Source: Candidatus Parcubacteria bacterium
Lineage (GTDB): Bacteria; Patescibacteriota; Microgenomatia; Levybacterales; GWA1-39-11
Length of the DNA: 64,000 nt
Assembly: GCA_003599595.1 (NCBI GenBank)
Contig: QZIP01000011.1
Location: 2,638-66,637 of the forward strand
Direction: 5' to 3'
Part shown: piece by piece, positions 1 to 64,000 of the stretch
Position numbering within the stretch: the first letter of the stretch is position 1
Layout: the number at the start of each line of letters is the position of its first letter
The notes under the pieces: model-generated
Seen by the model: the letters and a program-made list of their open reading frames with translations, nothing else
Told to the model about the DNA's origin: nothing
Database searches by the model: none
Program-made: the position numbers and the translations under genes

Positions 1-495
1 ATTCAAAAAGAAATTTTCTGTTACATCCGGTAAATACTGATCAAATCTGTCAAGCAAGAATACAACCGAAAGCTCTTTTTCTATAGCCAAAAAATCTATA
101 CTTTTTTTAAGTGCCTGAAAAAGTATCAGCTCGTCACTAAATCCTATTGCCTCCTTTAAAAATTTATTTACAGTATCTGCTTCTTGTTTTAAGTCCCGTT
201 CGGTCAAAGAGTAGGCTGTTGAAATTATCATAAATTTAATCACATCAAAAAGATTTCTTTTTTTAACCTCTGAAAAATCCATATAGACAAAATGAAACCA
301 TTTTTGATTTTCTCCCAGATGAATTTCCCGCACTCCCTTGTTATAGGAGAGTAGTCCAAGAAGTGTCCCCTTTCCACTTCCTGGCACGCCCACTACCTGA
401 GAAGACCTGCCGCTTTTGGCAAACTCAAGCATCCTTTTTATCTCCTCACTCCTGGTCTCAGGAGGATAAAGTGATTCAAAATGCTGTGGCTCCAT
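1..495 (-). CDS. P-loop NTPase, AAA/ORC-like ATP-binding protein; N-terminal 165 codons only, gene continues past the window start
   Basis: Minus-strand translation from ATG at 495 gives MEPQHFESLYPPETRSEEIKRMLEFAKSGRSSQVVGVPGSGKGTLLGLL... with Walker A GVPGSGKGT and a Walker B-like VVFLLDRFD. It is in frame to position 1 with no stop. It is absent from the ORF track because it runs off the window. A TATAAT-like box lies immediately upstream on the minus strand. Confidence 0.5.
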   Translation of the reverse strand, partial: MEPQHFESLYPPETRSEEIKRMLEFAKSGRSSQVVGVPGSGKGTLLGLLSYNKGVREIHLGENQKWFHFVYMDFSEVKKRNLFDVIKFMIISTAYSLTERDLKQEADTVNKFLKEAIGFSDELILFQALKKSIDFLAIEKELSVVFLLDRFDQYLPDVTENFFLN

Positions 496-703
496 ACTTG
501 TATTATAAGAGTTCAAGAATCAAAGATCAAAGATCAAAAACAACACAAGTGTAAGCCTAAAATTGATTAATGAATAAATATATAAAAGCCTCATTAATCA
601 TAAATCATTATTCATAATTCAGCTTGATTGTTAACCACCTGTTATCTCTTTGTAATCTCCTTATCAAGCACCTTATTCATCTAAAACATATACTACGGTC
701 AGT

Positions 704-3700
704 ATGAATCATACCGAGATGTTGACAACCGGGGAGCAAAAAAGTTACGCTAGAAGTAAAGAAACTTCTATGGATACAGACAGAGAAACAAGAGAATTAA
801 AAATCCCCTTAACCCAGGATGATGAAAGAAAGGTAAGAGCTCTTACAGACAGGATAAGTCAGCTTGAAGCAAGATACAAAAGCGGCCAAATTCCTGAAGC
901 GGACTATAAAGAGCAAAGAAGAAAAATTCAAAAAGAAACTCAAAACCAAGCCTCAGCAGGAGAATTAAGCCCAGAGGCGTTTTACGCGCTTGCCAAAAAA
1001 TTTTTTAGCCTTGAAGAATTATTAGGTGGAAGAGAAAAAACAGAAGAAGGCAAAGAAGTGCGTCCGGGAGAGAGACAAAAGGAAAAGGAGAAAGAGCTTT
1101 TAGATGATATGGCAGCCCAGGGTTACGAACGCAGAAGAGCAAAAAATGGAGAAGCTTATTGGGCAAAAAAAGAAAAATTTGATGAGGTCTCTCAGTTCCC
1201 TCCTAGCGTGATAGAGGCATACTTCAGGGCGCAAAACTCACAAAGATACAAAAAACTCCATGACGGTGATTTTCCAACAACAGATGAAGGCATAGAGCAG
1301 GCAACAAAACTCACCTCAGAACAGGAGTCTTGGGTGGCAAGGGGAAAGCTTCCTGGGCCAATTTCAGGAGGGGAAACCAGGGAAGGTGAAGGGGTAAAAA
1401 AAGAGTTGACACCCCGCGATCAATTAATAGGAATAAAAGAAAGATTTGGAGAACAAACAGATTCTCTAAAAATAGATGCAATGGTAAGCCATGAAATAAA
1501 ACCATTTATAAGATTATTAGGCCAGGAAATGGCAGAAGATGTACGCCATGAACTAGAAGAAACAATTCCTGATAAAATAATAGCGGCTTCCACCGTAGAG
1601 CAAAAAAGAATAATGGCTCAGCATCTGGTAGACAAGGTTTTGGAGTTTTATCCTAAAGACAGACCCAAAACAGAAAGGGGTTTAAAAGAAACACCTCTTT
1701 GTCTGGAAGATTTGGCAGAGCTTATTATGCACTCTGAATCTGATGAGTGGCAGCCCGGAGGAGCAAGAGAGATTATGAATAAAAAAGATGAATTGGTTCC
1801 AGAAAACTTTCTTGCCTGGGTTAGAAAGCAAATGCTTTACTGGCACGATTTTGACGCAACCGCAGAAACTGATTTTTTCAGCAAGATTTCAACAGCAGGT
1901 ACTTATAGGGTAGTGTCTTTAAATGAAATGCTTTATCACACCAGATATTTTAGAAAAAGAGAAAGAAGACAGGAGTATGTTCCTCTCTTTGATGAAAGAA
2001 TGGGAAAGCTCTTAAAAGATGAAAAAGGAAAACAGGAGTGGGGCCCAGACCTCGTGGAACACTATCATGAAGATGAAGTTTATAACGCTCTTAAAGAAGA
2101 AATTCTTCTGGAGTGCTGGCTCTTCAATACCTCCCGTAATATGGATATTAAATATAGGTTTGAAGTAATGGGAAGTGATGAAAATCTTCCCAAGCTCTTG
2201 GGACAGCTTTACGCGGCAAATGTCTTTACGAGGGCCAACAACCTTGAGAAAATCTTTACACTGCCAACAGTAACCAGAAGGTCAGAAGGTAAAAGTGAAA
2301 AAGAAAGAAAAGAGCTTTTTAAATCTGCAGAAAACCATAAGGTTGGAGACATCACAAGAAAGGCATTTCTTGCCTATTATTTTTTGCCTGACATAAGACA
2401 GCTAAGACAGATTTTGGGTCATGATTCAACGCTTTTTAGAAGAGAATATATTGAAGTTGTAGGAGAAACTCAATCCAGAGTCCCCAGAAGTGCCAAGTCA
2501 GAAAGCGGAATTGGATATAAAAGACTGATAGGAAGAGGAGAAAAGTGGAAAGAGAGTTGGTATGATGGAAACGGAGTTTTGAAAAATGATGATAAAACTC
2601 TGAGCGAGTTTTCAGGTTATATTAATTTTTTTGCAGAGGCCATGGAAGACCCGATTGTTAAAAAAGAAGTTAGAGACAGGATTGTCCAGTCCTTGATGCC
2701 TAGTCTGGTTGATGAGACAAGAAGTAGTTATGAGGCTGATTACAGGATAATTGCAAAAAGAAAAGTGATTACAGGTAGTATAGAGGAGGGTGAAAAGTTG
2801 TCAGATGAGGAGATTGACCAAAGAATAGAAGCAGAGCTTGATTCTATGATTAGACAGCGTGCTTATCAGGAGGCAAAGTATGCTGATGAATGGGCCTTTT
2901 CAATGATGCGCTGGACCCTGGCCGCTTCCAAAAATGATACCAATGGTATTGGTTTTGATGCGGCAACCAAAATTACCAGGACAGAGCAGTACAGGACCAG
3001 ACAGGCCGCGGCGCATCGGATGGGCGCTCTTGGCAATATGTACAATATCCCCATTTTTAAAAGTATAGGACTTGACATGTTTAATGCCATTCTTACTCTT
3101 CCCGTAAGAGATGAGAATGGGGATTTGATTAAGGACAAAAACGGCAAAGTTATAACAAGAACGCCTATTGAAATTCTTCTGGCCGCACAAAATGCAGGCT
3201 CAGACAAAGAAGCAATGGCTGCCATGAATCAGCTTAGATTTCTTGAAAGGACAATGACCCAGTATCATGCAGATCACGTAGGCCGCTCTTTTGAGGTTTT
3301 TCACTCTCTGATTGGAGCAAAAGAAATAAAGCTTGAGGAGCTTGCAAAAATAGATCCTTTCAGGGGTGTTACTTTTGATCAGGCCAAGTTTCAGGAAACT
3401 GTAATTGATGGCTTTTTAAAATCAATGCGATATGCCTACTCTACCTGGAGAGGTGTAGATTTCAGTAAAAAAATTAGATACTTTGTGAGAAAAGATGAAG
3501 AAACCGGAGAAATGATTTTTGAAGACCGGCCGCTTGTAAATGTTTTGTTCAGCAAGGAGGTTGTTGAAGGATTTGTAGAAAAATTCAAAAGAGAAATCAG
3601 TAGAGAGGATTACGACTTATTTAAAGGGCAAGGCGTGATCTCAGATAACATACTAAGGCTTATCCAGTTTGGACATAGAGATGAGCTGTGGAAAGAGGTG

Positions 3701-4030
3701 GCAAAGCTCAGGCTTGCAGCAGAAATTTATTCCCACCGTGACCTGACAGGACCAAATCCTTGGCTCACAACATCGCAGATTGAAACTATCTATGCCGCTC
3801 TGCAAAAAATCCCTGGAAATTTATTGGTAGACAAAGATGAAAAAGACTTTAAAAAGACTATGGTTACAAAACTTGCCTTTGACAACAAGGATATTAATTG
3901 GATGAGAAAAAAATCAAGGACAGAGGTGGGTAGAATGGTAGGGATGGATACGGCAGATGCTTTAACCAAGGGTAGTTTTGTAGGTTTTTGGGAGGCCGCT
4001 AAAGTCTTCTTTGCTGACATCACCAAATAA
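704..4030 (+). CDS. Large hypothetical protein (1108 aa), highly charged, no recognisable domain
   Basis: Single uninterrupted 3.3 kb ORF with composition like neighbouring genes. No signal peptide or TM segments. Only short antisense ORFs overlap it. Confidence 0.6.
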   Translation: MNHTEMLTTGEQKSYARSKETSMDTDRETRELKIPLTQDDERKVRALTDRISQLEARYKSGQIPEADYKEQRRKIQKETQNQASAGELSPEAFYALAKKFFSLEELLGGREKTEEGKEVRPGERQKEKEKELLDDMAAQGYERRRAKNGEAYWAKKEKFDEVSQFPPSVIEAYFRAQNSQRYKKLHDGDFPTTDEGIEQATKLTSEQESWVARGKLPGPISGGETREGEGVKKELTPRDQLIGIKERFGEQTDSLKIDAMVSHEIKPFIRLLGQEMAEDVRHELEETIPDKIIAASTVEQKRIMAQHLVDKVLEFYPKDRPKTERGLKETPLCLEDLAELIMHSESDEWQPGGAREIMNKKDELVPENFLAWVRKQMLYWHDFDATAETDFFSKISTAGTYRVVSLNEMLYHTRYFRKRERRQEYVPLFDERMGKLLKDEKGKQEWGPDLVEHYHEDEVYNALKEEILLECWLFNTSRNMDIKYRFEVMGSDENLPKLLGQLYAANVFTRANNLEKIFTLPTVTRRSEGKSEKERKELFKSAENHKVGDITRKAFLAYYFLPDIRQLRQILGHDSTLFRREYIEVVGETQSRVPRSAKSESGIGYKRLIGRGEKWKESWYDGNGVLKNDDKTLSEFSGYINFFAEAMEDPIVKKEVRDRIVQSLMPSLVDETRSSYEADYRIIAKRKVITGSIEEGEKLSDEEIDQRIEAELDSMIRQRAYQEAKYADEWAFSMMRWTLAASKNDTNGIGFDAATKITRTEQYRTRQAAAHRMGALGNMYNIPIFKSIGLDMFNAILTLPVRDENGDLIKDKNGKVITRTPIEILLAAQNAGSDKEAMAAMNQLRFLERTMTQYHADHVGRSFEVFHSLIGAKEIKLEELAKIDPFRGVTFDQAKFQETVIDGFLKSMRYAYSTWRGVDFSKKIRYFVRKDEETGEMIFEDRPLVNVLFSKEVVEGFVEKFKREISREDYDLFKGQGVISDNILRLIQFGHRDELWKEVAKLRLAAEIYSHRDLTGPNPWLTTSQIETIYAALQKIPGNLLVDKDEKDFKKTMVTKLAFDNKDINWMRKKSRTEVGRMVGMDTADALTKGSFVGFWEAAKVFFADITK

Positions 4031-4150
4031 CAGCTAAGATTCTCACAGAGTTATATCAGATTTTCACAGATATTTCTTAGTATTAGACGGTAGATGATAG
4101 AAGATAGAAGGTAATGCTTTGAGGATATGTGTTGCCTGTTTAGGCTTAGT

Positions 4151-6190
4151 CTATGTATTAGTATTTCCCCCTTGGTTTTGCTGGTTTCTAGCTATTTGCT
4201 GCTGAGCTCTTTCATGTCTACTTAGGGTTTGCTGGTTTTGTGCAGGTTGACTTCCTGTTGCTTGAGTTGTTGGAGGTTGGCCTGTCCGCGGTTGGGGTTG
4301 ATTTCGTTTTATTGGGAAGACTCTACCTAAAAGACCACCAGATTCACCTGGATCCTCTCTCCAGCCTCCAAGTACATTCCCAAAGAGTGTTCCAAGCATA
4401 GTTTTGCCCTTAAATCTTGAATAAAGATATGTATTCAACATTCCTTTTGGATTACCCATATTGTCAGTTCTCCAGAATTGTTTTCCAACCCCACCGGTAA
4501 ACGCACTGCTTGCTCCCTGTCCTACACCAATTGCCTTGCCAATAATTGCAGGATATTTCATCTCAGGGGACTTAAACGCATCCCGCGTCATATTTACCAC
4601 CTCAGGTGTTAACAGAATTATTCCAAGCCCTACAATGTTTGCAAACAAGGCTGGATCTCCCGGGTTTCCTATAAGAGGGGGTAGGAAGGGGTCTTGATGT
4701 TTGACAGCAAAAACTTCCATAAACGCCTTTCCAAGCATAAACATTATAATTGCAGTTGGAAAAGCAGAGAGATGTGCCAAAAGATCCCGGATCCAGGAAC
4801 CAAAACCTGTGCTTACACCAGGTATAAGCCCAGCACCTATCCAAAATGGAGCAAAGATAACATCCATTAATATAAAAACATAAGATTTTAAAAGCTGGAA
4901 CCAAAGCCTGAAAAGCGCCCAAAGAATAGCCACAAAAACTATAAGAAATGTAATTAGGTAAGGTATAAGCCATCTGAGTGAGGTCTCAAGCGCGGCATAG
5001 GTAGCATATCCTGTAATAAATCCTGTCAGTGGGCCCGCATTCACAAATCCTAAATCAGACATCGTTGCAACTTTTGCTCCAACGCCAAATCCCGCAAATA
5101 AACTAATTGTGTCTATCATCCAATTTGCAAAACTAAAATTATTCCAGTCAAAAGCGAATTGACCTGAGCTTATAAATTCATTAAAAGGAATAATAGCTTG
5201 TAGAGGGTCTGTGTTTATATTCATAATATTTCCAATAATTTCCTTCACAGAAAGAGCTACGTTGCTTGCCATTCCATGGATTCCTCCAAAGCTGTTATTA
5301 ACCACTTCAAAAGTTGTCCTGCCATAAGCATCCGCAGGATTTAAATTCATTACATTTATGCCCGTACCTTGCACAAGCAAAAAGAAAAAATACATAACAA
5401 GCCACATAAGATCAATCAAAATCCCTACAATAGCATAGGAAAATGTGATCAAAATCAAAGTTACTATAATTTTGGGAATCTGGTTTTGAATAGACATAAC
5501 AGTCCTGGCATCAATTTGAATCCGGAACATAATCCCAAGCCCCACAAGCACAAAAATAATTACAAATAAAAGATATACAACATCACGGAACACCTTCCAC
5601 AACTCCATGACTGGTTCAAGCCCTTTAAATCCTACTCCTTGCGCATAAGCAGGTTTTACAATTCCAAATCTACTCCCAAGATCTGCAAAATACTGGTTTG
5701 AAGATATGGGAATTTTATAGGTCATTCCTATTAGATTTGCCGCAAACCCCACCATGCCGCCACTGTTTTCAACAAATCCTATTTTTTTTGCCTCAGGATC
5801 TATTCCTAGACACTTGCCTTCTGGATTAACAGGATCAAATCCAGCAATCTGACAGACAAAAGCAGACATTACCTCAATCATCACATTCTGCGTTCTGTAA
5901 TGAAGATCAGGCGGGGGAGTGTATTCAGGCAAAGGGGTAGGAGCTTGTACTACATTATTATAATTATATATAGGCACTGTTTGCTGATTTACTTCTTGTT
6001 CATTGTCTATTTGCGGGAGTGCAGGTGTGATAGTATTTGTGGAGTTAATAATGTTATCTACGGGGTAGTTTTGTACGCTCTGAGCATAAACAGGCTGTAG
6101 TTTTAAAAAGAAGAACGTTATCAATAGAAAAATAACAGGGCAGATTTTCCTCATTAATTTTAGTATGAATACTCTACAAATAAATGTCAA
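4151..6190 (-). CDS. Polytopic membrane protein with VirB6/TrbL-like architecture
   Basis: N-terminal signal-peptide-like segment (MRKICPVIFLLITFFFLKLQPVYAQS), an extracytoplasmic domain of about 170 aa, then multiple hydrophobic helices and a Gln/Pro-rich hydrophilic C-terminal tail (PRTGQPPTTQATGSQPAQNQQ...). This topology is typical of TrbL/VirB6 proteins. The true start is probably the internal Met (MRKIC). Confidence 0.4.
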   Translation of the reverse strand: MTFICRVFILKLMRKICPVIFLLITFFFLKLQPVYAQSVQNYPVDNIINSTNTITPALPQIDNEQEVNQQTVPIYNYNNVVQAPTPLPEYTPPPDLHYRTQNVMIEVMSAFVCQIAGFDPVNPEGKCLGIDPEAKKIGFVENSGGMVGFAANLIGMTYKIPISSNQYFADLGSRFGIVKPAYAQGVGFKGLEPVMELWKVFRDVVYLLFVIIFVLVGLGIMFRIQIDARTVMSIQNQIPKIIVTLILITFSYAIVGILIDLMWLVMYFFFLLVQGTGINVMNLNPADAYGRTTFEVVNNSFGGIHGMASNVALSVKEIIGNIMNINTDPLQAIIPFNEFISSGQFAFDWNNFSFANWMIDTISLFAGFGVGAKVATMSDLGFVNAGPLTGFITGYATYAALETSLRWLIPYLITFLIVFVAILWALFRLWFQLLKSYVFILMDVIFAPFWIGAGLIPGVSTGFGSWIRDLLAHLSAFPTAIIMFMLGKAFMEVFAVKHQDPFLPPLIGNPGDPALFANIVGLGIILLTPEVVNMTRDAFKSPEMKYPAIIGKAIGVGQGASSAFTGGVGKQFWRTDNMGNPKGMLNTYLYSRFKGKTMLGTLFGNVLGGWREDPGESGGLLGRVFPIKRNQPQPRTGQPPTTQATGSQPAQNQQTLSRHERAQQQIARNQQNQGGNTNT

Positions 6191-6280
6191 GAAAAATTTA
6201 ATTAACCCAATTAAACTCCAATTTAATCGGAGTTACTTTAAACAAACCCCAACACCTTAAATCAAATATCAAAACCCAAA

Positions 6281-6400
6281 TGACAAATGAGGCTCAAATG
6301 CTTAAATGTTATAAAATTTAGATTTTAAATTTTGGATTTCATTTGATATTTGAAATTTGGATTTTGGATTTTTAAGGGTTTGTTGCTTGTTTAGAGATTG
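6281..6400. repeat. AT-rich short-unit repeat cluster (CAAATGnCAAA / TTTGAAATTTGGATTTTGGATTT)
   Basis: Degenerate tandem units of about 10 bp. The same family occurs at 7249-7350, 10694-10870, 15590-15700, 22925-22990, 31770-31830, 50990-51100 and 52780-53085. Confidence 0.55.
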
Positions 6401-6475
6401 GAATAATTAGGTGAATTAGGTCAATTATTAACGATTGTAAAATAAGTTCCAGACCTGTATAATACCCTCAAAAGG

Positions 6476-7012
6476 ATGATAAAACATATAGCCTTAGTTT
6501 TTGTCCTCATAACATTCTTGTTTTTTTCAAGAGAATCAACTCTTGCGCAATCTTCCCCCTCTGCTGTGCCCAAGGTAGAATATCAGCTTCCTTATCCGGG
6601 TGTTTTACCGGACAATCCTTTGTATTTTTTAAAAGCCGCAAGGGACCGGCTTGTTAGTATTCTTATAAACGATCCTCTAAAAAAATCAGAATTCAATCTG
6701 CTTAATTCAGATAAGAGAATTGGTGCAGGAATCGCTCTTGTTGAAAAAGATAAAGATGCGCTTGCTGTTTCTGTTATTTCAAAAAGCAACAACTATTTAT
6801 TTGACGCTGTAATTGCGGCAGAGGAGTCAAAAAAATTAGGAAAAGACACAAAATCATTGTCAGAAAACATTAGAAATTCAATACTAAAACACAAAGAGAA
6901 GATTGAAGAATTGGAAAAATTAATTGACAAAAAATATGTCAAAGAGCTGAAGTCAGAGTATAAAAGATTAGAAATAATGCAGGAATCTGTGAAACAAAAC
7001 CTCCTCAAATAA
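6476..7012 (+). CDS. Secreted hypothetical protein, possibly DUF5667-like
   Basis: Signal peptide followed by YQLPYPGVLPDNPLYFLK, resembling the N-terminal motif of DUF5667 proteins common in CPR. The rest is a Lys/Glu-rich coiled-coil-like region. Confidence 0.4.
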   Translation: MIKHIALVFVLITFLFFSRESTLAQSSPSAVPKVEYQLPYPGVLPDNPLYFLKAARDRLVSILINDPLKKSEFNLLNSDKRIGAGIALVEKDKDALAVSVISKSNNYLFDAVIAAEESKKLGKDTKSLSENIRNSILKHKEKIEELEKLIDKKYVKELKSEYKRLEIMQESVKQNLLK

Positions 7013-7354
7013 TATAATTAAATGCTTTTGTGATCAATAAAATTGATCAAACTTAATTACTTATAAATAAGCAATTTACATACCCTTAACATAGTTTTCT
7101 CCAATTATTTGTTCCACAAAAAAAACATATTTTTTATTAAAATTTGAAGCTAAATTTTAAACTGCTATATTTTGATATCATTGTTAATAGTTGACTGTAT
7201 AGGGCTAGTGTTTTACTATATATCCTGGCACTAGATATAGTTTAGAATTTCAAATCTTAGATCGCAAATGTCAAATCTTAAGAAATTTATAATAATTGTC
7301 GCGAAGTGACACCTTAGTTTTGAGATTTGAGCTTTGACATTTGAGATTTAATTT

Positions 7355-7804
7355 ATGTTCTGTCCTTATTGTACAAGCGCTGAAACAGAAGTAGTTGAAA
7401 CAAGAGTGAGTGAAGATGGTGGGAGTATTAGAAGAAGAAGAAATTGTGTTTCTTGTACAAAGCGCTTTACAACCTATGAAAGAATAGAAAACGTTACGTT
7501 GGTAGTAATTAAGAAGGATGGAAAAAGAGAACAATTTAACAGGGAAAAGCTCAAAAATGGAATTTTAAAGTCTTGCGAAAAAACAAGCGTAACACTGGAG
7601 CAGATAAACAATATTTTAGATGAAATAGGAAGAGAATTAAAAAATAAAGATTCTGTTGAAATAGAAAGTAAAAAAATAGGTCAAATAGTTGCAGCAAAGC
7701 TTAAAGAGATTGATAAAGTTGCCTATATTAGATTTGCAAGTGTTTTTGAAAGATTTTTAGACCTTGAAGACTTTGAAAAAGAACTGAAGAGGTTAATAAA
7801 ATAG
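7355..7804 (+). CDS. nrdR: Transcriptional repressor NrdR (zinc ribbon plus ATP-cone)
   Basis: MFCPYCTSAETEVVETR...NCVSCTKRFTTYERIE zinc ribbon followed by an ATP-cone (VIKKDGKREQFNREKL...). It lies immediately upstream of an RNR gene. Confidence 0.9.
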   Translation: MFCPYCTSAETEVVETRVSEDGGSIRRRRNCVSCTKRFTTYERIENVTLVVIKKDGKREQFNREKLKNGILKSCEKTSVTLEQINNILDEIGRELKNKDSVEIESKKIGQIVAAKLKEIDKVAYIRFASVFERFLDLEDFEKELKRLIK

Positions 7805-8234
7805 AAGTTACTTGATCTAATTGCTCTAATTAATCTAATTTCTAAATAAGCACCAAACCTTTAAAAATAAACAAATAAAACTAATATCAAATGACAAATA
7901 AATAAATGATAAAAATTCAAAAGTTATAAGTTATTAGTTTATTAAAATATTTGATAATTGATTTGTTTATTGGGTTATTTGTTTATTGGTAGTATTTTGT
8001 GGGGATTACAGGTTTGTTACAAAAAGACCCGTTGAAAATTAACAATAAGAGATTATAATAGAACAGTTCGGTTTTAAAAACATGCGTGTAGTCATTTAGC
8101 GTCAGGTTAAAATTATCAGTGTAATCAGGGCGCGTCAGAAATAACAACACAAAACAGAACAATACGAATAGCGCCATAAATCCGTGAAAATCAAAATCAT
8201 TAGGATGCAATTAACATTTTAAATATTTGAACTT

Positions 8235-10676
8235 ATGAAAAAATTAGAAGGCCTATCTCAAAAAGTTTTTATTGATAGATATTCCCTAAAAGATAAAAAA
8301 GGTAATCCTCTTGAAAAAACGCCAGTTGAAATGTGGCGCCGCGTAGCAAAAGCAGTTGCCCAAAATGAGAAAAAAGAAAATCAAAAGTTTTGGGAAAAAG
8401 AATTTTACTATGCCTTCAAAGACTTTAAATATATCCCTGGGGGAAGGATTTTAGCAGGTGCCGGAACAGGCTTTTCTGTTACTTACTACAATTGTTTTGT
8501 TATCCCCAGTCCCAAAGATTCCCGTGATGGTATTTTGGAAACCCTAAAGCAAATGGTTGAAATTATGGCAAGGGGTGGAGGAGTAGGGATTAATATGTCT
8601 TCTCTTAGGCCGCGTGGCTCAAGGGTTAAAAAAGTCAATGGTTTTTCCTCAGGTCCCTGTAATTGGGCAGAGCTTTTCTCAGTTGCTACAAAAGATATTA
8701 TCCAGCAGGGAGGAACCAGGCGCGGTGCTTTAATGTTAATGCTTTGGGACTGGCACCCAGACATTGAAGAATTTATTACCGTCAAACAGGATCTAACCCG
8801 TATCAATGGTGCCAATCTCTCAGTTTGTGTATCGGACAAATTTATGGAAGCTGTTGAAAAAGATGGAGATTGGGAACTTGCTTTTCCTGACACTTCTGAC
8901 CCTGAGTATGATGCAAAATGGGATGGAGACCTTGAAGTTTGGCGCAGTCTGGGTAAAAAGGTTGAGGTTGTAAAAACCGTAAAAGCCAGAAAGATATGGG
9001 ACCTAATAGCTGATGCCGCCTGGCGGTCAGCAGAACCAGGTGTTGTCTTTATGGAGCGTTATAACAAGATGAACAATAATTGGTACTGGAATAGGATAAA
9101 TTGTGTAAATCCTTGTGGAGAAGAGGGATTAGCTCCTTGGGGAGTTTGTAATCTTGGATCAATTAATCTCTCTGCTTTTGTAAAAGGCAAAGACATAGAC
9201 AAAAAGGCTACTTTTGATTTTGAACTCCTTAAAAGAGTGGTCAAGTCAGCTGTCCGTCTTCAGGACAATGTGGTAGATATGGATCCTTATGTTTTTCCCG
9301 GTATTAAAAAAACACAGCTTGAAGGAGAAAGAAGAATTGGCGTGGGGACAATGGGTCTTGGTGACACGCTCATTAGGCTTCATCTGCGCTACGGCTCTCC
9401 AGAATCTCTAGGCTTTATTGAAAAAGTATATAAGCTTATTAGGGATGAGGCTTATTTAGCTTCTATTGAGGCTGCCAAGGAAAAAGGTGTTTTCCCTAAA
9501 TTTGATAAGGAAAAATATCCTCAGGGTAAGTTTATCCAGACTTTACCCAAAAATATTGTTGCTAAAATTAAAGAATTTGGTATAAGAAATTCAATAATAT
9601 TAACTCAGGCTCCAACCGGTAGCACTTCTTTGATGGCAAACACCACGTCAGGTATAGAACCGGTTTTTGAGTTTGAATTTATCAGACGCGACAGACTTGG
9701 TGAACATGTTGTTAGACATTATCTGTATGAAGATTGGTATAAAAAACATGAGCAGGAAGTAAAAGACGGTAAGACTAAAAAGCCTGATTGGTTTGTTTCT
9801 GCCAATGAACTTTCTCCGGAGGATCATATTTTTGCTCAGGCAACCATTCAAAAATATGTTGATGCTTCTATTTCAAAAACAGTTAACGCTCCCAAGACTC
9901 ACACAGTAGAAGACGTGAAAAAAATATATAACCTTGCCTACAAACTCGGTCTTAAAGGTATAGCTTATATGAGAGAAGGATCCCGTGTGGGAGTTTTTGA
10001 GAGAAAGGAAGACAAAAAAGACGATAAAAAAGAAGAGCCAAAACAACTGCCCGTTATTAGTAAGAGACCTATGGTAATCCAGGGGCTCACTTATCAAACC
10101 CAAACTCCTTTAGGTGATGCGTTTATAACAATTAACAGTGATAAACAAGATAATCCTTTTGAATTATTTATCACAATCGGAAAATCAGGATCGGATGTGG
10201 CAGGTATGGCAGAAGCATTGGGTAGGGTGATCTCTTTAGTCCTGCGTTTACAAAGTCCGGTTGCTTCCCGTGAAAGAATAAGACAAATCATTGCTCAGCT
10301 TGCTGGTATTGGTGGTATGAGATCTGTAGGTTTTGGAGAAAATAGGGTAAAATCTCTTCCGGATGCAGTTGCTAAAGTGTTTGCAGAGCATTTTGGTTTC
10401 AAAATAAACGGTAAAATATTAGACGTTAAAAAAGATGGGGTTAAAAACGGGGAATATAAAAATGGTGAGGTAAAAGAAAAGCTTAATGGAGACCTTGTAC
10501 ACAATCAATCAAATGGAGACTTAAACAAGTCTATGGTACTGCAGCAGCTAACCTTATCAAGCGATCAATCTGTTCATGATGGTCTTTTTGATCTTTGCCC
10601 CAGTTGCGGCGGTGCCACCCTGGCCCATGAAGAAGGCTGCAAGAAGTGTTATTCCTGCGGCTACTCAGAGTGTTAA
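8235..10676 (+). CDS. nrdJ: Class II adenosylcobalamin-dependent ribonucleotide reductase
   Basis: 813 aa with typical class II RNR N-terminus (FIDRYSLKD...PVEMWRRVA...YIPGGRILAGAGT), catalytic-core motifs (NPCGEE, SCNLGSINL) and a C-terminal CxxC...CxxC zinc ribbon. Followed by a PduO-type adenosyltransferase. Confidence 0.9.
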   Translation: MKKLEGLSQKVFIDRYSLKDKKGNPLEKTPVEMWRRVAKAVAQNEKKENQKFWEKEFYYAFKDFKYIPGGRILAGAGTGFSVTYYNCFVIPSPKDSRDGILETLKQMVEIMARGGGVGINMSSLRPRGSRVKKVNGFSSGPCNWAELFSVATKDIIQQGGTRRGALMLMLWDWHPDIEEFITVKQDLTRINGANLSVCVSDKFMEAVEKDGDWELAFPDTSDPEYDAKWDGDLEVWRSLGKKVEVVKTVKARKIWDLIADAAWRSAEPGVVFMERYNKMNNNWYWNRINCVNPCGEEGLAPWGVCNLGSINLSAFVKGKDIDKKATFDFELLKRVVKSAVRLQDNVVDMDPYVFPGIKKTQLEGERRIGVGTMGLGDTLIRLHLRYGSPESLGFIEKVYKLIRDEAYLASIEAAKEKGVFPKFDKEKYPQGKFIQTLPKNIVAKIKEFGIRNSIILTQAPTGSTSLMANTTSGIEPVFEFEFIRRDRLGEHVVRHYLYEDWYKKHEQEVKDGKTKKPDWFVSANELSPEDHIFAQATIQKYVDASISKTVNAPKTHTVEDVKKIYNLAYKLGLKGIAYMREGSRVGVFERKEDKKDDKKEEPKQLPVISKRPMVIQGLTYQTQTPLGDAFITINSDKQDNPFELFITIGKSGSDVAGMAEALGRVISLVLRLQSPVASRERIRQIIAQLAGIGGMRSVGFGENRVKSLPDAVAKVFAEHFGFKINGKILDVKKDGVKNGEYKNGEVKEKLNGDLVHNQSNGDLNKSMVLQQLTLSSDQSVHDGLFDLCPSCGGATLAHEEGCKKCYSCGYSEC

Positions 10677-10693
10677 GCATAAAATCCGATAAA

Positions 10694-10870
10694 AAATTTC
10701 TAATTTCAAACAGCCATTTTAAAGTTCAAAGTGCACCCGCCGCGCGAAGCGGGAAGTTCAAAGTTGCAGTTTAAAGTTTATAGTTGTAAATAATTTTGAA
10801 CTATTAACTGCAATTTTGCATTTTTAATCCGATCGAATCGGATTTTAATTTTGAACTTTGAATTGAAACA
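10694..10870. repeat. Composite intergenic repeat: GC hairpin CCCGCTTCGCGCGGCGGGTGCACTTTGAAC, TTTGAACTTT units and palindrome AATCCGATCGAATCGGATT
   Basis: The reverse complement of 10730-10790 matches 53028-53080 (TCCCGCTTCGCG.GGCG.GTGCACTTTGA). The palindrome AATCCGAT-N3-AATCGGATT recurs at 51076-51096 and, in related form, at 52786-52810. Confidence 0.55.
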
Positions 10871-10872
10871 TT

Positions 10873-11430
10873 ATGCCAATTTACACCAAAAAAGGAGATC
10901 AAGGGCAAACATCACTTCTAAATAAACAAAAGGTCTGGAAAAATTCCCAAAGGACAACTGCTTATGGAACTATCGATGAATTAAATAGTCTACTCGGTGT
11001 CGTAGTTGCCGAAATTGAAAACTCAGAATTCATGATTCATGATTCAGAATTCAAAAATCGGATAATTAGTATCCAAAATGACCTATTTCACATTGGTTCG
11101 TCTCTTGCCAATCCAGACAGTGATAAGGTTGACATCAATCTTTTAGAAAAAGTAAAAGATTTTGAAAAAAATATTGATGAAATGACAGCTCAAATGCCGC
11201 CCCTAAGTGCGTTTATTCTTCCCGGAGGGGGAAGAGTAGGATCTCTTTTTCAGTTTGCCCGCGCCACGGCTCGTCGTGCCGAAAGAGAAGCAGTTGCACT
11301 TTTTCAAAAAGAAAAAATCCAAGAAAATATTCTTGTTTATCTAAACCGCCTTTCAGACTTGCTCTTTACTTTATCCCGCTTTGCAAATTATAAGGAAAAT
11401 AAAAAAGAAGTCATTTGGAAAAAATCCTAG
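10873..11430 (+). CDS. pduO: PduO-type ATP:cob(I)alamin adenosyltransferase
   Basis: MPIYTKKGDQGQTSLLNKQKVWKNSQRTTAYGTIDELNSLLG matches the PduO/MMAB-family N-terminus. Contains a short low-complexity insert (SEFMIHDSEF). Confidence 0.85.
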   Translation: MPIYTKKGDQGQTSLLNKQKVWKNSQRTTAYGTIDELNSLLGVVVAEIENSEFMIHDSEFKNRIISIQNDLFHIGSSLANPDSDKVDINLLEKVKDFEKNIDEMTAQMPPLSAFILPGGGRVGSLFQFARATARRAEREAVALFQKEKIQENILVYLNRLSDLLFTLSRFANYKENKKEVIWKKS

Positions 11431-11479
11431 ACACCTCAACAACTTAAATACTTAGTCGTTGCTAGTAAAGCGATAAAGT

Positions 11480-11529
11480 CACCTCGGATGGTGGCCAAGC
11501 AACGACTTGGACTCCTCCGGGGTGGAGGT
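11480..11529. repeat. GC-rich hairpin repeat, copy A (CACCTCGGATGGTGGCC...GGACTCCTCCGGGGTGGAGG)
   Basis: Shares its ends and core with copies at 13150-13198, 15162-15202, 36505-36650 and 62521-62577. Confidence 0.6.
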
Positions 11530-11604
11530 ATTGAGAATAAACGTTGAGGAAATAAATAACGTAAATTAAGTCTTGAATAAATACTAATATACTAGTATAT
11601 TAGT

Positions 11605-11745
11605 AGCACTGTTGGTTTAACCACTGCCCTGTTGAATAACGGGGTGGGAAGGTTGAAGATTTTGGGAATTAGGTGTAAATCCTAAACTGTGCCGCAGCGG
11701 TAATTTCGATCATCTCGAATAAGTCCGAAGACCGACCAACATTGA
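11605..11745 (+). promoter_or_regulatory. Candidate cobalamin (AdoCbl) riboswitch aptamer with non-canonical element order
   Basis: B12-box-like CCACTGCC...GGGTGGGAAGG (11621-11652). Then GGGAAttaGGTGtAAaTCC...CCGCAGCGGTAA (11664-11702), matching the GGGAA-N3-GGTG-N-AA-N-TCC / CCCGC core consensus with exact spacing. Then GAAGACCGACC (11726-11736). An intrinsic terminator follows. Context: directly downstream of nrdJ and pduO. Confidence 0.35.
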
Positions 11746-11783
11746 TCCCGAGCAGGAAACTGAAAATATATTTGAAGTTTAAC

Positions 11784-11807
11784 CTTCTCGAGAGAGAAGG
11801 TTTTTTT
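11784..11807 (+). terminator. Rho-independent terminator, possible riboswitch expression platform
   Basis: Perfect hairpin CCTTCTC-GAGA-GAGAAGG followed by TTTTTTT. Confidence 0.7.
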
Positions 11808-11955
11808 ATGGTCTAAAAAAAGCGGCGCCTAAATTTTGCTTGTCCCTCATAGCTTTAGCGAAGTGGGAAATTTTGAACTTTTTAAGGGTGTCTCCTTGAG
11901 GAGTATATTCAATTATGCTCAATGCGACGAAAGGTGACTCCCTTATAGAAATAAT

Positions 11956-13110
11956 ATGTCATTTAAAACAGAACAGTCTCATTATCAGACAATAGATGTT
12001 GCAAACAGAAATAGAGAAGTGGTTGGTTCAAGAGCCTGCAATCTAGAATATCTTTCCCATGTTACAGATGAGGAAATTAGAGACGATATTGTTTCTTATC
12101 TTGGGGAATATAGATTTAAACTCCAAAAATTTGATTACAAATTGGCTTTGGTAAAAGATAGTGATGGGAAAGTAGATCTTTGTGATCCACACCGTCTGGA
12201 GTCTATGTCTATTAAGTCAAAAAGAGCTATTGAGGAAAGAAAAGCAGCCGGTTTACCAACTCATAGGGAAGAAGCAGAAGAAACTGGAATAAGTCACTTA
12301 AAAGATCAGCTTAGATTTGCAAGAATAGGAGATAGGATATTTTGGGCAAGTCCTCCAGGGCCCAAAAGTGAAGGTTATGGAAACTATGGATTTTTATATT
12401 CAGGAAAAGTTTCGCAAATAAACTTTAACACTCAGGGAAAAGCTCAATATTTGGACATAGATATGACAGCAATAAGAGTAGAAAATCCTAGCATAGCAGA
12501 ATTTAACCAAGCAATGAGTGCTCTTACGGGAATAAAGTTTGATAACAGAGTTGCAGATGAATTTTTAGAACAGCCTGTGGTAACTAGAAGGTCAGTAAAA
12601 GATAGAGAAGTGGATAGTGTTATTTGTCAAAATTTTGACTTATCAGCTGATCAAAGAGAAAAATTTGATCAGGTTATTGCAGGTCTCGAGTCACAATTGT
12701 TAATAGATGACCTTATAAAAATTATCAGAACAGGATCAAGAGAAGAAAGAATTAAGGCCTTTTACACTCTTGAAAATTATGCCTTAAAGCTTAAGTCAGA
12801 AACAGCTCTCAATGAAAAAGTATTATACTTGAATGATTATAAAAAGAGAAAGTCTTTACAGGAGTTAGCAGTTTACTACAGCTATAGGCCTCCCATAGCT
12901 TTTGGCAGTTGCGGCTCAACAGACTCTAGCAATAGCTTAATTGGCTTAGGTTCTCCAAATGTCTTAAGTACTTTAGTCTTTGGCCCATCAAGCGAAAGAA
13001 AGATTCTTGCTTGTAAATGTCCTTCTTGTGAAAGACAAGTAAACGCTGTAATTGAGAACGGAAAAATAACCTGTCCCAAATGCAGCGCCTCAGCAGACTA
13101 CAATTGCTAA
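11956..13110 (+). CDS. Hypothetical protein with C-terminal double zinc ribbon (CKCPSC...CPKC)
   Basis: 384 aa ORF with no recognisable catalytic domain. Sits downstream of the riboswitch-like element and terminator. Confidence 0.55.
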   Translation: MSFKTEQSHYQTIDVANRNREVVGSRACNLEYLSHVTDEEIRDDIVSYLGEYRFKLQKFDYKLALVKDSDGKVDLCDPHRLESMSIKSKRAIEERKAAGLPTHREEAEETGISHLKDQLRFARIGDRIFWASPPGPKSEGYGNYGFLYSGKVSQINFNTQGKAQYLDIDMTAIRVENPSIAEFNQAMSALTGIKFDNRVADEFLEQPVVTRRSVKDREVDSVICQNFDLSADQREKFDQVIAGLESQLLIDDLIKIIRTGSREERIKAFYTLENYALKLKSETALNEKVLYLNDYKKRKSLQELAVYYSYRPPIAFGSCGSTDSSNSLIGLGSPNVLSTLVFGPSSERKILACKCPSCERQVNAVIENGKITCPKCSASADYNC

Positions 13111-13149
13111 AATATCATCAAAAAGATGACTCCCTGAGGAAGAAGCGGG

Positions 13150-13198
13150 TCCTCCTGGAAGGTGGCCCCGCCCCAGACGGGACTCCTTCAAGGTGGAC
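13150..13198. repeat. GC-rich hairpin repeat, copy B
   Basis: CTCCTGGAAGGTGGCCCCGCCCCAGACGGGACTCCTTCAAGGTGGACG, with a related fragment GACTCCCTGAGG just upstream. Confidence 0.55.
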
Positions 13199-13262
13199 GA
13201 GAACGGAAGACACCTCCATACACATCTTGTTTTTTGTTTCATTTCAAAGCTAAAATGAAACT

Positions 13263-13967
13263 ATGTTTAACTTTTTTTTAAATTTTCTTTTTCCCAAAAA
13301 ATGTGTTGGCTGTAAAAAGCTTGGTACATATCTTTGTTCCAATTGTTTTAGTTTTATTTCTTTAAATACCGCATTTGTCTGCCCGGTCTGTACCAGACCC
13401 TCAATTGACGGTTTTACCCATCCCGTTTGCAGAACCAAATACTCTCTTGACGGTCTTATCTCTTGTTATGAGTACAAAGGGGTAGTAAAGAGCCTAATTT
13501 ATAAATTCAAATACAAGCCTTACCTTTCTAGTCTTAAAAATATTACAGGTAAACTTTTTTATGAAGCACTTATTCAGAATGAATTTTTTTATAATATTTT
13601 AAAAGAAAAACCAATCCTAATTCCTATTCCTCTTCATAAAAGCAAAGAACGCTCCCGTGGATATAACCATGCCCAGATTTTGTTAGAACGTATATCAAAA
13701 GATATCAGATTGCCAATTTATCCAAAAATCTTGTTTAGAACAAAAAACACCAAGCCTCAGTTTGGTCTAAAAAAAGAGGAGAGGATAAAAAATATAAGGG
13801 GAGCATTTGCTCTTAATTCAAATAATAAAATAGATCTTCGCGGCAAAACAGTTTTCTTGATAGATGATATTGCTACCACCTGTACCACCTTATCAGAATG
13901 TGCCAATGTCTTAAAAAGAAATGGTGCCAAAAAAGTCCTGGGCCTCACCTTTGCAAGGGAAAGGTAA
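13263..13967 (+). CDS. comFC: ComF-family protein (double zinc ribbon plus phosphoribosyltransferase domain)
   Basis: N-terminal CxxC...CxxC...CPVC and a C-terminal PRTase motif VFLIDDIATTCTTL. Confidence 0.8.
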   Translation: MFNFFLNFLFPKKCVGCKKLGTYLCSNCFSFISLNTAFVCPVCTRPSIDGFTHPVCRTKYSLDGLISCYEYKGVVKSLIYKFKYKPYLSSLKNITGKLFYEALIQNEFFYNILKEKPILIPIPLHKSKERSRGYNHAQILLERISKDIRLPIYPKILFRTKNTKPQFGLKKEERIKNIRGAFALNSNNKIDLRGKTVFLIDDIATTCTTLSECANVLKRNGAKKVLGLTFARER

Positions 13968-14583
13968 ATGCAAATATATTTGAATAGAAATAGTACATAA
14001 AATGTAGCACTTCGCTAAAGCTTCGCGCTACACACTTCTTACCCATTTTAAAAGCGTGGTAACCTGTTAATTGTGGCCTTCCACGCGTAGCTCTTTACAA
14101 AGTAAAGAGCGAAGTGTGGAGATGGCCGAGAATGACCCGGCGTCCAAAAACAGTACCTATAAAATATCTACAAGCGTAGTCAATCTTTAATTGTCGTTTT
14201 AGGCTTAACTGATTGACAAGGGTGTCCTAAAACCAAGGTTAAAAGATAATATAAGGTAACCAGCCTCATATCCTTTTCTCAACTTTGTTTATGCCCGTAC
14301 TGTCCCGTTGAGAAGGGTCAATACAGACAGAGCTTAGTTTACGTAAGCAAGATTGCGTTCGTAAGCTAGGTCACTAGAACTTGGTCTAGCATTTATGTTT
14401 TGAGACTGTTTTATCCGCCTGTTAAGGCGAGATCTCGCTTTCGCGGACGGCTGTGTCTCAAAGCCGGCTTGCAATTTTAAAAGTGCTATCTCTGTCGATG
14501 CAATGCATCCCCAAGACCAATATTATACCAAATTTTACCCTCAAAAGCAAAAAATTCAAGCTATAATTAGCTCAAACCACTCA

Positions 14584-15084
14584 TCAACGTATTATTTCTT
14601 TCAATTCTCTTTCAATATCTCTTTGAATATCTTTTTCTTTCAAAAGCTTTTTCTTTTCAAACTGTTTTTTACCCTTGGAAAGTCCTATCTCAAGCTTAAT
14701 CACACTGTTTGAAACATACATAGAGAGTGGGGTAAGGGTAAAATTTCCCTGACTTATTTTGGATTTTAGAGCAATTATTTCTCTTTTATGTAGAAGCAGC
14801 TTTCTGGTTCTGCTTTCATCATAGCCCTCAATCCTTGAAAATTTATAGGGAAATATCTTAGCATTCACCAGATACGCTTCAGACTCCATTATTTTTACAT
14901 AAGAACCTGTAAGATCTGCATGTCCACCTCTGACAGCCTTAACTTCCGATCCCAAAAGCACAATCCCAGCTTCAATCTTCTCAAATATCTTAAATGAGGC
15001 TGGGGCAGTCTTGTTATGTATCTGAACATTTTTTCTTTGGCTATGCTCATTTTTGTTATTTTCAGTAAAATTATTCATAAGCAT
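14584..15084 (-). CDS. smpB: SsrA-binding protein SmpB
   Basis: ...FEKIEAGIVLLGSEVKAVRGG...YLVNAKIFPY...RTRKLLLHKREI...KGKKQFEKK. The likely start is the internal Met (MLMNNF); the longest ORF extends to 15135. Confidence 0.85.
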   Translation of the reverse strand: MLMNNFTENNKNEHSQRKNVQIHNKTAPASFKIFEKIEAGIVLLGSEVKAVRGGHADLTGSYVKIMESEAYLVNAKIFPYKFSRIEGYDESRTRKLLLHKREIIALKSKISQGNFTLTPLSMYVSNSVIKLEIGLSKGKKQFEKKKLLKEKDIQRDIERELKEIIR

Positions 15085-15161
15085 ATTGTAGTGGGTGCAG
15101 GGAAAGCTTTCAAGTAGGACCCAATCTGTACCCAACTAACTCGAGTTTGAAGCGGTTTAAA

Positions 15162-15202
15162 CACCTGGAAGGTGGCCGCATGGACTCCTTCCAGGTGGAG
15201 GA
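15162..15202. repeat. GC-rich hairpin repeat, copy C
   Basis: CACCTGGAAGG-TGGCCGCATGGACT-CCTTCCAGGTGGAGG. A perfect 11-bp stem is formed by CACCTGGAAGG and CCTTCCAGGTG. Confidence 0.6.
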
Positions 15203-15713
15203 AGTTGCAAAGCTGTGGAAGATGAGTATATTTATTGATTGTCATTGCGTAGCGCGGAAATCTTTTGTCAGCGGGATTGTTTTATTGCTAACGCTCTCAG
15301 CAACCAAGTTATGAAGTTAGAGTAGGGCAGTTAAAAAAACCAAGATGAAGCTAAATACGGTAATAAACTATAAGACTAAGAATAAAAATAGTCAAAAATG
15401 TGGATAACTTGTTGATAACACAATATTATAGGTCATAAAATAAGATGATATAAGATGATGTAGTTTGATGTGATAAATGTTGAAAAATGAAAAAAACACG
15501 AAATCTTTTCACGGAATCGATTCGCGTCGCGTCAAGCGCGACTGCCACGTTTGACCTGGGGCGTAAAATTTCCCATGTTTCAGCGATCCTAATAATATAA
15601 TGTTTTGGATTTTGGAAATTTGGATTTGTTTTGCCGGCCTGCAACGCTTTGCGGAGCAATGCGGGCAGGGATTTCGGATTTTGTTATTCGGATTTATTTA
15701 GCAACACTATTCT

Positions 15714-17558
15714 TTATTGGAGGTCAAATGAATAAAGCTTATTATCTGCAACAACATATCCCTTTTTATTTGCCTCATCTATTGCAAATGAGTCCGCATC
15801 TTTTAGAGAATCCCATTTGTAGGAATTAACATAGTCTCCATCTTTGCCTATCGAAACAATTCTAGCGCTTTGCTTATCCAAGACATAGACGTTTGACATA
15901 TCTTTATCGGTATAAATAGAAAGACTGTTTCCAAAAGGGGTAACTAGGCCTTTAACTGAAAAACTCTCCTCTTTGCCCTTTGTAAATTTCCTTATTTTTC
16001 CATCTGCTTGTATAATCCAAATAGATGAATCTATAGAAAAGCTAACAGGTTCGCTTGAAAAATCAACCTCATTTGTGAAGTAGGAAGACTTGTTGAAGCC
16101 ACTGCTTACATATTTTTCAATATCATTTTCCTGGGAATTAAGAATATAAATATTTCCAAGAAAATTATCTATTGCAACTGCTCCACCGGAAACATTTTTA
16201 ATTATCCTCTCAGGTTTAGTTTTTTCTTTATCAAGTCTATAAATTCCATCTCCGCTTAAAAGATAAACATAGCTTTTATCAGAGCTTGCAATCTTTACAT
16301 CTTTTATTGCGCTTTGTAGCGTTTTTTGTAAAGACCCTTTTGTTGAAAAAAAGAGCACTGCCCCATTATTTTTATTGACAACAACCAGACTGTTTCCCTT
16401 AGTGCTTACCAAGTCTATGGTTTTAACTTTTTCATCTTTTTGGCTGTCAAACAGCACCTCTGTACTTATTTTTATTCCCTGGTCCAGGTCATCAATCTTA
16501 TTGTTTACTTCCGCTAAAAGATTTTCAATCTTTTTTCTTTCATTGCTCCCATTTTCAAATTTATTCTTTGCATCGTTTAACATTTTTTGTACTTCAGTCA
16601 ATTCACTTACAGCAAGGCTTTTGTTAAGATTTAGTATGGAAAGTGCTCCACTGTATTTTTGTTGAGCAGGATCAATAATTGCCTTAAATTCCTGTTCTTG
16701 TTGTTTTTGTTGTTGTCTGTTTTTTTCAATAACAATGCTTGCTCCAAGTGCACCTATCAAAACAATAATAAAAAATAAAATAATTGATTTTTTCCCTCCG
16801 ATAGCAGGTAGTTTTAACCATTCAAAAGAAAACCTTTTAAAGATGGTTTTAGAAGGTAAAATATTTTGTATTTTGTTTGCAATACTTTGCTTGTTTAATC
16901 TTCTTCCGGGATTATCGCTAATCACATCTTCTTCTTCCTTCTTTTCGGCTATTTCATTGCCATCATCCTCCATCTTGCCAGTTTTGTATTTCAATATTAT
17001 ACTTGCCTCTGTTCCTCTTGAATCTCTATGGATAGAAGGAGCAATATTCTCTGCAGCATCTAAAATATCCAAAGTATCCAGCAGTGAAGAAAGTTTATCA
17101 ACTGAGACCTTCTTGTAAAAATCAGCTGTCTCAATGATTATACTGTCATTATCTTTTAAAGGTCCTGAAAAACCATTTATTTCCCCTTCTTCACCTTCTG
17201 CCACAATTCCAATTTTGTCCTCTCTTTTGACTATTACATATCCCTGTCCAGCAATCACTATATAAAGAGTGTTTTGAATAATTGTGCTTAATATTATTGA
17301 ACAGTCTACATTTTCCTCAAGGCTTTTTATGGTATTTTCAACAGATGCTTTAATTGATTCCAAATTTTTTTCATCAAGTGCAAAAAATTCTCTTTGTAGT
17401 TTTTCAAGCACATCCTTCCCTAGAGTTGCTATGGTATTTTTTGCATGTTCCCTCTTAATACTTATAACCACATAAAGATTTAAGGTTGAATAGACCTGAG
17501 ACCAGCCTGTTTCAGTAGCATTTGCAACGATTTTAGATAAAAGAATATCTCCCTTCAT
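15714..17558 (-). CDS. Hypothetical membrane-anchored protein (614 aa) with a central TM segment and a beta-rich C-terminal domain
   Basis: Long ORF with one clear hydrophobic helix (SIILFFIIVLIGALGASIVI) and a Gln-rich linker. No confident domain call. Confidence 0.55.
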   Translation of the reverse strand: MKGDILLSKIVANATETGWSQVYSTLNLYVVISIKREHAKNTIATLGKDVLEKLQREFFALDEKNLESIKASVENTIKSLEENVDCSIILSTIIQNTLYIVIAGQGYVIVKREDKIGIVAEGEEGEINGFSGPLKDNDSIIIETADFYKKVSVDKLSSLLDTLDILDAAENIAPSIHRDSRGTEASIILKYKTGKMEDDGNEIAEKKEEEDVISDNPGRRLNKQSIANKIQNILPSKTIFKRFSFEWLKLPAIGGKKSIILFFIIVLIGALGASIVIEKNRQQQKQQEQEFKAIIDPAQQKYSGALSILNLNKSLAVSELTEVQKMLNDAKNKFENGSNERKKIENLLAEVNNKIDDLDQGIKISTEVLFDSQKDEKVKTIDLVSTKGNSLVVVNKNNGAVLFFSTKGSLQKTLQSAIKDVKIASSDKSYVYLLSGDGIYRLDKEKTKPERIIKNVSGGAVAIDNFLGNIYILNSQENDIEKYVSSGFNKSSYFTNEVDFSSEPVSFSIDSSIWIIQADGKIRKFTKGKEESFSVKGLVTPFGNSLSIYTDKDMSNVYVLDKQSARIVSIGKDGDYVNSYKWDSLKDADSFAIDEANKKGYVVADNKLYSFDLQ

Positions 17559-17815
17559 AGGAACAGTGCAACAAAGATTAATAGTGATAAAGACATAAGG
17601 ACATTTAAGAGAGAAAGAGTCTTAAAGATTGGGGAAAAAGTTATTTGATTTACTATTCCGTTTAAGATATTTATTTGCTTGGCAAAAACTATTGCAAACA
17701 AGATGTATAAAGAAACAAGAATAATCAAAATATATTTAGATATTATGTTCTGATCGCTAACAATAGAAGAAAAACTATTAAAGATATTAAATATGTCCAT
17801 GTTGTTTATTTCCAA
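17555..17815 (-). CDS. Small membrane protein (86 aa)
   Basis: Two hydrophobic helices. Overlaps the downstream gene start by 4 nt (ATGA coupling). Confidence 0.35.
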   Translation of the reverse strand: MEINNMDIFNIFNSFSSIVSDQNIISKYILIILVSLYILFAIVFAKQINILNGIVNQITFSPIFKTLSLLNVLMSLSLLIFVALFL

Positions 17816-18452
17816 TTAAATTACTGAGTATATTAATTATTTTTCCAGGATCTGGTACTCTATCAAACTCAAAATTTTTAAGCTCTCCGGCAGTCTGGAT
17901 TAAAACATCTCCATACCCCAAAATTGATCTCAACCCTCCAATCTGAGTGTAGCTGACATCCTCTATCAAGTCAAGTTTTGTTTGGGCAACATTTCTATGC
18001 AGCGTATTAATAATGTCTATATCAATTATTCTTTTGTTTGTTAATATTCCAATGTGAAAATACCAGGAAGAAAAATTAATCAAAAAGTAGCCAAAAATTA
18101 TTAAATAATAAAAAATAAATATAGAGGTTTTTGTAAGTATAGAAATATTGATAAACGGAAAAATAATTGTTAAAAACGGAGCAAGAATTATTGGGATAAT
18201 TACAAGAAATATGATGGCGGCAATCCAGGGAATATTGGTTGCAAAGTGTCTTCTAACCAGAAGTATAATTTCTTCATCGCTATCTTGATGCTCAAAAACC
18301 ACATTTTTAGGATAAACAAGCAAAGATGAATAAAAATGAGGAGAGCTTTTTTTGTGTCTTCCGTGTGTGTCTTGCTGTAATTTTTTGTTTTCTGGTTGAG
18401 GATGTTTAATAATAAATTCTCCTTCAATTGGTTTGTTTCTAGAAGCTTGCAT
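17787..18452 (-). CDS. Membrane protein with a PH-like (bPH_2/DUF304-type) C-terminal domain
   Basis: Two TM helices followed by a NKRIIDIDI...IGGLRSILGYGDVLIQTAG segment typical of membrane-flanked bacterial PH domains. Confidence 0.4.
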   Translation of the reverse strand: MQASRNKPIEGEFIIKHPQPENKKLQQDTHGRHKKSSPHFYSSLLVYPKNVVFEHQDSDEEIILLVRRHFATNIPWIAAIIFLVIIPIILAPFLTIIFPFINISILTKTSIFIFYYLIIFGYFLINFSSWYFHIGILTNKRIIDIDIINTLHRNVAQTKLDLIEDVSYTQIGGLRSILGYGDVLIQTAGELKNFEFDRVPDPGKIINILSNLIGNKQHGHI

Positions 18453-18505
18453 AGTCTTTAAATTATAGCTAAAATTGCTCTTGTTTGCTACCTTTTCACT
18501 TTTGC

Positions 18506-20236
18506 TTATCTCTTTTCCACATTATACAAAGGTCCAACAATTTGAATATTGGCAGGAGCTCTTAAGTTAAAGTAGTTTTTAAACTCTTGACCATCAAAGC
18601 TATTGTTTCCAGCATTACCTGATACAGTAATGGTGTTTGTTTTTCCAACATTTTTATCCCAGTCAACAGAAAAGTTAGAAACGCTGTTATAAGGAGTAAT
18701 ACCCTTACTGTTCAACTCTTTTTTAACCCGTTCCCTGTCCCATGTCTCAACTCCATCGGGGTTAGGCTTATCAGGTTGTGAGAGATGTGTTTGGGTTGAT
18801 GAGTCAGCTTTAGCAAGTAACAATACATTTATGATGTCAGCAGCTTCATCTTGTTTTAGCCAGGCAGATTTTGCATACTCATTTCTAAATCCTTGTGCCG
18901 AATACAAGCAGGGAGAGTCTTTATCATACGATTTATTTATAAGGTCTTCAAAGCTGTTGATTTCACCATCTGTGTCTCTCAGTCTTTTTGTCCAAGGTCT
19001 GTCATTCCAGCCAACATCTGCCGATGTGAACGTGTAGCCTCCGGCGGTTGACGCATACCAAGCAGTGATAGCCTGCCCTCCCGAAACCATCACTTTTCCA
19101 GCAGTTTCCCTCACTGCTTGTTCCCAAGCCCCTCCCTTATTTCCTCCTTTATATACCTGGCAGGCCTGAGTTGTGCAAATCTCCTTTTCTCCATTATTTG
19201 TATATGAAAGTGCATAAGACCGCGCCGCAATTACCTGGGCCTTTAAAGCCTCTATATGAAAACTGTTTGGCATCTCATAGATCCCAAGCATATATTCTTC
19301 CAGATCCATTTCTCCATAACCTTGTACTTTTATTCTTGCCGACCGTGTTTCAAAAGAAAAATTATCAAAATATGTTCTTAAAATATCCTCATGGTTCTGA
19401 TTCGCTCTCCTGGCTCTCCCATCTGCTCCATATTGATTCATCCCTACCCTATGTGGAATCCCAAAAGTATAAAATGCAAATGCAGGACTGAATCCTGGGT
19501 CAAGCTTTCTGTCATCTGTACAAAAGAGGGGACCTGCTCCCAAGCTTGTTGGTAAATTCAAGCTACCAAGTTTTTGGGCAAGTAATTGTTGTTGTTTTGC
19601 GCTAAGTTGTGCGATTTGATTTGTTAAAGTTGCTTGATACGCTTTTGCGCCACCCACAAGTTTCTCAATCTCTGCCTTTTCGCTGTCAAGTTTTGATTTT
19701 GTTGCGCTTAGTCTTGATTCTTCATCTTCAAGCGTTTTTTTCCTTCCTTCCAAGTCCACAATCTTTAATGCAATACTTGTAATGATGTCTTTATCTCTAT
19801 TTGCTTCTCTTTTTTGATATGCCAATACTCTGGTTATATTTGATGCGTCATCAGATGAAACAAAAACCACCAAAGGAGAAAAAAAGTAGGTTTTAATATA
19901 GTAGTTTCTTACCGTCTTGTTTAATAATTCTTTTTGTTTTTCAAGATTTTTATAGCCCTCATCAATAGTTTTTCTCTTTTCAGCAATATCTGACTCTAAA
20001 TATTTTACTCTCTGCTCAATTTGTGCCAGCTGATTTCTCATATTTATCAATTGGGATTCAAAGGGGGCAGTTGCGCGCTTGGACATGTCTAGTGCCGATT
20101 GAAGTTCGTTTATTTTTTTATTTAGATCATCCAGCTCATCCGAATAAGCTTTTTTAACAGGAAAAAATGCTTGAAAAATCAGAAAGAAAAACAGAAGAAA
20201 TATAAAAGAAAAAATAAAAGGCAGTACTCTCTTCAC
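18506..20236 (-). CDS. SpoIID/LytB-domain protein with N-terminal coiled coil
   Basis: Signal/TM segment and a long coiled coil. SpoIID/LytB signatures present: GIPHRVGMNQYGA, EALKAQVIAARSYAL, CTTQACQVY, WYASTAGGYT. Confidence 0.75.
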   Translation of the reverse strand: MKRVLPFIFSFIFLLFFFLIFQAFFPVKKAYSDELDDLNKKINELQSALDMSKRATAPFESQLINMRNQLAQIEQRVKYLESDIAEKRKTIDEGYKNLEKQKELLNKTVRNYYIKTYFFSPLVVFVSSDDASNITRVLAYQKREANRDKDIITSIALKIVDLEGRKKTLEDEESRLSATKSKLDSEKAEIEKLVGGAKAYQATLTNQIAQLSAKQQQLLAQKLGSLNLPTSLGAGPLFCTDDRKLDPGFSPAFAFYTFGIPHRVGMNQYGADGRARRANQNHEDILRTYFDNFSFETRSARIKVQGYGEMDLEEYMLGIYEMPNSFHIEALKAQVIAARSYALSYTNNGEKEICTTQACQVYKGGNKGGAWEQAVRETAGKVMVSGGQAITAWYASTAGGYTFTSADVGWNDRPWTKRLRDTDGEINSFEDLINKSYDKDSPCLYSAQGFRNEYAKSAWLKQDEAADIINVLLLAKADSSTQTHLSQPDKPNPDGVETWDRERVKKELNSKGITPYNSVSNFSVDWDKNVGKTNTITVSGNAGNNSFDGQEFKNYFNLRAPANIQIVGPLYNVEKR

Positions 20237-20333
20237 AGCCCATTCATTATATCAAATGAGCCTTCACATAAAAACCCAAAAGATTCTAAAATTTGACTTT
20301 AAATTCCAATCTGGTAAAATATAGGCTTAAATT

Positions 20334-20972
20334 ATGAGAAAAGGAGAATTCGTTCCAGAAGGAAGGCGCTCACCACTGCAAGTTATAAGACATGCAGTGC
20401 AAGAGGTAAGGCAAAAAGCAGCTGTAGAAGCTTTAGGTCATAAAGTTGCTGATGTTCAGGCCCTGCTTACAACACTGGGAAAAGTTTATGCAAATGAGGT
20501 TCCCAATTTTGTAAGTCCAGAGGGACAAGCTACGGAAAGAGAGTATCTATACACAATAGCCGATTATTTTATGCAGATTCTAAAAGTCGCAAGTCCAGCA
20601 ATCTTCAATATAGAGGGAAACCCTCCACGCATTCGTTTAGATTCTTTTAGAAGAGCAGGATTATGTGGAGGTGAAGAAAATTTGGAGTTAGTATTATTGA
20701 GATCGGGGGAATTAGGGTTCCAAAGCAGATGGGATGATGATTCAAGAGGTTACTCTTCTAATAAATTAAATCCTTCCAATTTTCATATGTTGCCGGACCT
20801 TGAATCTCATATATTTAGTTTACCAAGACTTGCTCAAGTTGTTACTTCCCAATTAGAAGGGGTTGTTAGGTCTTGTACGGAAGAGCAACCGGAATATATG
20901 GCAAGCCTAAGAAGCTTAGCAGAAGTTACAAGACAACACACGGAAGAGCTAGGCGCCATCAAAAGACCATAG
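20334..20972 (+). CDS. Hypothetical protein (212 aa); GC- and Arg-richer than its neighbours
   Basis: ORF with atypical composition relative to flanking genes. No recognisable motif. Confidence 0.4.
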   Translation: MRKGEFVPEGRRSPLQVIRHAVQEVRQKAAVEALGHKVADVQALLTTLGKVYANEVPNFVSPEGQATEREYLYTIADYFMQILKVASPAIFNIEGNPPRIRLDSFRRAGLCGGEENLELVLLRSGELGFQSRWDDDSRGYSSNKLNPSNFHMLPDLESHIFSLPRLAQVVTSQLEGVVRSCTEEQPEYMASLRSLAEVTRQHTEELGAIKRP

Positions 20973-21251
20973 CTTAAAATTTAAATTAATTCTCCATTAT
21001 TATAAAACTCTTCTTAATATTATTTTATTCAAATTTTTATAATATTTATTGACCACATTTATTAATAATCTCATTAACATCTTAAATCCTTATTGACTTT
21101 TACCTAAAATATTATCCACTATGTATAGTGTACTAGTGCACTATACATAATTACCTCAATAGTCTGTATAAAACTGACTAAGCAAACTTAATTCCCATAA
21201 AGAGATAAGGAGCAAAAGGTGCGCTAGATTGTCACTAGGTGATCTGTATTA

Positions 21252-21725
21252 TTAAACAACTATTGGTAGTGAGAATTGATTTTCTTTGTATTGAAGATAA
21301 AGCTTTATAGTTTGACTGTGGTCAAATGCAAATTCTTCAAAATCCGGTAAATCTTTTATTGGGAACCATCTTATTTCTTTAGATTCCTTGTCAGGCTCAC
21401 CGGTTTTTTCTTTTACTTTCACAATAAATTCCAATGCCACATTTTGCCTATTCTCTTCTTTTGGTCTGTTGGGATTAGAATTTATTCTAAAAAGCACTAT
21501 AACTTCTCCATCCCATCCGGTTTCCTCTTTTAATTCTCTCAAAATTCCTTGTTCTACCGTTTCATCTCTGTCCAAAAATCCTCCCGGCAGTCCCCATTTG
21601 CCACCTTCCGGTATGTGCTGGGCACGCTTCTCAAGCAGTAAGCATCCATCTTTTTCAACAATTGCGTGTAAAACAACGTGTCTAAAACTTGTTTTAGCAC
21701 CATTTTCCAATTCACAGGTAATCAT
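21252..21725 (-). CDS. NUDIX hydrolase
   Basis: Nudix box GGKWGLPGGFLDRDETVEQGILRELKEETG. Confidence 0.85.
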   Translation of the reverse strand: MITCELENGAKTSFRHVVLHAIVEKDGCLLLEKRAQHIPEGGKWGLPGGFLDRDETVEQGILRELKEETGWDGEVIVLFRINSNPNRPKEENRQNVALEFIVKVKEKTGEPDKESKEIRWFPIKDLPDFEEFAFDHSQTIKLYLQYKENQFSLPIVV

Positions 21726-21757
21726 ATATCAACCATTTTACCACTTTTTCGTAGAAA

Positions 21758-22150
21758 TTAATTTGAAGAAACTCTATCGGTGGGGGCAAAGTCTAATTGG
21801 TACTCAGGTATTCCAATAGATATTCCGTATTCTCTCGCTTCTTGGTAAAGTATCGGATTTTGTAAGTCTACCTTAAAAATTTTATTGGGGAAAATAATAT
21901 AATGGAAACTTTCATTTTTAAAATCTGCATACCAATCATTATGTTCTTTATCAAAAGATTTGCTCAATTTTTCCGTAACTTGATCTACATTTCCTTCCGG
22001 AATTTCAACAGTATGCAATGTCCATTGTTTTAAATAAGGGGTTTGGTGTGTGGGGGTAACCTCTTCAATTTTTGTACTTATAATTTTTACATCATCTAAA
22101 ACAGATTTATCACTCAGACTTTCTCCAATAATGACACCTTTATAATTCAT
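21758..22150 (-). CDS. Hypothetical protein (130 aa)
   Basis: ORF in an operon-like arrangement between def and the NUDIX gene. Confidence 0.45.
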   Translation of the reverse strand: MNYKGVIIGESLSDKSVLDDVKIISTKIEEVTPTHQTPYLKQWTLHTVEIPEGNVDQVTEKLSKSFDKEHNDWYADFKNESFHYIIFPNKIFKVDLQNPILYQEAREYGISIGIPEYQLDFAPTDRVSSN

Positions 22151-22188
22151 ATAAGATCGCCTCCTTCCCTATATTTTATGAGTGTTGA

Positions 22189-22776
22189 TCAAAAAATCTT
22201 AGAAAACTGTTTGACTGTTATTTTTGAAGCTTCAGTTTGCAAAGGAGAAGATGATATCTCCTTTACATAAAAATCCCAACTCATTAATTGTTTGTAATCC
22301 AATATCTTCTCCGTAAATTCTATTCCAGACAAATGGTCATACTCATGTTGTATAACACGTCCTAGGAGCCCATCGCAGACAAGACGAAACTTTGTTCCGT
22401 CTAAATCATAAGCTTCTATTGTAATCTGTTTGGGTCTTCTAACGGGCCCAAAAAGTTCTCCATATGCCACGCTGCCGCAACCTTCGTAAATAACAACTTC
22501 CTCATTAGAGAAATTAACAATCTGAGGATTAATGTAAGCTCGAAGCTCGTCAGCTTGATCTGCTTTTCTTGTTTTTGTTTTTCTTGGTTCCGTAACAATC
22601 AATCTGTAGTTTTCTCCAATTTGAGGCGCAGCAATACCTACCAGATCGTTTTTATGCATAGTATCAATAATATCTTTAATAACTCTTTTTATTCTGGGGC
22701 TATAGAGGTTTTTAACAGCCTTATTCTTTGCTTTTAATTTTGGATCTCCAATCTGAAGAATATCTCTTATTGCCAT
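22189..22776 (-). CDS. def: Peptide deformylase
   Basis: The three PDF motifs: GIAAPQIG, EGCGSV, HEYDHLSG. Confidence 0.9.
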   Translation of the reverse strand: MAIRDILQIGDPKLKAKNKAVKNLYSPRIKRVIKDIIDTMHKNDLVGIAAPQIGENYRLIVTEPRKTKTRKADQADELRAYINPQIVNFSNEEVVIYEGCGSVAYGELFGPVRRPKQITIEAYDLDGTKFRLVCDGLLGRVIQHEYDHLSGIEFTEKILDYKQLMSWDFYVKEISSSPLQTEASKITVKQFSKIF

Positions 22777-22802
22777 ACACTTTGTCGTCTACATTTATGT
22801 TG

Positions 22803-22874
22803 TGGGCCTGCTTGGGTTCGAACCAAGGACATCTAACTTATAAGGTTAGCGCTCTGCCACTGAGCTACAGGCCC
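22803..22874 (-). tRNA. tRNA-Ile with anticodon UAU
   Basis: Reverse complement is GGGCCTGTAGCTCAGTGGCAGAGCGCTAACCTTATAAGTTAGATGTCCTTGGTTCGAACCCAAGCAGGCCCA. It forms a cloverleaf. The anticodon stem is CTAAC/GTTAG and the loop CTTATAA gives anticodon TAT. The acceptor and D-arm are Ile-like. CCA is not encoded. Confidence 0.8.
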
Positions 22875-23095
22875 CGGCAAAATGAATTATAGCCTAAATT
22901 AGGCATAGGGGCAATAGAAGTCATTTTATAAAGAAGACACCTTTAAAAATTCAAAAGTCAAAATTCAAAAGTCAAAAGTTAGGTGTCGCAAGCGACTATT
23001 GATAAGCAGTTAAAGAAAACACCCTTTAAAGTTATAAATTATTACTACGTGCTACAAGCCACAAGCTAAAAGCTAGCTTTGAGCTGTGAACTTTT

Positions 23096-25519
23096 TTAGA
23101 TGTTCCCCTTAAATCCTCCACCTTCAGGTCCACCTCTTTCCAATTCCGGTTTTTCTCCAGTATCTGCAAAAACTTCAAAAAGCTTTGATCTTTTTGCAAT
23201 CTCTGCCTCTACCAGATCTTTTGGCCTTCCGCACTTCAGACGTGACAATTCTCTTATAAGTTCTGCTACTCTTGGATTTGCTTGCGAGGTTTCAGAAGAA
23301 ACATCCCGTGTCAAGTCCATAGAAAAGGGTAAAACTGGTTCGCCATTAACTTGTGTTTTGACATACGCATGGTATGCCTCTATGTTTATGAGATCTGCTT
23401 CTGAAAATACGGGTTGAAATTCATGTTGAAGGTAATTTGCATCAGTTACTCCAACCCTGAATGAAACAACTGTTCCCACATTTCCAAAAACCGCATTTTT
23501 AATATCTTCTTCCATCTGTCCAATAAATTGATTTGCAACCGTGAGATTAAGTCTATACTTTCTTGCTTCAGACAGAATTTGAGCAAAATCAGGTGTGGCA
23601 AAATTTTGGAACTCGTCAACATATAAGAAAAAGTCTTTTCTCTTATCTTCAGGAAGATCTTGCCTGGACATTGCTGCCACCAGAATCTTGGGTACTAAAA
23701 TCAATCCCAAGAAGGAAGAATTCTCCTCTCCAATTTTTCCTTTTGCCAAAGAAAAGAGAAGTATTTTCCCTTGGTCCATAACCTCACGCAGGTTAAATGA
23801 GCTTTGGCTCTGCCCAATAATATTTCTCATCATTTTATTTGTTACAAATCTCCCAAACTTAGAAACTATATAATCCATAACTTCAGATTTATGAAAATCA
23901 CTGGTTTGAGCTATCTGATCGGTCCAGTACCTTCTAATAAGGGGATCTTGCACTTTTGGTAAGAGTTCCTGTACAAAAGTTGGATCAGTTAATATTCTCA
24001 TTACTTCAACAAAGGTACTTCCCTCCTCAGACATAACCGTTAGCATAGCATTTCTTACCGCGTGCTCAAACCGTGGTCCTACAATTCCTGTTTGGTGTGG
24101 ATCAAACAATTTCTGCATAAGCCCAAGAATAGAGGCAACCACTAAGTGTTTTTGTTCTTCAGTATGGGCCTCAAGCATATTTAAAGCCATTGGTCTTTCA
24201 GTATCAGATGGGTCAAAAAGGATTACATCCTCAGCTCTTTCAGGAGGAATTAAAGGCAAAAGTTTGTCAATTAAATCATGCGGATCAATAACACATACCC
24301 CATGCCCGTTTTTTATGTCCTGTAAAATCATATCTTTTAAAAATTCTGATTTTCCAACACCGGTTTTTCCAATAATGTACATATGTCTTCTTCTATCTGA
24401 CAATCCTATATGGATAGGCTTACTGATTCCTCTATAAACACTTTTACCAATATAAAGTCCTGAAGTTGGAATATTGGCCGCCGCCGGAGCCGTCCTTGCT
24501 GTAAGCCAGTGGATGTGCGGTGTTTCAACGCTTTTATTAGGAAAATGGAACAACGTTGCAAGTTCTTCAGTGGTTAACAATGATCCCTTACTAAATAAAG
24601 GAATATATCTATATATAAAGTCCGTCATAAACATTCCCTTGAAAAATCTTATCTTCTCTTTTGTAAAAGAGTTATAAGAAGAAAACTGGGTAAATGCGCT
24701 TACCATGTTTGATAGATGGGCATCAGCAGATTCTTTACTGGAAGAAACAACAACAGCTCTCACCCAAGCCTTAAATCCGGGCTTTGTTAACTTCTGGTCA
24801 ATTGCTTCAAGTTCTTTTTGATCTATTGAATATTTTGCTGTTTCAGGATTTGCCTCACGTTTTTTAACCGTTGAAACATAGTTTCTGCCGGTCCCTTTCC
24901 AGTCATCTCCACAAGGTGCAATAAGAATCTGTAAGGCTCCAGCTTCTCCCTGCTGCATTTTTGCCAAAATACTGGTAATGGTAGACAAAGGATCAACAGG
25001 GAGATCTTTATATGTTTTTATTGGAATATAATCAGAAGATTTAAGTTTGAGCCCAGCAAACGCAACTTTGCCTTCTTCATTGAAAATGTTGTATTCTTCA
25101 ACCTCATTTATCTGAGCCCCGGGATAGGATCCGTTAATTTGCTTTTCCACCATATCTTTATATTTATTTGGCACTCCCACATAAAATTTTATATCTCCAG
25201 GTGTTCCTACTATTTCAAAAGAAAGGCTATCTGGCACTTTTAAAAATGAAAAGAACCCGCCTCCGCTTTTAAGAGACATAAGGCTGGTAAACATTTGCTC
25301 GGCTGCATCGATTTTGATTTCATTATCCCGCGGCAAGCTTATCTCAAGAAGGGAAGAGTCTAAAGATTTTATGTGGCGTGCGCGGGCCTTCATCCATAGA
25401 ACAAAAAGATAAAAAAGACCAATGCTTACAACAGCCAAAGCAGAGACAATTAATACTCCAGAAAGTATAACAAAAAGTAAATTTATTAAATTATCAGCAG
25501 AAAACATATTAAGCTGCAT
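23096..25519 (-). CDS. Membrane-anchored VirB4/TraC-family (or VirD4/HerA/FtsK-related) P-loop ATPase
   Basis: N-terminal TM segment (LINLLFVILSGVLIVSALAVVSIGLFYLFVLW), an N-terminal domain of about 300 aa, then a C-terminal ATPase with Walker A YIIGKTGVGKSEF, Walker B LYVDEFQNF and a downstream TVANQ motif. Confidence 0.5.
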   Translation of the reverse strand: MQLNMFSADNLINLLFVILSGVLIVSALAVVSIGLFYLFVLWMKARARHIKSLDSSLLEISLPRDNEIKIDAAEQMFTSLMSLKSGGGFFSFLKVPDSLSFEIVGTPGDIKFYVGVPNKYKDMVEKQINGSYPGAQINEVEEYNIFNEEGKVAFAGLKLKSSDYIPIKTYKDLPVDPLSTITSILAKMQQGEAGALQILIAPCGDDWKGTGRNYVSTVKKREANPETAKYSIDQKELEAIDQKLTKPGFKAWVRAVVVSSSKESADAHLSNMVSAFTQFSSYNSFTKEKIRFFKGMFMTDFIYRYIPLFSKGSLLTTEELATLFHFPNKSVETPHIHWLTARTAPAAANIPTSGLYIGKSVYRGISKPIHIGLSDRRRHMYIIGKTGVGKSEFLKDMILQDIKNGHGVCVIDPHDLIDKLLPLIPPERAEDVILFDPSDTERPMALNMLEAHTEEQKHLVVASILGLMQKLFDPHQTGIVGPRFEHAVRNAMLTVMSEEGSTFVEVMRILTDPTFVQELLPKVQDPLIRRYWTDQIAQTSDFHKSEVMDYIVSKFGRFVTNKMMRNIIGQSQSSFNLREVMDQGKILLFSLAKGKIGEENSSFLGLILVPKILVAAMSRQDLPEDKRKDFFLYVDEFQNFATPDFAQILSEARKYRLNLTVANQFIGQMEEDIKNAVFGNVGTVVSFRVGVTDANYLQHEFQPVFSEADLINIEAYHAYVKTQVNGEPVLPFSMDLTRDVSSETSQANPRVAELIRELSRLKCGRPKDLVEAEIAKRSKLFEVFADTGEKPELERGGPEGGGFKGNI

Positions 25520-25895
25520 GTTTAATCCCTCCTTGTCTTTCTTTTCTTTGTCTCAGCTTTGCAAGAAGAACTTCTTCTGCCCATCGTGAGTCATTCGGTG
25601 ATCCACCACCTCGAGCACTATTTATAGGAGAAATTTCAGGAGTTTCAGCTCCAGCTTTTTGACCTGGAAATTGAATTATGGAAGGAGTTTCATTTGGAAC
25701 AGTATGAGGGCCTGGGATTACCTCTGCTCCTGTTCCTGTCAGGTTATCGTGTGCTTTTTGAGCCTCTATTGCAGGATGCGCTATGCTTACATATCCTTCT
25801 GCTCCTTCCTGAACTGTTGGAACAACAGCTTCTCCTATTGGAGTTGCTGCATTAACTGCTTCAGTCAGTCTGTCCTTTTCTTTTTGTGCGTCCAT
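25509..25895 (-). CDS. Hypothetical protein (128 aa), no TM
   Basis: ORF whose stop overlaps the ATPase start by 11 nt, suggesting translational coupling. Somewhat GC-rich. Confidence 0.35.
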   Translation of the reverse strand: MDAQKEKDRLTEAVNAATPIGEAVVPTVQEGAEGYVSIAHPAIEAQKAHDNLTGTGAEVIPGPHTVPNETPSIIQFPGQKAGAETPEISPINSARGGGSPNDSRWAEEVLLAKLRQRKERQGGIKHAA

Positions 25896-26066
25896 AGATC
25901 AATAATAGCATATTAGAGTATGTCTAGCAATTAAATTTAGCCACAATTTCCTAACAACAAGATAACAAAATAAACAGCTGCAATCATCCGCAAGTAAGTC
26001 CTTGGGTTTTGTCATTGCGATCCCGGGCTAATGAAGTGAGTCGGGGGAGAAGCAATCTCTTTAAGA

Positions 26067-26603
26067 TTATGAAGATAAAAATTCTTTCAGTTTTTCAAGT
26101 GCAATTTTTCTCATGCTTATGTTGTTTTTTTCTTCCCGTGACATTTGCCCAAAGGTTTTTTCAAAACCATCCGGTTGAAAAATTGGATCCCAGCCAAACC
26201 CCAGATCTCCTTCGGGAGCAACTATTTTTCCAAAAATTGCGCCTTCAAAAAAATAAATTTCCTCTCTGTTTTTTGCATATCCTATCACGGTTTTTGCCTC
26301 TGCTTTATCATTTCCAAATTTTTGAGCAATATCGGCAAGCCCTTCACTTCCAATAGTCTTTAAAAACCATTTAATCAAAGGCCCCGGCAACCCATGAAGG
26401 CAGTCCAGATAAAGAGAAGTGTCTTCCACAATAAATTCACCCTTTTTGTGTTTTAAAGCCTCCAGAAGCTTCTCCCGGATAATATTTTTGGGATCTATAT
26501 CTTGAATTTCAGGCAAATCAATATCCAACTGCTCAATCTCCGATAATATCATCTGCCCTTCCTTAAATTTATTTTCATTTCCAGTGATGAAGTAGAGAGG
26601 CAT
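26067..26603 (-). CDS. rdgB: Non-canonical purine NTP pyrophosphatase (RdgB/Ham1 family)
   Basis: [10 protein letters not shown]...[22 protein letters not shown]...[12 protein letters not shown]...[18 protein letters not shown]. Confidence 0.85.
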
Positions 26604-26670
26604 AAAAAATAGTTATTAATTAGGTTTATATCAGATGCCCGCCTTCGTTAAAACTTCGGCGAGGTGAAAG

Positions 26671-26759
26671 CGGAGGAGACAGGATTCGAACCTGCGCGAG
26701 CTTTTGACAGCTCAGGGGATTAGCAATCCCCCGCAATGGACCAACTATGCGACTCCTCC
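26671..26759 (-). tRNA. tRNA-Ser with anticodon GCU
   Basis: Reverse complement is GGAGGAGTCGCATAGTTGGTCCATTGCGGGGGATTGCTAATCCCCTGAGCTGTCAAAAGCTCGCGCAGGTTCGAATCCTGTCTCCTCCG. Anticodon loop is TTGCTAA, with a long variable arm and T-loop TTCGAAT. Confidence 0.85.
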
Positions 26760-26923
26760 AAGGTTCACTTATTATATCAAATACCAAGTCCAGTAAAAAC
26801 CTTAGATGGATATTGCTTACAGAATAGTAAAAGGTCAAATTTTGCCATAAAATTGATCCAGTTTTTATCTAATGAGAATAAGTTTTCTAATAGAAAAAAA
26901 TGGAAAAAGATAAGTAGTTAAAA

Positions 26924-29900
26924 CTATCTACCAAAAAATCTTCCTAATCCTCTGCGTTTTGGTGGTTCTGCAACCATTGATCCCCTATATCCCTCCTGGG
27001 GTCTTGCTGCACCAGGTAAAGGAGGTCCTTCAACAAAAGGCATTTCTTCTGGAGGAACCATTTTTATTTCTCTAGGAATACTGGCCTGGACATTGTATGT
27101 TCTCTCCATAGGATGTTTTATTGGAGCGCCTACTTCAGCTAGATCTCTGTCAGGAGTCAGATCTGGTTTGCCCTCATCTTCAACATATTGAGTTGCCAAT
27201 GAGTGCACTCTTAAAGTTCCAGGTTCGCCATTATATCCTGCAAGCTCCGATGCTTTCAGGATATTTAAATTTTGATCTGCTATCAAAGCAGAAGATATAG
27301 TATTTATGCCTACAATTTCACCGCGGCTATTAATAAGTTCTTGTGGAAGATCTATATTGCCTTGCTCATTTGCTTCTACCATAATCTGTCTTCCATCTTT
27401 TAAGTCAACAACATAACTTAATTTATCCAGAGAAATATTTCCACCATTTATATCTTTCATTCGGTCCAATAATTCATCATTTAAATAGGGCACACCTTCT
27501 AGATGAGACGGAATTGGTTCTCCACCAAGTGTTCCACCATAACTTATACGTATTGTCCACTTACCGTCTGAGCTCATATGTTTATCAAAATAAAGAGTTA
27601 ATTCATTTCCTGCAGGGGCTTCGCTCCCATTATGATTCACCCAGCTTTTCATAACATCTGTAGTGTCTGTAATTTGTCTATCTAAAAGCACACTATGGTC
27701 CTGAGAGAGCAAATGATCAACCGTGCTTACTCCTTCTGTATGTGTTTGTGAAATGTAAAATCCTGCTTCTGCAAGGTCTTGTTTTAGGTTGGTAAATTCC
27801 GGACTTTGTGGGTTAATTCCTGTCTTGGACAAATCAAAAGAAAACATCCCATCATCCTTAATCTTTCCCTCAAGTTGCAGACCAGATTTAGAATCCACAA
27901 TCCCTACTTGGGAAACATCTGCATTGACAGTAACTGTTATGTTTTCCACATTGTAAGTTGCAGTTTCATGTCTTGCTATGGTTCCTTGAATTTTTTCTGC
28001 TAAAGAAGGAAGAGTTGTAGTTTTTTCTACTATTTCACCCACTTTAAAACCTTGGGAAGAGAGCTTTTCACTGGTTACAGCTACACTTGCGGAATCACCG
28101 CTTCGCAGATCAAAATTTCCTTTGGCATCAACTTGGCCTTCAACAATCCCACCATTAACACCTGTTATTTTTACTCCTGTACCGTCAATTATCATATTTA
28201 GATCTTGTAATTTTACCTCGTGAGCTCCTGGGGTATTAACTGCGGTTAAAACTTGACTTGCAGCAGGGTTTTCTGCAACAGTCCAATTAGTTGCAGACCG
28301 TATTTCTTCTGGTAAGTCTTCAAAATGGGGAGTTTCTCCATTTAAGCTAACTACTTTTATAGAACCGTCAGACTGAATTTGAATTTGGCGGCCATCAATA
28401 TCAATATTTCCTTGCCCATCATAAAATGTACCAAGATGACTTGGGGCATCTACAGACAGTATTAAGCCACTTTCAAATCTTAAGCTTCCTCCCGTATCAA
28501 AAATTTTCTGAAGATGCTCTTGTGTCATAAGCTCTGCACCTCTTACTCTATCAACCAAAAATCCAACCATCCTCTCTCCAGGAGTTTGCCCTTCTATTAC
28601 TCCCGCATGTTTTAATCCTTGAGCAACTACTTCACTTGATGCAAGTCCTACAATTGCAGCAGTTGCCCCACCTATTGCTCCCTGTCTATTTATCCAGGCG
28701 TCTTTTGCCTTATTTTGCAACCTATTATGGTCTTCCAATCTCTCCCGCCAAACTCTTCTCATTTCTCTTATGTTTTTATCATTTCTTGAAATCACAATAC
28801 CTTCTCTTTGAAGAATTTCCCTGATCCTGCTCATTGCCCTTGTAAGTTCTATTGTTTCTTTTGATCCTGATCTAATACTTTCAAAACTAACCAAGCCTCT
28901 AGCTCTATCTCCTTGAAACGCTGGGAAATTAAGTCTTACATCTATTTCTGCCCATCTCTCAAGCAAAGAGTTTACATTTCTTTCAACCTCTGCCAATTGT
29001 TCTTTTGTCTCTCCTCCCGTAGCTTTAATTTTTGCACTTAAAACATCTTCCATATTTTTTCTCCTCTCTCCGCTCACAAGAGACTTTCCTCCCCCAGAAA
29101 CAAGCTCCCTAGCGGTAGCCATACTTGGAATAAAATCTGTTGCATCTCTTCTTCTTTTTAATTCTTTTCCTTCTTCTCCTTCTGCTCTTAATTCTTGAGC
29201 TTTAACACCCGCAGCGCTGTGTTCCAGTTCTTTATTTGCTTCATGTGCTGCTCTTTCAGCACTAGACCTTCCCCTCAAGCCGCCCATAGTTGTTGACAGG
29301 GCCAAAGAAAGCTGTAAGGGATCTACTCCAAATTCCACTCCTGCCGTTCTCAATCCTTGAAGTCCAAGGTATGTACCTAATCCCGTTGCAAGAGGGGCGC
29401 CCGCAAAACCTCCTCTTCTCTGTTCAAGGGCAGAAAAGAATCTATCAATCAATCCTATGGGCATCTGAGTTTGCTCGGCAAGTCTTGCCCTAAAAACATT
29501 AACCGGAATTCTAAGTTTACCTGATTCAAGCCTAGGTAAATCTCCATTATGCAAAACCATCCAGGCATTGGTTAAAATATTTGTGGCAAAAAAGTTTGAA
29601 GTTTTTCCAAAATGCTCTTTATCAGCAAAAAATTCTTGTATTTGCGGATCTGAAATATGACCTTGCATATAATCTCCCAATTGGGCTTGAATAAATGCCC
29701 TAATCTCACCTTCATTTTCAGAAGTAATACCGCTTTCATTGTATTTTCTAATAATACGCAAAAGTATCTCTTCATTTACATATCGTGTTAATTCAGTATC
29801 TGCTGGAGTAAGTCCCTTTTCTCCGGCAAGCACCCCTTCTTTCCCCATCATCATTCTCTCAATCACGTGTTTCCCTGATTCTTCCATTGCTTCTGTTTCA

Positions 29901-30985
29901 CCTTTGATTTCTTGACTCTCTTCATCTAAATTTTCCCTTGCTATAATATTGACTTTTCTTAATTCACCAAAATATTTCAATTCATTCACTCTTCTCAAAA
30001 ATCCCTGTACATTTCTTCTAAGCATTTTTGGCCAATTAGCGGGATTCAATGTTGTTCCTACCCGGGCAGCAATTTCAACCGCCAATTTTTCTGGTATATC
30101 TGGATAAATTTCTTTGACTCTGTGTTCCATCTCTTTTTGCTTGGCATAGGCCTCCGCACGCATTCCTGCCTCTTCATCCATAGAACCTATAGTCACTCCG
30201 TAGCGCTTCTCAGCAAAAATTGGTTCAGGATTAGGCTCAGTAATAGTTGACGGTTCAGGAGTTGAAACAGTTTCTGCTGGCTTTTTCATCCCGGGAACAA
30301 CATTGACTGCTTCGCCCACTTGGGGTGGCACCAATACATAATTAGGGCTATATTTAAAAGCTTTTATCCTGCCTTCTGCTGGGTCAAAACTTGTAATTCC
30401 AAGCGTTATGTTGTCACTTATTTTTAACAAAAATGCCTTGTCTTCAAGATCTTGTTGGGTAAAGGGGCCAAGCTGTTCTTTGTCTCCAACGGTTATATAA
30501 AGTCTATCTCCTCTCTGTTGTAAAACCCCTGCCCCAAAAGCTTCTGGATCCATAATGTCTGGTAGGATAGTTACCTTCTCAGGGTCCTTTGGGTCGGCTT
30601 TAAAAGCAAGAGTCTCTGCTTGTTTTCCAAGTCTTAATTTCAAAGGAACAGTCACATGATCTGACCCGTTTAGTTCTTCCCAATTTAAGCTCTCGCCCTT
30701 GCCAGTCCTTCTTTTTGGCTCCGGAGGAATTTTATCAGCACCAACAAACATGTCAGGACTTGTTTTGGAGGGGCGGCTTTCAAGTAATGTCATTAGCCTT
30801 ACCTCGTCTCCCTTATCATGTCCTGCTTGATTTATAGGATCTGATTCTAATTTGCGGAAATCTCCCTCAGAAGTTAAACTTGTATCAGGACCTTTTGAAA
30901 TAATTCTTGAAGACTTAAAGGCGTCTTGTCTTTCAGTCATGCCTTCAGCTTCCGCTTCACTTGTTTCAATTGCTTCATCTACCAT
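26924..30985 (-). CDS. Giant hypothetical protein (1353 aa), charged N-terminus, no signal peptide or TM
   Basis: Uninterrupted 4.06 kb ORF in the same operon as the small acidic protein and the VirB4-family ATPase. Confidence 0.65.
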   Translation of the reverse strand: MVDEAIETSEAEAEGMTERQDAFKSSRIISKGPDTSLTSEGDFRKLESDPINQAGHDKGDEVRLMTLLESRPSKTSPDMFVGADKIPPEPKRRTGKGESLNWEELNGSDHVTVPLKLRLGKQAETLAFKADPKDPEKVTILPDIMDPEAFGAGVLQQRGDRLYITVGDKEQLGPFTQQDLEDKAFLLKISDNITLGITSFDPAEGRIKAFKYSPNYVLVPPQVGEAVNVVPGMKKPAETVSTPEPSTITEPNPEPIFAEKRYGVTIGSMDEEAGMRAEAYAKQKEMEHRVKEIYPDIPEKLAVEIAARVGTTLNPANWPKMLRRNVQGFLRRVNELKYFGELRKVNIIARENLDEESQEIKGETEAMEESGKHVIERMMMGKEGVLAGEKGLTPADTELTRYVNEEILLRIIRKYNESGITSENEGEIRAFIQAQLGDYMQGHISDPQIQEFFADKEHFGKTSNFFATNILTNAWMVLHNGDLPRLESGKLRIPVNVFRARLAEQTQMPIGLIDRFFSALEQRRGGFAGAPLATGLGTYLGLQGLRTAGVEFGVDPLQLSLALSTTMGGLRGRSSAERAAHEANKELEHSAAGVKAQELRAEGEEGKELKRRRDATDFIPSMATARELVSGGGKSLVSGERRKNMEDVLSAKIKATGGETKEQLAEVERNVNSLLERWAEIDVRLNFPAFQGDRARGLVSFESIRSGSKETIELTRAMSRIREILQREGIVISRNDKNIREMRRVWRERLEDHNRLQNKAKDAWINRQGAIGGATAAIVGLASSEVVAQGLKHAGVIEGQTPGERMVGFLVDRVRGAELMTQEHLQKIFDTGGSLRFESGLILSVDAPSHLGTFYDGQGNIDIDGRQIQIQSDGSIKVVSLNGETPHFEDLPEEIRSATNWTVAENPAASQVLTAVNTPGAHEVKLQDLNMIIDGTGVKITGVNGGIVEGQVDAKGNFDLRSGDSASVAVTSEKLSSQGFKVGEIVEKTTTLPSLAEKIQGTIARHETATYNVENITVTVNADVSQVGIVDSKSGLQLEGKIKDDGMFSFDLSKTGINPQSPEFTNLKQDLAEAGFYISQTHTEGVSTVDHLLSQDHSVLLDRQITDTTDVMKSWVNHNGSEAPAGNELTLYFDKHMSSDGKWTIRISYGGTLGGEPIPSHLEGVPYLNDELLDRMKDINGGNISLDKLSYVVDLKDGRQIMVEANEQGNIDLPQELINSRGEIVGINTISSALIADQNLNILKASELAGYNGEPGTLRVHSLATQYVEDEGKPDLTPDRDLAEVGAPIKHPMERTYNVQASIPREIKMVPPEEMPFVEGPPLPGAARPQEGYRGSMVAEPPKRRGLGRFFGR

Positions 30986-30994
30986 AATATATTT

Positions 30995-31357
30995 TTATAA
31001 TGGATTTTGAGTTTCTACTTTATTGTTTTCTTCCATTATTTTCTCTCCTAAGTACAAGCTTCTAAAATCAAGCATTGACTGGGCAAAAATAGCCTCAGCA
31101 TCAGGAATATTTGCTTTTAAATAGGAATTCAACTCTTCCATATTTTTATTTTCTTCAGCCATTTTTGTAAATTCCTCAAGTTTTTCCTGTGGAAGACTTT
31201 CAACAATTTTACTAAGCATATATTTATCAAATCTTTCATAAAGCTCTTGAAGAACCGTTTCTTTCATCAGATCCGTATTGTTCATAAGCCCAGCATCCTC
31301 TATCAAAGACTCAAGAAATAATTTAATATCTACTGGAATTTCTAATTGTTTATCCAT
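30995..31357 (-). CDS. Small acidic hypothetical protein (120 aa)
   Basis: First ORF of the minus-strand operon, separated by 9 nt from the giant gene. An AT-rich promoter-like region lies upstream at 31380-31450. Confidence 0.5.
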   Translation of the reverse strand: MDKQLEIPVDIKLFLESLIEDAGLMNNTDLMKETVLQELYERFDKYMLSKIVESLPQEKLEEFTKMAEENKNMEELNSYLKANIPDAEAIFAQSMLDFRSLYLGEKIMEENNKVETQNPL

Positions 31358-31619
31358 AATTCACCTCCTTAATTTTTAATATATATAAGCATTACATAAG
31401 ATAATGACTATTGTCAATATTAGTAATTTATAAAATTTTCTAATTGATCACAGATTCTCTCTTTAGTATAATCTAGTTTTAAGAAGGAAGAGAGATATTG
31501 CGCTTGCTTACAATACTCACTCTTTCTTTTTTTACAACTCAAAAAGGAGAGAAGCAGAAAATTGCTGTCTGCTTTTACTCTTTTAAAGGTTTTATTCTTG
31601 CACTTTGACAAATCAGGAA

Positions 31620-32925
31620 ATCCAGAAAATATACAGATTTTATTTGTGTATGTCTTCTCACAGTTAGCCTTAAGATAACACGGATGAAACTGATCCGTGA
31701 AATCTTATTTTGTAGGACAGATGTAAGGTCCGCATTACCGTAAAGCATTTAGGCCGCGGGAAGAGAAGGAGTAAATAAATTTGACATTTGAAATTTAAAA
31801 TTTGAAATTGGAAATTTATTTCCTCTCTCCCCGTTGTCTTTTTGCTTACGGTCAATGATGATCTGATTCAGTCCCGCAGGCTGGATGAGGGTGAGAGCAA
31901 AGAGAGCGGAGACGGTGATGCTGATGAGAGGGAGGAAAAATGAAAAGGAAGTCGTTACGCGGCAGTAGACAAAGAAGAGAAAGTAAGCCAACAGTCCAAG
32001 TGAAAGATCCTAACAGGATGGGACATTTGCAAACTGAAGGGCGCACATTTGTTGTCTCTCGGGTGTCTCCAGCCTCCGGGCTGTCCGAACCCTTCAGGGC
32101 ATCACCAGCGTGGGTAATACCGGCTCGTTGATATAGTACCAATAGAGATAAAGGGAGCCCACCCCCTCCCTTGATCCACTCTCGTAAAATCTGGAAGGAG
32201 TTAAGGAGTTGCTCAAAGGTGATATTGTGATAGGACTACAGAGGCTTTTCGAGGGTGTAAAAATAACTCCCGGACAAAGCCAGACTCTATACATGGATCC
32301 ATTCGGAGCATTCATTGATCCTCCTTCAGATCCCACACTTAATCCGCTCAGAGGATTCCAAGTCACCCTTGCTCCTGGTCCCAATCTTCCTCTTGAAGCA
32401 GTAGTGGGCATTCTGCTCGGCCTATGGTCGACGGGGAAGGAGTCAGAAGGTATGCAACCGGTCTGCGTCGATAAAGCAGAGGTAGGAAAGGACGGGCGAG
32501 CTCTTCTTGCGGCTTCAGGATCCACTGGGATCTATTTCATTTATCCCGCGTAATCGTTCAGAAGGAGGATGTGATGACAATCGGCACAAAGATCGGACCA
32601 GGAAGACGAGCTCGGACAGGACCACAATCCCGTCAAGGTCTTCAGATGGAAACAACTGGCGGCCCAGACAAGGTTGACCCCAAAGAATGGCAAAAAGGTT
32701 GCTGGGCTTGCCCGGAGTATCCTTGCAACTTCACCGTGCACAAGTGTCCCCATAGAGGTTGCGTGTTCGGATAGTTCGACAATTTGGAATCTGGATTTCC
32801 ATCATCAAGGCAAGAGGAGCGCTTGGGTTTGTGCGGAGGTCCTATTTGACCTCCAACCTTACTCAAGCGCTTTTCTTTTGGCAAAAAAGTTGCCCCAAAG
32901 CCTAATTTAGGTTAAAATTAAGGGT
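31620..32925. other. GC-rich ORF-free region of about 1.3 kb; candidate large structured RNA or foreign-DNA remnant
   Basis: About 50% GC against about 35% in flanks. Only short overlapping ORFs on both strands. Internal hairpins such as GGAGGTCCTATTTGACCTCC. Lies directly 5' of tRNA-Ser(UGA). Confidence 0.3.
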
Positions 32926-32931
32926 GAAAAT

Positions 32932-33016
32932 GGAGGAATTGAGCAATGGTGGCTCACCAGTCTTGAAAACTGGGGTCCGAAAGGACATGTGGGTTCGAGC
33001 CCCACTTCCTCCGCCA
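32932..33016 (+). tRNA. tRNA-Ser with anticodon UGA
   Basis: GGAGGAATTGAGCAATGGTGGCTCACCAGTCTTGAAAACTGGGGTCCGAAAGGACATGTGGGTTCGAGCCCCACTTCCTCCGCCA. Acceptor GGAGGAA/TTCCTCC, anticodon loop CTTGAAA, long variable arm, and CCA is encoded. Confidence 0.85.
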
Positions 33017-33267
33017 CGTAAAAAATTATTGGTATAATTAATCTATGGATACTCAACAACTTAAACTCGCCTTTTTGTTTTTCCTCAATATTCTTTTTGT
33101 GGGTTTTATCTGGCACTTGGACATCAGTCACAATCTTGACAGGCTAAATATTAACAAAACCCGCGGCATCTTGAAAATCTCTCCGGAAACAGGCTACCGT
33201 ATTTCTCAATATGGATTAATCATCATCTTGTTTTTAATAGATTTGCTAGTAATTTTATTATAGTTTT

Positions 33268-33795
33268 ATGATTATCGTTGTTGGTTCCACCAATCCTGCA
33301 AAATTAAATTCTGTTAGAAAGATCTTTAAAAAATATTTTAGAAATGTGATTGTTAAGGGTGTAAAAGTTGAATCAGGAGTTGCCGAACAACCTTTAAGTG
33401 AAGAAGAAATGTTTGAGGGCGCTCTGTCTCGGGCAAAAAACGCTTTAGAAAAAAATAAAATTGCAGATTTTGGAATTGGAATAGAAGGAGGAGTGCATAG
33501 GTTTGGTTATGGCCTGATGGAAAGAGCCCTAGTGGTTATTGTTGATAGAAAGGGAAATATTGGCATCGGTTCATCTGGTGGAGTGGTCTTGCCTGAAAAG
33601 GTATCCAAAAGAATTGAAAAAGGTGAAAATCTCTCTGTGGTTATAGATGATCTTTTTGGGACAAAAGATATAGGTAAAAGCATTGGCATGTTTGGTTTGT
33701 TTACAAAAGAAGTGGTGACCAGGACAAAGGCCTATGAACACGGTGTTGCCTTTGCTCTCTCAAGATTCCTACACCAAAACTTGTTTGAAAAATAA
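33268..33795 (+). CDS. Inosine/xanthosine triphosphatase (YjjX/DUF84 family)
   Basis: MIIVVGSTNPAKLNSVRKIF...VESGVAEQPLSEEEMFEGALSRAKNA...DFGIGIEGGV resembles YjjX-family NTP phosphatases. Confidence 0.65.
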   Translation: MIIVVGSTNPAKLNSVRKIFKKYFRNVIVKGVKVESGVAEQPLSEEEMFEGALSRAKNALEKNKIADFGIGIEGGVHRFGYGLMERALVVIVDRKGNIGIGSSGGVVLPEKVSKRIEKGENLSVVIDDLFGTKDIGKSIGMFGLFTKEVVTRTKAYEHGVAFALSRFLHQNLFEK

Positions 33796-33799
33796 AATT

Positions 33800-34354
33800 A
33801 TGGAGAAAAGATTTGTTTCGCGGGCTGGAGAAAAGCTTCAATTTGCCCTGGAAAAGTTTGAAATCAGCGTTAAAGACAAAATCTGTGCAGATCTTGGCTC
33901 AAGCACAGGTGGATTTGTTGAATGTTTGCTTCAACACGGCGCCCAAAAAGTTTATGCAGTAGAAGTGGGCTATGGAACACTCGCCTGGAAACTTAGGCAA
34001 GACCCTAGAGTTATAGTTCTAGAAAAAACAAATGCTTTACATGTTGAACTGCCGGAACAAGTTGACTTCGTATCTATTGATGTGGGCTGGACTCCTCAAA
34101 AACTCATCATTCGCAAAGCCTTAGAGCTCGTTAAACAAGGAGGAGATATTATCTCACTACTAAAACCTCACTATGAAGCAGATAGAAGGTGGCTCAGACG
34201 CGGAAAGCTCTTAGAAGAATATCTGGATAAAACAGTTGAAAAGGTAAAATCAGAACTCTTAAGCCTTGAAATTACCATAAATGAAATAATCGAATCACCA
34301 ATTATTGGCACCAAAGGTGGCAACAAAGAATACTTAATCTGGATTAAAAAATAA
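33800..34354 (+). CDS. tlyA: TlyA-like (FtsJ-fold) RNA 2'-O-methyltransferase
   Basis: MEKRFVSRAGEKLQFALEKF...CADLGSSTGGFVECLLQHGAQKVYAVEVGYGTLAWKLRQDPRV...DFVSIDVGW. The start was trimmed to the ATG at 33800; the longer ORF from 33734 overlaps the preceding gene. Confidence 0.75.
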   Translation: MEKRFVSRAGEKLQFALEKFEISVKDKICADLGSSTGGFVECLLQHGAQKVYAVEVGYGTLAWKLRQDPRVIVLEKTNALHVELPEQVDFVSIDVGWTPQKLIIRKALELVKQGGDIISLLKPHYEADRRWLRRGKLLEEYLDKTVEKVKSELLSLEITINEIIESPIIGTKGGNKEYLIWIKK

Positions 34355-34356
34355 TT

Positions 34357-34650
34357 ATGATGAGTTTATTGTTTGGATTAATATTTGGAATAATTGTTAC
34401 TTGGATTTTTGAAACTATAATGGTGAACAATAGAAAATTAAGAAAAAATTTTTGGGAAAATAATTTATTAATTTTCGGTTATCACTTTCATCACAGTTTT
34501 TTTAGGATTAGTGCTTATATTAATCGGTTTATTAAAAATTAATTTATTATTGATAGGGTTAGCTTTGGGAATAATAATAGTCCACACTATAACTGACAGA
34601 TTTGTCTTTGTAGAAAAAAATAAAATAATAACTTGCAAATAGATTAGTTT
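34357..34650 (+). CDS. Small membrane protein, apparently frameshifted at a T7 run
   Basis: MMSLLFGLIFGIIVTWIF... continues as ...GLVLILIGLLKINLLLIGLALGIIIVHTI in the +1 frame after the homopolymer at about 34495. Confidence 0.25.
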
Positions 34651-34775
34651 TGAATTAAATTAATAGAGAGTGTAATATATCAGTGTAAATCCTAAAGTTA
34701 AACCTTTATTAATTAATGCGTATAAAAACCGGTGTAATCTAAAGACAATAAGAATATTTCAATTACTGAACTTGT

Positions 34776-35603
34776 ATGCAAGAGATTTTTGTTACTAAAA
34801 GTTCGGGGGAAAAAGAGCCGTTTTCAGAAGAAAAAGTTCTTCTTGCTATGGGGAAAGTTGGGGTGCCGGATTCTCTTAGGCCACAGGTCTTGTCTCACGT
34901 AAAGCAAGGGCTTCACCCAAACATAAAAACCTCTGATATTTTTAATCACATTACAGAGTATTTAAGAGCGCAAGACATTAGGGCCTCAACCAGATTTAAT
35001 CTTAAAAAAGCTATTTTTGATCTTGGTCCTACAGGTTTTCCTTTTGAAAAATATGTCGCTAGAATCTTTGAAAGCTTAGGTTATAAAACGCAGGTAGATA
35101 CTATCCTGGAAGGGGAGTGTGTCAGTCATGAGGTAGACCTAATAATTGAAAAAGAAAATAATAAAGAAATTGCTGAGGTAAAATTTCATAATCATCACGG
35201 TAGCAAGACCGATGTTCAGGTAGCACTTTATTCCTATGCCCGTTTTCTTGATCTCTCAAAAATACACAAAATAAGCGGTCTTTGGATTGTGACAAATACA
35301 AAGCTCTCTCAGGATGCAATAACTTATGCAAAATGTAAGAATGTAAAAGTTATTGCCTGGAATTATCCTCAAAACAATAATCTTCAGCAATTAATAGAAA
35401 AACCTTGTCTTTATCCAATTACTATTTTAAGCTCTTTATCTTCCAAGGAAAAACAAGAATTGCTTGACGCTGGTATTGTTCTTTGCTCAGATTTGTTATC
35501 AAACCCATTGGTAAGACAAATCATTCCGGATCATAATCATTGGCAAAATGTCCAGCAGGAAGCCCAGGTTGTCTGGCCCCTGTCATCCAACAGGGCCATA
35601 TGA
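34776..35603 (+). CDS. ATP-cone domain fused to a PD-(D/E)xK (Mrr-like) nuclease domain
   Basis: N-terminal ATP-cone-like segment (TKSSGEKEPFSEEKVLLAMGKVGVPDSL...). Then GFPFEKYVARIFESLGY...HEVDLIIEKENNKEIAEVKF with a D...E.K catalytic pattern. Confidence 0.5.
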   Translation: MQEIFVTKSSGEKEPFSEEKVLLAMGKVGVPDSLRPQVLSHVKQGLHPNIKTSDIFNHITEYLRAQDIRASTRFNLKKAIFDLGPTGFPFEKYVARIFESLGYKTQVDTILEGECVSHEVDLIIEKENNKEIAEVKFHNHHGSKTDVQVALYSYARFLDLSKIHKISGLWIVTNTKLSQDAITYAKCKNVKVIAWNYPQNNNLQQLIEKPCLYPITILSSLSSKEKQELLDAGIVLCSDLLSNPLVRQIIPDHNHWQNVQQEAQVVWPLSSNRAI

Positions 35604-35617
35604 AATGACGTGGCAAA

Positions 35618-36487
35618 CTAAACCACAAGTAAAATTGTCCCCAGTATCATAATGCTTGCTCCAACTAATCTTTCTTTAATATTCGTTTCTTTAAAAATTA
35701 TTGCCCCCAAAAGAATTGTAAAAATTGGAGAAATTTTAAATACAGCCGTGGCATATCCTACATTTGTTAAAGAAAAAGCTGTAAAAGACAGCCATCTCCC
35801 CAAAACTGCAAAAAACGCAATAATTAAAAACCAGCCAAATTCATCTCTTACAACTCTATTTTCCCTCCTTAAGATTGGAAGCGCAAAAGGGATAATTAAA
35901 AGTGTAATAATTAAATCGCCAAAGAAAGCAACAAAAAGAGGCATAGAAGGATTGATAAGTGACATCGATTTTTTTTGAAAAATTGGCGTGATTGCCCATA
36001 TAAGATTTGCCAGTAAATATAGTTGAACTCCTCTATGTGAGAGGATATTTTTAAAAGGTGCAAAAATCCCCTTTTTAACCTCGCTTATATCCAAAAGATA
36101 TAATCCCAAAACTATTACCAATACTCCCAGTCCTCTTATGGGTGTAGGAATTTCTCCCAATGCAAAAGCGGCAATACCCATTGTAAATACAGGATTAAAG
36201 GCAGAAAATGGCGTAACTAAAGAAATAGGGGAGGTTTTAATTGACTTTAATACTGCTAAGAAAGCAGCAATATCAAGCACCGCAGAAATTGTCATAAACA
36301 AATAAAAAGTAGGTTCAATTTGAGGAACCCCTCCCAAAAACAAAACAATAACTGCAACTATTGGTACAACAAGAAGATTTACTAAAAGAAAAAAGGAGAG
36401 AGGACTAATGTTTTTTATTGCCTTTTTGGTAACAATTCCGGAAACTGATGTTCCAAGGGCAAAAAAGAGAGATAACCAAAACCACAT
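35618..36487 (-). CDS. EamA/DMT-family transporter
   Basis: 289 aa with 10 predicted TM helices and a duplicated 5-TM architecture typical of the DMT superfamily. Confidence 0.75.
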   Translation of the reverse strand: MWFWLSLFFALGTSVSGIVTKKAIKNISPLSFFLLVNLLVVPIVAVIVLFLGGVPQIEPTFYLFMTISAVLDIAAFLAVLKSIKTSPISLVTPFSAFNPVFTMGIAAFALGEIPTPIRGLGVLVIVLGLYLLDISEVKKGIFAPFKNILSHRGVQLYLLANLIWAITPIFQKKSMSLINPSMPLFVAFFGDLIITLLIIPFALPILRRENRVVRDEFGWFLIIAFFAVLGRWLSFTAFSLTNVGYATAVFKISPIFTILLGAIIFKETNIKERLVGASIMILGTILLVV

Positions 36488-36504
36488 AAAAATATTTTAA
36501 CATT

Positions 36505-36650
36505 TACACCTTGGAGGAATCCATTCCTTCGGCTTCGCTCAGGACAAGTCAGCCACAGAGGTGGGGAAACAACGACTTCGGCTCCTCAGATGTCTTCGGC
36601 CGTGAGATCCTCGACTCTGAGGTTCGGACTCGAAGAGCTCAGACCGAACT
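36505..36650. repeat. GC-rich repeat-related intergenic element, copy D (partial or degenerate)
   Basis: GAGGTGGGGAAACAACGACTTCGGCTCCTCAG shares CAACGACTT-GG-CTCCTC with copy A. Additional hairpins are present, for example CTCTGAGGTTCGGACTCGAAGAGCTCAG. Confidence 0.4.
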
Positions 36651-36690
36651 GGGTGAAGTTATATTAACAGCGTGATAAAATGTTTTAGTT

Positions 36691-37215
36691 ATGACTATTT
36701 TTATTTTTAACATTTTTTTGATTGTAGCCGCAATCTTTTTATTAATTCTTCTTTCTATGATTTGGCCCCCAGATAGTCCTTGGTCTCCCTGGTGGAGGAC
36801 AAATAAAAATATTGCCCGTGCCGCCTGCCGCCTCGCCAAAATAAAAGAAGGGGACACAGTTTATGAATTGGGGTGTGGTGATGCAAGTTTTCTTTTAACA
36901 GCCAACAAAGAATACAAAGCCAAAACAGTAGGGATAGAAATCGATCCGGTAAGATTTTTTATCGCCAAATTAAGGTTTGCTTTAAACAAATGTAATCAAT
37001 CAAAATTATTAAAAAAAGATTTCTTTGAGGTTAGTCTTTCTGATGCTGATGTAGTTTTTGTTTACCTTGTCCCAAAAGCCTTAGAAAAATTAATACCAAA
37101 ATTTAAAAAAGAATTAAAACCTAAAGCAAAAATCGTGAGCTTAAGATATAAAATAAATTTACCGCTTCTTGAAGAAGACAAAAAATCAAAACTATATCTT
37201 TACAAAATCTCTTAA
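36691..37215 (+). CDS. Class I SAM-dependent methyltransferase
   Basis: N-terminal TM segment and motif I VYELGCGDASFLL. Confidence 0.7.
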   Translation: MTIFIFNIFLIVAAIFLLILLSMIWPPDSPWSPWWRTNKNIARAACRLAKIKEGDTVYELGCGDASFLLTANKEYKAKTVGIEIDPVRFFIAKLRFALNKCNQSKLLKKDFFEVSLSDADVVFVYLVPKALEKLIPKFKKELKPKAKIVSLRYKINLPLLEEDKKSKLYLYKIS

Positions 37216-37311
37216 CTTTGTCTAGTTTGCCTGCGACGTTAGTTATTTCCAGATGAGCAAATATAATAGTTTACAATCAGAGAAAATTAAAATAAAATTA
37301 AGTAAATTTAT

Positions 37312-38136
37312 ATGGATACAGGATTTGATAATCCAAAACCAGAACCCACTCCAGAACCACTAAGCGGTCAGGAAACTGCAAAAGGAATATCAGAAATGTA
37401 TGAAATAATAGGACCAGTTAATGGATGTCAGTTGGTAGAGCCTACTGCAGTATTGGCTGTTGCTGGATTAAAAGGTTATACATTTTTAGTAGATGCTATC
37501 GTAAACCAAGAAGAAAAAGATAATGCAAGTAAATTAAATTCCCAATTAGAACAAAAAGGTCTTCATGTAGGTTATTCAGACAAATTAAATCAAATGACCA
37601 TAAGTAATTTAAGAGGCTTGGAATATAAAACTAAAAGAACAAAATTGCCAGGATTTTTTCCTTATTCAAGCAATTCAGGATTTTCAGGAAAAAATAGGTG
37701 GCATTGGGAAGTAGATAAGAGAATAGAACTTGTAAAACAACAAGGAGTTTTAAGTTCCGATGTTGAAACAAGAATTTATGAAGAAGCCGTTATGTTTGGC
37801 TATCCAGATCAGGCTGCAATAGATTTTGAAGAATGTTTGCGAACAGGAGATATTAATAAAGATTTAATTTCTTCCGATATTGAGCTGGCTCATCCCGACG
37901 CAAAAAAATATAAAGGTCCATCTTCTGATTTTGATTATTATCCTTCTTCTGCAAAGGATCCTGAAATCATTGAATATATTTCAAAAGCAAAGCAAATAAT
38001 TCAAGATTTTTACAATAGTGAATGGTTTGTTAAAATATCTCAAGACCCCAATTTTATAGCTGCAAGAGAGGCTCAAAACTTAAGACACAAAATGAGAATT
38101 GACCAATTACTCTCAAGACGAAAACAAAAAAGCTAA
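37312..38136 (+). CDS. Hypothetical protein (274 aa)
   Basis: ORF only. Confidence 0.45.
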   Translation: MDTGFDNPKPEPTPEPLSGQETAKGISEMYEIIGPVNGCQLVEPTAVLAVAGLKGYTFLVDAIVNQEEKDNASKLNSQLEQKGLHVGYSDKLNQMTISNLRGLEYKTKRTKLPGFFPYSSNSGFSGKNRWHWEVDKRIELVKQQGVLSSDVETRIYEEAVMFGYPDQAAIDFEECLRTGDINKDLISSDIELAHPDAKKYKGPSSDFDYYPSSAKDPEIIEYISKAKQIIQDFYNSEWFVKISQDPNFIAAREAQNLRHKMRIDQLLSRRKQKS

Positions 38137-38177
38137 AACTCATTGACTTTAATAAGATATTATATTATAAACAAACC

Positions 38178-38579
38178 ATGGAACAGCAAGTCCCTCCTCA
38201 GGAAGCATCAGAAGGACAAAGAACTGAAAACTTAACTCAAAGTTTACAAACTGTATTAAAAGACGCTGAAACAAAAGATCCAGAGATGGTCCATTTGGTT
38301 AATCAAGCTTTAGCAGGAATGATAGAATATATAGTAAATGCAGAACCAGGAACTCAAACAGAAGAAGTTAAAGGCACAATGGAAGGAATGGGTATGGTGT
38401 TTAATAGAAATGATTTAGATGTATCTCAGGGAACAGCAAAAGATGCAAGACGTATAGCAATGTTTTTGCAAAGAGTAAAAAATAAAGCTGGAACAATAAA
38501 CGATCAAGGAGAAGCAGAGGTAAAAGTTAGTTTAAGTCCAACTTCAAGATCTACAAAAGTAAATCTTCCAAAACAATAA
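38178..38579 (+). CDS. Hypothetical protein (133 aa)
   Basis: ORF only. Confidence 0.4.
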   Translation: MEQQVPPQEASEGQRTENLTQSLQTVLKDAETKDPEMVHLVNQALAGMIEYIVNAEPGTQTEEVKGTMEGMGMVFNRNDLDVSQGTAKDARRIAMFLQRVKNKAGTINDQGEAEVKVSLSPTSRSTKVNLPKQ

Positions 38580-38592
38580 CTTAAAAATAATT

Positions 38593-39369
38593 TTAAATAG
38601 ACTCTGTGTATTTATCCACTAATTGCAATAATATACTTCCTTTTTTGACTAACTCGTCACTTTCAAGATTATGAACTTCATATAAATTTACGAATTGAGG
38701 ATATAACTCAGGTAGTTTTAACATTTCAACAAATTGTTTTTTAATCCATTTGTCATATGCAATTGGATAAGTTTTTTTCGCAATAAACAAAGCTTGCATA
38801 AATTCTCTCGTAGCATCATAAAATCTTTTAAAAGCCTGAAAGTATAATTCTCTTTTTACATAAGGTTTAATATGCCAGACGTTATTGCTGCAATAGGTAA
38901 GTACCTCATTCAGCCGAGTTTTTCTTAGATTTTCATCATAATATGGCCAGTATCTTTCCTTTGCTTTTGTAAATGAATCTTCCCTTTCAAATATTAGACA
39001 TGAATAGATAAAAGTATTTCCAATTTCAAGTTCAAAACTATCAGGTCCACTTGTCCAGTCTCTATCAGGCACATCTATAACAAATTTTCTTGAATGAAGA
39101 TCAACACCAAAGTATATGCCGATATCATCTTTTGGTTTAGAATATATTTCTTCTTTTAACAATTTTTCTGCCCCTGATATTACTTGATCTTTATTTGCTC
39201 CTTCTTTAAAAAAGATGTCAAAGTCTAAATCAGAATCAAACGATCCTTCATTTCTTGCCGCAGAACCAGTTAAACTCAAAGCAAGTACACGTTCTTCTTT
39301 CTCAAAGTATTTCTTAACTAAATCAAAAGCTTTCTGATGTGTTGCAGTAGCCAGTTTTAAATTATTCAT
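38593..39369 (-). CDS. Nucleotidyltransferase-domain protein (pol-beta-like NTase, ANT/KNTase-like size)
   Basis: LTGSAARNEGSFDSDLDFDIFF matches the GS...D.D NTase motif. Confidence 0.6.
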   Translation of the reverse strand: MNNLKLATATHQKAFDLVKKYFEKEERVLALSLTGSAARNEGSFDSDLDFDIFFKEGANKDQVISGAEKLLKEEIYSKPKDDIGIYFGVDLHSRKFVIDVPDRDWTSGPDSFELEIGNTFIYSCLIFEREDSFTKAKERYWPYYDENLRKTRLNEVLTYCSNNVWHIKPYVKRELYFQAFKRFYDATREFMQALFIAKKTYPIAYDKWIKKQFVEMLKLPELYPQFVNLYEVHNLESDELVKKGSILLQLVDKYTESI

Positions 39370-39395
39370 AGGATTACTATATTCAAAAGAATAAG

Positions 39396-39926
39396 CTATT
39401 TTTTGTATATTCTATATTCAACTTCGTCTAAAATTTGACCTGCTTGGTTGGGTTTTTTGTATTCATCCTCAATAATTCCTCCTAAGGATTCGGGAATTTT
39501 TCTACTAGGAATATTTTTTCTATCAACAGGATATTTTAAATATTTATAATCAAGATTTTGTTCTGCCCATTCTTTTAGGGTGGCAATTGCTTCTTGTCCA
39601 AAACCCTGTCCGTGCGCACTCTTTTTAATCCAAATACCTAATTCAGGTGTTTTAGTATCTAAGCTATGGAGACCTGCACACCCTAAAAACTCGTTGTTGT
39701 CATTTTTTATTATCACAGTTTGCAAATCTTGTCCTTTTCTCACTTTTTCTGTAGCGCTACTGATCCACTTTTCTATATCTGAAATATCATTAGGAGACTT
39801 AGGATACATAAAAGTAGTTATTTCAGGAGTAAATTCCTGAAAAATTTGCTCTGCAAAATCAAATGAAATTGGTACTAATCTTATTCTTTTACCAACAAGT
39901 ACAACTTCTCTTAAATCTATTTTCAT
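39396..39926 (-). CDS. GNAT-family N-acetyltransferase (RimJ/RimL-like)
   Basis: GCAGLHSLDTKTPELGIWIKKSAHGQGFGQEAIATLKEWA matches the acetyl-CoA-binding motif of the RimL-like subfamily. Confidence 0.7.
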   Translation of the reverse strand: MKIDLREVVLVGKRIRLVPISFDFAEQIFQEFTPEITTFMYPKSPNDISDIEKWISSATEKVRKGQDLQTVIIKNDNNEFLGCAGLHSLDTKTPELGIWIKKSAHGQGFGQEAIATLKEWAEQNLDYKYLKYPVDRKNIPSRKIPESLGGIIEDEYKKPNQAGQILDEVEYRIYKK

Positions 39927-39957
39927 ACCTATGCTATCAACTTCCAGGTAGACATTT

Positions 39958-41061
39958 TTAACGGCCCCTTAGTTTATTCAGTTTCAAAAGAGCCCAGCGT
40001 GTTTTATCTGCTCCTTTATAAAAATTATAAAGAACCGGGTTGATTATTAAATCATAACTTCCAATAAATTCAGTTAATTCTCCTCCATATCCCTGTTTAA
40101 ATCTATGAAATCCATACCAGGGATCACGGGTGTCAGGCTCTGGTCCCATTGCTCCCCACATGTCAAATTTTTTAAGTCCTAAGCGTTTTCCAAGTTTTAT
40201 TGCCTCCCAAGCTATTAAATTTGAGGCCATAACCTCTTTAAATTTACTGCTTGATGCGCCATAAGGGTAGTAAAGCGTATCTTGAAAAGTAAAAAGCACC
40301 CAGGAAACAAGAGTATGTATACTACCATTGTCTGCTTTATGTTTTGCATTCAATAAATGATAGGCTAGCCTATTTTTGTCTATTTTTTCAATTTCTTCTT
40401 TTGCCCCTTTAGTCTTAGGAGATGAATTTGGGTTAGGGTTCAAACAAATCGTCTCCCAAAGCAGTTTATGATAGTCTGGGGTGTGGGCATAAAACCTTTG
40501 TCTTGTTGTTGTTTCTTGGGTCAAGTTCAAATAGTTATTAAAAGCCTCTTTTGAATTGTCTTTTTCTATAAATACACCTTTTTTCTGAGCAAGCCGTACA
40601 TTGTAGCGGGTTTTAGATTGCATTTGGGCTAAAAGTTCTTCCTCACTTCTTGTTAAATCCAGCACAAAAGTATATTTAGTAAACAACGGATGAAAAGCAA
40701 CTCTCAATCTTTCATCAACTTTGAACTTTGAACTTTGAACTTTGAACTTAATTATGTTCGGTTCCAACTGTATAAAAATACACTTTTCTTCCTTGCCAAT
40801 TCTTTGGATCTCATCAAGAATTTCTTTTTTGGGAAAATTTCCTTTTGGAAGATATCCCACAAAATAAGGTAAATAAGGGATTTTATGTATTGTTAAAGTA
40901 AAACCATCTATTATTTTGTTGTTTTCAACCAAGGCTCGTCTTATAACCTTAATCCCAGTTACTTTTCTAAATTCTCCCCACTCAAAACTCTGCAAAGGAT
41001 GTGTAGCAACTTTGTTGTAATCTTTTCTTTTTTTATTATCCACATCTATAAATTTTTTCAT
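39958..41061 (-). CDS. FemAB-family peptidoglycan bridge aminoacyltransferase, carrying an in-frame tandem-repeat insert
   Basis: HPLQSFEWGEFRK near the N-terminus resembles the FemX/MurM HFLQSWEWGE motif. CDS positions 40717-40750 contain a TTTGAACTT x5 array encoding FKVQSSKFKV. Confidence 0.6.
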   Translation of the reverse strand: MKKFIDVDNKKRKDYNKVATHPLQSFEWGEFRKVTGIKVIRRALVENNKIIDGFTLTIHKIPYLPYFVGYLPKGNFPKKEILDEIQRIGKEEKCIFIQLEPNIIKFKVQSSKFKVDERLRVAFHPLFTKYTFVLDLTRSEEELLAQMQSKTRYNVRLAQKKGVFIEKDNSKEAFNNYLNLTQETTTRQRFYAHTPDYHKLLWETICLNPNPNSSPKTKGAKEEIEKIDKNRLAYHLLNAKHKADNGSIHTLVSWVLFTFQDTLYYPYGASSSKFKEVMASNLIAWEAIKLGKRLGLKKFDMWGAMGPEPDTRDPWYGFHRFKQGYGGELTEFIGSYDLIINPVLYNFYKGADKTRWALLKLNKLRGR

Positions 41062-41063
41062 AA

Positions 41064-42947
41064 TTAAAAGTTTATATTGTCAAATTGATCAACAAGATTA
41101 TATTCCCGTACTTCTTCCGGTAGCTCAAATATAAATCTTGAAGGCATATTTGAATTCCTCTGCCCAAAAAACAATCTATTTTTGGCATACGTTAAAAATA
41201 GCTTTTCTTTTGCCCTGGTAATTCCAACATAACAAAGTCTTCTTTCTTCTTCAAGCTCACTTTTGTCAAAAAACGATTGACTATGCGGAAATAGTCCTTC
41301 TTCCATTCCTACCATAAATACCATTTTAAACTCAAGTCCTTTTGCCGCATGTAGAGTCATAAACGTCACTGCCTCAATCTCTTCACCGATCACTTTATTT
41401 TTTGAAGAATTTAGTTTACGGTCAGGTAAGTATTCTTGTTCTACCAATGCCACATTTTCTAAAAATTGGATTAGATTTGTAAATTCTATTGCAACAGACC
41501 TAAGTTCTTTTAAATTTTCCAACCTTGCTTTGTCTTCCGCAATGCTCTCATCATACAGTGAAAGATAAGAAGTTTTTTTCATCACCTCATCTAGAATTTC
41601 TATTGTTGCCTTGTTTGTAATATAGCCATTTTTATTAAATTCTTCAACATATTTTATAAATTCCATCATTCTTCTTTTCCCTAATTTTTCAATTCTTTTT
41701 AAGGCAACTGAATCTTTCTGGTTGGCAAGAAATGAGAGGTATGATAAGGCATCTTTAACCTCTTTTCTTTCATAAAACCTTGTTCCCCCAATCAAGATAT
41801 AGGGAAGGCTATTGTGTAAAAATACTTCTTCAAGAGCACGGGACTGAGCATTCATTCTGTATAAAACTGCCACATCTCTTAAAGAAAAATGTGGATTCCG
41901 GCTTTTTTGTTCAAGGATTTTACTGATAATTAACTCTCCCTCATCGTGTTCGTTTTGAACCTCAAAAATACTTATTTCTTCACCTTCCGGGTTTTCTGTC
42001 CAAAGAGAGAGAATAGGGTGTGATTCATTTTTTGAAATCACAGAATAAGCCGCGTCAAGTATTTTTTGGGTTGATCTATAATTTTGTGATAAAGAGAAAG
42101 TTTTGGCTTCAGGAAAATCCTTTTTAAATTTATCAAGATTTCTAAAGTCGGCACCTCTAAAGCTATAAATACTTTGAGAAAAATCTCCAACCACACAAAC
42201 ATTCCTATTTTTTGCAGATAAAAATTTTGTCAGTTGATATTGCGCCACGTTAGTATCTTGATACTCATCAACTAAAATATATAAAAACTTATCTTGATAT
42301 TTTTCAAGAACAAAAGGATCTGTCTTAAAGAGCCTTATTGTTTCAAGCAGTAAATCATCAAAATCCAAAGCATCATTTTCCTTGAGTTTTTCTTGATAAA
42401 CAAGATAAATCCTTGCCGCATTTTCCTGAAAGTAGCCGTGAGCAACAGATGCATAAAGCTGAGGCGTTATCATCTCATTTTTTGCTCCTGAAATTGCATT
42501 TAAAATAGAGCGTGCTTTTACCTCTTTGGCAGACATGTCCAAAAAATTTATTGACTGCTTAACCAAGTCCAGTTGATCTTGTTGGTCATATATTAAAAAG
42601 CTATTTGGAATTCCTATATTTTTCCCGTCTCTTCTTAAAATCCTGGCACAAAGACTATGAAATGTCCCTACAGTAGGCATCTGGTTTTTTGAAAGCAGGA
42701 TATTTTCATTTTTTAATAGCTTAATGATTCTCTCAAGCATTTCCCCCGCCGCTTTGTTGGTAAAAGTTGACATAAGAATATTGGAGGGATCCACTTTTTT
42801 TTCCAAAATAAGATAAAGAACCTTATAAACTAAAACTCTAGTTTTTCCTGACCCAGCTCCGGCCAGTACTATGCTTGGCCCATCGGCAGAGGCTACTGCT
42901 GCTCTTTGTTCGGCATTTAATTTGTTGAGAATATTTGAAGAAGGCAT
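41064..42947 (-). CDS. pcrA: UvrD/PcrA-family ATP-dependent DNA helicase
   Basis: LNAEQRAAVASADGPSIVLAGAGSGKTRVLVYKVLYLI with Walker A, DEYQDTN, and conserved C-terminal helicase motifs. Confidence 0.9.
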   Translation of the reverse strand: MPSSNILNKLNAEQRAAVASADGPSIVLAGAGSGKTRVLVYKVLYLILEKKVDPSNILMSTFTNKAAGEMLERIIKLLKNENILLSKNQMPTVGTFHSLCARILRRDGKNIGIPNSFLIYDQQDQLDLVKQSINFLDMSAKEVKARSILNAISGAKNEMITPQLYASVAHGYFQENAARIYLVYQEKLKENDALDFDDLLLETIRLFKTDPFVLEKYQDKFLYILVDEYQDTNVAQYQLTKFLSAKNRNVCVVGDFSQSIYSFRGADFRNLDKFKKDFPEAKTFSLSQNYRSTQKILDAAYSVISKNESHPILSLWTENPEGEEISIFEVQNEHDEGELIISKILEQKSRNPHFSLRDVAVLYRMNAQSRALEEVFLHNSLPYILIGGTRFYERKEVKDALSYLSFLANQKDSVALKRIEKLGKRRMMEFIKYVEEFNKNGYITNKATIEILDEVMKKTSYLSLYDESIAEDKARLENLKELRSVAIEFTNLIQFLENVALVEQEYLPDRKLNSSKNKVIGEEIEAVTFMTLHAAKGLEFKMVFMVGMEEGLFPHSQSFFDKSELEEERRLCYVGITRAKEKLFLTYAKNRLFFGQRNSNMPSRFIFELPEEVREYNLVDQFDNINF

Positions 42948-43000
42948 TATAATGTATTAATTATATCACTTTTATTAACTCTTTGGCCTCAAAATGAGTT

Positions 43001-43663
43001 ATGGACAATAAAAAACTATTTATAGCTAATTGGAAATCTAATAAAACTTCCCAGGAGGCAGTTGAGTGGTTAAAAATCTTCAAAGATAACTTAGTAAAAA
43101 TCAATCTTGAAGACAAAGAAATTATTGTTTGCCCTTCTTTTATCGCATTATCTTCCTGTTATTCATTTATAAAAGAAAATAATTTACCAATAAAATTGGG
43201 AGTACAAAACATTTCAAAGTTTGGAGACGGTCCGTATACGGGAGAAGTGAATGTAAGACAAGCAAAAGAATATGTTGAATACGTTTTGATTGGCCATTCT
43301 GAAAGGAGAAAATATTTTTTTGAAACAGATCAGGATATTGAAGAAAAGACAAGGCTTGCAAAAGAAATTGGTTTGAAAACAATTATTTGTGTCCAAAATG
43401 AAAATACAAATATCCCACAGTTATCAGAAATTGTTGCTTATGAACCGGAATCGGCAATTGGAACAGGAAATCCGGAGGATCCTCAAAACGTTGCAGACAT
43501 AGTTTCAAATATACATAGTAGAACAGGGAAAGACATTTTTCTTTATGGCGGTAGTGTAAATGAAGAAAATGCACAATCTTTTCTTGAAGCCCCAATGATT
43601 TCAGGTCTACTTGTAGGAACAGCAAGTCTTGACCCATATACATACATAAAACTTCTCTTATAA
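43001..43663 (+). CDS. tpiA: Triosephosphate isomerase
   Basis: NWKSN, IGHSERR, AYEPESAIGTG, YGGSV motifs. Confidence 0.85.
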   Translation: MDNKKLFIANWKSNKTSQEAVEWLKIFKDNLVKINLEDKEIIVCPSFIALSSCYSFIKENNLPIKLGVQNISKFGDGPYTGEVNVRQAKEYVEYVLIGHSERRKYFFETDQDIEEKTRLAKEIGLKTIICVQNENTNIPQLSEIVAYEPESAIGTGNPEDPQNVADIVSNIHSRTGKDIFLYGGSVNEENAQSFLEAPMISGLLVGTASLDPYTYIKLLL

Positions 43664-43664
43664 A

Positions 43665-44801
43665 ATGCTAAAAAGAAAAAAAACTCAACTTATTATTATT
43701 GTTTTAATATTGATATTATTTGCCGGAATTTTTATATATTTTCAAAAATTTCAGGGAGGAGTTTCATTTCTTTTTGGAATGACTGTCAATAAAAGTATTG
43801 AACTAAAAAAAGATAATAGTATTAATATCTTATTTTTAGGCATAGCGGGAGGAAAACACGATGGAGCAAATCTATCAGACACAATTATTTTTGCAAATCT
43901 AAATCCATCCAACAACAGTATAAACCTTGTATCTATTCCCCGTGATCTCTGGATTCCCTCACTCGCGGCAAAAATTAATACTCCCTATGCAATTGGGCAA
44001 ATGCAGGAAAAACAAGGAATTGACTCAGCCCGTAAAGGTTTAGAATTAATATTAGGAGAAAAAGTAGATTATGTATTGGTTGTTAATTTTAAGGGCTTTG
44101 AAGACTTTATAGATATGTTGGGAGGGGTAGACGTAGAGGTGCAAAAAACCCTAGATGATTACGAATATCCAATAGAGGGGAAAGAGAATGAGCTTTGCGG
44201 CCATAAAGAAGAGGATATTCCTTTTCTTGCGACTTCTTCAGCTGCTCTAGAGGCCTTTCCTTGCAGATATCAGCATCTTCACATAGAAAAAGGAGTTCAG
44301 CATATGGATGGAAAAACTGCTCTTGCATTTGCCCGTTCAAGACATGCACAAGGCGCAGAGGGAACAGATTTTGCAAGAAGCACAAGACAGCACCAGGTAA
44401 TAACAGCTACAAAAAGCAAGTTCCTTTCTCTTGGAACACTTTTTAATCCAATAAAGACTCTTGGTATCTACAATGTCCTTAAAAATAACATTGACACAGA
44501 TATTTCAGCAGACGAAATCGACGACTTTATAAAACTTGCTCAAAAAATGAGAAGTGCAAGAATAAATAATGATGTACTAGATATGGGCGATGCCAAGCAA
44601 AATAGATATGGGCTTTTAGCAAATCCTTTTCCATCAGAAGAGTATAAAAACCAATGGGTTCTTATTCCAAGAATTGGCAACGGGGATTTTTCAGAAATCC
44701 AAGAATACATAAAATGCGTAATAGAAGGGAAAATTTGCACAATTGCAAAAGACGATATTATAATCCTTGATCCTCAGGAATTAAAGAAAAAAGACAGCTA
44801 G
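43665..44801 (+). CDS. LCP-family (LytR-CpsA-Psr) protein
   Basis: N-terminal TM segment, then ILFLGIAGGKHDGANLSDTIIFANLNP...LVSIPRDLWIP. Confidence 0.85.
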   Translation: MLKRKKTQLIIIVLILILFAGIFIYFQKFQGGVSFLFGMTVNKSIELKKDNSINILFLGIAGGKHDGANLSDTIIFANLNPSNNSINLVSIPRDLWIPSLAAKINTPYAIGQMQEKQGIDSARKGLELILGEKVDYVLVVNFKGFEDFIDMLGGVDVEVQKTLDDYEYPIEGKENELCGHKEEDIPFLATSSAALEAFPCRYQHLHIEKGVQHMDGKTALAFARSRHAQGAEGTDFARSTRQHQVITATKSKFLSLGTLFNPIKTLGIYNVLKNNIDTDISADEIDDFIKLAQKMRSARINNDVLDMGDAKQNRYGLLANPFPSEEYKNQWVLIPRIGNGDFSEIQEYIKCVIEGKICTIAKDDIIILDPQELKKKDS

Positions 44802-44803
44802 CT

Positions 44804-45190
44804 TTATCTTAATAATTCTTTCATTTCTTCCTCAAATAGCTTACTGAAATCATTCTCGTACTCTTTAAGATGAGTTAATTTAATAGGATTTATTAAAGAA
44901 GAAAGCACAATATCTTTATCAAGATTTGGAGCTTCTGAAACCCAAGGAATTTTATCAATATATTTTTTTACCGGAATCATGTAATATATTTCCTTAAGCC
45001 CTGCCCAGCTGCAAGCACTAATGCACATAAGACAAGGTTCAGTAACTGTAACAATAGTGAGCCCAGTATTAAAAGCACTATTTTTTATATTGCAAGATTC
45101 TTGCATTGCCAGTCTTTCAGCATGGGCTGTTGCATCTTTATTGGTGTTTATACCCTCGCCGTTATGAAATAGCTAGTCCCCTTGGGGGAA
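44804..45190 (-). pseudogene. CDA-fold deaminase (cytidine/dCMP/TadA-like), 5'-truncated
   Basis: The 100-aa ORF has PCLMCISACSWAG (PCxxC). Upstream in frame is HNGEGINTNKDATAHAERLA (HAE motif). An in-frame TAG lies 8 codons before that with no start codon, so the expected N-terminal 40 or so residues are missing. Confidence 0.5.
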
Positions 45191-45228
45191 CACATTTTCA
45201 AGTGTGAAGGGTATACTCTAATATTCAC

Positions 45229-47439
45229 CTACAAATTATATATTTGATAAATTTTAACATCTCCATTTTGATACACAACTTTCCCAATTTGGTCAAATTT
45301 TTTCTCAAACAAATCTTTGTATTTTTCCCGCTCTAAACCACCTATGTAAACATATTTGACGTTATACTTTCTAAGTATTTTTGTTGTTTTATTAGTGTCC
45401 GTATTTTCGTAAATTATTTGTATGTCTGTAATTCTTGGTGCTGGAACATCATAGCTTCCTCTCCACAACCATTCATGTACAGTCCAGCCAAGCACAGTCG
45501 GTATCCCTGTATTTGCTGAGATTCTTGCATAATCCGTATAAGAATCTCCCTGAGCTTCAAGCATAACAGGTTGTCCCTTTATATTTTTATTAATCCATAG
45601 AATCGCTTCATAATCATAAGGCCGTAGTGTTTTTAAATATTTTGTTCCATCAAGTCCTTTATAGTTAATAAATTTATTATAGTAAGAAGGTATGGCAAAA
45701 TAAGGATAAGCAAGAACTATTCCAATAAAAATCATTGATGACAAGAAAAAGGGAAAGCTTTTTGTAGTCCTTGTTATTTTAACCAAAATATAAGCACTTG
45801 AGATTGATAAAAGAATAAAAGATTGATAGACCAACTTAAACATAGTATTTGCCCGGTAATGATTTGGATAAATATCTTTTACATAAACAAACTCCGGTAC
45901 TATTATTAAGAGTGTGGATAAAAAGATCAATAGAATAACAAAATAATCTTGCACTTTCACCTGATATCTTCTTATTTTTAAAATAAATATTGAATATGAA
46001 AAAACAAAAAAGTAAAAAAATCCATAAAGAATAAAAAGTTGCCAAAGAGTAGATTTTTGGCAATGATTTGCTTCAAAAAGAAAAGGTCCAATTTTGCCGA
46101 TTTGAGTTAAAAAATGAGGGGAGCATAATACTCCAATACCGGAAACAAAAGGCTTGAAATTTAAATTAAAAGGTAAAGTAAAAACAAAATATCCAACAAC
46201 CAATACTCCAATATATTTTAAAGAGCTATAAATTTGATATTTGATATTTGATATTTGATATTTGATATTATCGTTCGAATTAGACATTTCTTTTTTAACA
46301 GTAAGCGCAATAATTACCAGCGACGATAATAGCATATAAATGGCTCCATCCCACGCATTTGTCATATACATTACTGCTAACACAAGTGCTAGCAAAGTAA
46401 AAATTAAAAACTCTCGATTATAAAAAAAACTTTTAAGTTTTAAGTTTTGGTTTTGACTTTTGACTTTTGACTTTTGAGTTTGCTTGTTTTCGGAAGATCT
46501 CAAAAAAATCGCAAGCAGTAATGCAATTGTCAACAACACAAACGGAATATCTGAAACGTGTCCGTGTAGATCTGAAACTACAAAAGAATACAGTGGAAAT
46601 TCGTGGATTGTAAAAGGAATAAACCTTGTAGCATTAGGATACCAATAGCTGTTTGGAAAAGAGCTGGCAGAAAAAAATAAAGACCAAAAAGGAATAGGAT
46701 TGTCTGTAGTGTAAGGCTTAAAAAGAGAATAAATGGTATGTAAATTGCCGGCAAATGACACAAATAATCCTGCAAAAATTCCTGTTATTACACTATTTCT
46801 TGATATTTTTCTAAAATCAAAAAGATTTAAAGCAATAGAAAAGGAAGAAGCAAATGTGAAAGAGAAAATAGTAGCAATCATTAAGTTGTAGGAAATATTT
46901 GAGGGTATTTGCGTAAATTTGGTCATAAGAGCTGCTACAAAATGACCATAATAATAGTAATTAATAGAATGGGGAGCAAACCACATATCAGCCGCCGGTA
47001 GATAATCGCTTCTAAGTATTGAATTCATAAATCCGAAATCCATATATTTTTCCAATCCGTAAATATCAGGCCCAAAACCTTTTATAAAAGACCAAAAAAG
47101 AATACCTATAAAAAACAATATCTCAAAAGCGCTATATGTTAAAAATTTTTCTTTAAAATATTTAATTGCAGATCTTTGTTTAATCAAAATTAAAATATTT
47201 ACAAATAATACAATTAATATTGAAAAATAAATTGTTTCAAGAGAAAATTGTGCAATTCTAAGAATTGAAAGCAGAAAAACAATATATGAAACAAAAATTA
47301 GACCAATTGTTTTTGCGAAGATATAGCCTTTGTCTGAAAAATCTTTAAAAATAAGTGAGGTGATCGGTAGAGATGAAGATCCAATTATCCAAAAAGCCAT
47401 CCACCACTGAATTACTAAAATCAACTCTTGTGTAGACAT
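45229..47439 (-). CDS. Large polytopic membrane protein (736 aa), possibly DUF2298/GT-C-like; carries two in-frame repeat inserts
   Basis: More than 12 hydrophobic helices plus a C-terminal soluble domain. In-frame arrays at 46233-46269 (ATTTGAT repeats encoding NIKYQISNIKYQI) and 46430-46483 (TTTTGAC repeats encoding KSKVKSQNQNLKLKS). Confidence 0.4.
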   Translation of the reverse strand: MSTQELILVIQWWMAFWIIGSSSLPITSLIFKDFSDKGYIFAKTIGLIFVSYIVFLLSILRIAQFSLETIYFSILIVLFVNILILIKQRSAIKYFKEKFLTYSAFEILFFIGILFWSFIKGFGPDIYGLEKYMDFGFMNSILRSDYLPAADMWFAPHSINYYYYGHFVAALMTKFTQIPSNISYNLMIATIFSFTFASSFSIALNLFDFRKISRNSVITGIFAGLFVSFAGNLHTIYSLFKPYTTDNPIPFWSLFFSASSFPNSYWYPNATRFIPFTIHEFPLYSFVVSDLHGHVSDIPFVLLTIALLLAIFLRSSENKQTQKSKVKSQNQNLKLKSFFYNREFLIFTLLALVLAVMYMTNAWDGAIYMLLSSLVIIALTVKKEMSNSNDNIKYQISNIKYQIYSSLKYIGVLVVGYFVFTLPFNLNFKPFVSGIGVLCSPHFLTQIGKIGPFLFEANHCQKSTLWQLFILYGFFYFFVFSYSIFILKIRRYQVKVQDYFVILLIFLSTLLIIVPEFVYVKDIYPNHYRANTMFKLVYQSFILLSISSAYILVKITRTTKSFPFFLSSMIFIGIVLAYPYFAIPSYYNKFINYKGLDGTKYLKTLRPYDYEAILWINKNIKGQPVMLEAQGDSYTDYARISANTGIPTVLGWTVHEWLWRGSYDVPAPRITDIQIIYENTDTNKTTKILRKYNVKYVYIGGLEREKYKDLFEKKFDQIGKVVYQNGDVKIYQIYNL

Positions 47440-47595
47440 ATAAATATTCTATGACTAAAAAAATTCTTAAAGACTTGGGATGCCGCGGATTCTTTAATCT
47501 GCGGAATCGTAAAGTTTTTACATTGGATTACACGGATACGTAAAGAATCTGTGTTATCCTCTTGTTGTGGTCTAATGATTGTGATAATGTTCCAA

Positions 47596-48165
47596 TCATA
47601 TGTATTTATTACAGAATTCTTCAAGATCTTTAATAGGAATAATAGTAGAAGGTAAATCAAATTTGTCTTTATCGAAATTATTTTCTATCCAGTAGAAATC
47701 AATTTCAGGATGTTTTTGGGCAAGATACATCAATAGATGTAAATCATCATCAATATACTTTTTAATTTTTAACTTATTGATAATATCATCTTTAAAAAGA
47801 TGAGGCTGCTGATTTTCAAAGTTAAAGTAAAGCTCTTTAAAGTACTTTTTAAAATTATTTTTATTTAACCACTTTTCTGTCCTTTCTTTTAAAAATTGAA
47901 ACCTACTTGATATTAGAAAAATCTCAAGATCTTTTTCTTTAGTAATTTTTTTTAGAGCCTCAATGTTTCTCTTTATTGGTGGTCTAAAAAAAGTATGATG
48001 TGATAATACTCTAATTTTCTGTTCAAATCTTCCCGGAATCCTATAGGAAAGTTTATGATTGTGTTTTTTATATAAATAATTAATAACCTTGCTAGGGATC
48101 AAGGGTGGATAGTCTGCAAATACCTTATCAAAGTCAAAACCAATACGGATAGAAGCTTTATTCAT
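47596..48165 (-). CDS. Hypothetical protein, possibly HAD-like hydrolase
   Basis: N-terminal FDFDKVF resembles HAD motif I. Otherwise unassigned. Confidence 0.35.
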   Translation of the reverse strand: MNKASIRIGFDFDKVFADYPPLIPSKVINYLYKKHNHKLSYRIPGRFEQKIRVLSHHTFFRPPIKRNIEALKKITKEKDLEIFLISSRFQFLKERTEKWLNKNNFKKYFKELYFNFENQQPHLFKDDIINKLKIKKYIDDDLHLLMYLAQKHPEIDFYWIENNFDKDKFDLPSTIIPIKDLEEFCNKYI

Positions 48166-49221
48166 TTAATATGTTTTAAATAGTTTTCCCCAACTTGTTT
48201 TTAAAAATCTTCTAATTCTTTTTCTTCCAATAAAATTATACCAATAATAATCATGATATGCGCTTGATGCTAGGTAAGACCAGGGGGCAATAATAGATTG
48301 TAAAAGAAACTTTTCTACTCTTTCAGGCAACTTATGGTAAATAAATTTTTGTCCCCGTGATGCAAAGGTATCTGCTCTTTTAAACCCCCATGTTTTTGAA
48401 ATTTTTATATTAACTTCTGGATCTGTTGGTCCTAGTTTTAAGTCTCTTGCAAGTTTTAAATATTTTAAATTTTCTGGACTAAAGCCCATTGTTTTAGCCA
48501 CTATAGCATCAACTGCCACAAGGTTACCAGATCCAAAAATATAATTTTTTTCTTCCCAATCCATTGCTCTAGGGCCTGATCCCTTTCCTACAACTGCGCC
48601 GTCAATTAATCCCAAAATTCCGGGATGTATTTCCTTTTGAATAGTCAAAAGATCAACAATTGTTTCGTGAATATAGCGGTGCGCAAAATGTCTAATCTCT
48701 CTAAGCATCCCAAAATAGTTCTTAATGGTTCCAGTGGTTGTGGTAAAAACATGCATTTTTGCCGTTGCCAAATGGATGATGTTTTTATCAAAAATAATAT
48801 TTGGGAGCATTATTCCTCTTGGGAAAATTTTATCCAAAATTAGCATTTTACCTTTTGGCTTGTATTTTATATATTTTTCATTTGTTAAATAATGCATCTT
48901 AACATTATATTTATCCAGGATTTTTTTCCATTTATTATTGACAGAACCCTCATAAACATTTGTGACAACAGTCTTGTTTTCAACCGGAATGATCTTTTTT
49001 GGGTCTATCCCATCTTCAATTAAGGTTTTTAAAACTCCTTCAAGCATCCAGGGAGGAGTTGAGCAAGCGGGGTAAAACTTTGTCCAGGAAAGATTAAGTT
49101 TTAAAACAATTTCCTTTTTAGGATCAAAAATATTTTTATAATTAATATCATTTAATAGTTTTTTATAATCATCCAGTATTGTTTGGGGAGAAGTATTAGC
49201 AATAAAGACTTTTGAATTCAT
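48166..49221 (-). CDS. Hypothetical protein (351 aa), possibly DUF362-like
   Basis: ORF abutting the previous gene. Weak resemblance to DUF362 proteins only. Confidence 0.3.
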   Translation of the reverse strand: MNSKVFIANTSPQTILDDYKKLLNDINYKNIFDPKKEIVLKLNLSWTKFYPACSTPPWMLEGVLKTLIEDGIDPKKIIPVENKTVVTNVYEGSVNNKWKKILDKYNVKMHYLTNEKYIKYKPKGKMLILDKIFPRGIMLPNIIFDKNIIHLATAKMHVFTTTTGTIKNYFGMLREIRHFAHRYIHETIVDLLTIQKEIHPGILGLIDGAVVGKGSGPRAMDWEEKNYIFGSGNLVAVDAIVAKTMGFSPENLKYLKLARDLKLGPTDPEVNIKISKTWGFKRADTFASRGQKFIYHKLPERVEKFLLQSIIAPWSYLASSAYHDYYWYNFIGRKRIRRFLKTSWGKLFKTY

Positions 49222-49263
49222 GGTTACTTATTGTATCACCTAAAGATTTAATAAAACAAGAAT

Positions 49264-50985
49264 TTATTTATGTCTTTTAAAGATCATTACTTTAGGATGG
49301 TCATACACCGTAAATGATTCGTCTGCCTCCTGATCGTTTATTGGAATATTGACAATTGGGATTGTTGGGTAAGACGCAAATTCTGCTACCTTTTCAAAAT
49401 TTAATCTTCCAGAGAAAAGGTCTTGATAATATTTTGCAGTTTGTCTATAACAAGAGCTTGGTGGAAGATTTGCACAGTCAGTTAGTTTTTGCAGAGGAGC
49501 ATATAATCTATTGGATGCAATAATTATGTAATCTGCTTGACTAATTTGCTGATTTATCCCCATCCATTTAAGTGGAGTATCCTGATTATAAAGCTCAAGA
49601 GTTATCATATAATAATTTTGTTGACCAAGTAAGGGAAGAGTGTCATCCCAATGTTCAATAGCAATAGATTTCCCAAGAGGAATATTTTTGTTGATCCAGT
49701 TGGTAGCTGAGGTACGGGTATTAGGTTTTGTATAAACTTGCAGAAAAGAAATTGGCCAGACTAGAAACAGAATGAAAAACAGTAAGTAAATGACAGAGAG
49801 CATTGGAGGTTTAAATCTTTTGGTAAGAAATTGAATTAGCTGAAAAAATAACATTGCTGCAAAAAGACAAAGAAGCGGATAGATAGGAAGAAGATATCTC
49901 ATAAAACCTATTGCAAATTTTCCGACAACTAAAAAATAAACCCAAAAAAAGACAGCTAGTATTGTTTCTTTTGCCCATTTTTCTTCCCTACTTCTTTTAA
50001 AAGCTAAAAAGGTAAAATAAAAAGCACCCATTATGGAAAAAAGAGAAAGAAAAGGACCTTGTCCCCAAAGAAAAAGATTCTTTACTTCATATAAGTATGG
50101 AATTTTTCCTACATACTGAAGGGTATAAGGAAAAATAAAGGGATTATATGTCATTATTCTTTGTTGAAGAGTTTGTTTAAAAAATTCAGGAAAGCTAATT
50201 AGTGCGTATGGCTCTGCGGCAAAAAAAACAACAGTAGCTGTGCAAGAGATGAGCAGGCCAAAAACAAATAATTTTTTTAATACTTTTGGAAGGTGGGGGA
50301 GCCAATTTTTTGGCTTATGGGGTGACCTAAAAAAAATTAAGAGAAAGTCAGCAAAAAGCGCAGTCCCAATTGAAACAGTAAGAAGTGAAGCACTTGTTTT
50401 AGTAGCAATAGAAAGACCAAAAGTAAAACCAATCAAGATTGCTTTTTGCAGAGTTGGTTTTTCATAAAAACAAATAAGAATGTAAAGCGTTAAAAGAGTA
50501 AAAAAGGTCAAGGGAATGTCAACAATATAAAAATGAGAGCTTTGAATGGGTAATACGCTTATTGAATAAAAAAAGGCGGAAAGTAAGCCCACTTGTTTGT
50601 TAAGCACCCTTTTTCCTAGAAAATATATTAAAATAATTGTTGAAATATCAAATAATGCAGATATATATCTTCCTAGAATATTTATATTCGCGTACTGGGA
50701 AAAAGAAGAGTCAAAAAATCCTCCCAGAACACCCGCTCCTTTAAGAAGATAAAGAGGAAAGCTTCCATAGGCAAAAAAGTGGGGATTGAGTGGGCTATTG
50801 ACTGAAAAGAATTCTGTGAAGCTGTTAGGAAAAGAGAGGGTAAGACTGTACATCGTAATCGCTCTCTCATCTGGATGAAGATGAAATCCCTGATCCCAGT
50901 TTAGGCCATAAAATCGAAATACTCCACTAATTAGGATTATGAAAAACAAAATTTTAATCGGGTAAAAACGCTGATTCATAAACAT
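49264..50985 (-). CDS. GT-C fold membrane glycosyltransferase (GT39/ArnT/PMT-like)
   Basis: Polytopic. First loop has NWDQGFHLHPDERAITMY (DE motif). Paralogous to the next gene. Confidence 0.65.
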   Translation of the reverse strand: MFMNQRFYPIKILFFIILISGVFRFYGLNWDQGFHLHPDERAITMYSLTLSFPNSFTEFFSVNSPLNPHFFAYGSFPLYLLKGAGVLGGFFDSSFSQYANINILGRYISALFDISTIILIYFLGKRVLNKQVGLLSAFFYSISVLPIQSSHFYIVDIPLTFFTLLTLYILICFYEKPTLQKAILIGFTFGLSIATKTSASLLTVSIGTALFADFLLIFFRSPHKPKNWLPHLPKVLKKLFVFGLLISCTATVVFFAAEPYALISFPEFFKQTLQQRIMTYNPFIFPYTLQYVGKIPYLYEVKNLFLWGQGPFLSLFSIMGAFYFTFLAFKRSREEKWAKETILAVFFWVYFLVVGKFAIGFMRYLLPIYPLLCLFAAMLFFQLIQFLTKRFKPPMLSVIYLLFFILFLVWPISFLQVYTKPNTRTSATNWINKNIPLGKSIAIEHWDDTLPLLGQQNYYMITLELYNQDTPLKWMGINQQISQADYIIIASNRLYAPLQKLTDCANLPPSSCYRQTAKYYQDLFSGRLNFEKVAEFASYPTIPIVNIPINDQEADESFTVYDHPKVMIFKRHK

Positions 50986-50989
50986 TAAA

Positions 50990-51100
50990 AACGTAAAGCG
51001 AAAAGTGCAAAGCGCAAAACTAAAGTTTAAAACTTAAAACTTTGACTTTTGAGTTTTGGTTTTGAGCTTTTAATCCGATTAAATCGGATTTGAGCTTTTA
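50990..51100. repeat. Same composite repeat family between the two GT39 paralogues
   Basis: AAAGTGCAAAGCGCAAAACTAAAGTTTAAAACTTAAAACTTTGACTTTTGAGTTTTGG followed by AATCCGATTAAATCGGATTTGAGC. Confidence 0.5.
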
Positions 51101-52783
51101 CTTTTTAGCTTTCTGAAAGATAAACAGTGTTGGTCTATCAAAAACATTCACCGTTTCTTCAAATCTAAAAACAGGATCTCCTAAATAAGTTGTTTTACAA
51201 AAAAAATCACAAGGAGTTTCATAAATCTTATTATATCCAAGTTTGCCTGAAAAAAGATTTCTATAAAATGTACTGCTAATGGGAAATCTTTTAGGATTCA
51301 CAAGTCTTGTTCTGGTTACTCTTGGACTTGCAAGAATAATATAGTCACTTTCCCCCACCTCTGTCAAGAAATTACTATTGTGTGGATTATGGTCTATATT
51401 GTAAAAATTATAAAGTTTAATATTGTTAAAATACTGGTTAAAAGGAAGAATTCCCAAGTCATAAACCTCACTTAAAATTCTTGCATCTGGGCTAATTTCC
51501 CCTTTTGCAACAATACTGGCAGAAGCCCTAGTATCACCTTTTAAATAAACTGTTGTAAAGAAAGAAAAAGCAAAAAACAAATTACTTAAAATTATAATTA
51601 CTAAAAAAATAATATTAATTTTTTTTAAACTATTTATGGCACTTTTTTTATTCAGTTGTTCAGCTAACGAAATTAAAAAAAGTGAAATTATTAGGTATGC
51701 AAATGGTAGACTTGGAACAATATACCTTGTCCACTTTACAAAAAGAAAAGATTGAGAGAAAAATATAATTACAAAAAACATAATTAAAAACATACTCTTT
51801 TTACCGCCCCTTTTTAAAGAGACAAAAGACAAATAAAGCAGTGCAAAAATAAAAGTCACAGAAAGTAGTGGATTAAGTAAAAAAGGAAGCGTATTTATAG
51901 ACTGGTAAAGTACAGGAGTAGTGTCATAAAATCCCTGTGTGTAAAAAACCGGTAGAGCTCCTATAGCAACTGAGGATTCATATTTAAAACTGTTTTGGAA
52001 AGAAGAGAAGTCTAAAAAAACAAAAGGAGAAAATATTGAAAAGGTTGTTAAAGAAAGAAATAGAATCCCAAAAATTTGTTTTAGTTTCAACATTAATCTT
52101 TGTTTGTGATTTACCAATAAAAAAACAATTACAGGAACCGGAAGAAATATAAGAGAGGATATTTTAATAGAAATTAGTGTTCCCACAACAACAGAAGAAT
52201 AAAGTAGATACTTATATTTTTGCTTTATAATGTAGCTTAACAAACAATAAAACAAAAGAAGAGAAAAAAATGTAAGCCACATTTCAAAAGTTCCAAAATG
52301 TGAATATTGAATAAATCCGGGGCTTGCTGATGCAAGGATTAGAGCAAGAAAACCCGTCCTTTTATCTTTAATTAATTTACCCGTATTATATAAAAGAAAG
52401 AGAATAAGAAAGGAAAAAATTAAAGAGTAAATCCTACTAATGATTATTGTTTGGCCAAATGAAATTATAAAGTTATCAATAACCGGATTGTTAAATAGGG
52501 AATTTGCCAAATTCCAGACAAGACCCTGAAAATAAATTGCATAAATTGGCAGGCTGCCATAGGCAAAAAAATGCGGATTCATTTGTTGGGGAAATCTTAA
52601 TTGTGTAACAGCAGAAGCAATATTTCTTTCATCAGGATGAAAATAAAATGGAGAGCCCCAGTTGAGATTATAAACTCTAAAAAATACTCCTAGTAGTATT
52701 ATTATTAATAAAAGTATGTTTGTAAAACTTAATTTTATTCTAATTAAATCCATAATGCTAATCTCTAAAAGATCAAATCTCAA
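51098..52783 (-). CDS. GT-C fold membrane glycosyltransferase (GT39/ArnT/PMT-like), paralogue
   Basis: NWGSPFYFHPDERNIASAV at the equivalent position. About 15 TM helices. Confidence 0.65.
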   Translation of the reverse strand: MRFDLLEISIMDLIRIKLSFTNILLLIIILLGVFFRVYNLNWGSPFYFHPDERNIASAVTQLRFPQQMNPHFFAYGSLPIYAIYFQGLVWNLANSLFNNPVIDNFIISFGQTIIISRIYSLIFSFLILFLLYNTGKLIKDKRTGFLALILASASPGFIQYSHFGTFEMWLTFFSLLLFYCLLSYIIKQKYKYLLYSSVVVGTLISIKISSLIFLPVPVIVFLLVNHKQRLMLKLKQIFGILFLSLTTFSIFSPFVFLDFSSFQNSFKYESSVAIGALPVFYTQGFYDTTPVLYQSINTLPFLLNPLLSVTFIFALLYLSFVSLKRGGKKSMFLIMFFVIIFFSQSFLFVKWTRYIVPSLPFAYLIISLFLISLAEQLNKKSAINSLKKINIIFLVIIILSNLFFAFSFFTTVYLKGDTRASASIVAKGEISPDARILSEVYDLGILPFNQYFNNIKLYNFYNIDHNPHNSNFLTEVGESDYIILASPRVTRTRLVNPKRFPISSTFYRNLFSGKLGYNKIYETPCDFFCKTTYLGDPVFRFEETVNVFDRPTLFIFQKAKK

Positions 52784-53085
52784 ATCTCCCCCCCGATTAA
52801 ACCGGGGTCAAATATCAAAAACAAGTTTCGTCCAGAGGACGATCTAGTCCAAAGGACTATTGGCCTGTGGTCAAAGCCTTTGGCTGACAAAGATGATTAA
52901 AGAATAAAGAACAATGATTAACGAATAATGATTGATGAATAATGAATACAAAAACAAAATCATCAATCATCAATCATCAATCATTAATCAAAGTAATTGG
53001 TTTTTAGCTTTGAATTAGGTTTTGATTTTCCCGCTTCGCGAGGCGAGTGCACTTTGATCTTTGCACTTTAAAGTAATCAGATCAA
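52780..53085. repeat. Same composite repeat family
   Basis: TCAAATCTCAAATCTCCCCCCCGATTAAACCGGGGTCAAAT and TTTCCCGCTTCGCGAGGCGAGTGCACTTTGATCTTTGCACTTTAAAG. Confidence 0.5.
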
Positions 53086-54381
53086 TTATTTATCTCTTTC
53101 AGTTATCATTTCCGCCACTTTCTCTCCCATCTCCACAGCATAATTTGTTCCTCTATCCCAAGGATAAACCTGTTGGATATTTGCAAGATAAACATTATTA
53201 AGAGGAGTAGTAAAGCTTGGTATAATTTTTGAGTAATTAATTGGAATTAGGGGTTGAGCAAAAGGAGCCCTAAAAACCTTATAGTCAATAATCTCTTTTT
53301 TATAGTTTTCGTTCATCTTTCTTAAATAAGGATCATAAGTCTTTAAAATTTCTTCATCGCTTTTTTGAAAATAGGAATGATTAAACGGCAAATATTTCCC
53401 TACATATATTATATGCTCGTTATTATAAAAAGATTTATCCATAAAATTGGTATGTTCAACAACTGCCATTGCAGGAGAATTTTTGTCACAAACACTGAGC
53501 CAATAAATATCTTTAGGAAAAAAAGGTTTTTTAAGTCTTATGACAACATTGATTGCACCAAGTCCTTTTAAAAGACTTAATTTTTTTTGATAATTAGAAG
53601 GTAAACCGCGGGCAATCTTTAAGAATGTAAAAGATGGTAAGGTTACAATGACCTTGTCAAACTCGAATTCTTTTGTTCTAATGTTCTTAGATTTGATTTT
53701 CAGTTTGATCTTATTTTTACTTTCTATTTCATTTACCTGAGTTTCAAAATGTATTTTTCCGCCTTTTTTTTCAATCTCCTGTACTAAGTTTTTTGCAAAT
53801 TCCAAAAAACCTTTTTCAGGATAAGCAAGTTTTGTTGTCCTCTTTTTTATTCTGGCCCAGAACCACGCAAGAGATATTTCATCTGCGTTTTTTCCAAACT
53901 TTCCTACAAGTTGCGGTTCCCAAATCATTTTATATGCCTTCTTTCCCATAAGCTTTGGCAGGGTTCTAGTTGTTTTGAGTTTTTCCAAAGGTTTCCAAAA
54001 AGGATTGTATCTGAAGATTGCTAGTACAAGAGACATCCTTAGCCGTTGCAATAGAGAAAGTTTTGGGAAAGTAAGCGCTTTTAAAGGAGAATCAAGTTGA
54101 AGAATCTCATTATCAACAAAAACAGAGGTATTGGGTCTTTCAATTATTATTTTATGACCAATCTCTTTTGCAAGATCTAGTACTTTATTATCATTTGTAA
54201 AAAAATGGTGATAGTGTTTCTCTAATGTCCAATTCCAGGAAGGATCTTTAAAGCCATCTGCAAGCCCTCCAGGCCATCTTTCTTTTTCAAAGATAGTAAC
54301 CTTATACCCAAGCTTGAGTAGTTGTAGACCTGCTGCAAGACCAGTAAATCCTGCTCCGCAAATTGCTATAGATTTACTCAT
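53086..54381 (-). CDS. FAD-dependent oxidoreductase (amine-oxidase/protoporphyrinogen-oxidase-like fold)
   Basis: N-terminal dinucleotide-binding motif IAICGAGFTGLAAGLQLLKLGYKVTIFEK. Confidence 0.65.
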   Translation of the reverse strand: MSKSIAICGAGFTGLAAGLQLLKLGYKVTIFEKERWPGGLADGFKDPSWNWTLEKHYHHFFTNDNKVLDLAKEIGHKIIIERPNTSVFVDNEILQLDSPLKALTFPKLSLLQRLRMSLVLAIFRYNPFWKPLEKLKTTRTLPKLMGKKAYKMIWEPQLVGKFGKNADEISLAWFWARIKKRTTKLAYPEKGFLEFAKNLVQEIEKKGGKIHFETQVNEIESKNKIKLKIKSKNIRTKEFEFDKVIVTLPSFTFLKIARGLPSNYQKKLSLLKGLGAINVVIRLKKPFFPKDIYWLSVCDKNSPAMAVVEHTNFMDKSFYNNEHIIYVGKYLPFNHSYFQKSDEEILKTYDPYLRKMNENYKKEIIDYKVFRAPFAQPLIPINYSKIIPSFTTPLNNVYLANIQQVYPWDRGTNYAVEMGEKVAEMITERDK

Positions 54382-54386
54382 TTAGA

Positions 54387-55847
54387 TTAAAAAACTAAGA
54401 AAAGTGCTGCGCCTGCAAGTATAAAGAGTGTAGAGATAAATGTCAAAGTTGCGGGTGTGACAGTGTCTCCCGGACTGGCAATGGTAGTGGTCAGGTTTTT
54501 AATTGGTACAGTTGGTTTTGTTGTGGGTTCTATAGAAATAGTTTCAATAGAAGTGGGAGATATTTCTTGTATAGCAGAAACATCTTCAGTTGGTCTTATG
54601 GTTGGTGAGACAACAGAAGGCTTATCTGTAGGGGTTAAAGTAGGACTAGTTGTGGGTTTTGTTGTGGGTGTAGGAGCAGAAGTTGGTGTTGGTGTTAAAG
54701 TGATTGTTGGCTTCACGGTAGGGGTTGCAGAAGGTGTTGCAGACTCTGTTACTTGAGTACCTGACGCATGGACAATAAATGATTGAGTAATTTTTTTAAT
54801 TATTCCAAATTCATCTATTGTTTCAATTGTGATGGTGTGTTCTCCCGGAGCAAGTCCTGCAATTGGCCTAAAAGACCAAAAGCCCTTACTGTCAGTTTTT
54901 ACTTCTGTGGTAATAGGATCTTCTGATCTTATGGTAATCTTAACTTTTTCATTTGGCAATGCATATCCCTTAAACGTAGGTTTTTGATCAATAAAGGCTT
55001 CATCTTCTTTGGGTGTTAAGATCTTAACCTCTTTAGAGCTTATGACAGCAGATGGAGCCTTTAATGCAGAAGAAATTGTTGATTCAATTTCAGGTGCTAA
55101 ATCCTCATTTTCAAAATTATAATCCTTAGATAGAGTAACCAGCGGCACGGACTTTGCGTTTTTGTATAATACGCTTACTGTTGATTTAGAGCTTCCTTTA
55201 TAAAATTCTATGTCAATATTAGTATCAGGACTAAATTCATAATATGCACCTAGATCTTGTTTTCTTGCGGAATTTAAAGGAATAATATACTCCCCATTTT
55301 TTTTGGTTAGGGTTGAAACTGTTTGTACATCTTTGGCCTTCATTATTACCAAAACGTCTTCTGCTTCTGTTCCATCTGAAAAAATAACTTTCCCAAATAT
55401 TGGATAATTTTCAAAAGGAGGAGATGAAGCTTCTAACCCGGTTTGGATTTCAAATGGCTCATTATTGTTCAGGATAATATTACCATCAACAATAATTGAA
55501 AAATAATATTTAATTCCAGGCTTCAAATTTGAAGCTGTAATATTATGAGAATAATAAGGATTTTGTTCTCCCGACTTATCTCTATTATCATATGCCAAGG
55601 TTCCCAATTCTTTATTTTCTCCATAATTTACTATTGCCTTTGTTTTGCCAGTCGTAAAAAATGAAACGGTAAAAGACGTGTCATTAACATCTGATATTGT
55701 AATGTTTTGGGGATTACTGTCAGGACCGGCACGGGTGACATAATCCAAGCTTTTTTGAATAAGAGAAGAAGATGCCCAAATTCCCACAATAACTAGAGTG
55801 AGGCCTATTATTGTTGGTATCCTTCTTTGCCAAATGTTCTTTTTCAT
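54387..55847 (-). CDS. Cell-surface protein with Thr/Pro-rich linker and C-terminal hydrophobic anchor
   Basis: N-terminal TM/signal segment, Ig/FN3-like beta-rich domains, a PTPTSAPTPTTKPTTSPTLTPT linker and a C-terminal TM (LTFISTLFILAGAALFLVF). Confidence 0.5.
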   Translation of the reverse strand: MKKNIWQRRIPTIIGLTLVIVGIWASSSLIQKSLDYVTRAGPDSNPQNITISDVNDTSFTVSFFTTGKTKAIVNYGENKELGTLAYDNRDKSGEQNPYYSHNITASNLKPGIKYYFSIIVDGNIILNNNEPFEIQTGLEASSPPFENYPIFGKVIFSDGTEAEDVLVIMKAKDVQTVSTLTKKNGEYIIPLNSARKQDLGAYYEFSPDTNIDIEFYKGSSKSTVSVLYKNAKSVPLVTLSKDYNFENEDLAPEIESTISSALKAPSAVISSKEVKILTPKEDEAFIDQKPTFKGYALPNEKVKITIRSEDPITTEVKTDSKGFWSFRPIAGLAPGEHTITIETIDEFGIIKKITQSFIVHASGTQVTESATPSATPTVKPTITLTPTPTSAPTPTTKPTTSPTLTPTDKPSVVSPTIRPTEDVSAIQEISPTSIETISIEPTTKPTVPIKNLTTTIASPGDTVTPATLTFISTLFILAGAALFLVF

Positions 55848-55850
55848 AAT

Positions 55851-56222
55851 TTATAAAATATTTTCTATGTCTCCTGAAGAAGATGCAGGTATTTCCTGAT
55901 TTTCCTGTCCTGCTGACTCACTTGTTTCATTATTCTCAAGGCTTGGGGTCTCAGCTGGAATGTCTGTTGGCATGATTGTGGGGAGGGTGGTGGGGGAAGG
56001 AGTAGATATTTTTAACACTTCTTTTAAATCTATTGATATGCTTTTTCTTGATTTTAAACTATCTATAGTTTTAGTATCAAAAGAAGCTGTGATTGGATTA
56101 ATCCTTATGCTTGTTGGCTCTTCAATGGTAGAGGTGGTATTACTGTGGTGGAGATTAAAACCAATCCATACAAATACCGATATCATTGTAAGTACTCCAA
56201 TATATAATATATTTTTTAACAT
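55851..56222 (-). CDS. Small membrane-anchored protein with Pro/Thr-rich tail (PilP-like position)
   Basis: N-terminal TM helix plus a TPSPTTLPTIMPTDIPAETP segment. Lies downstream of the PilN/PilO-like genes. Confidence 0.3.
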   Translation of the reverse strand: MLKNILYIGVLTMISVFVWIGFNLHHSNTTSTIEEPTSIRINPITASFDTKTIDSLKSRKSISIDLKEVLKISTPSPTTLPTIMPTDIPAETPSLENNETSESAGQENQEIPASSSGDIENIL

Positions 56223-56226
56223 ACTT

Positions 56227-56868
56227 TTATTGTTTATTAAAATATGCCCTACCGGTAATAGATAAGTTGACTTCTCCTGTAGAGGTTTTATTTATGTTTA
56301 TTGTTGATAAAGTTATAATCCTATCAAAATTAATGATGGAAGAAATAAAAGCAATAGCCTTTTTTTCATCTCCTTCTAGGCTTATATTAAAATTATAAGA
56401 ATAAATTGAAGAAGGTTTATTTGTTGCAGGATAAAGCTCTGTTCCTCCAAAATCAAGTCTTATGATTTTTAAATCATTTACTTGTGCAAGATTTTGTATT
56501 TGTCTTGTTAAATATGGCATCATAGGAGATGTTGGAATTGCAAGATAAACAATATTAAGATCGGACTTTATTGTTTGAAATTGTATATCTAATTGTCTCA
56601 ATGCATTTTTCTTTTTAACAAGAGATTCCTTGACATATTTACTATCTTCATACTGCTTCTGCAGGTTCGTAATCGTATTGAGAGTTGGGTTTATGGCAAA
56701 TACCGCAAAAAATGATACTGTGAAAAAAGTTAAAATGCCATAAACATACATTAAGATCTTCTTTTTCTCAGGCTCTTTTAAACTGCTATATCTTTTTTCT
56801 AATTCCTTATATATTTTTTTAAAATTAAGCTTCAAATTATCCACTTTTAGCCTCCATTTCAATAACAA
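56227..56868 (-). CDS. pilO: PilO-like type IV pilus assembly protein
   Basis: Short cytoplasmic N-terminus, single TM helix, coiled coil, then an alpha/beta domain. Sits immediately after the PilN-like gene with an overlap. Confidence 0.45.
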   Translation of the reverse strand: MLLKWRLKVDNLKLNFKKIYKELEKRYSSLKEPEKKKILMYVYGILTFFTVSFFAVFAINPTLNTITNLQKQYEDSKYVKESLVKKKNALRQLDIQFQTIKSDLNIVYLAIPTSPMMPYLTRQIQNLAQVNDLKIIRLDFGGTELYPATNKPSSIYSYNFNISLEGDEKKAIAFISSIINFDRIITLSTININKTSTGEVNLSITGRAYFNKQ

Positions 56869-57412
56869 CTTTAAAATCTATCCCTGATTTTCTGTTTGTT
56901 ATTTGATCAATGTTAATAGATTTAATATCAGGAGTTTTCTTTAGATTTTCTATAAAATCATTTAGTACAAATATGGAAAAAGTTTGTCCCTCAATAGCTA
57001 TTGAACTCTGACTCATCAGAAATGAGTCCACAGTCAGATTTTGAGACTCAATAGAAGAAATTAAAGTATTAAGAGTGTTTACTCTGGAAGATGCTTCCTT
57101 TGAAAGTCCATCAACATTTGTAAGTCTTTCTTGAATGCTTCTGTATCCCATTTCTTTTTGTTCCTGAGCTTTGACTATAGATTCTTCAATTTTTATTTGA
57201 TCATGTAGGTCAACTATCTGTCCGTCTATTACAAATCTATAGAACAAAGCCCCCAAGGTAATAAGCTCTGTAAGTACAATAATAATTCTTCCTCCATTAA
57301 TAACCCATTTAAAAAGCAGATCAGCCAATCTATTCCTTGAAATAGTACTTAGGTTTATTCTTGTTTTCGCTGGATTTTGCCCAGCCGATCTTTTAATTAC
57401 CCCTTTTTCCAT
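56837..57412 (-). CDS. pilN: PilN-like type IV pilus assembly protein
   Basis: N-terminal RINLSTISRNRL resembles the conserved PilN INLLP.R motif. Followed by a TM helix and a periplasmic coiled-coil domain. Confidence 0.5.
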   Translation of the reverse strand: MEKGVIKRSAGQNPAKTRINLSTISRNRLADLLFKWVINGGRIIIVLTELITLGALFYRFVIDGQIVDLHDQIKIEESIVKAQEQKEMGYRSIQERLTNVDGLSKEASSRVNTLNTLISSIESQNLTVDSFLMSQSSIAIEGQTFSIFVLNDFIENLKKTPDIKSINIDQITNRKSGIDFKVVIEMEAKSG

Positions 57413-57680
57413 AACAAATACCCTACAGTCTCACTGCAGGAGTAATAATTTAAAAATAACTACCAATTTTAGTTTATACCACTCCGCTTTGATTTTGCAA
57501 ATTGTGATTTATGCCTACAGGAGCTTTCAAAATGATAAGGGGTATAGCTAGTTATAATCGTTATAAAAATCAAAGCTTCATTGGGTTTTATTGAATTACG
57601 TAATTCCTTAGCTTCGTTTTTCAAGAGGGAAAGCAAAAATTCTAATTTAAAAGTTAACTAAAGATTTGGGGAATTAAAAT

Positions 57681-58043
57681 TTATTTATGATTTTTAGACT
57701 TTGTAGTTTTTATTTTTGGGGATTTGGCTTTTGAAGACTTGGCCTTTGACGTCTTTGCTTGTGCAACTATTTTTTGCTTTGGTATTTCCTTTTTAGCCTC
57801 ACTGGCAGTTGGTTTAGCCAATTTTGAAAGACCAGACTTAATTCTTGCGCCTTTATTTTTGTGGATTATATTCTTCTTAACAGCTTTATCTACAAGAGAA
57901 ATGGCCTTTTTTACAAGGTCTGCCTTTTTTTCTTTATTTGCTTTTTTAACTGACTTATCCAATTCCTTCCTGAATTGGTCTCTGATCTTCTCTTTTTTTC
58001 TGTCCTGTCTTAATTTCTTAATTGCAGATTTTATTAGTGGCAT
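57681..58043 (-). CDS. rpsT: 30S ribosomal protein S20 with Lys-rich C-terminal extension
   Basis: MPLIKSAIKKLRQDRKK...IIHKNKGARIKSGLSKL matches the S20 pattern. Confidence 0.85.
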   Translation of the reverse strand: MPLIKSAIKKLRQDRKKEKIRDQFRKELDKSVKKANKEKKADLVKKAISLVDKAVKKNIIHKNKGARIKSGLSKLAKPTASEAKKEIPKQKIVAQAKTSKAKSSKAKSPKIKTTKSKNHK

Positions 58044-58231
58044 AAGGCCATTTTAACATGCTATACTTTAAAAAACAACAGAACCCTATGACGAATAGGC
58101 ACAGGGCTTATTATTGTTTTTAGATCTCACAGATTTTATCCGTCTAAATCCATATCTGCCCTGCTTGCGTCAGCAAGGCGGTATGTAGGCTTAAAGGTCA
58201 ACTTTTTGGATGGAACGGATGTCTTAAATCC

Positions 58232-59923
58232 GTGAAGTCAAAACCTTTAGGAGCAATCTTAATTCTAAGCAAACATATGGTCAATAGTATTGTGAGGAAG
58301 AGCTTAAATGCAATCGCCTCCAAACAAACAAACATTTTTTCAGCGGCCTTTTTTATAATCCTTACCACAATTTTTTCTCAGCTATTAGGAGTATTTAAAT
58401 ATAGGCTTCTTGTTTCTTACTTTGGTGCATCAAGTGATCTAGGAGTATTTCTGGCTTCTTTTAGGATTCCGGACTTTTTATTCCAGGTTCTTATTGCAGG
58501 AGCCTTATTTTCTTCTTTTATTCCTATTTTCTCTGAGTATTTATCAAAAGGCAAAAAAGAAGAGGCTTTTTCTATGACTTCCTCGCTTATCACTATAGGG
58601 ATTATTATTTATTCCCTCATTTCAATAGTTGTAATCCTTTTTTCATACCAGCTTGCCTCAATTATAACCCCGGGTTTTTCAAAAGAAGAGCTTTCTCTTA
58701 TGGCCAACCTCATAAGAATAATTCAGCTTTCTCAGCTCTTTTTTATTCTTGGTACTGTTGCAACAGTTGTTCTCCAGTCTTACCAGCATTTTTTAATCCC
58801 GGGGATTGCTACTTCTTTATATAATCTTGGAATAATACTTGGTCTTATTCTTTTTGCTTCAACTTTTGGAATATATGGAGCAACAATTGGGGTTTTGATT
58901 GGTAGTTTACTTTTTTTTCTTGTCCAAACACCTCTTCTTAAAAAAACCGGATTTGTATTCCGGCCCACTTTAAATCTTCAAAATGGAGTCACTAAAATAT
59001 TTGATCTTATGATCCCCAGATCCATCACTATTATTATTGTTCAGCTTTCAATAACAGCTAACGTTTTCTTTGCCTCCTTTCTTTCGGCAAGAAGTTTGGT
59101 TGTTTTTGATCTTGCCCAGACTTTGGTTATGGCCCCGGTTCTTTTATTTGGTCAATCAATTGCTCAAGCAAGCTTTCCCTCTCTTGCTTTAAAAAAAGAA
59201 AACAAACAAGAATTTTTATCTATATTTCTTTCTTCTTTTAATCAAATTCTTTATTTGACTCTTCCAGTTAGTGTTCTTCTGATAGTTTTGCGTATTCCGC
59301 TTGTAAGGCTTTTTTATGGAACACAAAGATTTGATTGGCAGGCAACAATTGATACAGGCCTAACCCTTGCTCTTTTCTCTATCTCAGTTTTTGCCCAAGC
59401 TCTCATCTATTTACTTTCAAGGGCATTTTACGCTTTTAAAGACACAAAAACTCCTCTTTACATAACCTTAATATCTGTAATTTTTAATGTAACGCTTTCT
59501 TATCTCTTTATTCTTATTTACAAGCTGCCCATTTATTACCTTGCTCTTTCTTATTCTTTTGCAACTATTTTAAGTTTTATCCTAATGACATTTTTTGTAA
59601 ACAAAAAAGTATCACTTCCCAAGGTGAAAATTCTTTTAAACGTTATTAAAATATCTGTTGCAAGCCTGATTATGGGATTCTCTCTATACGTACCTATAAA
59701 GCTTTTAGATCAGCTTGTTTTTGACACAACAAGAACCATAAATCTAATTATGCTCACCGGAATTGCATCATTTTTGGGTTTTTCCACCTATATCTTCTTT
59801 ACCTGGCTCCTCAATATCAAAGAAGCATATTATATAATTGCGGCCATCAAAAGATTCGGCAACTGGCAAAAAGTCCTAAAACAAGTAGAAGAACCAATAG
59901 ACGGTCCCAAATTCAACCCATAA
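58232..59923 (+). CDS. murJ: Lipid II flippase MurJ (MviN)
   Basis: 14-TM protein with FGASSDLGVFLASFRIPDFLFQVLIAGALFSSFIPIF, matching the MurJ N-terminal signature. Confidence 0.85.
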   Translation: MKSKPLGAILILSKHMVNSIVRKSLNAIASKQTNIFSAAFFIILTTIFSQLLGVFKYRLLVSYFGASSDLGVFLASFRIPDFLFQVLIAGALFSSFIPIFSEYLSKGKKEEAFSMTSSLITIGIIIYSLISIVVILFSYQLASIITPGFSKEELSLMANLIRIIQLSQLFFILGTVATVVLQSYQHFLIPGIATSLYNLGIILGLILFASTFGIYGATIGVLIGSLLFFLVQTPLLKKTGFVFRPTLNLQNGVTKIFDLMIPRSITIIIVQLSITANVFFASFLSARSLVVFDLAQTLVMAPVLLFGQSIAQASFPSLALKKENKQEFLSIFLSSFNQILYLTLPVSVLLIVLRIPLVRLFYGTQRFDWQATIDTGLTLALFSISVFAQALIYLLSRAFYAFKDTKTPLYITLISVIFNVTLSYLFILIYKLPIYYLALSYSFATILSFILMTFFVNKKVSLPKVKILLNVIKISVASLIMGFSLYVPIKLLDQLVFDTTRTINLIMLTGIASFLGFSTYIFFTWLLNIKEAYYIIAAIKRFGNWQKVLKQVEEPIDGPKFNP

Positions 59924-59930
59924 AAGAAAG

Positions 59931-60638
59931 ATGGTAGTAAAAACAGAAATTTTAGAAAACGGAGCCGGGCAAGAAGAAAGATCGGGAATAACCCATCTTG
60001 CTTTTCTTGTATCAAAAAAAAGCACGGGATCAAACCTTCAGGCAGCAGTAGATGCAATAAATAACCAGATAATAAATTGTCAGGTAGACCTTGTTATTGG
60101 TGAAGAATTAGATATCAAAGCAAGTGATGTTGTAAGAAGAAATAATTTACCTTTGGAAGTAAAATCACTTTTGGACCGTAAATCTCAAACAGAAAGAAAA
60201 GCCTATGGAAAAGAACTTGCAGAACTCTTAAACAGCAGAGGAATTCAAATAGCAATCCTGGAAGGCTTCTCAATTATCTTGTCTCGGGAATATTTTGAAA
60301 CTTTTAAGGGAGCTACATTAAACATCCATCCAGGATTAATTCCAGATGAAGATGGTAAACCTATTCTTTTTCCAGACGGTACAGAAGCTCCATGGAACAA
60401 GGGTCTTATGACAGATAAGGCAGTTGCAAATTTTCTCCCCCTAAAGTATGCCGGATCCACCTGGCACATAGTAACGGAAGAAGCAGATTTCGGACCCGTG
60501 CTGAAAAGAGTAATAGTAGACGTTTTGCCGGAAGACACAGTTGAAACACTTTATCCTCGTCTAAAAAGAGCAGAACACCAAGGCCTTATCGGAATCCTAA
60601 AAAACCCACAAGAAATAATTGAATACAATCAAAAGTGA
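59931..60638 (+). CDS. purN: Formyltransferase-domain protein (PurN-like GAR transformylase)
   Basis: FSIILSREYFETFKGATLNIHPGLIP matches the formyl_trans_N motif. Located immediately upstream of purD. Confidence 0.6.
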   Translation: MVVKTEILENGAGQEERSGITHLAFLVSKKSTGSNLQAAVDAINNQIINCQVDLVIGEELDIKASDVVRRNNLPLEVKSLLDRKSQTERKAYGKELAELLNSRGIQIAILEGFSIILSREYFETFKGATLNIHPGLIPDEDGKPILFPDGTEAPWNKGLMTDKAVANFLPLKYAGSTWHIVTEEADFGPVLKRVIVDVLPEDTVETLYPRLKRAEHQGLIGILKNPQEIIEYNQK

Positions 60639-60735
60639 ATACTTAAGAATCATTAGTCCCTTAATAGATATCGTTTTTAGAAATTGTGAGATGTCGTAGA
60701 ATTATAAAAGTTTGTTATTTTATGTATAAAATAAT

Positions 60736-62100
60736 ATGTCAAAAAAAAGAAGTGTAGGTAATACTGTGGTGGTAGTTGACGGGGGAGGAAGGGGATCAGT
60801 TCTTGTAGATAAATATGCAGAGAGCCAACACGTAGAAAGAATAATCGCAATTCCTGGAAATGATTTAATGCAGATCAATACTGATAAGCCGGTTGAAATT
60901 CATCCCCAAATAAAAACTACAAGTACTACAGATATTTTAGATATTTGCAAACAAGAGGATGTAGCTTTGGTAGATGTTGCTCAGGACAACGCTGTAGAAG
61001 CAGGCCTTGTAGATATTCTTACTCAAAAGGGAATCCTCGTTACCGGACCTACCAGAAATGCCGGACAAATTGAATGGGATAAAGCTTGGGCAAGAGAATT
61101 TGGAAAAATAGAGGGACTCCCTCAACCTTTTTTCAAGATTTGTCTCTCAACAGAAGAAGGGTTGGAATTTTTAAAAAACCAACCTGACCAGAGGTGGTTT
61201 ATAAAAGCAGCATTGCTGGCAGAAGGAAAAGGTGTATTGCCCGCAAAAAACAATGAAGAGGCGGCGCAAAGAGTATTAGAAATGAGAAAATTTGGAGATG
61301 CAGGAAAAGTATTTCTTATAGAAAAATGGCTGCAGGGAGATGACGGGTCGGTAGGTGAGGAATTTTCAACCTACATCCTTACCGATGGTCAGCATTATAA
61401 AATTATAGGCAGCGCCCAGGATCATAAAAGGGTTAATGATTTTGATGAAGGAGAAAATACAGGAGGAATGGGGTGTAGTGCTCCACCTCTAGTTTTGACG
61501 GAGGAATTATTAAAAGAAGTAGAAGCGAAGATTTTGTGCAAAGCAGTTCTGGGATTAAATAAAGAAGGAAGACCTTATAAAGGAGTTTTGTATTTGGGAG
61601 GAATGGTTGTAAAACAAAAAGGAAAACTTCATCCTTACGTTATAGAATTTAATGCTAGATGGGGAGATCCAGAAGCACAAGTCATTGTCCCTAGTCTAGT
61701 AAATGATCTATATGAAGTGGGTTTGGCAGTTGCACACGGAGACATCAGTAAAATTGATTTTAAGACAGATGGAAAAGCCCGCGTTGTTGTTGCAGGAGCA
61801 TCAAGGGGATATCCTGGTGATTACTCACAGGCTATCGGAAAAGAAATTTATGGTCTTGAAGATGCAAAAAAAGTAGATGGAGTAAAAATATATGGAGCAG
61901 GAGTTAAAAAAATAAATGGAAGATATTACGTTTCTGGAGGAAGATTGTTTTACGTTGTAGGCGAAGGTAAAACGGTTGTTGAGGCAAGACAAAAAGCATA
62001 TGAGGCAATGTCTGTAATAAGCATAGATGGAAACAATTTACATTTTAGAACAGATATTGGTTGGCGTGATGTTGAAAGACTTAGAAAAGGAAAATATTAA
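60736..62100 (+). CDS. purD: Phosphoribosylamine-glycine ligase
   Basis: VVVVDGGGRGSVLVDKYAESQHVERIIAIPGNDLM N-terminus and an ATP-grasp core. Confidence 0.9.
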   Translation: MSKKRSVGNTVVVVDGGGRGSVLVDKYAESQHVERIIAIPGNDLMQINTDKPVEIHPQIKTTSTTDILDICKQEDVALVDVAQDNAVEAGLVDILTQKGILVTGPTRNAGQIEWDKAWAREFGKIEGLPQPFFKICLSTEEGLEFLKNQPDQRWFIKAALLAEGKGVLPAKNNEEAAQRVLEMRKFGDAGKVFLIEKWLQGDDGSVGEEFSTYILTDGQHYKIIGSAQDHKRVNDFDEGENTGGMGCSAPPLVLTEELLKEVEAKILCKAVLGLNKEGRPYKGVLYLGGMVVKQKGKLHPYVIEFNARWGDPEAQVIVPSLVNDLYEVGLAVAHGDISKIDFKTDGKARVVVAGASRGYPGDYSQAIGKEIYGLEDAKKVDGVKIYGAGVKKINGRYYVSGGRLFYVVGEGKTVVEARQKAYEAMSVISIDGNNLHFRTDIGWRDVERLRKGKY

Positions 62101-62285
62101 TTAATACCTTTTATTCTAGTGTCCTAGTACACCGGCAAAATTTACCTTCAGGAATTCAATTAAAATAATTTAATTTAAATCAGCTGTCGCCTTTTTGGTT
62201 TAAATTGGTTTTACTTAAATACATCTTTGCTCGGTCTCTAGTGTTTTACAAAACATTTTAGCCTCATATTCTGGTATAATTTCAA

Positions 62286-64000
62286 TATGGAGCCAAATAT
62301 CAAGGAAAACCAATCAAATATAAGAAATTTTGCAATTATTGCTCATGTTGACCATGGTAAATCAACTTTAGCAGATAGGCTGCTGGTAATGACAGGGACT
62401 GTATCAAAAGAAAAAATTGGAGAACAATTTTTGGACTCCAATCCTATCGCCCGTGAGCACGGAATAACCATCAAACTCGCACCAGTAAGAATGGAATATA
62501 AATTATCAGATTTAAACCATTCCACCTCGGAGGAGTCATGGCCTCGCAAACTCGGCCTGCCACCGTCCGAGGTGAAGTACATTCTAAATCTTATAGACAC
62601 ACCAGGACATGTCGACTTTTCCTATGAAGTTGTTAGAACCCTACAAGCCTGTGAAGGAGCAGTATTGCTCGTAGACGCTACTAAAGGAATTCAGGCCCAA
62701 ACTGTTGCAAACTATAATTTTGCCAAAAAACTGGGACTCGTAATAATTCCTGTAATCAACAAGATTGATCTTGACAGTGCACAGGTTGAAAAAGCAGAAG
62801 AAGACTTAGTTCTAAGTTTTGGGTTTGACAAACATGAAATCTTGAAAATTTCAGCCAAAAGTGGAGAGAATGTAGAAAATCTGCTTCTTGAGATTATTAA
62901 GAGAATCCCACCACCAACAGGAGACAAAAATGATCCAGCTCAGGCCTTAATCTTTGACTCAATTTATGATGAGCATAAAGGAATTGTGATTTATACAAGA
63001 TTAAAAAACGGCAAGATAAAAAAAGGAGATGAGATAAAATTTATATCAGACAATAGTACTGCAATGGTTCTTGGTACCGGCTATATGCAGCCAATCTACT
63101 CGTTCTCAGAAGAAATCTCAAGCGGAGAAGTGGGTTTTGTTATAACAAATATAAAAGATATTTCAAAAGCAAAAGTTGGGGATACAATAACAACTCTTAA
63201 AGATCCCGGTCCAGCTCTTCCAGGATATATGCCGGTTAAGCCATACGTCTATCTATCTCTCTTTCCTTATTCTGCCTCTGAATTTAACAATTTAAGAAAT
63301 GCCTTCTTAAAGCTGAAGCTTATTGATGCATCCCTATCTTTTACTCCTGAACATTCAGTAATCCTTGGCCCAGGTCTAAGATGTGGTTTTTTAGGACTTT
63401 TACATGCTCAAATTACAATTGAGAGAATAGAAAAGGAATTTGGAATAGATGTTTTTATAGCCCCTCCAAGCATAGAATACATCGTAGACGGTAAAACCAT
63501 TTCCAAACCTCAAGAGTTTGATATGTCAAAAAAGGAAATTTTAGAACCTTATATTAAAGGAGAAATATATACCCCCCATGAATACTTGGGAAATTTATTA
63601 GAACTAATCTATAAAAAAAGAGCAATCCAGAAAGAAATTGTTTATTTTGGATCACAGGTTAAAATTGTTTTTGAAATACCACTATCAGAAGTTGTATTTA
63701 ATTTCTACGACAAAATAAAATCTGCATCTTCAGGTTTTGCATCTTTTGATTATGAATTTTTAGAATACAGAAGAGGAGATCTGGTAAGAGTAGACATTGC
63801 CCTAAATGATAAAGTGGTAGATGAATTATCTTTTATAATTCACAAGTCTGAAACTGAATATTTTGCCCGTGATATTTTATATAAATTAAAAGAAGCAATA
63901 CCAAAACATCAATTTGTGGTGTCTTTGCAGGCAAGGATCGGTGGTAGAGTAATTGCAGGTGAAAAAATAGCCGCTCTTCACAAGAATGTAATTGAAAAAC
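62286..64000 (+). CDS. lepA: Elongation factor 4 (LepA), 3'-partial, with an in-frame repeat insertion in the G domain
   Basis: IRNFAIIAHVDHGKSTLADRLL, REHGITIKLAPVRMEY, LIDTPGHVDFSYEV, VINKIDL. The ORF continues to the window end and is absent from the ORF track for that reason. An extra NHSTSEESWPRKLGLPPSEV segment is encoded by the GC-rich repeat at 62521-62577. Confidence 0.9.
62521..62577. repeat. GC-rich hairpin repeat, copy E, inverted and inserted in-frame in lepA
   Basis: The reverse complement is CACCTCGGACGGTGGCAGGCCGAGTTTGCGAGGCCATGACTCCTCCGAGGTGGA. It aligns with copy A at both arms (CACCTCGGA.GGTGGC ... GACTCCTCC..GGTGGAGG). Confidence 0.6.

Follow-up and report, generated by a model that had tools for sequence, protein, structure and literature searches.

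What would a cell do with a nuclease that carries an ATP-cone? A sequence-only reading of the 64-kb stretch of DNA analyzed here (the window) had picked out an open reading frame joining an ATP-cone to a PD-(D/E)xK domain, and had proposed a nucleotide-pool-responsive nuclease with a possible role in defense or abortive infection. We found that Pfam, a family profile, and Foldseek agree on the two fused domains, while the gene context of the family points to nucleotide catabolism and salvage.

A complete gene encodes a three-domain protein

The 275-residue product comprises an ATP-cone, a PD-(D/E)xK nuclease, and an AF1548-like C-terminal domain. The features of the gene are as follows:

34776..35603, + strand: complete ATP-cone nuclease gene (ATG start, 275 aa plus stop)
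34776..35018, + strand: ATP-cone domain, residues 1-81 (family profile, hhalign, Foldseek)
35022..35048, + strand: linker motif LGPTGFPFE, residues 83-91 (conservation, AlphaFold model)
35034..35360, + strand: Mrr-type PD-(D/E)xK nuclease core, residues 87-195 (Pfam Mrr_cat, 1Y88, Foldseek)
35127..35192, + strand: catalytic segment H118-E119-V-D121 ... E134-V-K136-F-H138-N139 (385-sequence conservation)
35361..35579, + strand: AF1548-like C-terminal helical domain, residues 196-268 (Pfam AF1548-like_C, profile, Foldseek)

The product is identical to a database protein from a Candidatus Parcubacteria MAG (P0001), and a database search with it returned more than 1,500 homologous proteins of uniform length, which excludes a chance open reading frame. 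The AlphaFold model of the full protein has a pLDDT of 87.9 and a pTM of 0.82. The surrounding DNA is AT-rich, making promoter and terminator scans there uninformative, and a structured RNA in a GC-rich, ORF-free stretch upstream of the gene was unsupported on testing.

The N-terminal domain is an ATP-cone by profile and fold

As a single sequence, the N-terminal domain matches the Pfam ATP-cone model PF03477 below threshold (20.3 bits versus a cutoff of 25.8); PF03477 matches are precomputed for many relatives. A profile of the family's N-terminal 82 residues had the ATP-cones of E. coli NrdR (residues 51-127) as its top PDB matches (E=1.4e-5), and hhalign paired it with the NrdR encoded in the same window (probability 92%, E=6.8e-7). 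In the AlphaFold model, strands at residues 5-7 and 13-15 form a beta-hairpin lid and are accompanied by helices at residues 18-27, 35-44, 52-66, and 68-81. Foldseek aligned this cone with the NrdR cones 7p37 and 9gex over 80-83 columns (rmsd, 2.0-2.2 Å) and also matched it to ribonucleotide reductase cones.

The pocket of the cone is lined by V6, K8, G11, E14, P15, F16, K20, V21, T52, and I55. The adenine pocket described for NrdR consists of V51, K53, E59, P60, F61, K65, L66, and I108 (bioRxiv 10.1101/2025.03.28.645925), positions that correspond to V6, K8, E14, P15, F16, K20, V21, and I55, respectively. Among 385 relatives, K8 (99%), G11 (98%), K20 (97%), and T52 (93%) are highly conserved, while E14, whose NrdR counterpart is a lid residue, is conserved in just 62%. 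Judged by profile, fold, and pocket, the N-terminal domain is a bona fide ATP-cone, as the sequence-only reading had claimed, despite the sub-cutoff Pfam score, and most residues of the NrdR adenine pocket are retained in it.

That reading had also placed an NrdR gene 27 kb away. We located it at 7355-7804, followed by a ribonucleotide reductase (RNR)-like ORF at 8235-10676 (both translations read by eye, with hhalign supporting the NrdR cone). A recent duplication of this NrdR's cone was rejected as the origin of the fusion, as the two share just 26% identity.

A complete PD-(D/E)xK active site is predicted behind a conserved linker

The Pfam model Mrr_cat (PF04471) matched residues 87-193 (E=4.5e-7; 30.4 bits versus a cutoff of 21), and phmmer matched PDB entry 1Y88 (AF1548) over residues 93-242 (E=2e-33). 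1Y88 was also the top Foldseek match (E=7.8e-15) of the AlphaFold model, the kind of active-site structure prediction that the earlier reading had proposed, and the nuclease fold further matched the nuclease domains of MspJI, Can2, and Card1. The catalytic motifs are complete and in order (the helix glutamate E91, then D121, then E134-V-K136), and residues 118-137, HEVDLIIEKENNKEIAEVKF, the peptide quoted in the earlier reading, lie inside the catalytic segment. E91, E119, D121, E134, K136, and D159 are each 100% conserved in 385 relatives drawn from Bacteria and Archaea. D121, E134, and K136 align with D38, E51, and K53 of AF1548, which were predicted to be catalytic (PMC1821046). By these alignments, the PD-(D/E)xK active site (E91, E119, D121, and E134-x-K136) is complete and invariant and the protein is a predicted nuclease; the Mrr-like catalytic pattern noted earlier is borne out by both the above-cutoff Mrr_cat match and the conservation.

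The linker LGPTGFPFE runs from the final helix of the cone to the opening helix of the nuclease and ends in E91; the AlphaFold model shows this region as helix 68-81, a loop, and helix 90-100. Across the 385 sequences, G84, G87, F90, and E91 are 100% conserved and P85 is 99% conserved. We propose that this linker is an allosteric coupling element.

At the C terminus, Pfam AF1548-like_C (PF22357) matched residues 213-243 (27.1 bits versus a cutoff of 23.9), and a profile of the domain matched 1Y88 alone by sequence (E=1.2e-18). When the domain was modeled alone (pLDDT 82), its Foldseek matches were weak (E>0.02) and consistent, comprising the RAD51/RadA N-terminal domain, BAF, RNAP alpha-CTD, Y-family polymerases, and Hel308. 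These matches point to a helix-hairpin-helix (HhH)-like fold and a putative nucleic-acid-binding module.

The fusion is the norm of a very large family

By alignment, AF1548 belongs to a family of which the window protein is a full-length representative. The family has at least 7,500 clusters from CPR bacteria, Bacteroidota, and archaea, and occurs in Chlamydiota as well; identity across CPR classes is 40-60%, with stable synteny. Cone, nuclease, and AF1548-like domain together are its standard architecture, and the ATP-cone/nuclease fusion is not unusual but the norm of a very large family. Public annotations name members "ATP cone domain-containing protein" or "restriction endonuclease," and literature searches on AF1548 and on nucleases with an ATP-cone found the architecture nowhere described. 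Culturable carriers include Pontibacter, Salegentibacter, Salinimicrobium, and Sporocytophaga. One locus labeled Pacearchaeota (L023) was left out of the evidence for occurrence in DPANN because its gene order is that of Levybacteria contigs.

Gene context does not support a role in defense

Could these proteins be solitary defense nucleases, comparable to type IV restriction or abortive-infection systems and licensed by infection-induced changes in ATP or dNTP? Type IV restriction enzymes typically have an Mrr_cat fold, and a restriction enzyme that acts alone can do without partner genes. In PADLOC, the protein weakly matched ZorD and CARF-PDDEXK in their nuclease domains, and Foldseek likened it to the sensor-plus-nuclease effectors Can2, Card1, and Cdn1 and to MspJI. 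Moreover, the family is spread patchily over Archaea, CPR, Bacteroidota, and Chlamydiota, a distribution that implies horizontal transfer.

The genomic surroundings, however, argue against this reading. The sequence-only reading had suggested looking for restriction-modification or defense neighbors in related genomes; we found none in ~85 examined loci, nor in 80 metagenome loci that were scanned for partners only, and no cas or CBASS genes in any examined locus. No member turned up in 50,697 phage genomes or in 2.9 million IMG/VR viral contigs, and just 2 of 72,556 plasmids carry one, both copies lying within metabolic cassettes; this distribution speaks against mobility or defense. PADLOC matches of the neighbors in the window were just partial and generic (methyltransferase or nucleotidyltransferase), and a Pfam scan of the protein found no modified-DNA reader domain (Mrr_N, SRA, or similar), which also speaks against defense. 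Uniform length, unusually high conservation, and stable synteny are unlike fast-evolving defense genes, and the partners that do recur are metabolic, not defensive.

Pairing with two nearby methyltransferases as a restriction-modification system was likewise rejected. One is an FtsJ-type RNA methyltransferase; the other is small and, read by eye, has a hydrophobic stretch at its N terminus and lacks a DPPY/NPPY motif. The PADLOC "mad2" matches of both cover ~130 of 492 profile positions and reflect a generic SAM-binding fold.

We consider a solitary defense nuclease unlikely, and a role in defense or abortive infection is not supported. The other half of the earlier proposal fares better: with the sensor pocket and catalytic residues kept, a nucleotide-pool-responsive nuclease is, as a general idea, still the best reading of the sequence. 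The "restriction endonuclease" label is likely a misannotation and probably does not describe the role of the family.

Conserved partners are nucleotide-catabolism and stress genes

Direct Pfam scans of the window identified an FtsJ-type methyltransferase upstream of the gene and a convergent EamA/DMT transporter downstream, in keeping with the TlyA-like methyltransferase and DMT transporter of the earlier reading, which was also right that no RNR gene flanks the locus. In its CPR genome, the gene stands alone among housekeeping genes. No AMPpase, RuBisCO, or beta-CASP gene lies near the nuclease gene in ~65 CPR loci or in the window, and the window does not encode AMP phosphorylase, R15P isomerase, or RuBisCO. 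Because this CPR copy lacks cassette partners, its role is extrapolated from relatives sharing with it 36-43% identity and the same invariant residues. An adjacent mnmA gene, seen in ~30 of 76 genome loci, was set aside as functional evidence because the adjacency occurs in a single CPR lineage whose gene block is conserved (sigma-like HTH, unknown, MltG, MnmA, and the nuclease gene) and CPR genomes are compact.

Outside the CPR, the nuclease gene often heads a cassette that continues with a β-CASP RNase, an AMP-phosphorylase-type enzyme (TP family), and PRPP synthase (PRS). On a Criblamydia plasmid, the order is nuclease gene, MBL, TP-family, and PRPP synthase, with phosphoketolase, glgP, and acetate kinase as flanking genes; a Pontibacter plasmid carries the same four genes. 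A Cyclobacterium-like contig has the nuclease gene, beta-CASP, TP, PRS, DUF3108-like, PPK2, and P-type ATPase, and an acidobacterial locus (L044) has the nuclease gene, TP, and PRS. In two archaeal-labeled loci, the gene lies beside AMP phosphorylase and RuBisCO, in one case with ribose-1,5-bisphosphate isomerase: L055 reads RuBisCO, AMP phosphorylase, nuclease gene, and in L083 the neighboring AMP phosphorylase, type III RuBisCO, and R15P isomerase all exceed their NCBIfam equivalog cutoffs.

Among the 80 metagenome loci scanned, beta-CASP was directly 3' of the nuclease gene in 22/58, TP was downstream in 12/47, Usp was <1 kb upstream in 16/57, and the full cassette was present in 10/38. Several non-CPR loci have no cassette, and many cassette loci are probably Bacteroidota, so the co-occurrence may in part reflect shared ancestry. 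The best matches of the TP partners were T. kodakarensis 4GA5/4GA6 (1e-128 and 1e-105), which we take to be AMP phosphorylase, with supportive NCBIfam equivalog results; bacterial TP partners score slightly under the AMP-phosphorylase equivalog cutoff (486-506 versus 535). The best match of the beta-CASP partner was Ribonuclease TTHA0252. Where present, the conserved operon partners are nucleotide-catabolism and stress genes.

Two published observations bear on these partners. In B. diazoefficiens, an MBL-PRS-TP trio (bll3115-3117) is induced by microoxia at both the protein and transcript levels (PMC6515984 Table 2); this Bradyrhizobium evidence covers the trio alone and not the nuclease gene. 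For CPR bacteria, which are described in general as having limited biosynthetic capacity, an AMP phosphorylase/RuBisCO pathway that harvests ribose from nucleotides has been proposed (PMC5113843). A nuclease belonging to this pathway is described neither there nor in the literature found by our searches.

The same neighborhoods allow two other readings to be weighed. The protein might be a DNA repair or recombination nuclease of the Holliday junction resolvase, Mrr, or RecB type, tied to dATP/ATP and cutting damaged or branched DNA rather than bulk nucleic acid. Some sources label members "Holliday junction resolvase" or "RecB family endonuclease," and the C-terminal domain resembles HhH modules of RAD51/RadA, Hel308, and Y-family polymerases. 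Repair genes also turn up nearby, including a convergent Y-family polymerase downstream (cluster 28), a Cas4-like PDDEXK_1 protein and an MGMT-type DNA-binding protein (a Paceibacteria-type block), SRAP (a Flavobacteriaceae island), and RmuC (L086). Yet each of these neighbors is kept within one lineage, whereas beta-CASP, TP, and PRS recur across phyla; the neighborhoods showed no RecA, Ruv, or SOS context, and the resolvase and RecB names are automatic fold-level labels. We regard a repair function as improbable.

More improbable still, in our judgment, is that the protein is a noncatalytic, NrdR-like regulator whose cone senses nucleotides and whose nuclease fold and HhH-like domain bind DNA to control the downstream cassette. 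In favor of such a regulator, the nuclease gene comes first wherever the cassette is present, an order that parallels NrdR and the RNR-like ORF after it in the same window, and its cone is closest to NrdR cones. But 100% conservation of E91, E119, D121, E134, and K136 in 385 proteins is unexpected for a fold that only binds, and in CPR no target operon lies consistently downstream. Nor were NrdR-box-like sites found within 10 kb of the gene, their overall count not being above chance; NrdR-box regulation was rejected on the same ground.

A proposed adenine-nucleotide-gated nuclease for nucleotide salvage

As the best explanation of these data, to which we give about an even chance of being correct, we propose an adenine-nucleotide-gated nuclease that feeds nucleotide catabolism and salvage. 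The ATP-cone would bind adenine nucleotides (ATP, dATP, and possibly ADP or AMP), and binding would shift the conformation or oligomeric state, as it does in ribonucleotide reductase and NrdR. With the invariant LGPTGFPFE linker relaying it to the first helix of the catalytic domain, this shift would switch Mg2+-dependent cleavage on or off, while the C-terminal HhH-like domain would grip nucleic acid irrespective of sequence. As to which way control runs, we can only guess that the enzyme would probably be inhibited when ATP/dATP is plentiful and released as the pool drops. Judging from the neighborhoods of relatives, it may be a gated nuclease at the entry to nucleic-acid turnover, used when energy or oxygen is limiting rather than in phage defense. 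The route would run from the endonuclease through the beta-CASP RNase to the AMP-phosphorylase-type enzyme, and from there either to ribose-1,5-bisphosphate isomerase and RuBisCO or to PRPP synthase. Cues to the substrate conflict, as the partners act on RNA and ribonucleotides but DNA would fit an Mrr fold combined with an HhH-like domain.

More tentatively, the family may be the missing, ATP-cone-gated entry point of a conserved module leading from nucleic acid to central carbon. The cone would read the adenylate or deoxyadenylate pool and license the PD-(D/E)xK nuclease, which, together with the TTHA0252-type beta-CASP RNase, would supply nucleoside monophosphates to AMP-phosphorylase-type enzymes. 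The outlet would be ribose-1,5-bisphosphate isomerase and RuBisCO in archaea (possibly also in CPR), and PRPP synthase, PPK2, and phosphoketolase in Bacteroidota and Chlamydiota.

To our knowledge, ATP-cones have so far been understood solely as switches of ribonucleotide reductase and the repressor NrdR. If such a gated module exists, this would be the first nuclease known to be under ATP-cone control, and the allosteric principle would carry over to nucleic-acid degradation. It would also explain the source of nucleotides for the CPR/DPANN RuBisCO pathway and show how cells time the consumption of their own or scavenged nucleic acids. The links to AMP phosphorylase, RuBisCO, R15P isomerase, and a microoxia-induced cassette make this a concrete hypothesis, testable in culturable carriers.

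Comparison with known systems

The top match by fold is AF1548 of Archaeoglobus fulgidus (PDB 1Y88), a member of the same family that has the D/E/K triad and C-terminal domain in common with the window protein. Its crystallized chain has no ATP-cone, whereas close relatives carry one, including a protein (P0273) that is 80% identical and has the N terminus MLRVRKRDGRLEEFSKAKI; 1Y88 therefore probably covers a truncated annotation of AF1548. The only functional label AF1548 has ever had is "predicted restriction endonuclease," leaving the family with a half-solved structure and no function for two decades.

The pentose bisphosphate pathway of archaea and CPR is linked to the family by gene neighborhood. 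Genes for its AMP phosphorylase, R15P isomerase, and RuBisCO directly adjoin relatives of the nuclease gene in L083 and L055, unlike in the window, whose 64 kb lacks them; elsewhere (Criblamydia, Pontibacter, and the Cyclobacterium-like contig), relatives adjoin the sister phosphorylase and PRPP synthase.

NrdR has the same cone fold, most adenine-pocket residues in common with the window protein, and the same expected logic, in which nucleotide binding alters oligomeric state and output. The two differ in that output, a zinc-ribbon DNA-binding domain in NrdR and a PD-(D/E)xK nuclease with an HhH-like domain here, and in the position of the cone, which is C-terminal in NrdR and N-terminal in the window protein. 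No zinc ribbon is among the five Pfam families matched, and the sequence opens directly with the cone. NrdR Tyr131, at the outer site that discriminates ATP from dATP, corresponds to the region N75-L76-K77, so this discrimination may differ. Class I and III ribonucleotide reductases likewise place a regulatory cone N-terminal to a catalytic domain, and the cone fold matches E. coli NrdA and the P. aeruginosa and Aquifex R1 proteins (Foldseek). The IKTSDI motif of the window protein is identical to residues 53-58 of E. coli NrdA. In those enzymes, the cone regulates a reductase; here it precedes a predicted nuclease, and no RNR domain is present.

Mrr and type IV restriction endonucleases belong to the same catalytic family and have the same motif layout, including TNT...DA...YA after ExK, but the window protein has neither Mrr_N or another modified-DNA reader nor a defense context, and its flanking domains are different. 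Can2, Card1, and Cdn1 are analogous in design, with an N-terminal small-molecule sensor ahead of a PD-(D/E)xK nuclease (whole-model Foldseek E, ~6e-4). Their sensor is a CARF domain that responds to cyclic oligoadenylate, whereas the window protein has an ATP-cone in place of a CARF/SAVED domain, would be expected to sense a housekeeping nucleotide, and has no CRISPR or CBASS neighborhood, making the likeness one of analogy and not of family membership. Card1 and Can2 cut DNA and RNA alike, a precedent for an RNA substrate.

Domain architecture and conserved residues

The open reading frame agrees exactly with the sequence-only reading, and an identical protein is on record (P0001, from a Candidatus Parcubacteria MAG) under the name 'ATPase'. 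An NCBIfam search returned no model; Pfam gave three relevant matches.

The gene and its domains
34776-35603, forward strand: gene under study, ATG start, 275 aa
Residues 5-67: ATP-cone, 20.3 bits against a cutoff of 25.8 (sub-threshold)
Residues 87-193: Mrr_cat, 30.4 bits against a cutoff of 21
Residues 213-243: AF1548-like_C, 27.1 bits against a cutoff of 23.9

Because the cone scored below its cutoff, we tested it in three further ways. A profile restricted to the first 82 residues of 21 relatives had the E. coli NrdR ATP-cones as its best PDB matches (E=1.4e-5), covering NrdR residues 51-127, the whole cone. Aligned by hhalign to the NrdR encoded in the window (7355-7804), this profile gave 92% probability, E=6.8e-7 and 26% identity. 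An AlphaFold model of the protein (41-sequence alignment, pLDDT 87.9, pTM 0.82) superposed on NrdR cones over 80-83 columns at 2.0-2.2 Å, and also matched RNR cones. The nuclease half, which includes the peptide previously singled out (HEVDLIIEKENNKEIAEVKF, residues 118-137), matched the Archaeoglobus fulgidus protein AF1548 (PDB 1Y88) by sequence (E=2e-33), and 1Y88 was the top fold match of the AlphaFold model (E=7.8e-15). Both halves of the fusion proposed in the sequence-only reading, an ATP-cone and a nuclease domain, are thus borne out.

In the E. coli NrdR pocket, adenine is covered by Lys53, Glu59 and Lys65 above a hydrophobic floor of Val51, Phe61, Leu66 and Ile108, and N6 is read by the Pro60 carbonyl (bioRxiv 10.1101/2025.03.28.645925). 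By profile alignment, the counterparts here are K8, E14 and K20, then V6, F16, V21 and I55, and P15. Across 385 full-length relatives, conservation reaches 99% for K8, 98% for G11, 97% for K20 and 93% for T52, with E14 kept in just 62%. The predicted catalytic residues of AF1548, D38, E51 and K53 (PMC1821046), align to D121, E134 and K136; these three, together with E91, E119 and D159, show 100% conservation across this set of 385. The gene encodes a three-domain protein with an intact cone pocket and an invariant PD-(D/E)xK site. The first-in-operon position seen in relatives would suit a non-catalytic, NrdR-like regulator, but the complete conservation of the catalytic residues argues against this, as does a search for NrdR boxes that found none nearby, making such a regulator very unlikely. 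We consider it highly probable that the protein is a nucleotide-sensing, active nuclease.

Nowhere is the protein more conserved than in LGPTGFPFE (residues 83-91), a linker between the final helix of the cone (68-81) and helix 90-100, the first of the nuclease and the bearer of E91. We infer that this linker couples the sensor to the active site. For the C-terminal domain, the PDB held no sequence relative besides AF1548. Modelled alone (pLDDT 82), the domain gave Foldseek matches that were all weak (E>0.02) yet consistent: the RAD51/RadA N-terminal domain (2.4-2.6 Å over 55-64 columns), BAF, the RNA polymerase alpha-CTD, Y-family polymerases and Hel308. Since every one of these bears a helix-hairpin-helix (HhH)-type DNA-binding module, the matches are suggestive, though not proof, of an HhH-like domain. 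A nuclease of DNA repair or recombination would fit this similarity and the repair-related neighbours scattered among the loci, but no such neighbour is conserved across lineages, and we regard that role as unlikely.

A large family that includes AF1548

The cone-nuclease architecture is not a rare fusion but the norm of a large family. A first search returned 1,513 matches, nearly all of 270-305 aa. When representatives of 50%-identity clusters were searched exhaustively, 428 clusters matched at E<=1e-30, the best 150 of which all align from about residue 1-6 to about residue 245; with the Pontibacter member as query, at least 7,522 clusters were found at E<=1e-20. The family occurs in at least 589 species-level genomes, and carriers among the genomes listed are mainly Patescibacteria/CPR of many classes, together with Flavobacteriaceae, an Acidobacteria MAG and archaeal MAGs. 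Source names of relatives include 'ATP cone domain-containing protein', 'restriction endonuclease', 'ATPase', 'Holliday junction resolvase' and 'RecB family endonuclease'. Our protein is a typical member of this catalogued, uncharacterised family, with domains of known kinds; in the literature we found no function described for a nuclease driven by an ATP-cone.

AF1548 is itself a family member. The crystallised chain (1Y88) is without the ATP-cone carried by its closest relatives, which are 242-252 aa long (P0271-P0276; up to 80-89% identical); P0273, at 80% identity, opens with a full cone (MLRVRKRDGRLEEFSKAKI...). In other AF1548 relatives, starts were called at internal Met codons within the cone. 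The 2004 crystal structure thus probably reflects an N-terminally truncated annotation, without the sensor.

Genomic neighbourhood and the question of defence

Neighbours in the window
33268-33795: NTPase_I-T family protein (Pfam)
33734-34354: FtsJ-type methyltransferase (Pfam)
34357-34542: 61-aa hydrophobic ORF, between the FtsJ-type methyltransferase and the cone-nuclease gene
35618-36487: EamA transporter, convergent with the cone-nuclease gene
36691-37215: small methyltransferase, after the EamA transporter
39958-41061: protein clustering with FemAB-family genes, downstream

Beyond the small methyltransferase, the downstream genes also include two proteins without a Pfam match and a Pol-beta-type nucleotidyltransferase. 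Within 34357-34640, further hydrophobic-looking coding sequence (LIGLALGIIIVHTITDRF...) continues beyond the stop of the 61-aa ORF, and the region may be a small membrane-protein gene broken by a stop codon.

A defence or abortive-infection function, as first suggested, would fit the nuclease fold and the patchy distribution of the family, but was not supported by PADLOC, by the neighbours or by searches of phages, viruses and plasmids. PADLOC matched the nuclease domain alone, and weakly (ZorD, E=8.7e-6; CARF-PDDEXK, E=9e-4); window neighbours gave partial, generic methyltransferase-fold matches to 'mad2' and weak nucleotidyltransferase matches. We found no relatives in 50,697 phage genomes or in 2.9 million IMG/VR contigs, and 2 of 72,556 plasmids carried one. 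Gene context, absence from mobile elements and high conservation all argue against defence, which we consider improbable. The flanking methyltransferases (33734-34354 and 36691-37215; 'mad2' of the MADS system, E=7e-10 and 4e-17) were rejected as defence genes, their matches spanning about 130 of 492 profile positions in the SAM-binding fold and being judged generic.

In CPR genomes, the gene occupies stable, lineage-specific housekeeping contexts. It directly follows mnmA at about 30 of 76 loci, in a block of sigma70_r4/HARE-HTH, an unknown protein, MltG, MnmA and the cone-nuclease, after which come either DUF7282, a Cas4-like PDDEXK_1 protein, an MGMT-type DNA-binding protein and an HD protein, or MgtC and AlaRS. 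A Levybacteria-like group has the order methyltransferase, Peptidase_C39-like, cone-nuclease, Ni-SOD, S26 peptidase, methyltransferase, FemAB, and shares its methyltransferase and FemAB genes with the window. A third group has DUF2079, the cone-nuclease and then a convergent Y-family polymerase.

The window is labelled Parcubacteria, yet is syntenic with the Levybacteria-like group. Locus L023, labelled 'Pacearchaeota', has the DUF2079, cone-nuclease, Y-family polymerase order of Levybacteria contigs, and many contigs labelled 'uncultured Gammaproteobacteria' or 'Saccharibacteria' (among L001-L009, L012, L018, L021, L050 and L059) are syntenic with CPR Levybacteria/Paceibacteria. The taxonomic labels of these loci look unreliable.

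Other features of the window
7355-7804: NrdR
8235-10676: RNR-like ORF, class II-looking by eye
10873-11430: likely PduO-type adenosyltransferase, by eye
11596-11754: cobalamin riboswitch
11956-13110: 384-aa protein, no Pfam match, C-terminal CxxC...CxxC motif
14114-14512, reverse strand: tmRNA gene, 94.5 bits
26924-30985, reverse strand: 1,353-aa protein, no Pfam match

The run at 7355-13110 surrounds a B12 system, and a weak NrdR-box-like palindrome (7228-7243) lies upstream of nrdR. Because the riboswitch precedes the 384-aa gene, it appears to control it. Between a DUF5663 gene and a tRNA (32932-33013), 1 kb (31860-32860) is at ~50% GC against ~35% for the genome. This stretch contains no ORF of more than 145 codons in any frame and no Rfam family, and is similar neither to the loci retrieved for comparison nor to phages. 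Its folding is no stronger than that of shuffled sequence (z = -1.0 and +0.2). Foreign DNA that has decayed beside the tRNA may be its origin.

A recurrent gene cassette in non-CPR relatives

Both plasmid copies, from different phyla, head the same tight co-directional cassette. On the Criblamydia sequanensis plasmid, the cone-nuclease gene is followed by an MBL-fold hydrolase, a 'thymidine phosphorylase family' protein (TP, 505 aa) and a ribose-phosphate pyrophosphokinase (PRS), with a P-type ATPase, phosphoketolase and glucan phosphorylase upstream and acetate kinase downstream. The Pontibacter actiniarum plasmid carries the same four genes, with 54-60% identity between corresponding partners on the two plasmids. 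On a Cyclobacterium-like marine contig the order is the cone-nuclease, beta-CASP MBL, TP (506 aa), PRS, a DUF3108-like protein, PPK2 and a P-type ATPase; an Acidobacteria MAG (L044) has the cone-nuclease, TP (506 aa), PRS and a P-type ATPase; and on a Saprospiraceae contig beta-CASP follows the cone-nuclease. At L055, labelled Nitrososphaera, RuBisCO large subunit and TP (512 aa) precede the gene, and at the archaeal locus L083 it immediately adjoins a 507-aa TP, RuBisCO and an IF-2B-family protein.

Enzymes beside the cone-nuclease gene at L083 (NCBIfam bits against equivalog cutoff)
AMP phosphorylase: 687 against 535
Type III RuBisCO: 539 against 497
Ribose-1,5-bisphosphate isomerase: 436 against 314

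At L055, too, the TP passes the AMP phosphorylase model (595 bits), while the bacterial cassette TPs pass the sister models 'ARCH_P_rylase/PRK04350' and fall slightly short of the AMP-phosphorylase cutoff (486-506 bits). The best PDB matches of the TP partners are 4GA5/4GA6 (E=1e-128 and 1e-105), N-terminal extension included, against 1e-49 or weaker for ordinary pyrimidine-nucleoside phosphorylases; we take 4GA4-4GA6, labelled 'putative thymidine phosphorylase' in the PDB, to be T. kodakarensis AMP phosphorylase. For the beta-CASP partner, the leading match is 'Ribonuclease TTHA0252' (3e-79), ahead of CPSF-type RNases; for the PRS partner, it is the archaeal PRPP synthases 1U9Y and 4TWB.

Partners of the cone-nuclease gene at 80 metagenome loci of the non-CPR branch (denominators are loci with enough flank)
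Beta-CASP directly downstream, same strand: 22 of 58
Beta-CASP within 3 kb, P-type ATPase between: 3 more of 58
AMP-phosphorylase-type TP downstream: 12 of 47
Full cassette (cone-nuclease, MBL, TP, PRS): 10 of 38
Universal stress protein (Usp) within 1 kb upstream: 16 of 57

Relatives in several phyla thus show recurrent operonic linkage to beta-CASP RNase-type and AMP-phosphorylase-type enzymes, to PRPP synthase and PPK2, to the RuBisCO pathway and to universal stress proteins. The association is frequent, not universal: the cassette was not found at L085, L086, L089 or L090, and neither the CPR loci examined nor the 64-kb window has it.

In seven Flavobacteriaceae genomes, the order is a response-regulator/cNMP/Crp regulator, Hsp20, three Usp genes, the cone-nuclease and beta-CASP. 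Across these genomes and several similar metagenome contigs (L020, L043, L064, L073, L075, L080, L148, L149, L155), the island comprises a response-regulator/cNMP-binding/Crp regulator, Hsp20, three to five Usp genes, the cone-nuclease and beta-CASP, with small unknown proteins, SRAP, a HipA-like kinase and DUF3037 beyond; it looks like a stress or dormancy island. A ~225-aa protein with a weak DUF3108-like match recurs as a fifth cassette member after the PRPP synthase (L087, 10659-11348; L089, 6924-7601; 10 of the L091-L170 loci), and PPK2 and a P-type ATPase often come next; at L089 it directly follows the cone-nuclease without other partners. At five loci (L028, L031, L034, L052, L064), tblastn matched the family, yet a simple ORF caller gave no intact family-clustering gene. 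The cause may be frameshifting, pseudogene decay or an alternative genetic code; L064 retains an intact beta-CASP gene.

One experimental anchor exists, for the partner trio rather than the cone-nuclease: in Bradyrhizobium diazoefficiens, contiguous bll3115 (MBL), bll3116 (PRS) and bll3117 (TP family) are induced by microoxia in both proteome and transcriptome, with protein log2 fold changes of 2.9, 4.4 and 2.1 and transcript fold changes of 15.4, 7.7 and 5.1, respectively (PMC6515984).

Proposed mechanism and role

Because cassette-linked, archaeal and CPR proteins have the invariant residues in common, we treated them as a single family sharing one biochemistry. Nuclease activity would be controlled by adenine nucleotides occupying the cone. 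The most economical logic, its sign being a guess, is that plentiful ATP/dATP would inhibit the enzyme and a falling pool would activate it. The nuclease would make nucleic acid accessible to exonucleases that convert it to nucleoside monophosphates, which would then undergo phosphorolysis. The Mrr fold and HhH-like domain point to a DNA substrate, and the presence of an RNase and a ribonucleotide phosphorylase in the cassette points to RNA; the PD-(D/E)xK effectors Card1 and Can2 cut both.

A catabolic or salvage role is a tentative assignment, a little short of an even chance, and the combined reading, a nucleotide-sensing active nuclease with such a role, is evenly balanced. The CPR copy in the window, without partners nearby, probably has the same biochemistry as its relatives; nucleic-acid recycling in a salvage-dependent organism would be an extrapolation to it. 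The idea of nucleotide gating proposed at the outset stands, and now has a concrete metabolic context, testable in culturable bacteria. By analogy with RNR and NrdR, the cone's signal would be a change in conformation or oligomeric state, passed through the invariant linker. On the metabolic side, the route through AMP phosphorylase, R15P isomerase and RuBisCO is the archaeal nucleotide-degradation pathway, with a proposed use in CPR of harvesting ribose from nucleotides or RNA (PMC5113843).

Follow-up and report, generated by a model that had tools for sequence, protein, structure and literature searches.

Tandem repeats of seven nucleotides have been described from several bacteria, namely the cyanobacterial STRR, GGGAATC in Xanthomonas, GGGGA(T/C)T in Nostoc and TAACTGA in Beggiatoaceae (PMC4692102; PMC4679880). 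An excess of heptameric SSRs in bacteria, together with a polymerase-footprint slippage hypothesis, is reported in PMC4692102, citing Mrazek 2007; according to that paper, the 7-nt excess has been known since 2007 and has received neither a tested explanation nor a detailed study. The best-known heptamer tract within a reading frame is that of neuO in E. coli K1, where 5'-AAGACTC-3' is repeated 3-53 times (mode 20) at the 5' end and varies in copy number both between and within strains, with 65.6% of 64 genomes being OFF (PMC13001214). In the literature searched, we found no description of heptamer repeats in Patescibacteria. Repetitive DNA of another kind, the Rickettsia palindromic elements (RPEs), reportedly described by Ogata and colleagues in 2000, is said to comprise mobile elements of 100-150 bp with a conserved sequence that lie between genes and also, in frame, within conserved genes, at surface positions tolerating extra residues.

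Here we analysed a window of 64,000 nt, meaning the whole stretch of DNA under study, from a MAG of the candidate phyla radiation in which the genes around FemAB are syntenic with those of Levybacteria. Two minus-strand genes carry tandem arrays within their reading frames, and TRF and the ORF map agreed in placing the tracts where a preliminary description had located them. The first gene (39958-41061) is an intact ORF of 367 aa for a FemAB-family (lipid II aminoacyl transferase-like) protein (Pfam PF02388, E 1.5e-36), with S. aureus FemX as its best solved relative (6snr, E 9.6e-23) and 4758 homologues, the closest of which is 61% identical. Its array at 40717-40749 (minus strand) consists of 4.7 copies of AACTTTG (sense CAAAGTT; 33 nt, period 7, 100% matches by TRF) and encodes KFKVQSSKFKV, residues 105-115. 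The unit had initially been given as a 9-mer, TTTGAACTT, in five copies; this nine-nucleotide unit was rejected, as both TRF and direct reading give a period of 7. The array lies inside a variable linker (site 1) that extends from IQLEPN to HPLFT. In the AF2 model, pLDDT is ~78-81 over residues 101-130, compared to a mean of 90.5, and falls to 47-67 at a second variable site; as modelled, the site-1 array encodes a surface linker of the enzyme.

The second gene (45229-47439, minus strand) contains three arrays and encodes a polytopic DUF2298 membrane protein of 736 aa (Pfam PF10060, E 7e-100) with ~12 or more hydrophobic segments by hydropathy prediction. A perfect array at 46232-46269 (minus strand; ATTTGAT, sense ATCAAAT, period 7, 5.4 copies, 38 nt, 100% matches by TRF) encodes NIKYQISNIKYQI (residues 391-403) between the predicted membrane segments 363-381 and 406-424. 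This site is filled in only about half of 53 DUF2298 orthologues, which points to an insertion. Further upstream in the protein, a compound TTTTAAG/TTTTGAC tract at 46431-46481 (minus strand; period 7, 7.4 copies, 88% matches by TRF) reads in sense orientation as 3.9 copies of GTCAAAA (46451-46477), CCAAAA and 2.6 copies of CTTAAAA (46431-46448). It encodes QTQKSKVKSQNQNLKLKS (residues 320-337) in the loop between the predicted segments 298-316 and 338-363, where arrays also occur in at least eight DUF2298 orthologues. Mapping onto the predicted topology thus placed the DUF2298 arrays between membrane segments, and the tracts of both genes are translated through into the peptides first reported. 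The two host proteins, both on one contig, were singletons in a collection of 15 billion proteins.

Period-7 repeat tracts are real, in frame and more numerous than expected by chance. The unit is 7 nt in all three in-gene tracts described above, and in the window as a whole we observed seven perfect period-7 repeats with 2.5 or more copies compared to 0.1 expected from Markov shuffles, and 27 with two or more compared to 7.2; at periods 8-15 there was no excess over the shuffles within the window. Eight of the 13 arrays in the window are intergenic, lying in the 18% of sequence outside ORFs, where arrays are ~7-fold denser. By TRF, the spacers contain ATCAAAG (2.9 copies, 519-538); a cluster of TTAAATT, TTTAGAT, ATTTGAA and TTTGGAT between divergent genes (6302-6372); AAAATTC/AAAAGTC (4.9 copies, 22946-22979); an AAATTTG-type array (5.9 copies, 31777-31818); AAAACTT (4 copies) and TTTGAGT (4.4 copies) at 51016-51070; and, at 52773-52990, a spacer made up mostly of heptamer arrays (TCAAATC, 2.3 copies; ATGAATA-type, 8 copies; AATCATC, 4.7 copies). 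AAAAGTC at 22946-22979 also forms the DUF2298 tract at 46451-46477, there on the other strand. A short array of ATTCATG (2.7 copies, 11028-11046, plus strand, TRF) lies inside a putative ORF (10873-11430) and is too short for an in-frame stop. Rfam and tRNA scans gave no match overlapping the arrays. At least eight different units were found in the window, related via a TCAAA-like core.

We then surveyed 84 related Levybacteria-type loci (1.43 Mb) centred on FemAB. These contained 128 period-7 arrays where one would be expected by chance, and 5, 1, 0, 0... arrays at periods 8-15. The longest tract was 39 nt (5.6 copies), with a mode of 31-34 nt in the 1.43 Mb, and 48 canonical units were found among 99 arrays. 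Units were shared within loci more often than in shuffles (8 observed versus 3.4, P about 0.02). Together with the common period, the AT-rich units and the TCAAA-like core on the sense strand, this supports the earlier proposal that in-gene and intergenic arrays form one family. In this FemAB-biased sample, 110 of the 128 arrays fell in ORFs; the crude ORF maps label too much sequence as coding (88-94%), so the split of locus arrays between coding and non-coding DNA is an approximation. FemAB genes held 57 arrays (40 of 84 genes) and DUF2298 genes 32 (12 of 55 genes). With sampling centred on FemAB, this gene accounted for 52% of in-ORF arrays versus ~6% of the sequence sampled, a concentration for which loop tolerance may be an insufficient explanation.

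How reading frames survive such arrays had been ascribed to unit lengths that are multiples or near-multiples preserving the frame. This is incorrect: every unit is 7 nt, and 7 is coprime to 3. It is the total tract length, rather than that of the unit, that preserves the frame. Three units make up 21 nt, or seven codons, and each array is read in all three phases, so that a 7-residue-periodic peptide arises as a by-product. The ORFs were intact in 84 of 84 FemAB and 55 of 55 DUF2298 orthologues. In 24 arrays an in-frame stop would arise from the consensus unit, and here 24 of 36 mismatches fall in the stop codon; the substitution at the would-be stop is usually the sole mismatch of the array and keeps it open. 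In three loci (L038, L019 and L072) a variant found in unit k reappears in unit k+3, resulting in a 21-nt superperiod. Perfect non-coding runs fall off with copy number (40, 9, 2, 2 and 1 for 2.x-6.x copies; only 54 runs), and coding runs from 2.x upward number 135, 36, 41, 8, 1 and 1, with a bump at 4.x. The intact ORFs, the base changes at would-be stops and the 4.x bump support selection for frame preservation, one of the two explanations originally offered. Ribosomal frameshifting on a slippery heptamer (X XXY YYZ) was considered and rejected: AAATTTC fits this pattern but most units do not, and a shift would only truncate the protein.

Comparison of orthologues revealed how the arrays change over time. 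Orthologues with only 52-62% identity carry heptamer arrays at the same sites, built from other units (among them AAATTGG, AACTCTC, CAAATTT and TGGTCAA). Most orthologues have a FemAB site-1 linker of 16-23 aa, and about a dozen have one of 25-47 aa, with or without a detectable array, and 7-residue periodicity is still present in most of the array-free site-1 linkers. Between L016 and L058/L044 (79-82% nucleotide identity, 54-nt linkers), CTAGAAG is replaced by CTACAAA, a two-base change in every unit; between L039 and L085, CAAATTT and CAACTCT likewise differ in every unit. As the differences recur in every copy, the arrays undergo concerted evolution at constant linker length. L039 and L085 are also nearly identical over ~170 nt across the site-2 array (113 nt exact), which indicates recombination. 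An apparent 7-nt length difference between these two at site 2 proved to be a boundary mismatch with no indel.

Each of five linkers that carry an array at FemAB site 2 is 16 aa long, compared to 9 aa in two array-free orthologues (L027, L031) that share the LDKNK end; the difference between filled and empty sites is 7 aa, or three units. More broadly, this site went from 6-9 aa to 16 aa without an obvious seed. Some array-free site-2 linkers are 15 aa, and site-1 lengths are not quantised in sevens. Given the FemAB linker lengths, the three-unit rule is not clean. The expectation that the arrays are lineage-specific insertions holds for part of them: the DUF2298 arrays and FemAB site 2 behave as insertions. 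At FemAB site 1, where nearly all orthologues have an array or a 7-residue relic and linker length is unchanged, only the unit is lineage-specific.

Replication slippage together with unit-to-unit homogenisation, already put forward for the overall heptamer excess in bacteria, is the most likely cause of the arrays. Since they are present in non-coding DNA and their copies can be 100% identical in DNA, the process works at the DNA level rather than being driven by the peptide. We consider it probable that heptanucleotide slippage is filtered by selection to permissive loops and that coding arrays change in three-unit steps. The genome, like its relatives, would generate short perfect AT-rich 7-nt arrays by slippage and homogenisation. 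These would be densest between genes and, within genes, would persist only where extra residues are tolerated, as in the FemAB linker and the DUF2298 loops, the encoded peptides being nearly neutral. A change by one or two units would shift the frame and be purged by selection, so that coding arrays would change by three units or convert without a change in length, and would consequently stay near 4-5 copies (31-34 nt). One point counts against simple slippage. From a seed of 1.x copies it can add only a single unit at a time, so that a needed gene would have to pass through frameshifted intermediates or a multi-unit stutter to reach 4.x copies; neither was observed.

Could the peptides themselves be the reason that the arrays persist? 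Useful periodic hydrophilic or amphipathic peptides might tune the length or flexibility of the FemAB linker and the charge of the DUF2298 loops, much as has been suggested for tandem repeats of Borg proteins. The arrays do fall in loops or in regions modelled with low confidence, the site-1 linker keeps a similar length in most orthologues across the clade, the encoded peptides are mostly rich in K, N, S, Q, E and I, and repeats recur at the same sites in homologues, as in the Borg aaTR proteins (PMC9879509). However, peptide sequence is not conserved, with units and peptides differing freely among relatives, and the same arrays are found in non-coding DNA. Each peptide is set by a 7-nt unit read in three phases, unlike the product of selection on a peptide motif. 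Moreover, GC-rich segments and other insertions fill the same sites in L014, L078 and L032, suggesting permissiveness rather than a specific need. We therefore regard an adaptive role of this kind as rather doubtful.

Equally tentative is the broader idea that in Levybacteria-type CPR bacteria a heptamer-specific homogenising process, by unit conversion or three-unit slippage, keeps in-frame arrays at the same envelope-enzyme loops over phylum-scale time. The arrays might then act as evolvability devices, giving rise to rapidly changing linkers and to low-frequency cells with FemAB or DUF2298 OFF. If this were true, it would imply cryptic phase variation in episymbionts that is hidden from consensus assemblies.

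The second explanation in the preliminary description, slippage-prone contingency tracts, fared worse. Here, gain or loss of one 7-nt unit would toggle two cell-envelope enzymes in a subpopulation, as in neuO. Several features invite this comparison: the tracts lie inside ORFs and their unit is not a multiple of three, FemAB and DUF2298 are cell-envelope enzymes and as such a typical contingency class, arrays are strongly concentrated in these two across the clade, and the homogeneity of copies implies ongoing slippage or conversion. Nevertheless, no frameshifted or OFF allele was found among the 84 FemAB and 55 DUF2298 orthologues, of which many carry arrays, these being consensus assemblies from which minority OFF cells would escape. 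The tracts reach at most 5.6 copies, compared to 3-53 (mode 20) for neuO (PMC13001214). The array-bearing cluster P0036, whose five protein variants are nearly identical and come from 13 contig records, showed no difference in copy number, and seven protein clusters of at least 90% identity had no indel at the arrays. Candidate copy-number variants in clusters at this identity were dismissed, as their length differences traced to start-codon calls or to one indel elsewhere. A metagenome scan that allowed a variable gap at the L001 site-1 tract matched nothing, the source contig included, which places that sample outside the collection scanned. Genes often carry more than one tract, placed in loops of the middle region rather than near the 5' end, an arrangement more in keeping with tolerance than with switching. 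Intact ORFs and short tracts are evidence against contingency switching, which we consider unlikely.

Still less probable is the insertion of a preformed cassette of ~33 nt, made elsewhere by a templated or stuttering polymerase in break repair or by array copying, and inserted whole. Such an origin could account for the length mode of 31-34 nt with its sharp fall at 35 nt, for the use of one unit at two sites of the same gene (CAAAGTT in L001, AACTCTC in L005) alongside the within-locus sharing above shuffles, and for the gain at FemAB site 2 without a seed. It would also fit the (AAATTTC)n arrays of equal size in metagenome contigs of 28-66% GC. On the other hand, the flanks of 88 arrays showed no common motif, target duplication or terminal signature, the few non-coding arrays scored become rarer from one copy class to the next and show no 4.x mode, site-1 arrays evolve in place at constant length, and the range of at least 48 different units argues against a single template. 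The sharp 31-34-nt peak of (AAATTTC)n was set aside as proof of a fixed-size cassette, because the increase between 28 and 34 nt among metagenome matches stems in part from ascertainment, with one fixed rotation searched; only the drop at 35 nt is robust in that spectrum. Finally, although short reads can mis-assemble short repeats, an assembly or sequencing artefact is effectively refuted, as arrays of 33-38 nt are far below read length, stand in frame within intact ORFs, bear signatures of selection at would-be stops and reappear at orthologous positions in assemblies obtained independently (JGI, NCBI and third-party re-assemblies).

Slippage filtered by selection, the reading we prefer, would make this clade a natural experiment in which one mutational process can be followed with and without the constraint of a reading frame. 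With the signatures of coding arrays (the 4.x mode, the 21-nt superperiod, single-base changes where a stop would arise, and concerted evolution without a change in linker length), slippage and conversion could be quantified in bacteria that have not been cultured. The arrays also hold a warning for annotation: low-complexity loops of 7-residue periodicity in CPR proteins are by-products of DNA repeats.

The arrays resemble several known systems without matching any of them. Like RPEs, they consist of repetitive DNA that occurs in spacers as well as, in frame, at tolerant protein positions; unlike RPEs, they are tandem heptamers of 20-40 nt with neither a conserved sequence nor a palindrome. 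With other bacterial heptamer SSRs they share tandem 7-nt units, an excess at period 7 only, frequent occurrence in spacers and often 2-6 copies (PMC4692102; PMC4679880). However, those repeats use a single fixed unit or a small set of them in each genome (STRR1-3, TAACTGA, GGGAATC), in contrast to at least 48 different AT-rich units here, and are described as mainly intergenic with a possible regulatory or G-quadruplex role, whereas many of the present arrays are translated in frame at orthologous loops. As in neuO, a 7-nt unit lies in an ORF, full length is obtained in one of three copy classes, and three units correspond to seven residues (PMC13001214). The arrays described here differ in having no more than 5.6 copies, in lying mid-gene and often several to a gene, and in the OFF state being found in 0 of 84 and 0 of 55 orthologues. 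With the Borg aaTRs they have in common perfect nucleotide repeats within ORFs, an unbroken frame, A-rich sequence, a location in disordered segments or in membrane or extracellular proteins, and recurrence at the same positions in homologues (PMC9879509). Yet the Borg aaTR unit is divisible by three, whereas the unit here is 7 nt and the frame is kept only by the whole short tract.

The three AT-rich tracts reported in the preliminary description are present in the window, perfect or near-perfect and each within an ORF. The first (40717-40749) had been assigned a 9-mer unit, TTTGAACTT; as it shows period 7 with 100% matches, the unit is not that 9-mer but AACTTTG in plus-strand letters, in 4.7 copies. 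It lies in a minus-strand FemAB gene (39958-41061; 367 aa; Pfam FemAB, E 1.5e-36), where it is translated as KFKVQSSKFKV, residues 105-115. The other two lie in a minus-strand DUF2298 gene (45229-47439; 736 aa; Pfam DUF2298, E 7e-100). An ATTTGAT array (46232-46269; period 7, 5.4 copies, 100% matches) encodes NIKYQISNIKYQI at residues 391-403, and a compound tract (46431-46481; period 7, 7.4 copies, 88% matches), composed in order of TTTTAAG x2.6, TTTTGG and TTTTGAC x3.9, encodes QTQKSKVKSQNQNLKLKS at residues 320-337.

The period-7 arrays of the window are not due to chance. Counts of perfect period-7 repeats were 7 versus 0.1 in Markov shuffles at a minimum of 2.5 copies, and 27 versus 7.2 at a minimum of 2 copies; no comparable excess over the shuffles was observed for periods 8-15. 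Of 13 arrays passing a simple score, five fall within ORFs and eight in the 18% of sequence outside ORFs, with spacers such as 6302-6372 and 52773-52990 mostly made up of heptamer arrays. Most units share a TCAAA-like core on the sense strand. A tRNA-Ile gene (anticodon TAT; 22802-22874, minus strand) lies ~70 nt from an intergenic heptamer array (22946-22979), and a cobalamin riboswitch (11596-11754, plus strand; 60.4 bits) lies just downstream of an ORF (10873-11430) hosting a short heptamer array. The window also contains a tmRNA gene (14114-14512, minus strand; 94.5 bits).

The FemAB and DUF2298 proteins (RJQ27457.1 and RJQ27462.1, from a MAG labelled Candidatus Parcubacteria bacterium) each occur on a single 82-kb contig only, and no relative reaching 90% identity was found. 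The closest FemAB homologues are 52-62% identical, with Levybacteria forming the majority of the named ones, and the gene order DUF2298 - LytR - TIM - UvrD - FemAB is common to the window and the loci of the Levybacteria homologues. We compared 84 related loci centred on FemAB (1.43 Mb, window included). They contain 128 period-7 arrays versus 1 in a shuffle, while periods 8-15 yielded 5, 1, 0, 0... arrays; density ranged unevenly among genomes from 0 to 5 per 10 kb. Among 110 arrays in ORFs of at least 150 aa, 57 are in FemAB (spread over 40 of 84 genes, grouped at three positions) and 32 in DUF2298 (12 of 55 genes, at four or five loops separating conserved hydrophobic segments); the adjoining UvrD, TIM and LytR genes carry 1-4 arrays each.

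In an alignment of 23 FemAB orthologues, the window array occupies a hypervariable linker flanked by the conserved motifs IQLEPN and HPLFTKYTF (site 1). In many of these orthologues, the peptide is 7-residue periodic both in this linker and at a second variable site, which follows MWETL (site 2). Their DNA carries heptamer arrays at the same gene position with differing units, such as CAAAGTT x4.9 in locus L001 (CAAAGTT again at site 2), AAATTGG x4.7 in L004 and AACTCTC x4.6 in L005 (again x5 further along). In locus L046, ACAATTG x5.6 and AACATGT-type x4 arrays (6364-6438) lie directly upstream of or inside the annotated FemAB N-terminal extension; database start-codon calls in this cluster vary by 9-11 aa, a spread that probably arises from treating the arrays as coding sequence. 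A non-heptamer peptide segment, RQAQGKP, is repeated at site 2 of several distant orthologues (L042, L005 and protein P0118).

An AlphaFold2 model of the window FemAB protein (mean pLDDT 90.5, pTM 0.87) has pLDDT ~78-81 at residues 101-130, array included, and 47-67 at residues 206-232, the second variable site. The alignment to its best solved relative, S. aureus FemX (6snr), is interrupted at that site, where ~30 FemX residues remain unpaired between two aligned stretches. As the preliminary description had proposed checking, the DUF2298 arrays do map to loops, namely those linking predicted membrane segments 298-316 with 338-363 and 363-381 with 406-424. The FemAB array sites are filled by other kinds of insertion, GC-rich segments included, in some orthologues (e.g., L014, L032 and L078); the sites are therefore generally permissive. 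Several small GC-rich inverted repeats, e.g. CCCGCTTCGCGAGGCGAG, are found in a heptamer-array spacer of the window (52786-52890 and 53020-53046), and an in-frame GC-rich segment at site 1 of L078, CCCGCTTCGCCCGCGAAGCGAGGCGAG, closely resembles them. Such inverted repeats may represent another class of small repeats, likewise able to insert into permissive loops.

Seven and three are coprime, and three units equal 21 nt or 7 codons, so that any heptamer array of at least three units gives one cyclic heptapeptide regardless of phase. Sense-strand units must therefore be free of cyclic stop triplets or be corrected. For 24 in-ORF arrays, an idealised perfect version would hold an in-frame stop; in these, 24 of 36 mismatches to consensus fall in the would-be stop codon, in most arrays as the sole mismatch (e.g., AAATTGA AAATTTA AAATTGA AAATTGA AAATT in L038). 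In L038, L019 and L072, the variant base is repeated three units on, just past the detected array, forming a 21-nt superperiod. Thus, coding arrays are translated and subject at once to purifying selection and to a homogenising force. Together with the intact ORFs of all 84 FemAB and 55 DUF2298 genes, each single and full length, this supports the suggested selection for frame preservation.

The FemAB site-1 linker measures 16-23 aa in most orthologues and 25-47 aa in about a dozen, with or without a detectable DNA array, and most array-free site-1 linkers are still 7-residue periodic. This constant length and persisting periodicity argue that the array-bearing linker is old and its unit changes. 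Of the proposed lineage-specific insertions, the FemAB site-1 array is lineage-specific in its unit but not in the linker itself. The FemAB genes of L016, L044 and L058 (79-82% nucleotide identity) all have 54-nt linkers, yet the unit is CTACAAA in L058 and L044 versus CTAGAAG in L016, the same two differences recurring in each unit; likewise, L039 and L085 differ in register (CAAATTT versus CAACTCT). Such comparisons show concerted evolution of related FemAB genes at constant length. Arrays of one locus share identical units 8 times versus 3.4 in shuffles (P ~0.02), and units with at most one mismatch 38 versus 22.8 times (P ~0.002). The L039 and L085 genes, from Levybacteria and ~80-88% identical, also share a ~170 nt near-identical segment (10430-10700 in both; 113 nt exact) spanning the site-2 array, which suggests a recent recombination tract moving an array between lineages.

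In the 84 loci, arrays are most often 31-34 nt long (53 of 128), with a smaller peak at 27 nt, and the longest reaches 39 nt. Perfect period-7 runs were counted in 2.2 Mb of sequence, excluding arrays selected by metagenome pattern search. Non-coding runs fall by copy class (40, 9, 2, 2, 1 from 2.x to 6.x), and coding runs (135, 36, 41, 8, 1, 1 from 2.x) show a bump at 4.x. At site 2, all five array-bearing linkers are 16 aa, and the two array-free linkers that retain their LDKNK end (L027, L031) measure 9 aa, a gap of 7 aa or three units; the remaining array-free linkers span 6-15 aa, so this pattern is not clean.

Exact matches to (AAATTTC)x4 were found in at least 120 contigs of public metagenomes (L086-L205), whose GC ranges from 0.28 to 0.66; thus, AT-rich heptamer arrays are widespread even in GC-rich genomes. 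Two thirds lie in long ORFs in sense orientation. They are mainly 31-34 nt and seldom 35 nt or more; those in coding sequence comprise 69 of 28-34 nt, 8 of 35-41 nt and 2 that exceed this range. Because a single rotation was searched, the increase between 28 and 34 nt is in part artefactual, which does not apply to the fall at 35 nt. Some higher-GC contigs carry longer arrays, among them TTTGAAC x12, the unit of the window FemAB array, in L186 (757-841; 85 nt), and 186 nt of STRR-like CAGTCAA/CAGTGAA in L101 (3175-3360), resembling the cyanobacterial STRR unit CAACAGT. The phenomenon therefore reaches well beyond the Levybacteria-type clade.

The best-supported explanation is heptanucleotide slippage and homogenisation at the DNA level, filtered by selection. 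Slippage and homogenisation would generate the arrays, which are common in spacers; within genes, these would last only in permissive loops, in stop-free orientation and at frame-keeping tract lengths, changing length by three-unit steps only or having units converted at constant length. Phase variation, the suggested role as slippage-prone contingency tracts, is given lower confidence. Across seven clusters of proteins sharing 90% identity or more, no indel at an array was found, and in the array-bearing P0036 cluster, five near-identical variants in 13 contig records have identical tracts. In contrast, the heptanucleotide switch of E. coli neuO has 3-53 copies and is OFF in 65.6% of 64 genomes (PMC13001214). 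Given this and the intact ORFs, the contingency reading is not supported at consensus-genome level. Adaptive generation of linkers and insertion of a preformed cassette also appear less probable than slippage with homogenisation under selection, as does an artefact.

An excess of heptameric SSRs in bacteria is already known; the only hypothesis available in the literature attributes the preference for 7 nt to the stretch of DNA that the polymerase holds (PMC4692102). TAACTGA repeats of 2-6 copies have also been described (PMC4679880). These families share the 7-nt unit excess with our arrays, but they have fixed units and are treated as intergenic. No paper on heptamer repeats in Patescibacteria or Levybacteria was found in the literature searched. 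neuO shares the arithmetic of a 7-nt unit in an ORF but is a long, variable switch, and Borg in-ORF repeats (PMC9879509) are alike in position and effect, whereas every one of their unit lengths is a multiple of three. What is added here to the known heptamer excess is that, across a CPR clade, short heptanucleotide microsatellites are maintained in frame in orthologous loops of conserved enzymes, where selection and concerted evolution have left clear signatures.

What the first reader, a model, noticed from the sequence alone, without database searches (positions are those of the whole stretch)
62515..62580. GC-rich hairpin repeat inserted in-frame into the G domain of lepA
LepA normally reads ...GITIKAQAVRLxYKxxDGxxYxLNxIDTPGH... 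at this point. Here an extra segment of about 18 aa (NHSTSEESWPRKLGLPPSEV) lies between VRMEYKLSDL and KYILNLIDTPGH. The inserted DNA is about 52% GC in a 35% GC gene. It is the reverse complement of the intergenic repeat at 11480-11529, with the same arms CACCTCGGA.GGTGGC and GACTCCTCC..GGTGGA. The frame is preserved. This is the behaviour described for Rickettsia palindromic elements, mobile hairpin repeats that colonise coding sequences without destroying them.
Basis: partly seen in the sequence, partly recalled or inferred. Interest (0 to 1): 0.75.

Follow-up and report, generated by a model that had tools for sequence, protein, structure and literature searches.

The report
Mobile hairpin repeat inside lepA
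A 60-base GC-rich hairpin repeat sits in frame inside the translation-factor gene lepA of an ultra-small (CPR) bacterium, and it belongs to an apparently undescribed, highly conserved repeat family that lies mostly inside protein-coding genes across the Microgenomates.

Summary
lepA (from 62287, + strand) carries 60 extra bases (62519-62578; 62% GC against 35% for the rest of the gene). They add 20 codons between strands b2 and b3 of the G domain. The three nearest orthologues (71-74% identical) lack them. The insert is the reverse complement of three intergenic copies in the window (11476-11528, 13148-13199, 15158-15201). All four fold into one hairpin.

The family is not private to this genome. 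A strict two-arm pattern found at least 115 loci, almost all in Microgenomates MAGs, and a covariance model found 138 copies. 98% of stem cells are paired, and three arm variants differ by compensatory changes. 68% of copies lie deep inside open reading frames, the same as random segments (69%). They occur in all six frame and orientation classes, and none splits a gene into two frames. So the comparison with Rickettsia palindromic elements holds as behaviour. It is not a member of that family: it is shorter, unrelated in host, and much more widespread.

One result was unexpected. Orthologous copies stay 96-100% identical while the flanking coding DNA is 67-72% identical, and one copy pair shows a compensatory stem change. 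The hairpin itself is therefore constrained. How it moves or what it does is unknown.

The parts
62287..64000 (+). lepA (elongation factor 4), 5' part; the host gene runs off the window end
   Evidence: Translation. 100% identical to P0001, a 613-aa 'elongation factor 4' with Pfam GTP_EFTU, D2, EFG_C and LepA_C domains. E=1e-163 to solved LepA structures.
62519..62578 (-). The inserted hairpin element (60 nt). It is read on the gene strand as about 20 extra codons within residues 76-96 (LNHSTSEESWPRKLGLPPSEV). The exact junctions cannot be placed to the base.
   Evidence: 60-nt gap against the orthologue. Covariance-model hit of 63.3 bits, E=2.8e-16. 61.7% GC. RNA fold -31.3 kcal/mol, z=-3.3, on the element strand, and -27.2 kcal/mol, z=-3.8, on the mRNA strand. 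DNA folds z=-3.0 and z=-3.9.
62559..62574 (-). 5' arm plus conserved internal-loop half, CACCTCGGACGGTGGC (element orientation)
   Evidence: Exact pattern match; model alignment.
62538..62558 (-). Variable inner stem-loop AGGCCGAGTTTGCGAGGCCAT. It belongs to the recurrent 'AGGCUGAG..GCGAAGCCAU' module, here with GGCC/GGCC in place of GGCU/AGCC.
   Evidence: Alignments A4 and A5; list of inner modules.
62521..62537 (-). Conserved internal-loop half plus 3' arm, GACTCCTCCGAGGTGGA
   Evidence: Exact pattern match.
11476..11528 (+). Intergenic copy A. It lies 46 nt after the stop of ORF 10873-11430 and upstream of the cobalamin riboswitch at 11596-11754. It carries the subfamily 5' flank AAGCGATAAAGT.
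   Evidence: (59.7 bits).
13148..13199 (+). Intergenic copy B, 38 nt after the stop of ORF 11956-13110
   Evidence: 34.8 bits.
15158..15201 (+). Intergenic copy C (short CUGGAAGG/CCUUCCAG arm variant), between two minus-strand ORFs (14584-15135 and 15714-17558)
   Evidence: (40.0 bits).

Best explanation
The segment is one copy of a short (44-86 nt) GC-rich hairpin repeat that multiplies within Microgenomates (CPR) genomes. It landed in lepA in this lineage.

It survives there for three reasons. The net gain is 60 nt, so the frame is kept. The element has no stop codon in the frame used. The site is the solvent-exposed b2-b3 turn of the G domain, which tolerates long inserts. It is most likely translated as a disordered loop of about 20 residues (STSEESW...PPSEV), with the G2 (GITIK) and G3 (DTPGH) motifs left intact.

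Shown:
- family membership;
- absence from the orthologues;
- frame preservation;
- loop position;
- hairpin covariation;
- family-wide residence inside genes.

Inferred: the element spreads by being copied as a folded single strand that a trans-acting enzyme or host factor recognises. That recognition, or gene conversion between copies, or a cis function, would keep the arm sequence nearly invariant. The factor has not been identified.
For: The insert and its absence elsewhere. In the one JGI metagenome scan, no other LepA/EF-G-type gene carried the arm at this site.

Family in the window.

Family across Microgenomates: at least 115 loci matched a pattern for which I estimate about 1 chance match. 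There were 138 covariance-model hits.

Structure: 98.4% of stem cells are paired, 6 of 13 pairs change on both sides, and 0 of 500 shuffles reach this; slid controls give 44-59% paired. The arm variants CUCGGAYGG/CCUCCGAGG (74 copies), CCUGGAAGG/CCUUCCAGG (18) and CUGGGAYGG/CCUCCCAGG always co-occur, although the search pattern did not force this.

Behaviour in genes: 74 of 105 pattern hits and 94 of 138 model hits have at least 40 open codons on both sides, in all six frame and orientation classes. No gene is split into two frames. Hosts include a PcrA/UvrD helicase, PurL, CopA, PolX and an M24 peptidase.

Mobility: identical 47-nt copies sit at non-homologous sites. Density ranges from about 1 per 5 kb to none between genomes. 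The helicase site is filled in P0121 and P0124 and empty in the closer relatives P0122 and P0123.

Loop tolerance: in the AlphaFold2 model, residues 77-93 have pLDDT below 50 and lie between strands 67-72 and 97-102. 33 of 119 LepA relatives carry other inserts of 8-37 aa at the same turn.
Against: No mobilising enzyme, target-site duplication or fixed element ends were found. The core length inside ORFs takes all three values mod 3 (39:31:23), so the junctions are variable.

An old selfish insertion should decay. Instead, orthologous copies are 100% (47/47) and 96% (45/47) identical while their flanks are 67-72% identical. The L026 and L122 copies differ by a compensatory GAGG/CCUC to GAAG/CUUC change.

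The fraction of copies inside ORFs equals that of random placement (68% against 69%). That is more than a simple insert-then-filter model predicts.

Translation of the insert is not shown; no proteome or transcriptome was available.
Confidence: 0.8

Rival explanations
1. The hairpin is mainly a host-selected cis-acting signal rather than selfish DNA. It would be a DNA or RNA hairpin bound by a conserved Microgenomates factor. The lepA copy would then be maintained for that function, and it lies inside a gene because these compact genomes have little intergenic space.
For: The arms are conserved at nucleotide level far above the flanking coding DNA at orthologous sites. A compensatory change occurs in an orthologous copy pair. 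The arm sequence is almost invariant across groups ranked as separate candidate phyla. Coding sequence is not avoided. There is a sense-strand bias of 68 F to 26 R. At gene junctions the element supplies the stop codon of one gene and a GGAGG placed before the next start codon.
Against: Copy density differs at least tenfold between genomes, and no copy occurs in 38 kb around lepA of the nearest relatives. Sites are present or absent among close orthologues. Identical copies sit at unrelated loci. All of these are typical of a mobile repeat. No binding factor or phenotype is known. This reading is not exclusive of the best explanation.
Confidence: 0.2
2. The element is not translated. It would be removed from the mRNA (a mini-intron) or skipped by the ribosome, as with the T4 gene 60 gap or mitochondrial 'byp' elements.
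For: It is a stable hairpin on the mRNA strand (-27.2 kcal/mol, z=-3.8). It is a GC-rich cluster in an AT-rich genome, like the bypassed elements of yeast mitochondria (my own knowledge).
Against: All 94 copies inside genes keep one open frame across the element, and none splits a gene. That constraint is needed only if ribosomes read through. Removing the 52-nt hairpin core from lepA would leave 8 nt and shift the frame. There is no stop codon or take-off/landing codon pair at the borders.
Confidence: 0.04
3. The segment is a native, lineage-specific LepA loop, or an assembly artefact. Its likeness to the intergenic repeats would then be chance.
For: The b2-b3 turn is hypervariable in this clade. 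The sequence comes from a metagenome-assembled genome.
Against: Two exact arm matches of 16-17 nt have chance expectations of 0.33 and 0.07. The model score is E=2.8e-16. The same inner module occurs in other phyla. The frame and both flanks are colinear with the orthologues.
Confidence: 0.02

Closest known systems
Rickettsia palindromic elements (RPE; Ogata et al. 2000 and 2002, as summarised in PMC10969869)
   Same: A multi-copy palindromic repeat found both between genes and in frame inside unrelated housekeeping genes. The insert falls in a surface loop, and the mechanism of mobility is unknown.
   Different: RPEs are about 100-150 bp, restricted to Rickettsia, and each encodes a conserved peptide. 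This element is 44-86 nt and lives in CPR Microgenomates across many phylum-rank groups. It is used in all six frame and orientation classes, so the peptides differ. Its arm sequence is almost invariant, and orthologous copies are better conserved than their host genes.
REP elements with RAYT transposases (REPtrons; PMC3733652, PMC2817692)
   Same: A short imperfect GC-rich palindrome at high copy number, with the hairpin conserved by compensatory change. Recognition as a folded single strand by a HUH enzyme would fit the orientation bias.
   Different: REPs are extragenic and carry a GTAG or CGTC tag. Here 68% of copies are inside ORFs and the ends read CACC...GGTG(GA). No Y1 transposase was found in 940 kb, though this was a weak test.
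Folded single-strand recombination sites such as integron attC (my own knowledge)
   Same: The architecture is similar: a conserved outer stem, a bulged base, a small conserved internal loop, then a terminal stem-loop that varies in length and sequence.
   Different: The R-box consensus is absent, there are no cassette arrays or nearby integrase, and copies lie inside genes.
GC clusters and 'byp' elements of yeast mitochondria; coding palindromes of Nematomorpha mitochondria (PMC6649704)
   Same: GC-rich hairpins that colonise coding sequence in AT-rich compact genomes.
   Different: Those are organellar. The byp elements break the frame and are bypassed, whereas these elements always keep the frame.

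Membership tests
Rickettsia palindromic elements (RPE) | Multi-copy palindromic (hairpin-forming) repeat | tested here: met
   Four copies in the window and 138 in the fetched loci; a common hairpin with covariation.
Rickettsia palindromic elements (RPE) | Inserted in frame in protein-coding genes without disrupting them | tested here: met
   lepA gains 60 nt with the frame kept. 94 of 138 copies lie deep in open frames and none splits a gene.
Rickettsia palindromic elements (RPE) | About 100-150 bp, one of the RPE sequence families, genus Rickettsia, one conserved peptide per family | tested here: not met
   Length is 44-86 nt. The hosts are Microgenomates. Six different peptide classes are encoded. 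Direct sequence comparison with RPE consensus sequences was not done.
Rickettsia palindromic elements (RPE) | Insert is translated and lies on the protein surface | tested here: inconclusive
   The loop position is supported. Translation cannot be tested with these tools.
REP / RAYT | Extragenic location | tested here: not met
   68% of copies are inside ORFs, the same as random segments.
REP / RAYT | GTAG or CGTC tetranucleotide tag at one end (PMC3733652) | tested here: not met
   The conserved ends are (A)CACC and GGTGGA. One subfamily has the flanks AAGCGATAAAGA and GAGGAATCA.
REP / RAYT | Cognate Y1 (RAYT) transposase gene in the genome | tested here: inconclusive
   tblastn with an IS200 TnpA sequence recalled from memory found no significant hit in 940 kb. 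Whole genomes were not available.
MITE | Target-site duplication and defined termini matching a parent IS | tested here: inconclusive
   No duplication is discernible at the lepA or helicase filled/empty sites, but the orthologues are only 72-77% identical. Core length mod 3 varies. A parent IS was not sought.
Intrinsic terminator | GC-rich hairpin followed by a T run | tested here: not met
   Copies A, B and C are not called by the terminator scan and no T tract follows them.
Any Rfam 15 RNA family | Covariance-model match | tested here: not met
   No hit at gathering score. Only chance-level hits at E above 1.
Bypassed or spliced coding-gap elements | The element interrupts the frame or carries stop codons, so it must be removed or skipped | tested here: not met
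   The frame is open through every copy inside a gene.

The most novel reading that the evidence does not exclude
The hairpin is a functional nucleic-acid signal of Microgenomates. It would be a folded DNA or RNA site read by a conserved, still unknown factor, scattered through the genome and kept by purifying selection even inside essential coding sequences. Proteins such as LepA would then carry 'passenger' loops dictated by a non-protein code.
Probability: 0.25. Interest if true: 0.9.

Novelty: new variant of a known kind. Interest (0 to 1): 0.78.

Why it matters
RPE-like 'selfish DNA inside genes' has been treated as a peculiarity of Rickettsia and a few other intracellular bacteria. This work points to a shorter, much more widespread and much better conserved counterpart in the Candidate Phyla Radiation, where almost no biology of repeats is known.

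It matters for three reasons:
- It explains some of the odd lineage-specific inserts seen in CPR housekeeping proteins.
- It offers a natural catalogue of permissive loop sites.
- The element is conserved better than the genes it sits in, which poses a concrete, testable question: what reads this hairpin?

It also matters for annotation, because these GC-rich segments will distort alignments, phylogenies and structure predictions of CPR marker proteins.

Tried and rejected
- Rfam at gathering score, and at E up to 10 on two copies: nothing.
- tRNA/tmRNA scan: unrelated genes only.
- Terminator scan: copies A-C are not terminator-like.
- Weak model hits at 36503-36630: not members (8-10 bits). 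That GC-rich spacer has no Rfam match and a fold z of -1.9.
- IMG/VR scan with the family pattern: 0 hits, so no sign of a phage vector.
- JGI metagenome scan for the hairpin arm next to NLIDTPGH codons: three hits, all chance.
- The look-up of encoding contigs for the window's own LepA (P0001): not on record. P0119: no DNA available.
- The 37-aa insert at the same LepA site in P0062 (L121): no second copy in 22 kb and a non-significant fold (z=-1.4), so it is not shown to be a repeat.
- Target-site duplication at lepA: the flanking CATTC pair is 62 nt apart, which is incompatible with the 60-nt gain, so I rejected it.
- G·U against A·C counts, to tell an RNA from a DNA structure: 14 against 4, too few and biased by the model.
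- IS200 TnpA tblastn: negative but weak.
- Six literature searches found no description of such an element in CPR.

Full report
**1. What is at 62515-62580**

lepA begins at ATG 62287 on the + strand and runs off the window. Its product is 100% identical to P0001, a 613-aa 'elongation factor 4' from an NCBI MAG labelled Candidatus Parcubacteria. All close relatives are Levybacteria, which belong to the Microgenomates group of the Candidate Phyla Radiation.

Between the G2 motif (GITIK) and the G3 motif (DTPGH) the protein has 40 residues. The three nearest relatives (P0002, P0003 and P0004, 71-74% identical) have 20, as do about 80 of the 120 best hits. A DNA alignment with the P0003 locus gives one clean 60-nt gap. 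Alignment to the solved Aquifex LepA (2YWE) gives a 19-residue gap, exactly at YKAKDGN|TYKLHLIDTPGH.

The rest of lepA is 34.6% GC and the window is 35.4%.

**2. It is a copy of a repeat**

The two arms match the intergenic sequence at 11480-11526 exactly on the opposite strand, apart from the one N position in each arm. The chance expectations are 0.33 and 0.07 matches. Two further copies lie at 13148-13199 and 15158-15201.

All four copies fold into the same shape (DNA parameters):
- an outer stem of 11-13 pairs;
- a small conserved internal region (5' U-G-G-C, 3' G-A-C-U);
- an inner stem-loop that differs in sequence and length between copies.

I built a covariance model from 55 copies and ran it with filters off. 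It finds exactly these four in the 64 kb. The lepA copy scores highest, at 63.3 bits. None of the intergenic copies looks like an intrinsic terminator. None matches an Rfam family.

**3. The family is large and old**

I scanned one genome per GTDB species with a two-arm pattern, for which I estimate about one chance match. The named taxa are Gottesman-, Levy-, Davies-, Curtiss-, Woese-, Chisholm-, Collier- and Shapirobacteria, plus 'Patescibacteria'. Some MAGs carry ENA labels such as 'uncultured Gammaproteobacteria', but they hold genes orthologous to Levybacteria loci, for example L107 against L007. About ten high-GC hits lack arm complementarity and are the expected noise.

The model finds 138 copies in 777 kb of these loci. 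98.4% of stem cells are standard pairs and 6 of 13 pairs show changes on both sides. No shuffle out of 500 reaches this, and slid registers give 44-59% paired. One caveat is that this alignment was fitted to the model.

An independent check does not depend on the model. The pattern left the relevant positions free, yet 5' CUCGGAYGG always occurs with 3' CCUCCGAGG (74 copies). CCUGGAAGG occurs with CCUUCCAGG (18), and CUGGGAYGG with CCUCCCAGG.

The inner part has 75 distinct sequences among 105 copies, but recurrent modules can be recognised. The lepA copy has the 'AGGCUGAG..GCGAAGCCAU' module with a compensatory GGCC/GGCC stem.

**4. Living inside genes is the rule**

Of 105 pattern hits in low-GC loci, 74 have at least 40 open codons on both sides in one frame, and all six frame and orientation classes occur. 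The encoded peptides include TSDGG..DSSEV, HLGWW.., TPRMVA..LLRGG, HLGGV..ATIRG and PPRRSP... The lepA class is STSEES..PPSEV. With the model hits the figure is 94 of 138 (68%), and random segments of the same length in the same loci give 69%. Coding sequence is therefore not avoided at all.

Of the remaining copies, some lie in frame near a C-terminus. Others sit at gene junctions, where the upstream ORF ends at a stop codon inside the element and the 3' arm GGUGGAGG precedes the next start codon. No gene is split into two frames.

The hosts are ordinary enzymes:
- a PcrA/UvrD helicase;
- PurL, with three copies;
- CopA;
- PolX;
- an M24 peptidase, with two copies;
- glycosyltransferase-like membrane proteins.

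The length of the hairpin core inside ORFs takes all three values mod 3 (39:31:23). The inserted unit therefore has no fixed ends relative to the hairpin. One subfamily, which includes window copy A, has the extra conserved flanks AAGCGAUAAAGA and GAGGAAUCA. The lepA copy does not have them.

**5. Signs of mobility**

- Identical 47-nt copies occur at non-homologous loci within and between genomes.
- Density ranges from about 1 per 5 kb (Gottesmanbacteria JACREK01) through 1 per 16 kb (this window) to none beyond the selecting hit. No copy occurs in 38 kb around lepA of the two nearest relatives.
- In a PcrA/UvrD helicase, the site is filled in P0121 and in P0124 (69% identical). It is empty in the closer relatives P0122 and P0123 (77% identical). 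P0129 holds a diverged version that is still paired.
- The lepA insertion itself is private to this lineage. None of 119 relatives has it. A scan of the JGI metagenome collection for the arm next to NLIDTPGH codons found only chance matches.

**6. What does not fit plain selfish DNA**

At orthologous sites the element is much better conserved than its host gene. For L007 against L075, the element is 47/47 identical while the flanks are 67-71% identical. By my calculation the probability of this under flank-like divergence is about 3e-8. For L095 against L115, the element is 45/47 identical and the flanks 71-72%.

The L026 and L122 helicase copies differ by a double, compensating change in the inner stem (GAGG/CCUC to GAAG/CUUC), plus a change in the bulged base.

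The orientation is also biased towards the sense strand of the host gene: 68 against 26, binomial p about 2e-5 by my calculation.

So the hairpin is constrained where it sits. Three causes are possible: a factor that must keep recognising it, gene conversion among copies, or a cis function. I could not tell these apart. The outer 9-bp stem CACCUCGGA/UCCGAGGUG is a perfect palindrome and reads the same on both strands, so orientation does not separate DNA from RNA. The G·U against A·C test was underpowered. I found no IS200-like transposase in 940 kb (weak test) and no copy in IMG/VR.

**7. Consequence for LepA**

In an AlphaFold2 model built with 45 homologues (mean pLDDT 80.5), residues 77-93 have pLDDT below 50. 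They lie between strand 67-72 (b2) and strand 97-102 (b3). The G1-G3 motifs are intact.

The same turn carries other, mutually unrelated inserts of 8-37 residues in 33 of 119 relatives. It is evidently a permissive site. One of those inserts (P0062, L121) was checked at the DNA level and could not be shown to be a repeat or a significant hairpin.

The simplest reading is that the 60 nt are translated into a floppy surface loop. The alternative of excision or bypass is disfavoured. Every copy inside a gene keeps the frame, and removing the 52-nt hairpin core would shift the lepA frame.

**8. Comparison with known systems**

In behaviour this is the RPE phenomenon. For membership it fails on size, host and the 'one conserved peptide' feature. 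It also fails the REP criteria of extragenic location and a GTAG/CGTC tag (PMC3733652). MITE criteria (target duplication, parent IS) are undecided. In architecture it recalls folded single-strand recombination sites such as attC, but it has none of their sequence or context features.

Rfam 15 has no such family. Six full-text searches found no description in CPR. That is not proof that nobody has described it.

**9. Verdict**

- Observation: confirmed.
- Interpretation: supported as an analogy.
- Novelty: a new variant of a known kind.

The lepA case is one ordinary member of an unusual family. The family is the more interesting result.

Noticed in passing
window 62470-62600, and LepA relatives P0002-P0120: The b2-b3 turn of LepA is an insertion hot spot in Levybacteria. 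33 of 119 relatives carry mutually unrelated inserts of 8-37 aa at exactly this site, for example P0007, P0008, P0044, P0062 and P0119. Several look like translated low-complexity repeats.
   Followed up: partly
L007/L075/L107, L095/L115, L026/L122 (orthologous element copies): Element copies at orthologous sites are 96-100% identical while the flanking coding DNA is 67-72% identical. L026 and L122 differ by a compensatory GAGG/CCUC to GAAG/CUUC change. The hairpin is under stronger nucleotide-level constraint than its host genes.
   Followed up: partly
L009, L033, L114 (gene junctions); window 11466-11537: At some gene junctions the upstream ORF ends at a TGA or TAG inside the element's inner loop. 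The 3' arm GGUGGAGG then lies about 7 nt before the next ATG, so the element supplies both a stop codon and a Shine-Dalgarno-like site. One subfamity has the conserved flanks AAGCGAUAAAGA and GAGGAAUCA.
   Followed up: partly
window 10721-10762 and 53021-53062; 7241-7350, 22946-22989, 31775-31816, 46228-46481, 51014-51112: A second, AT-rich kind of intergenic repeat is present, built of TTTGA / AAAGTTCAAAG-type units. Some flank a GC-rich core (AAAGTTCAAAGTGCACCCGCCGCGCGAAGCGGGAAGTTCAAA). It occurs in both orientations across the window.
   Followed up: no
window 36490-36690: A GC-rich spacer of about 170 nt lies between divergent ORFs (35618-36487 on the - strand, 36691-37215 on the + strand). 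It has several CUUCGG-type hairpins. There is no Rfam match and the fold z is -1.9. It gives weak, non-member hits to the hairpin model.
   Followed up: partly
window 11596-11754 and 11956-13110: A cobalamin riboswitch (60 bits) lies upstream of a 384-aa ORF of unknown function with C-terminal CxxC pairs, just downstream of a PduO-type adenosyltransferase-like ORF (10873-11430). Hairpin copies A and B bracket this unit.
   Followed up: no
window 22802-22874 (-): ARAGORN calls a tRNA-Ile with anticodon TAT (UAU), which is uncommon in bacteria. The tmRNA is at 14114-14512 (-).
   Followed up: no
L015 (PurL-like ORF, about residues 575-605): Besides three hairpin copies, the same ORF holds a further GC-rich stretch that translates as HLRGASSARLAGALASRRSSGLAKRVTSEVAK. 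It may be another or a degenerate repeat insertion.
   Followed up: no
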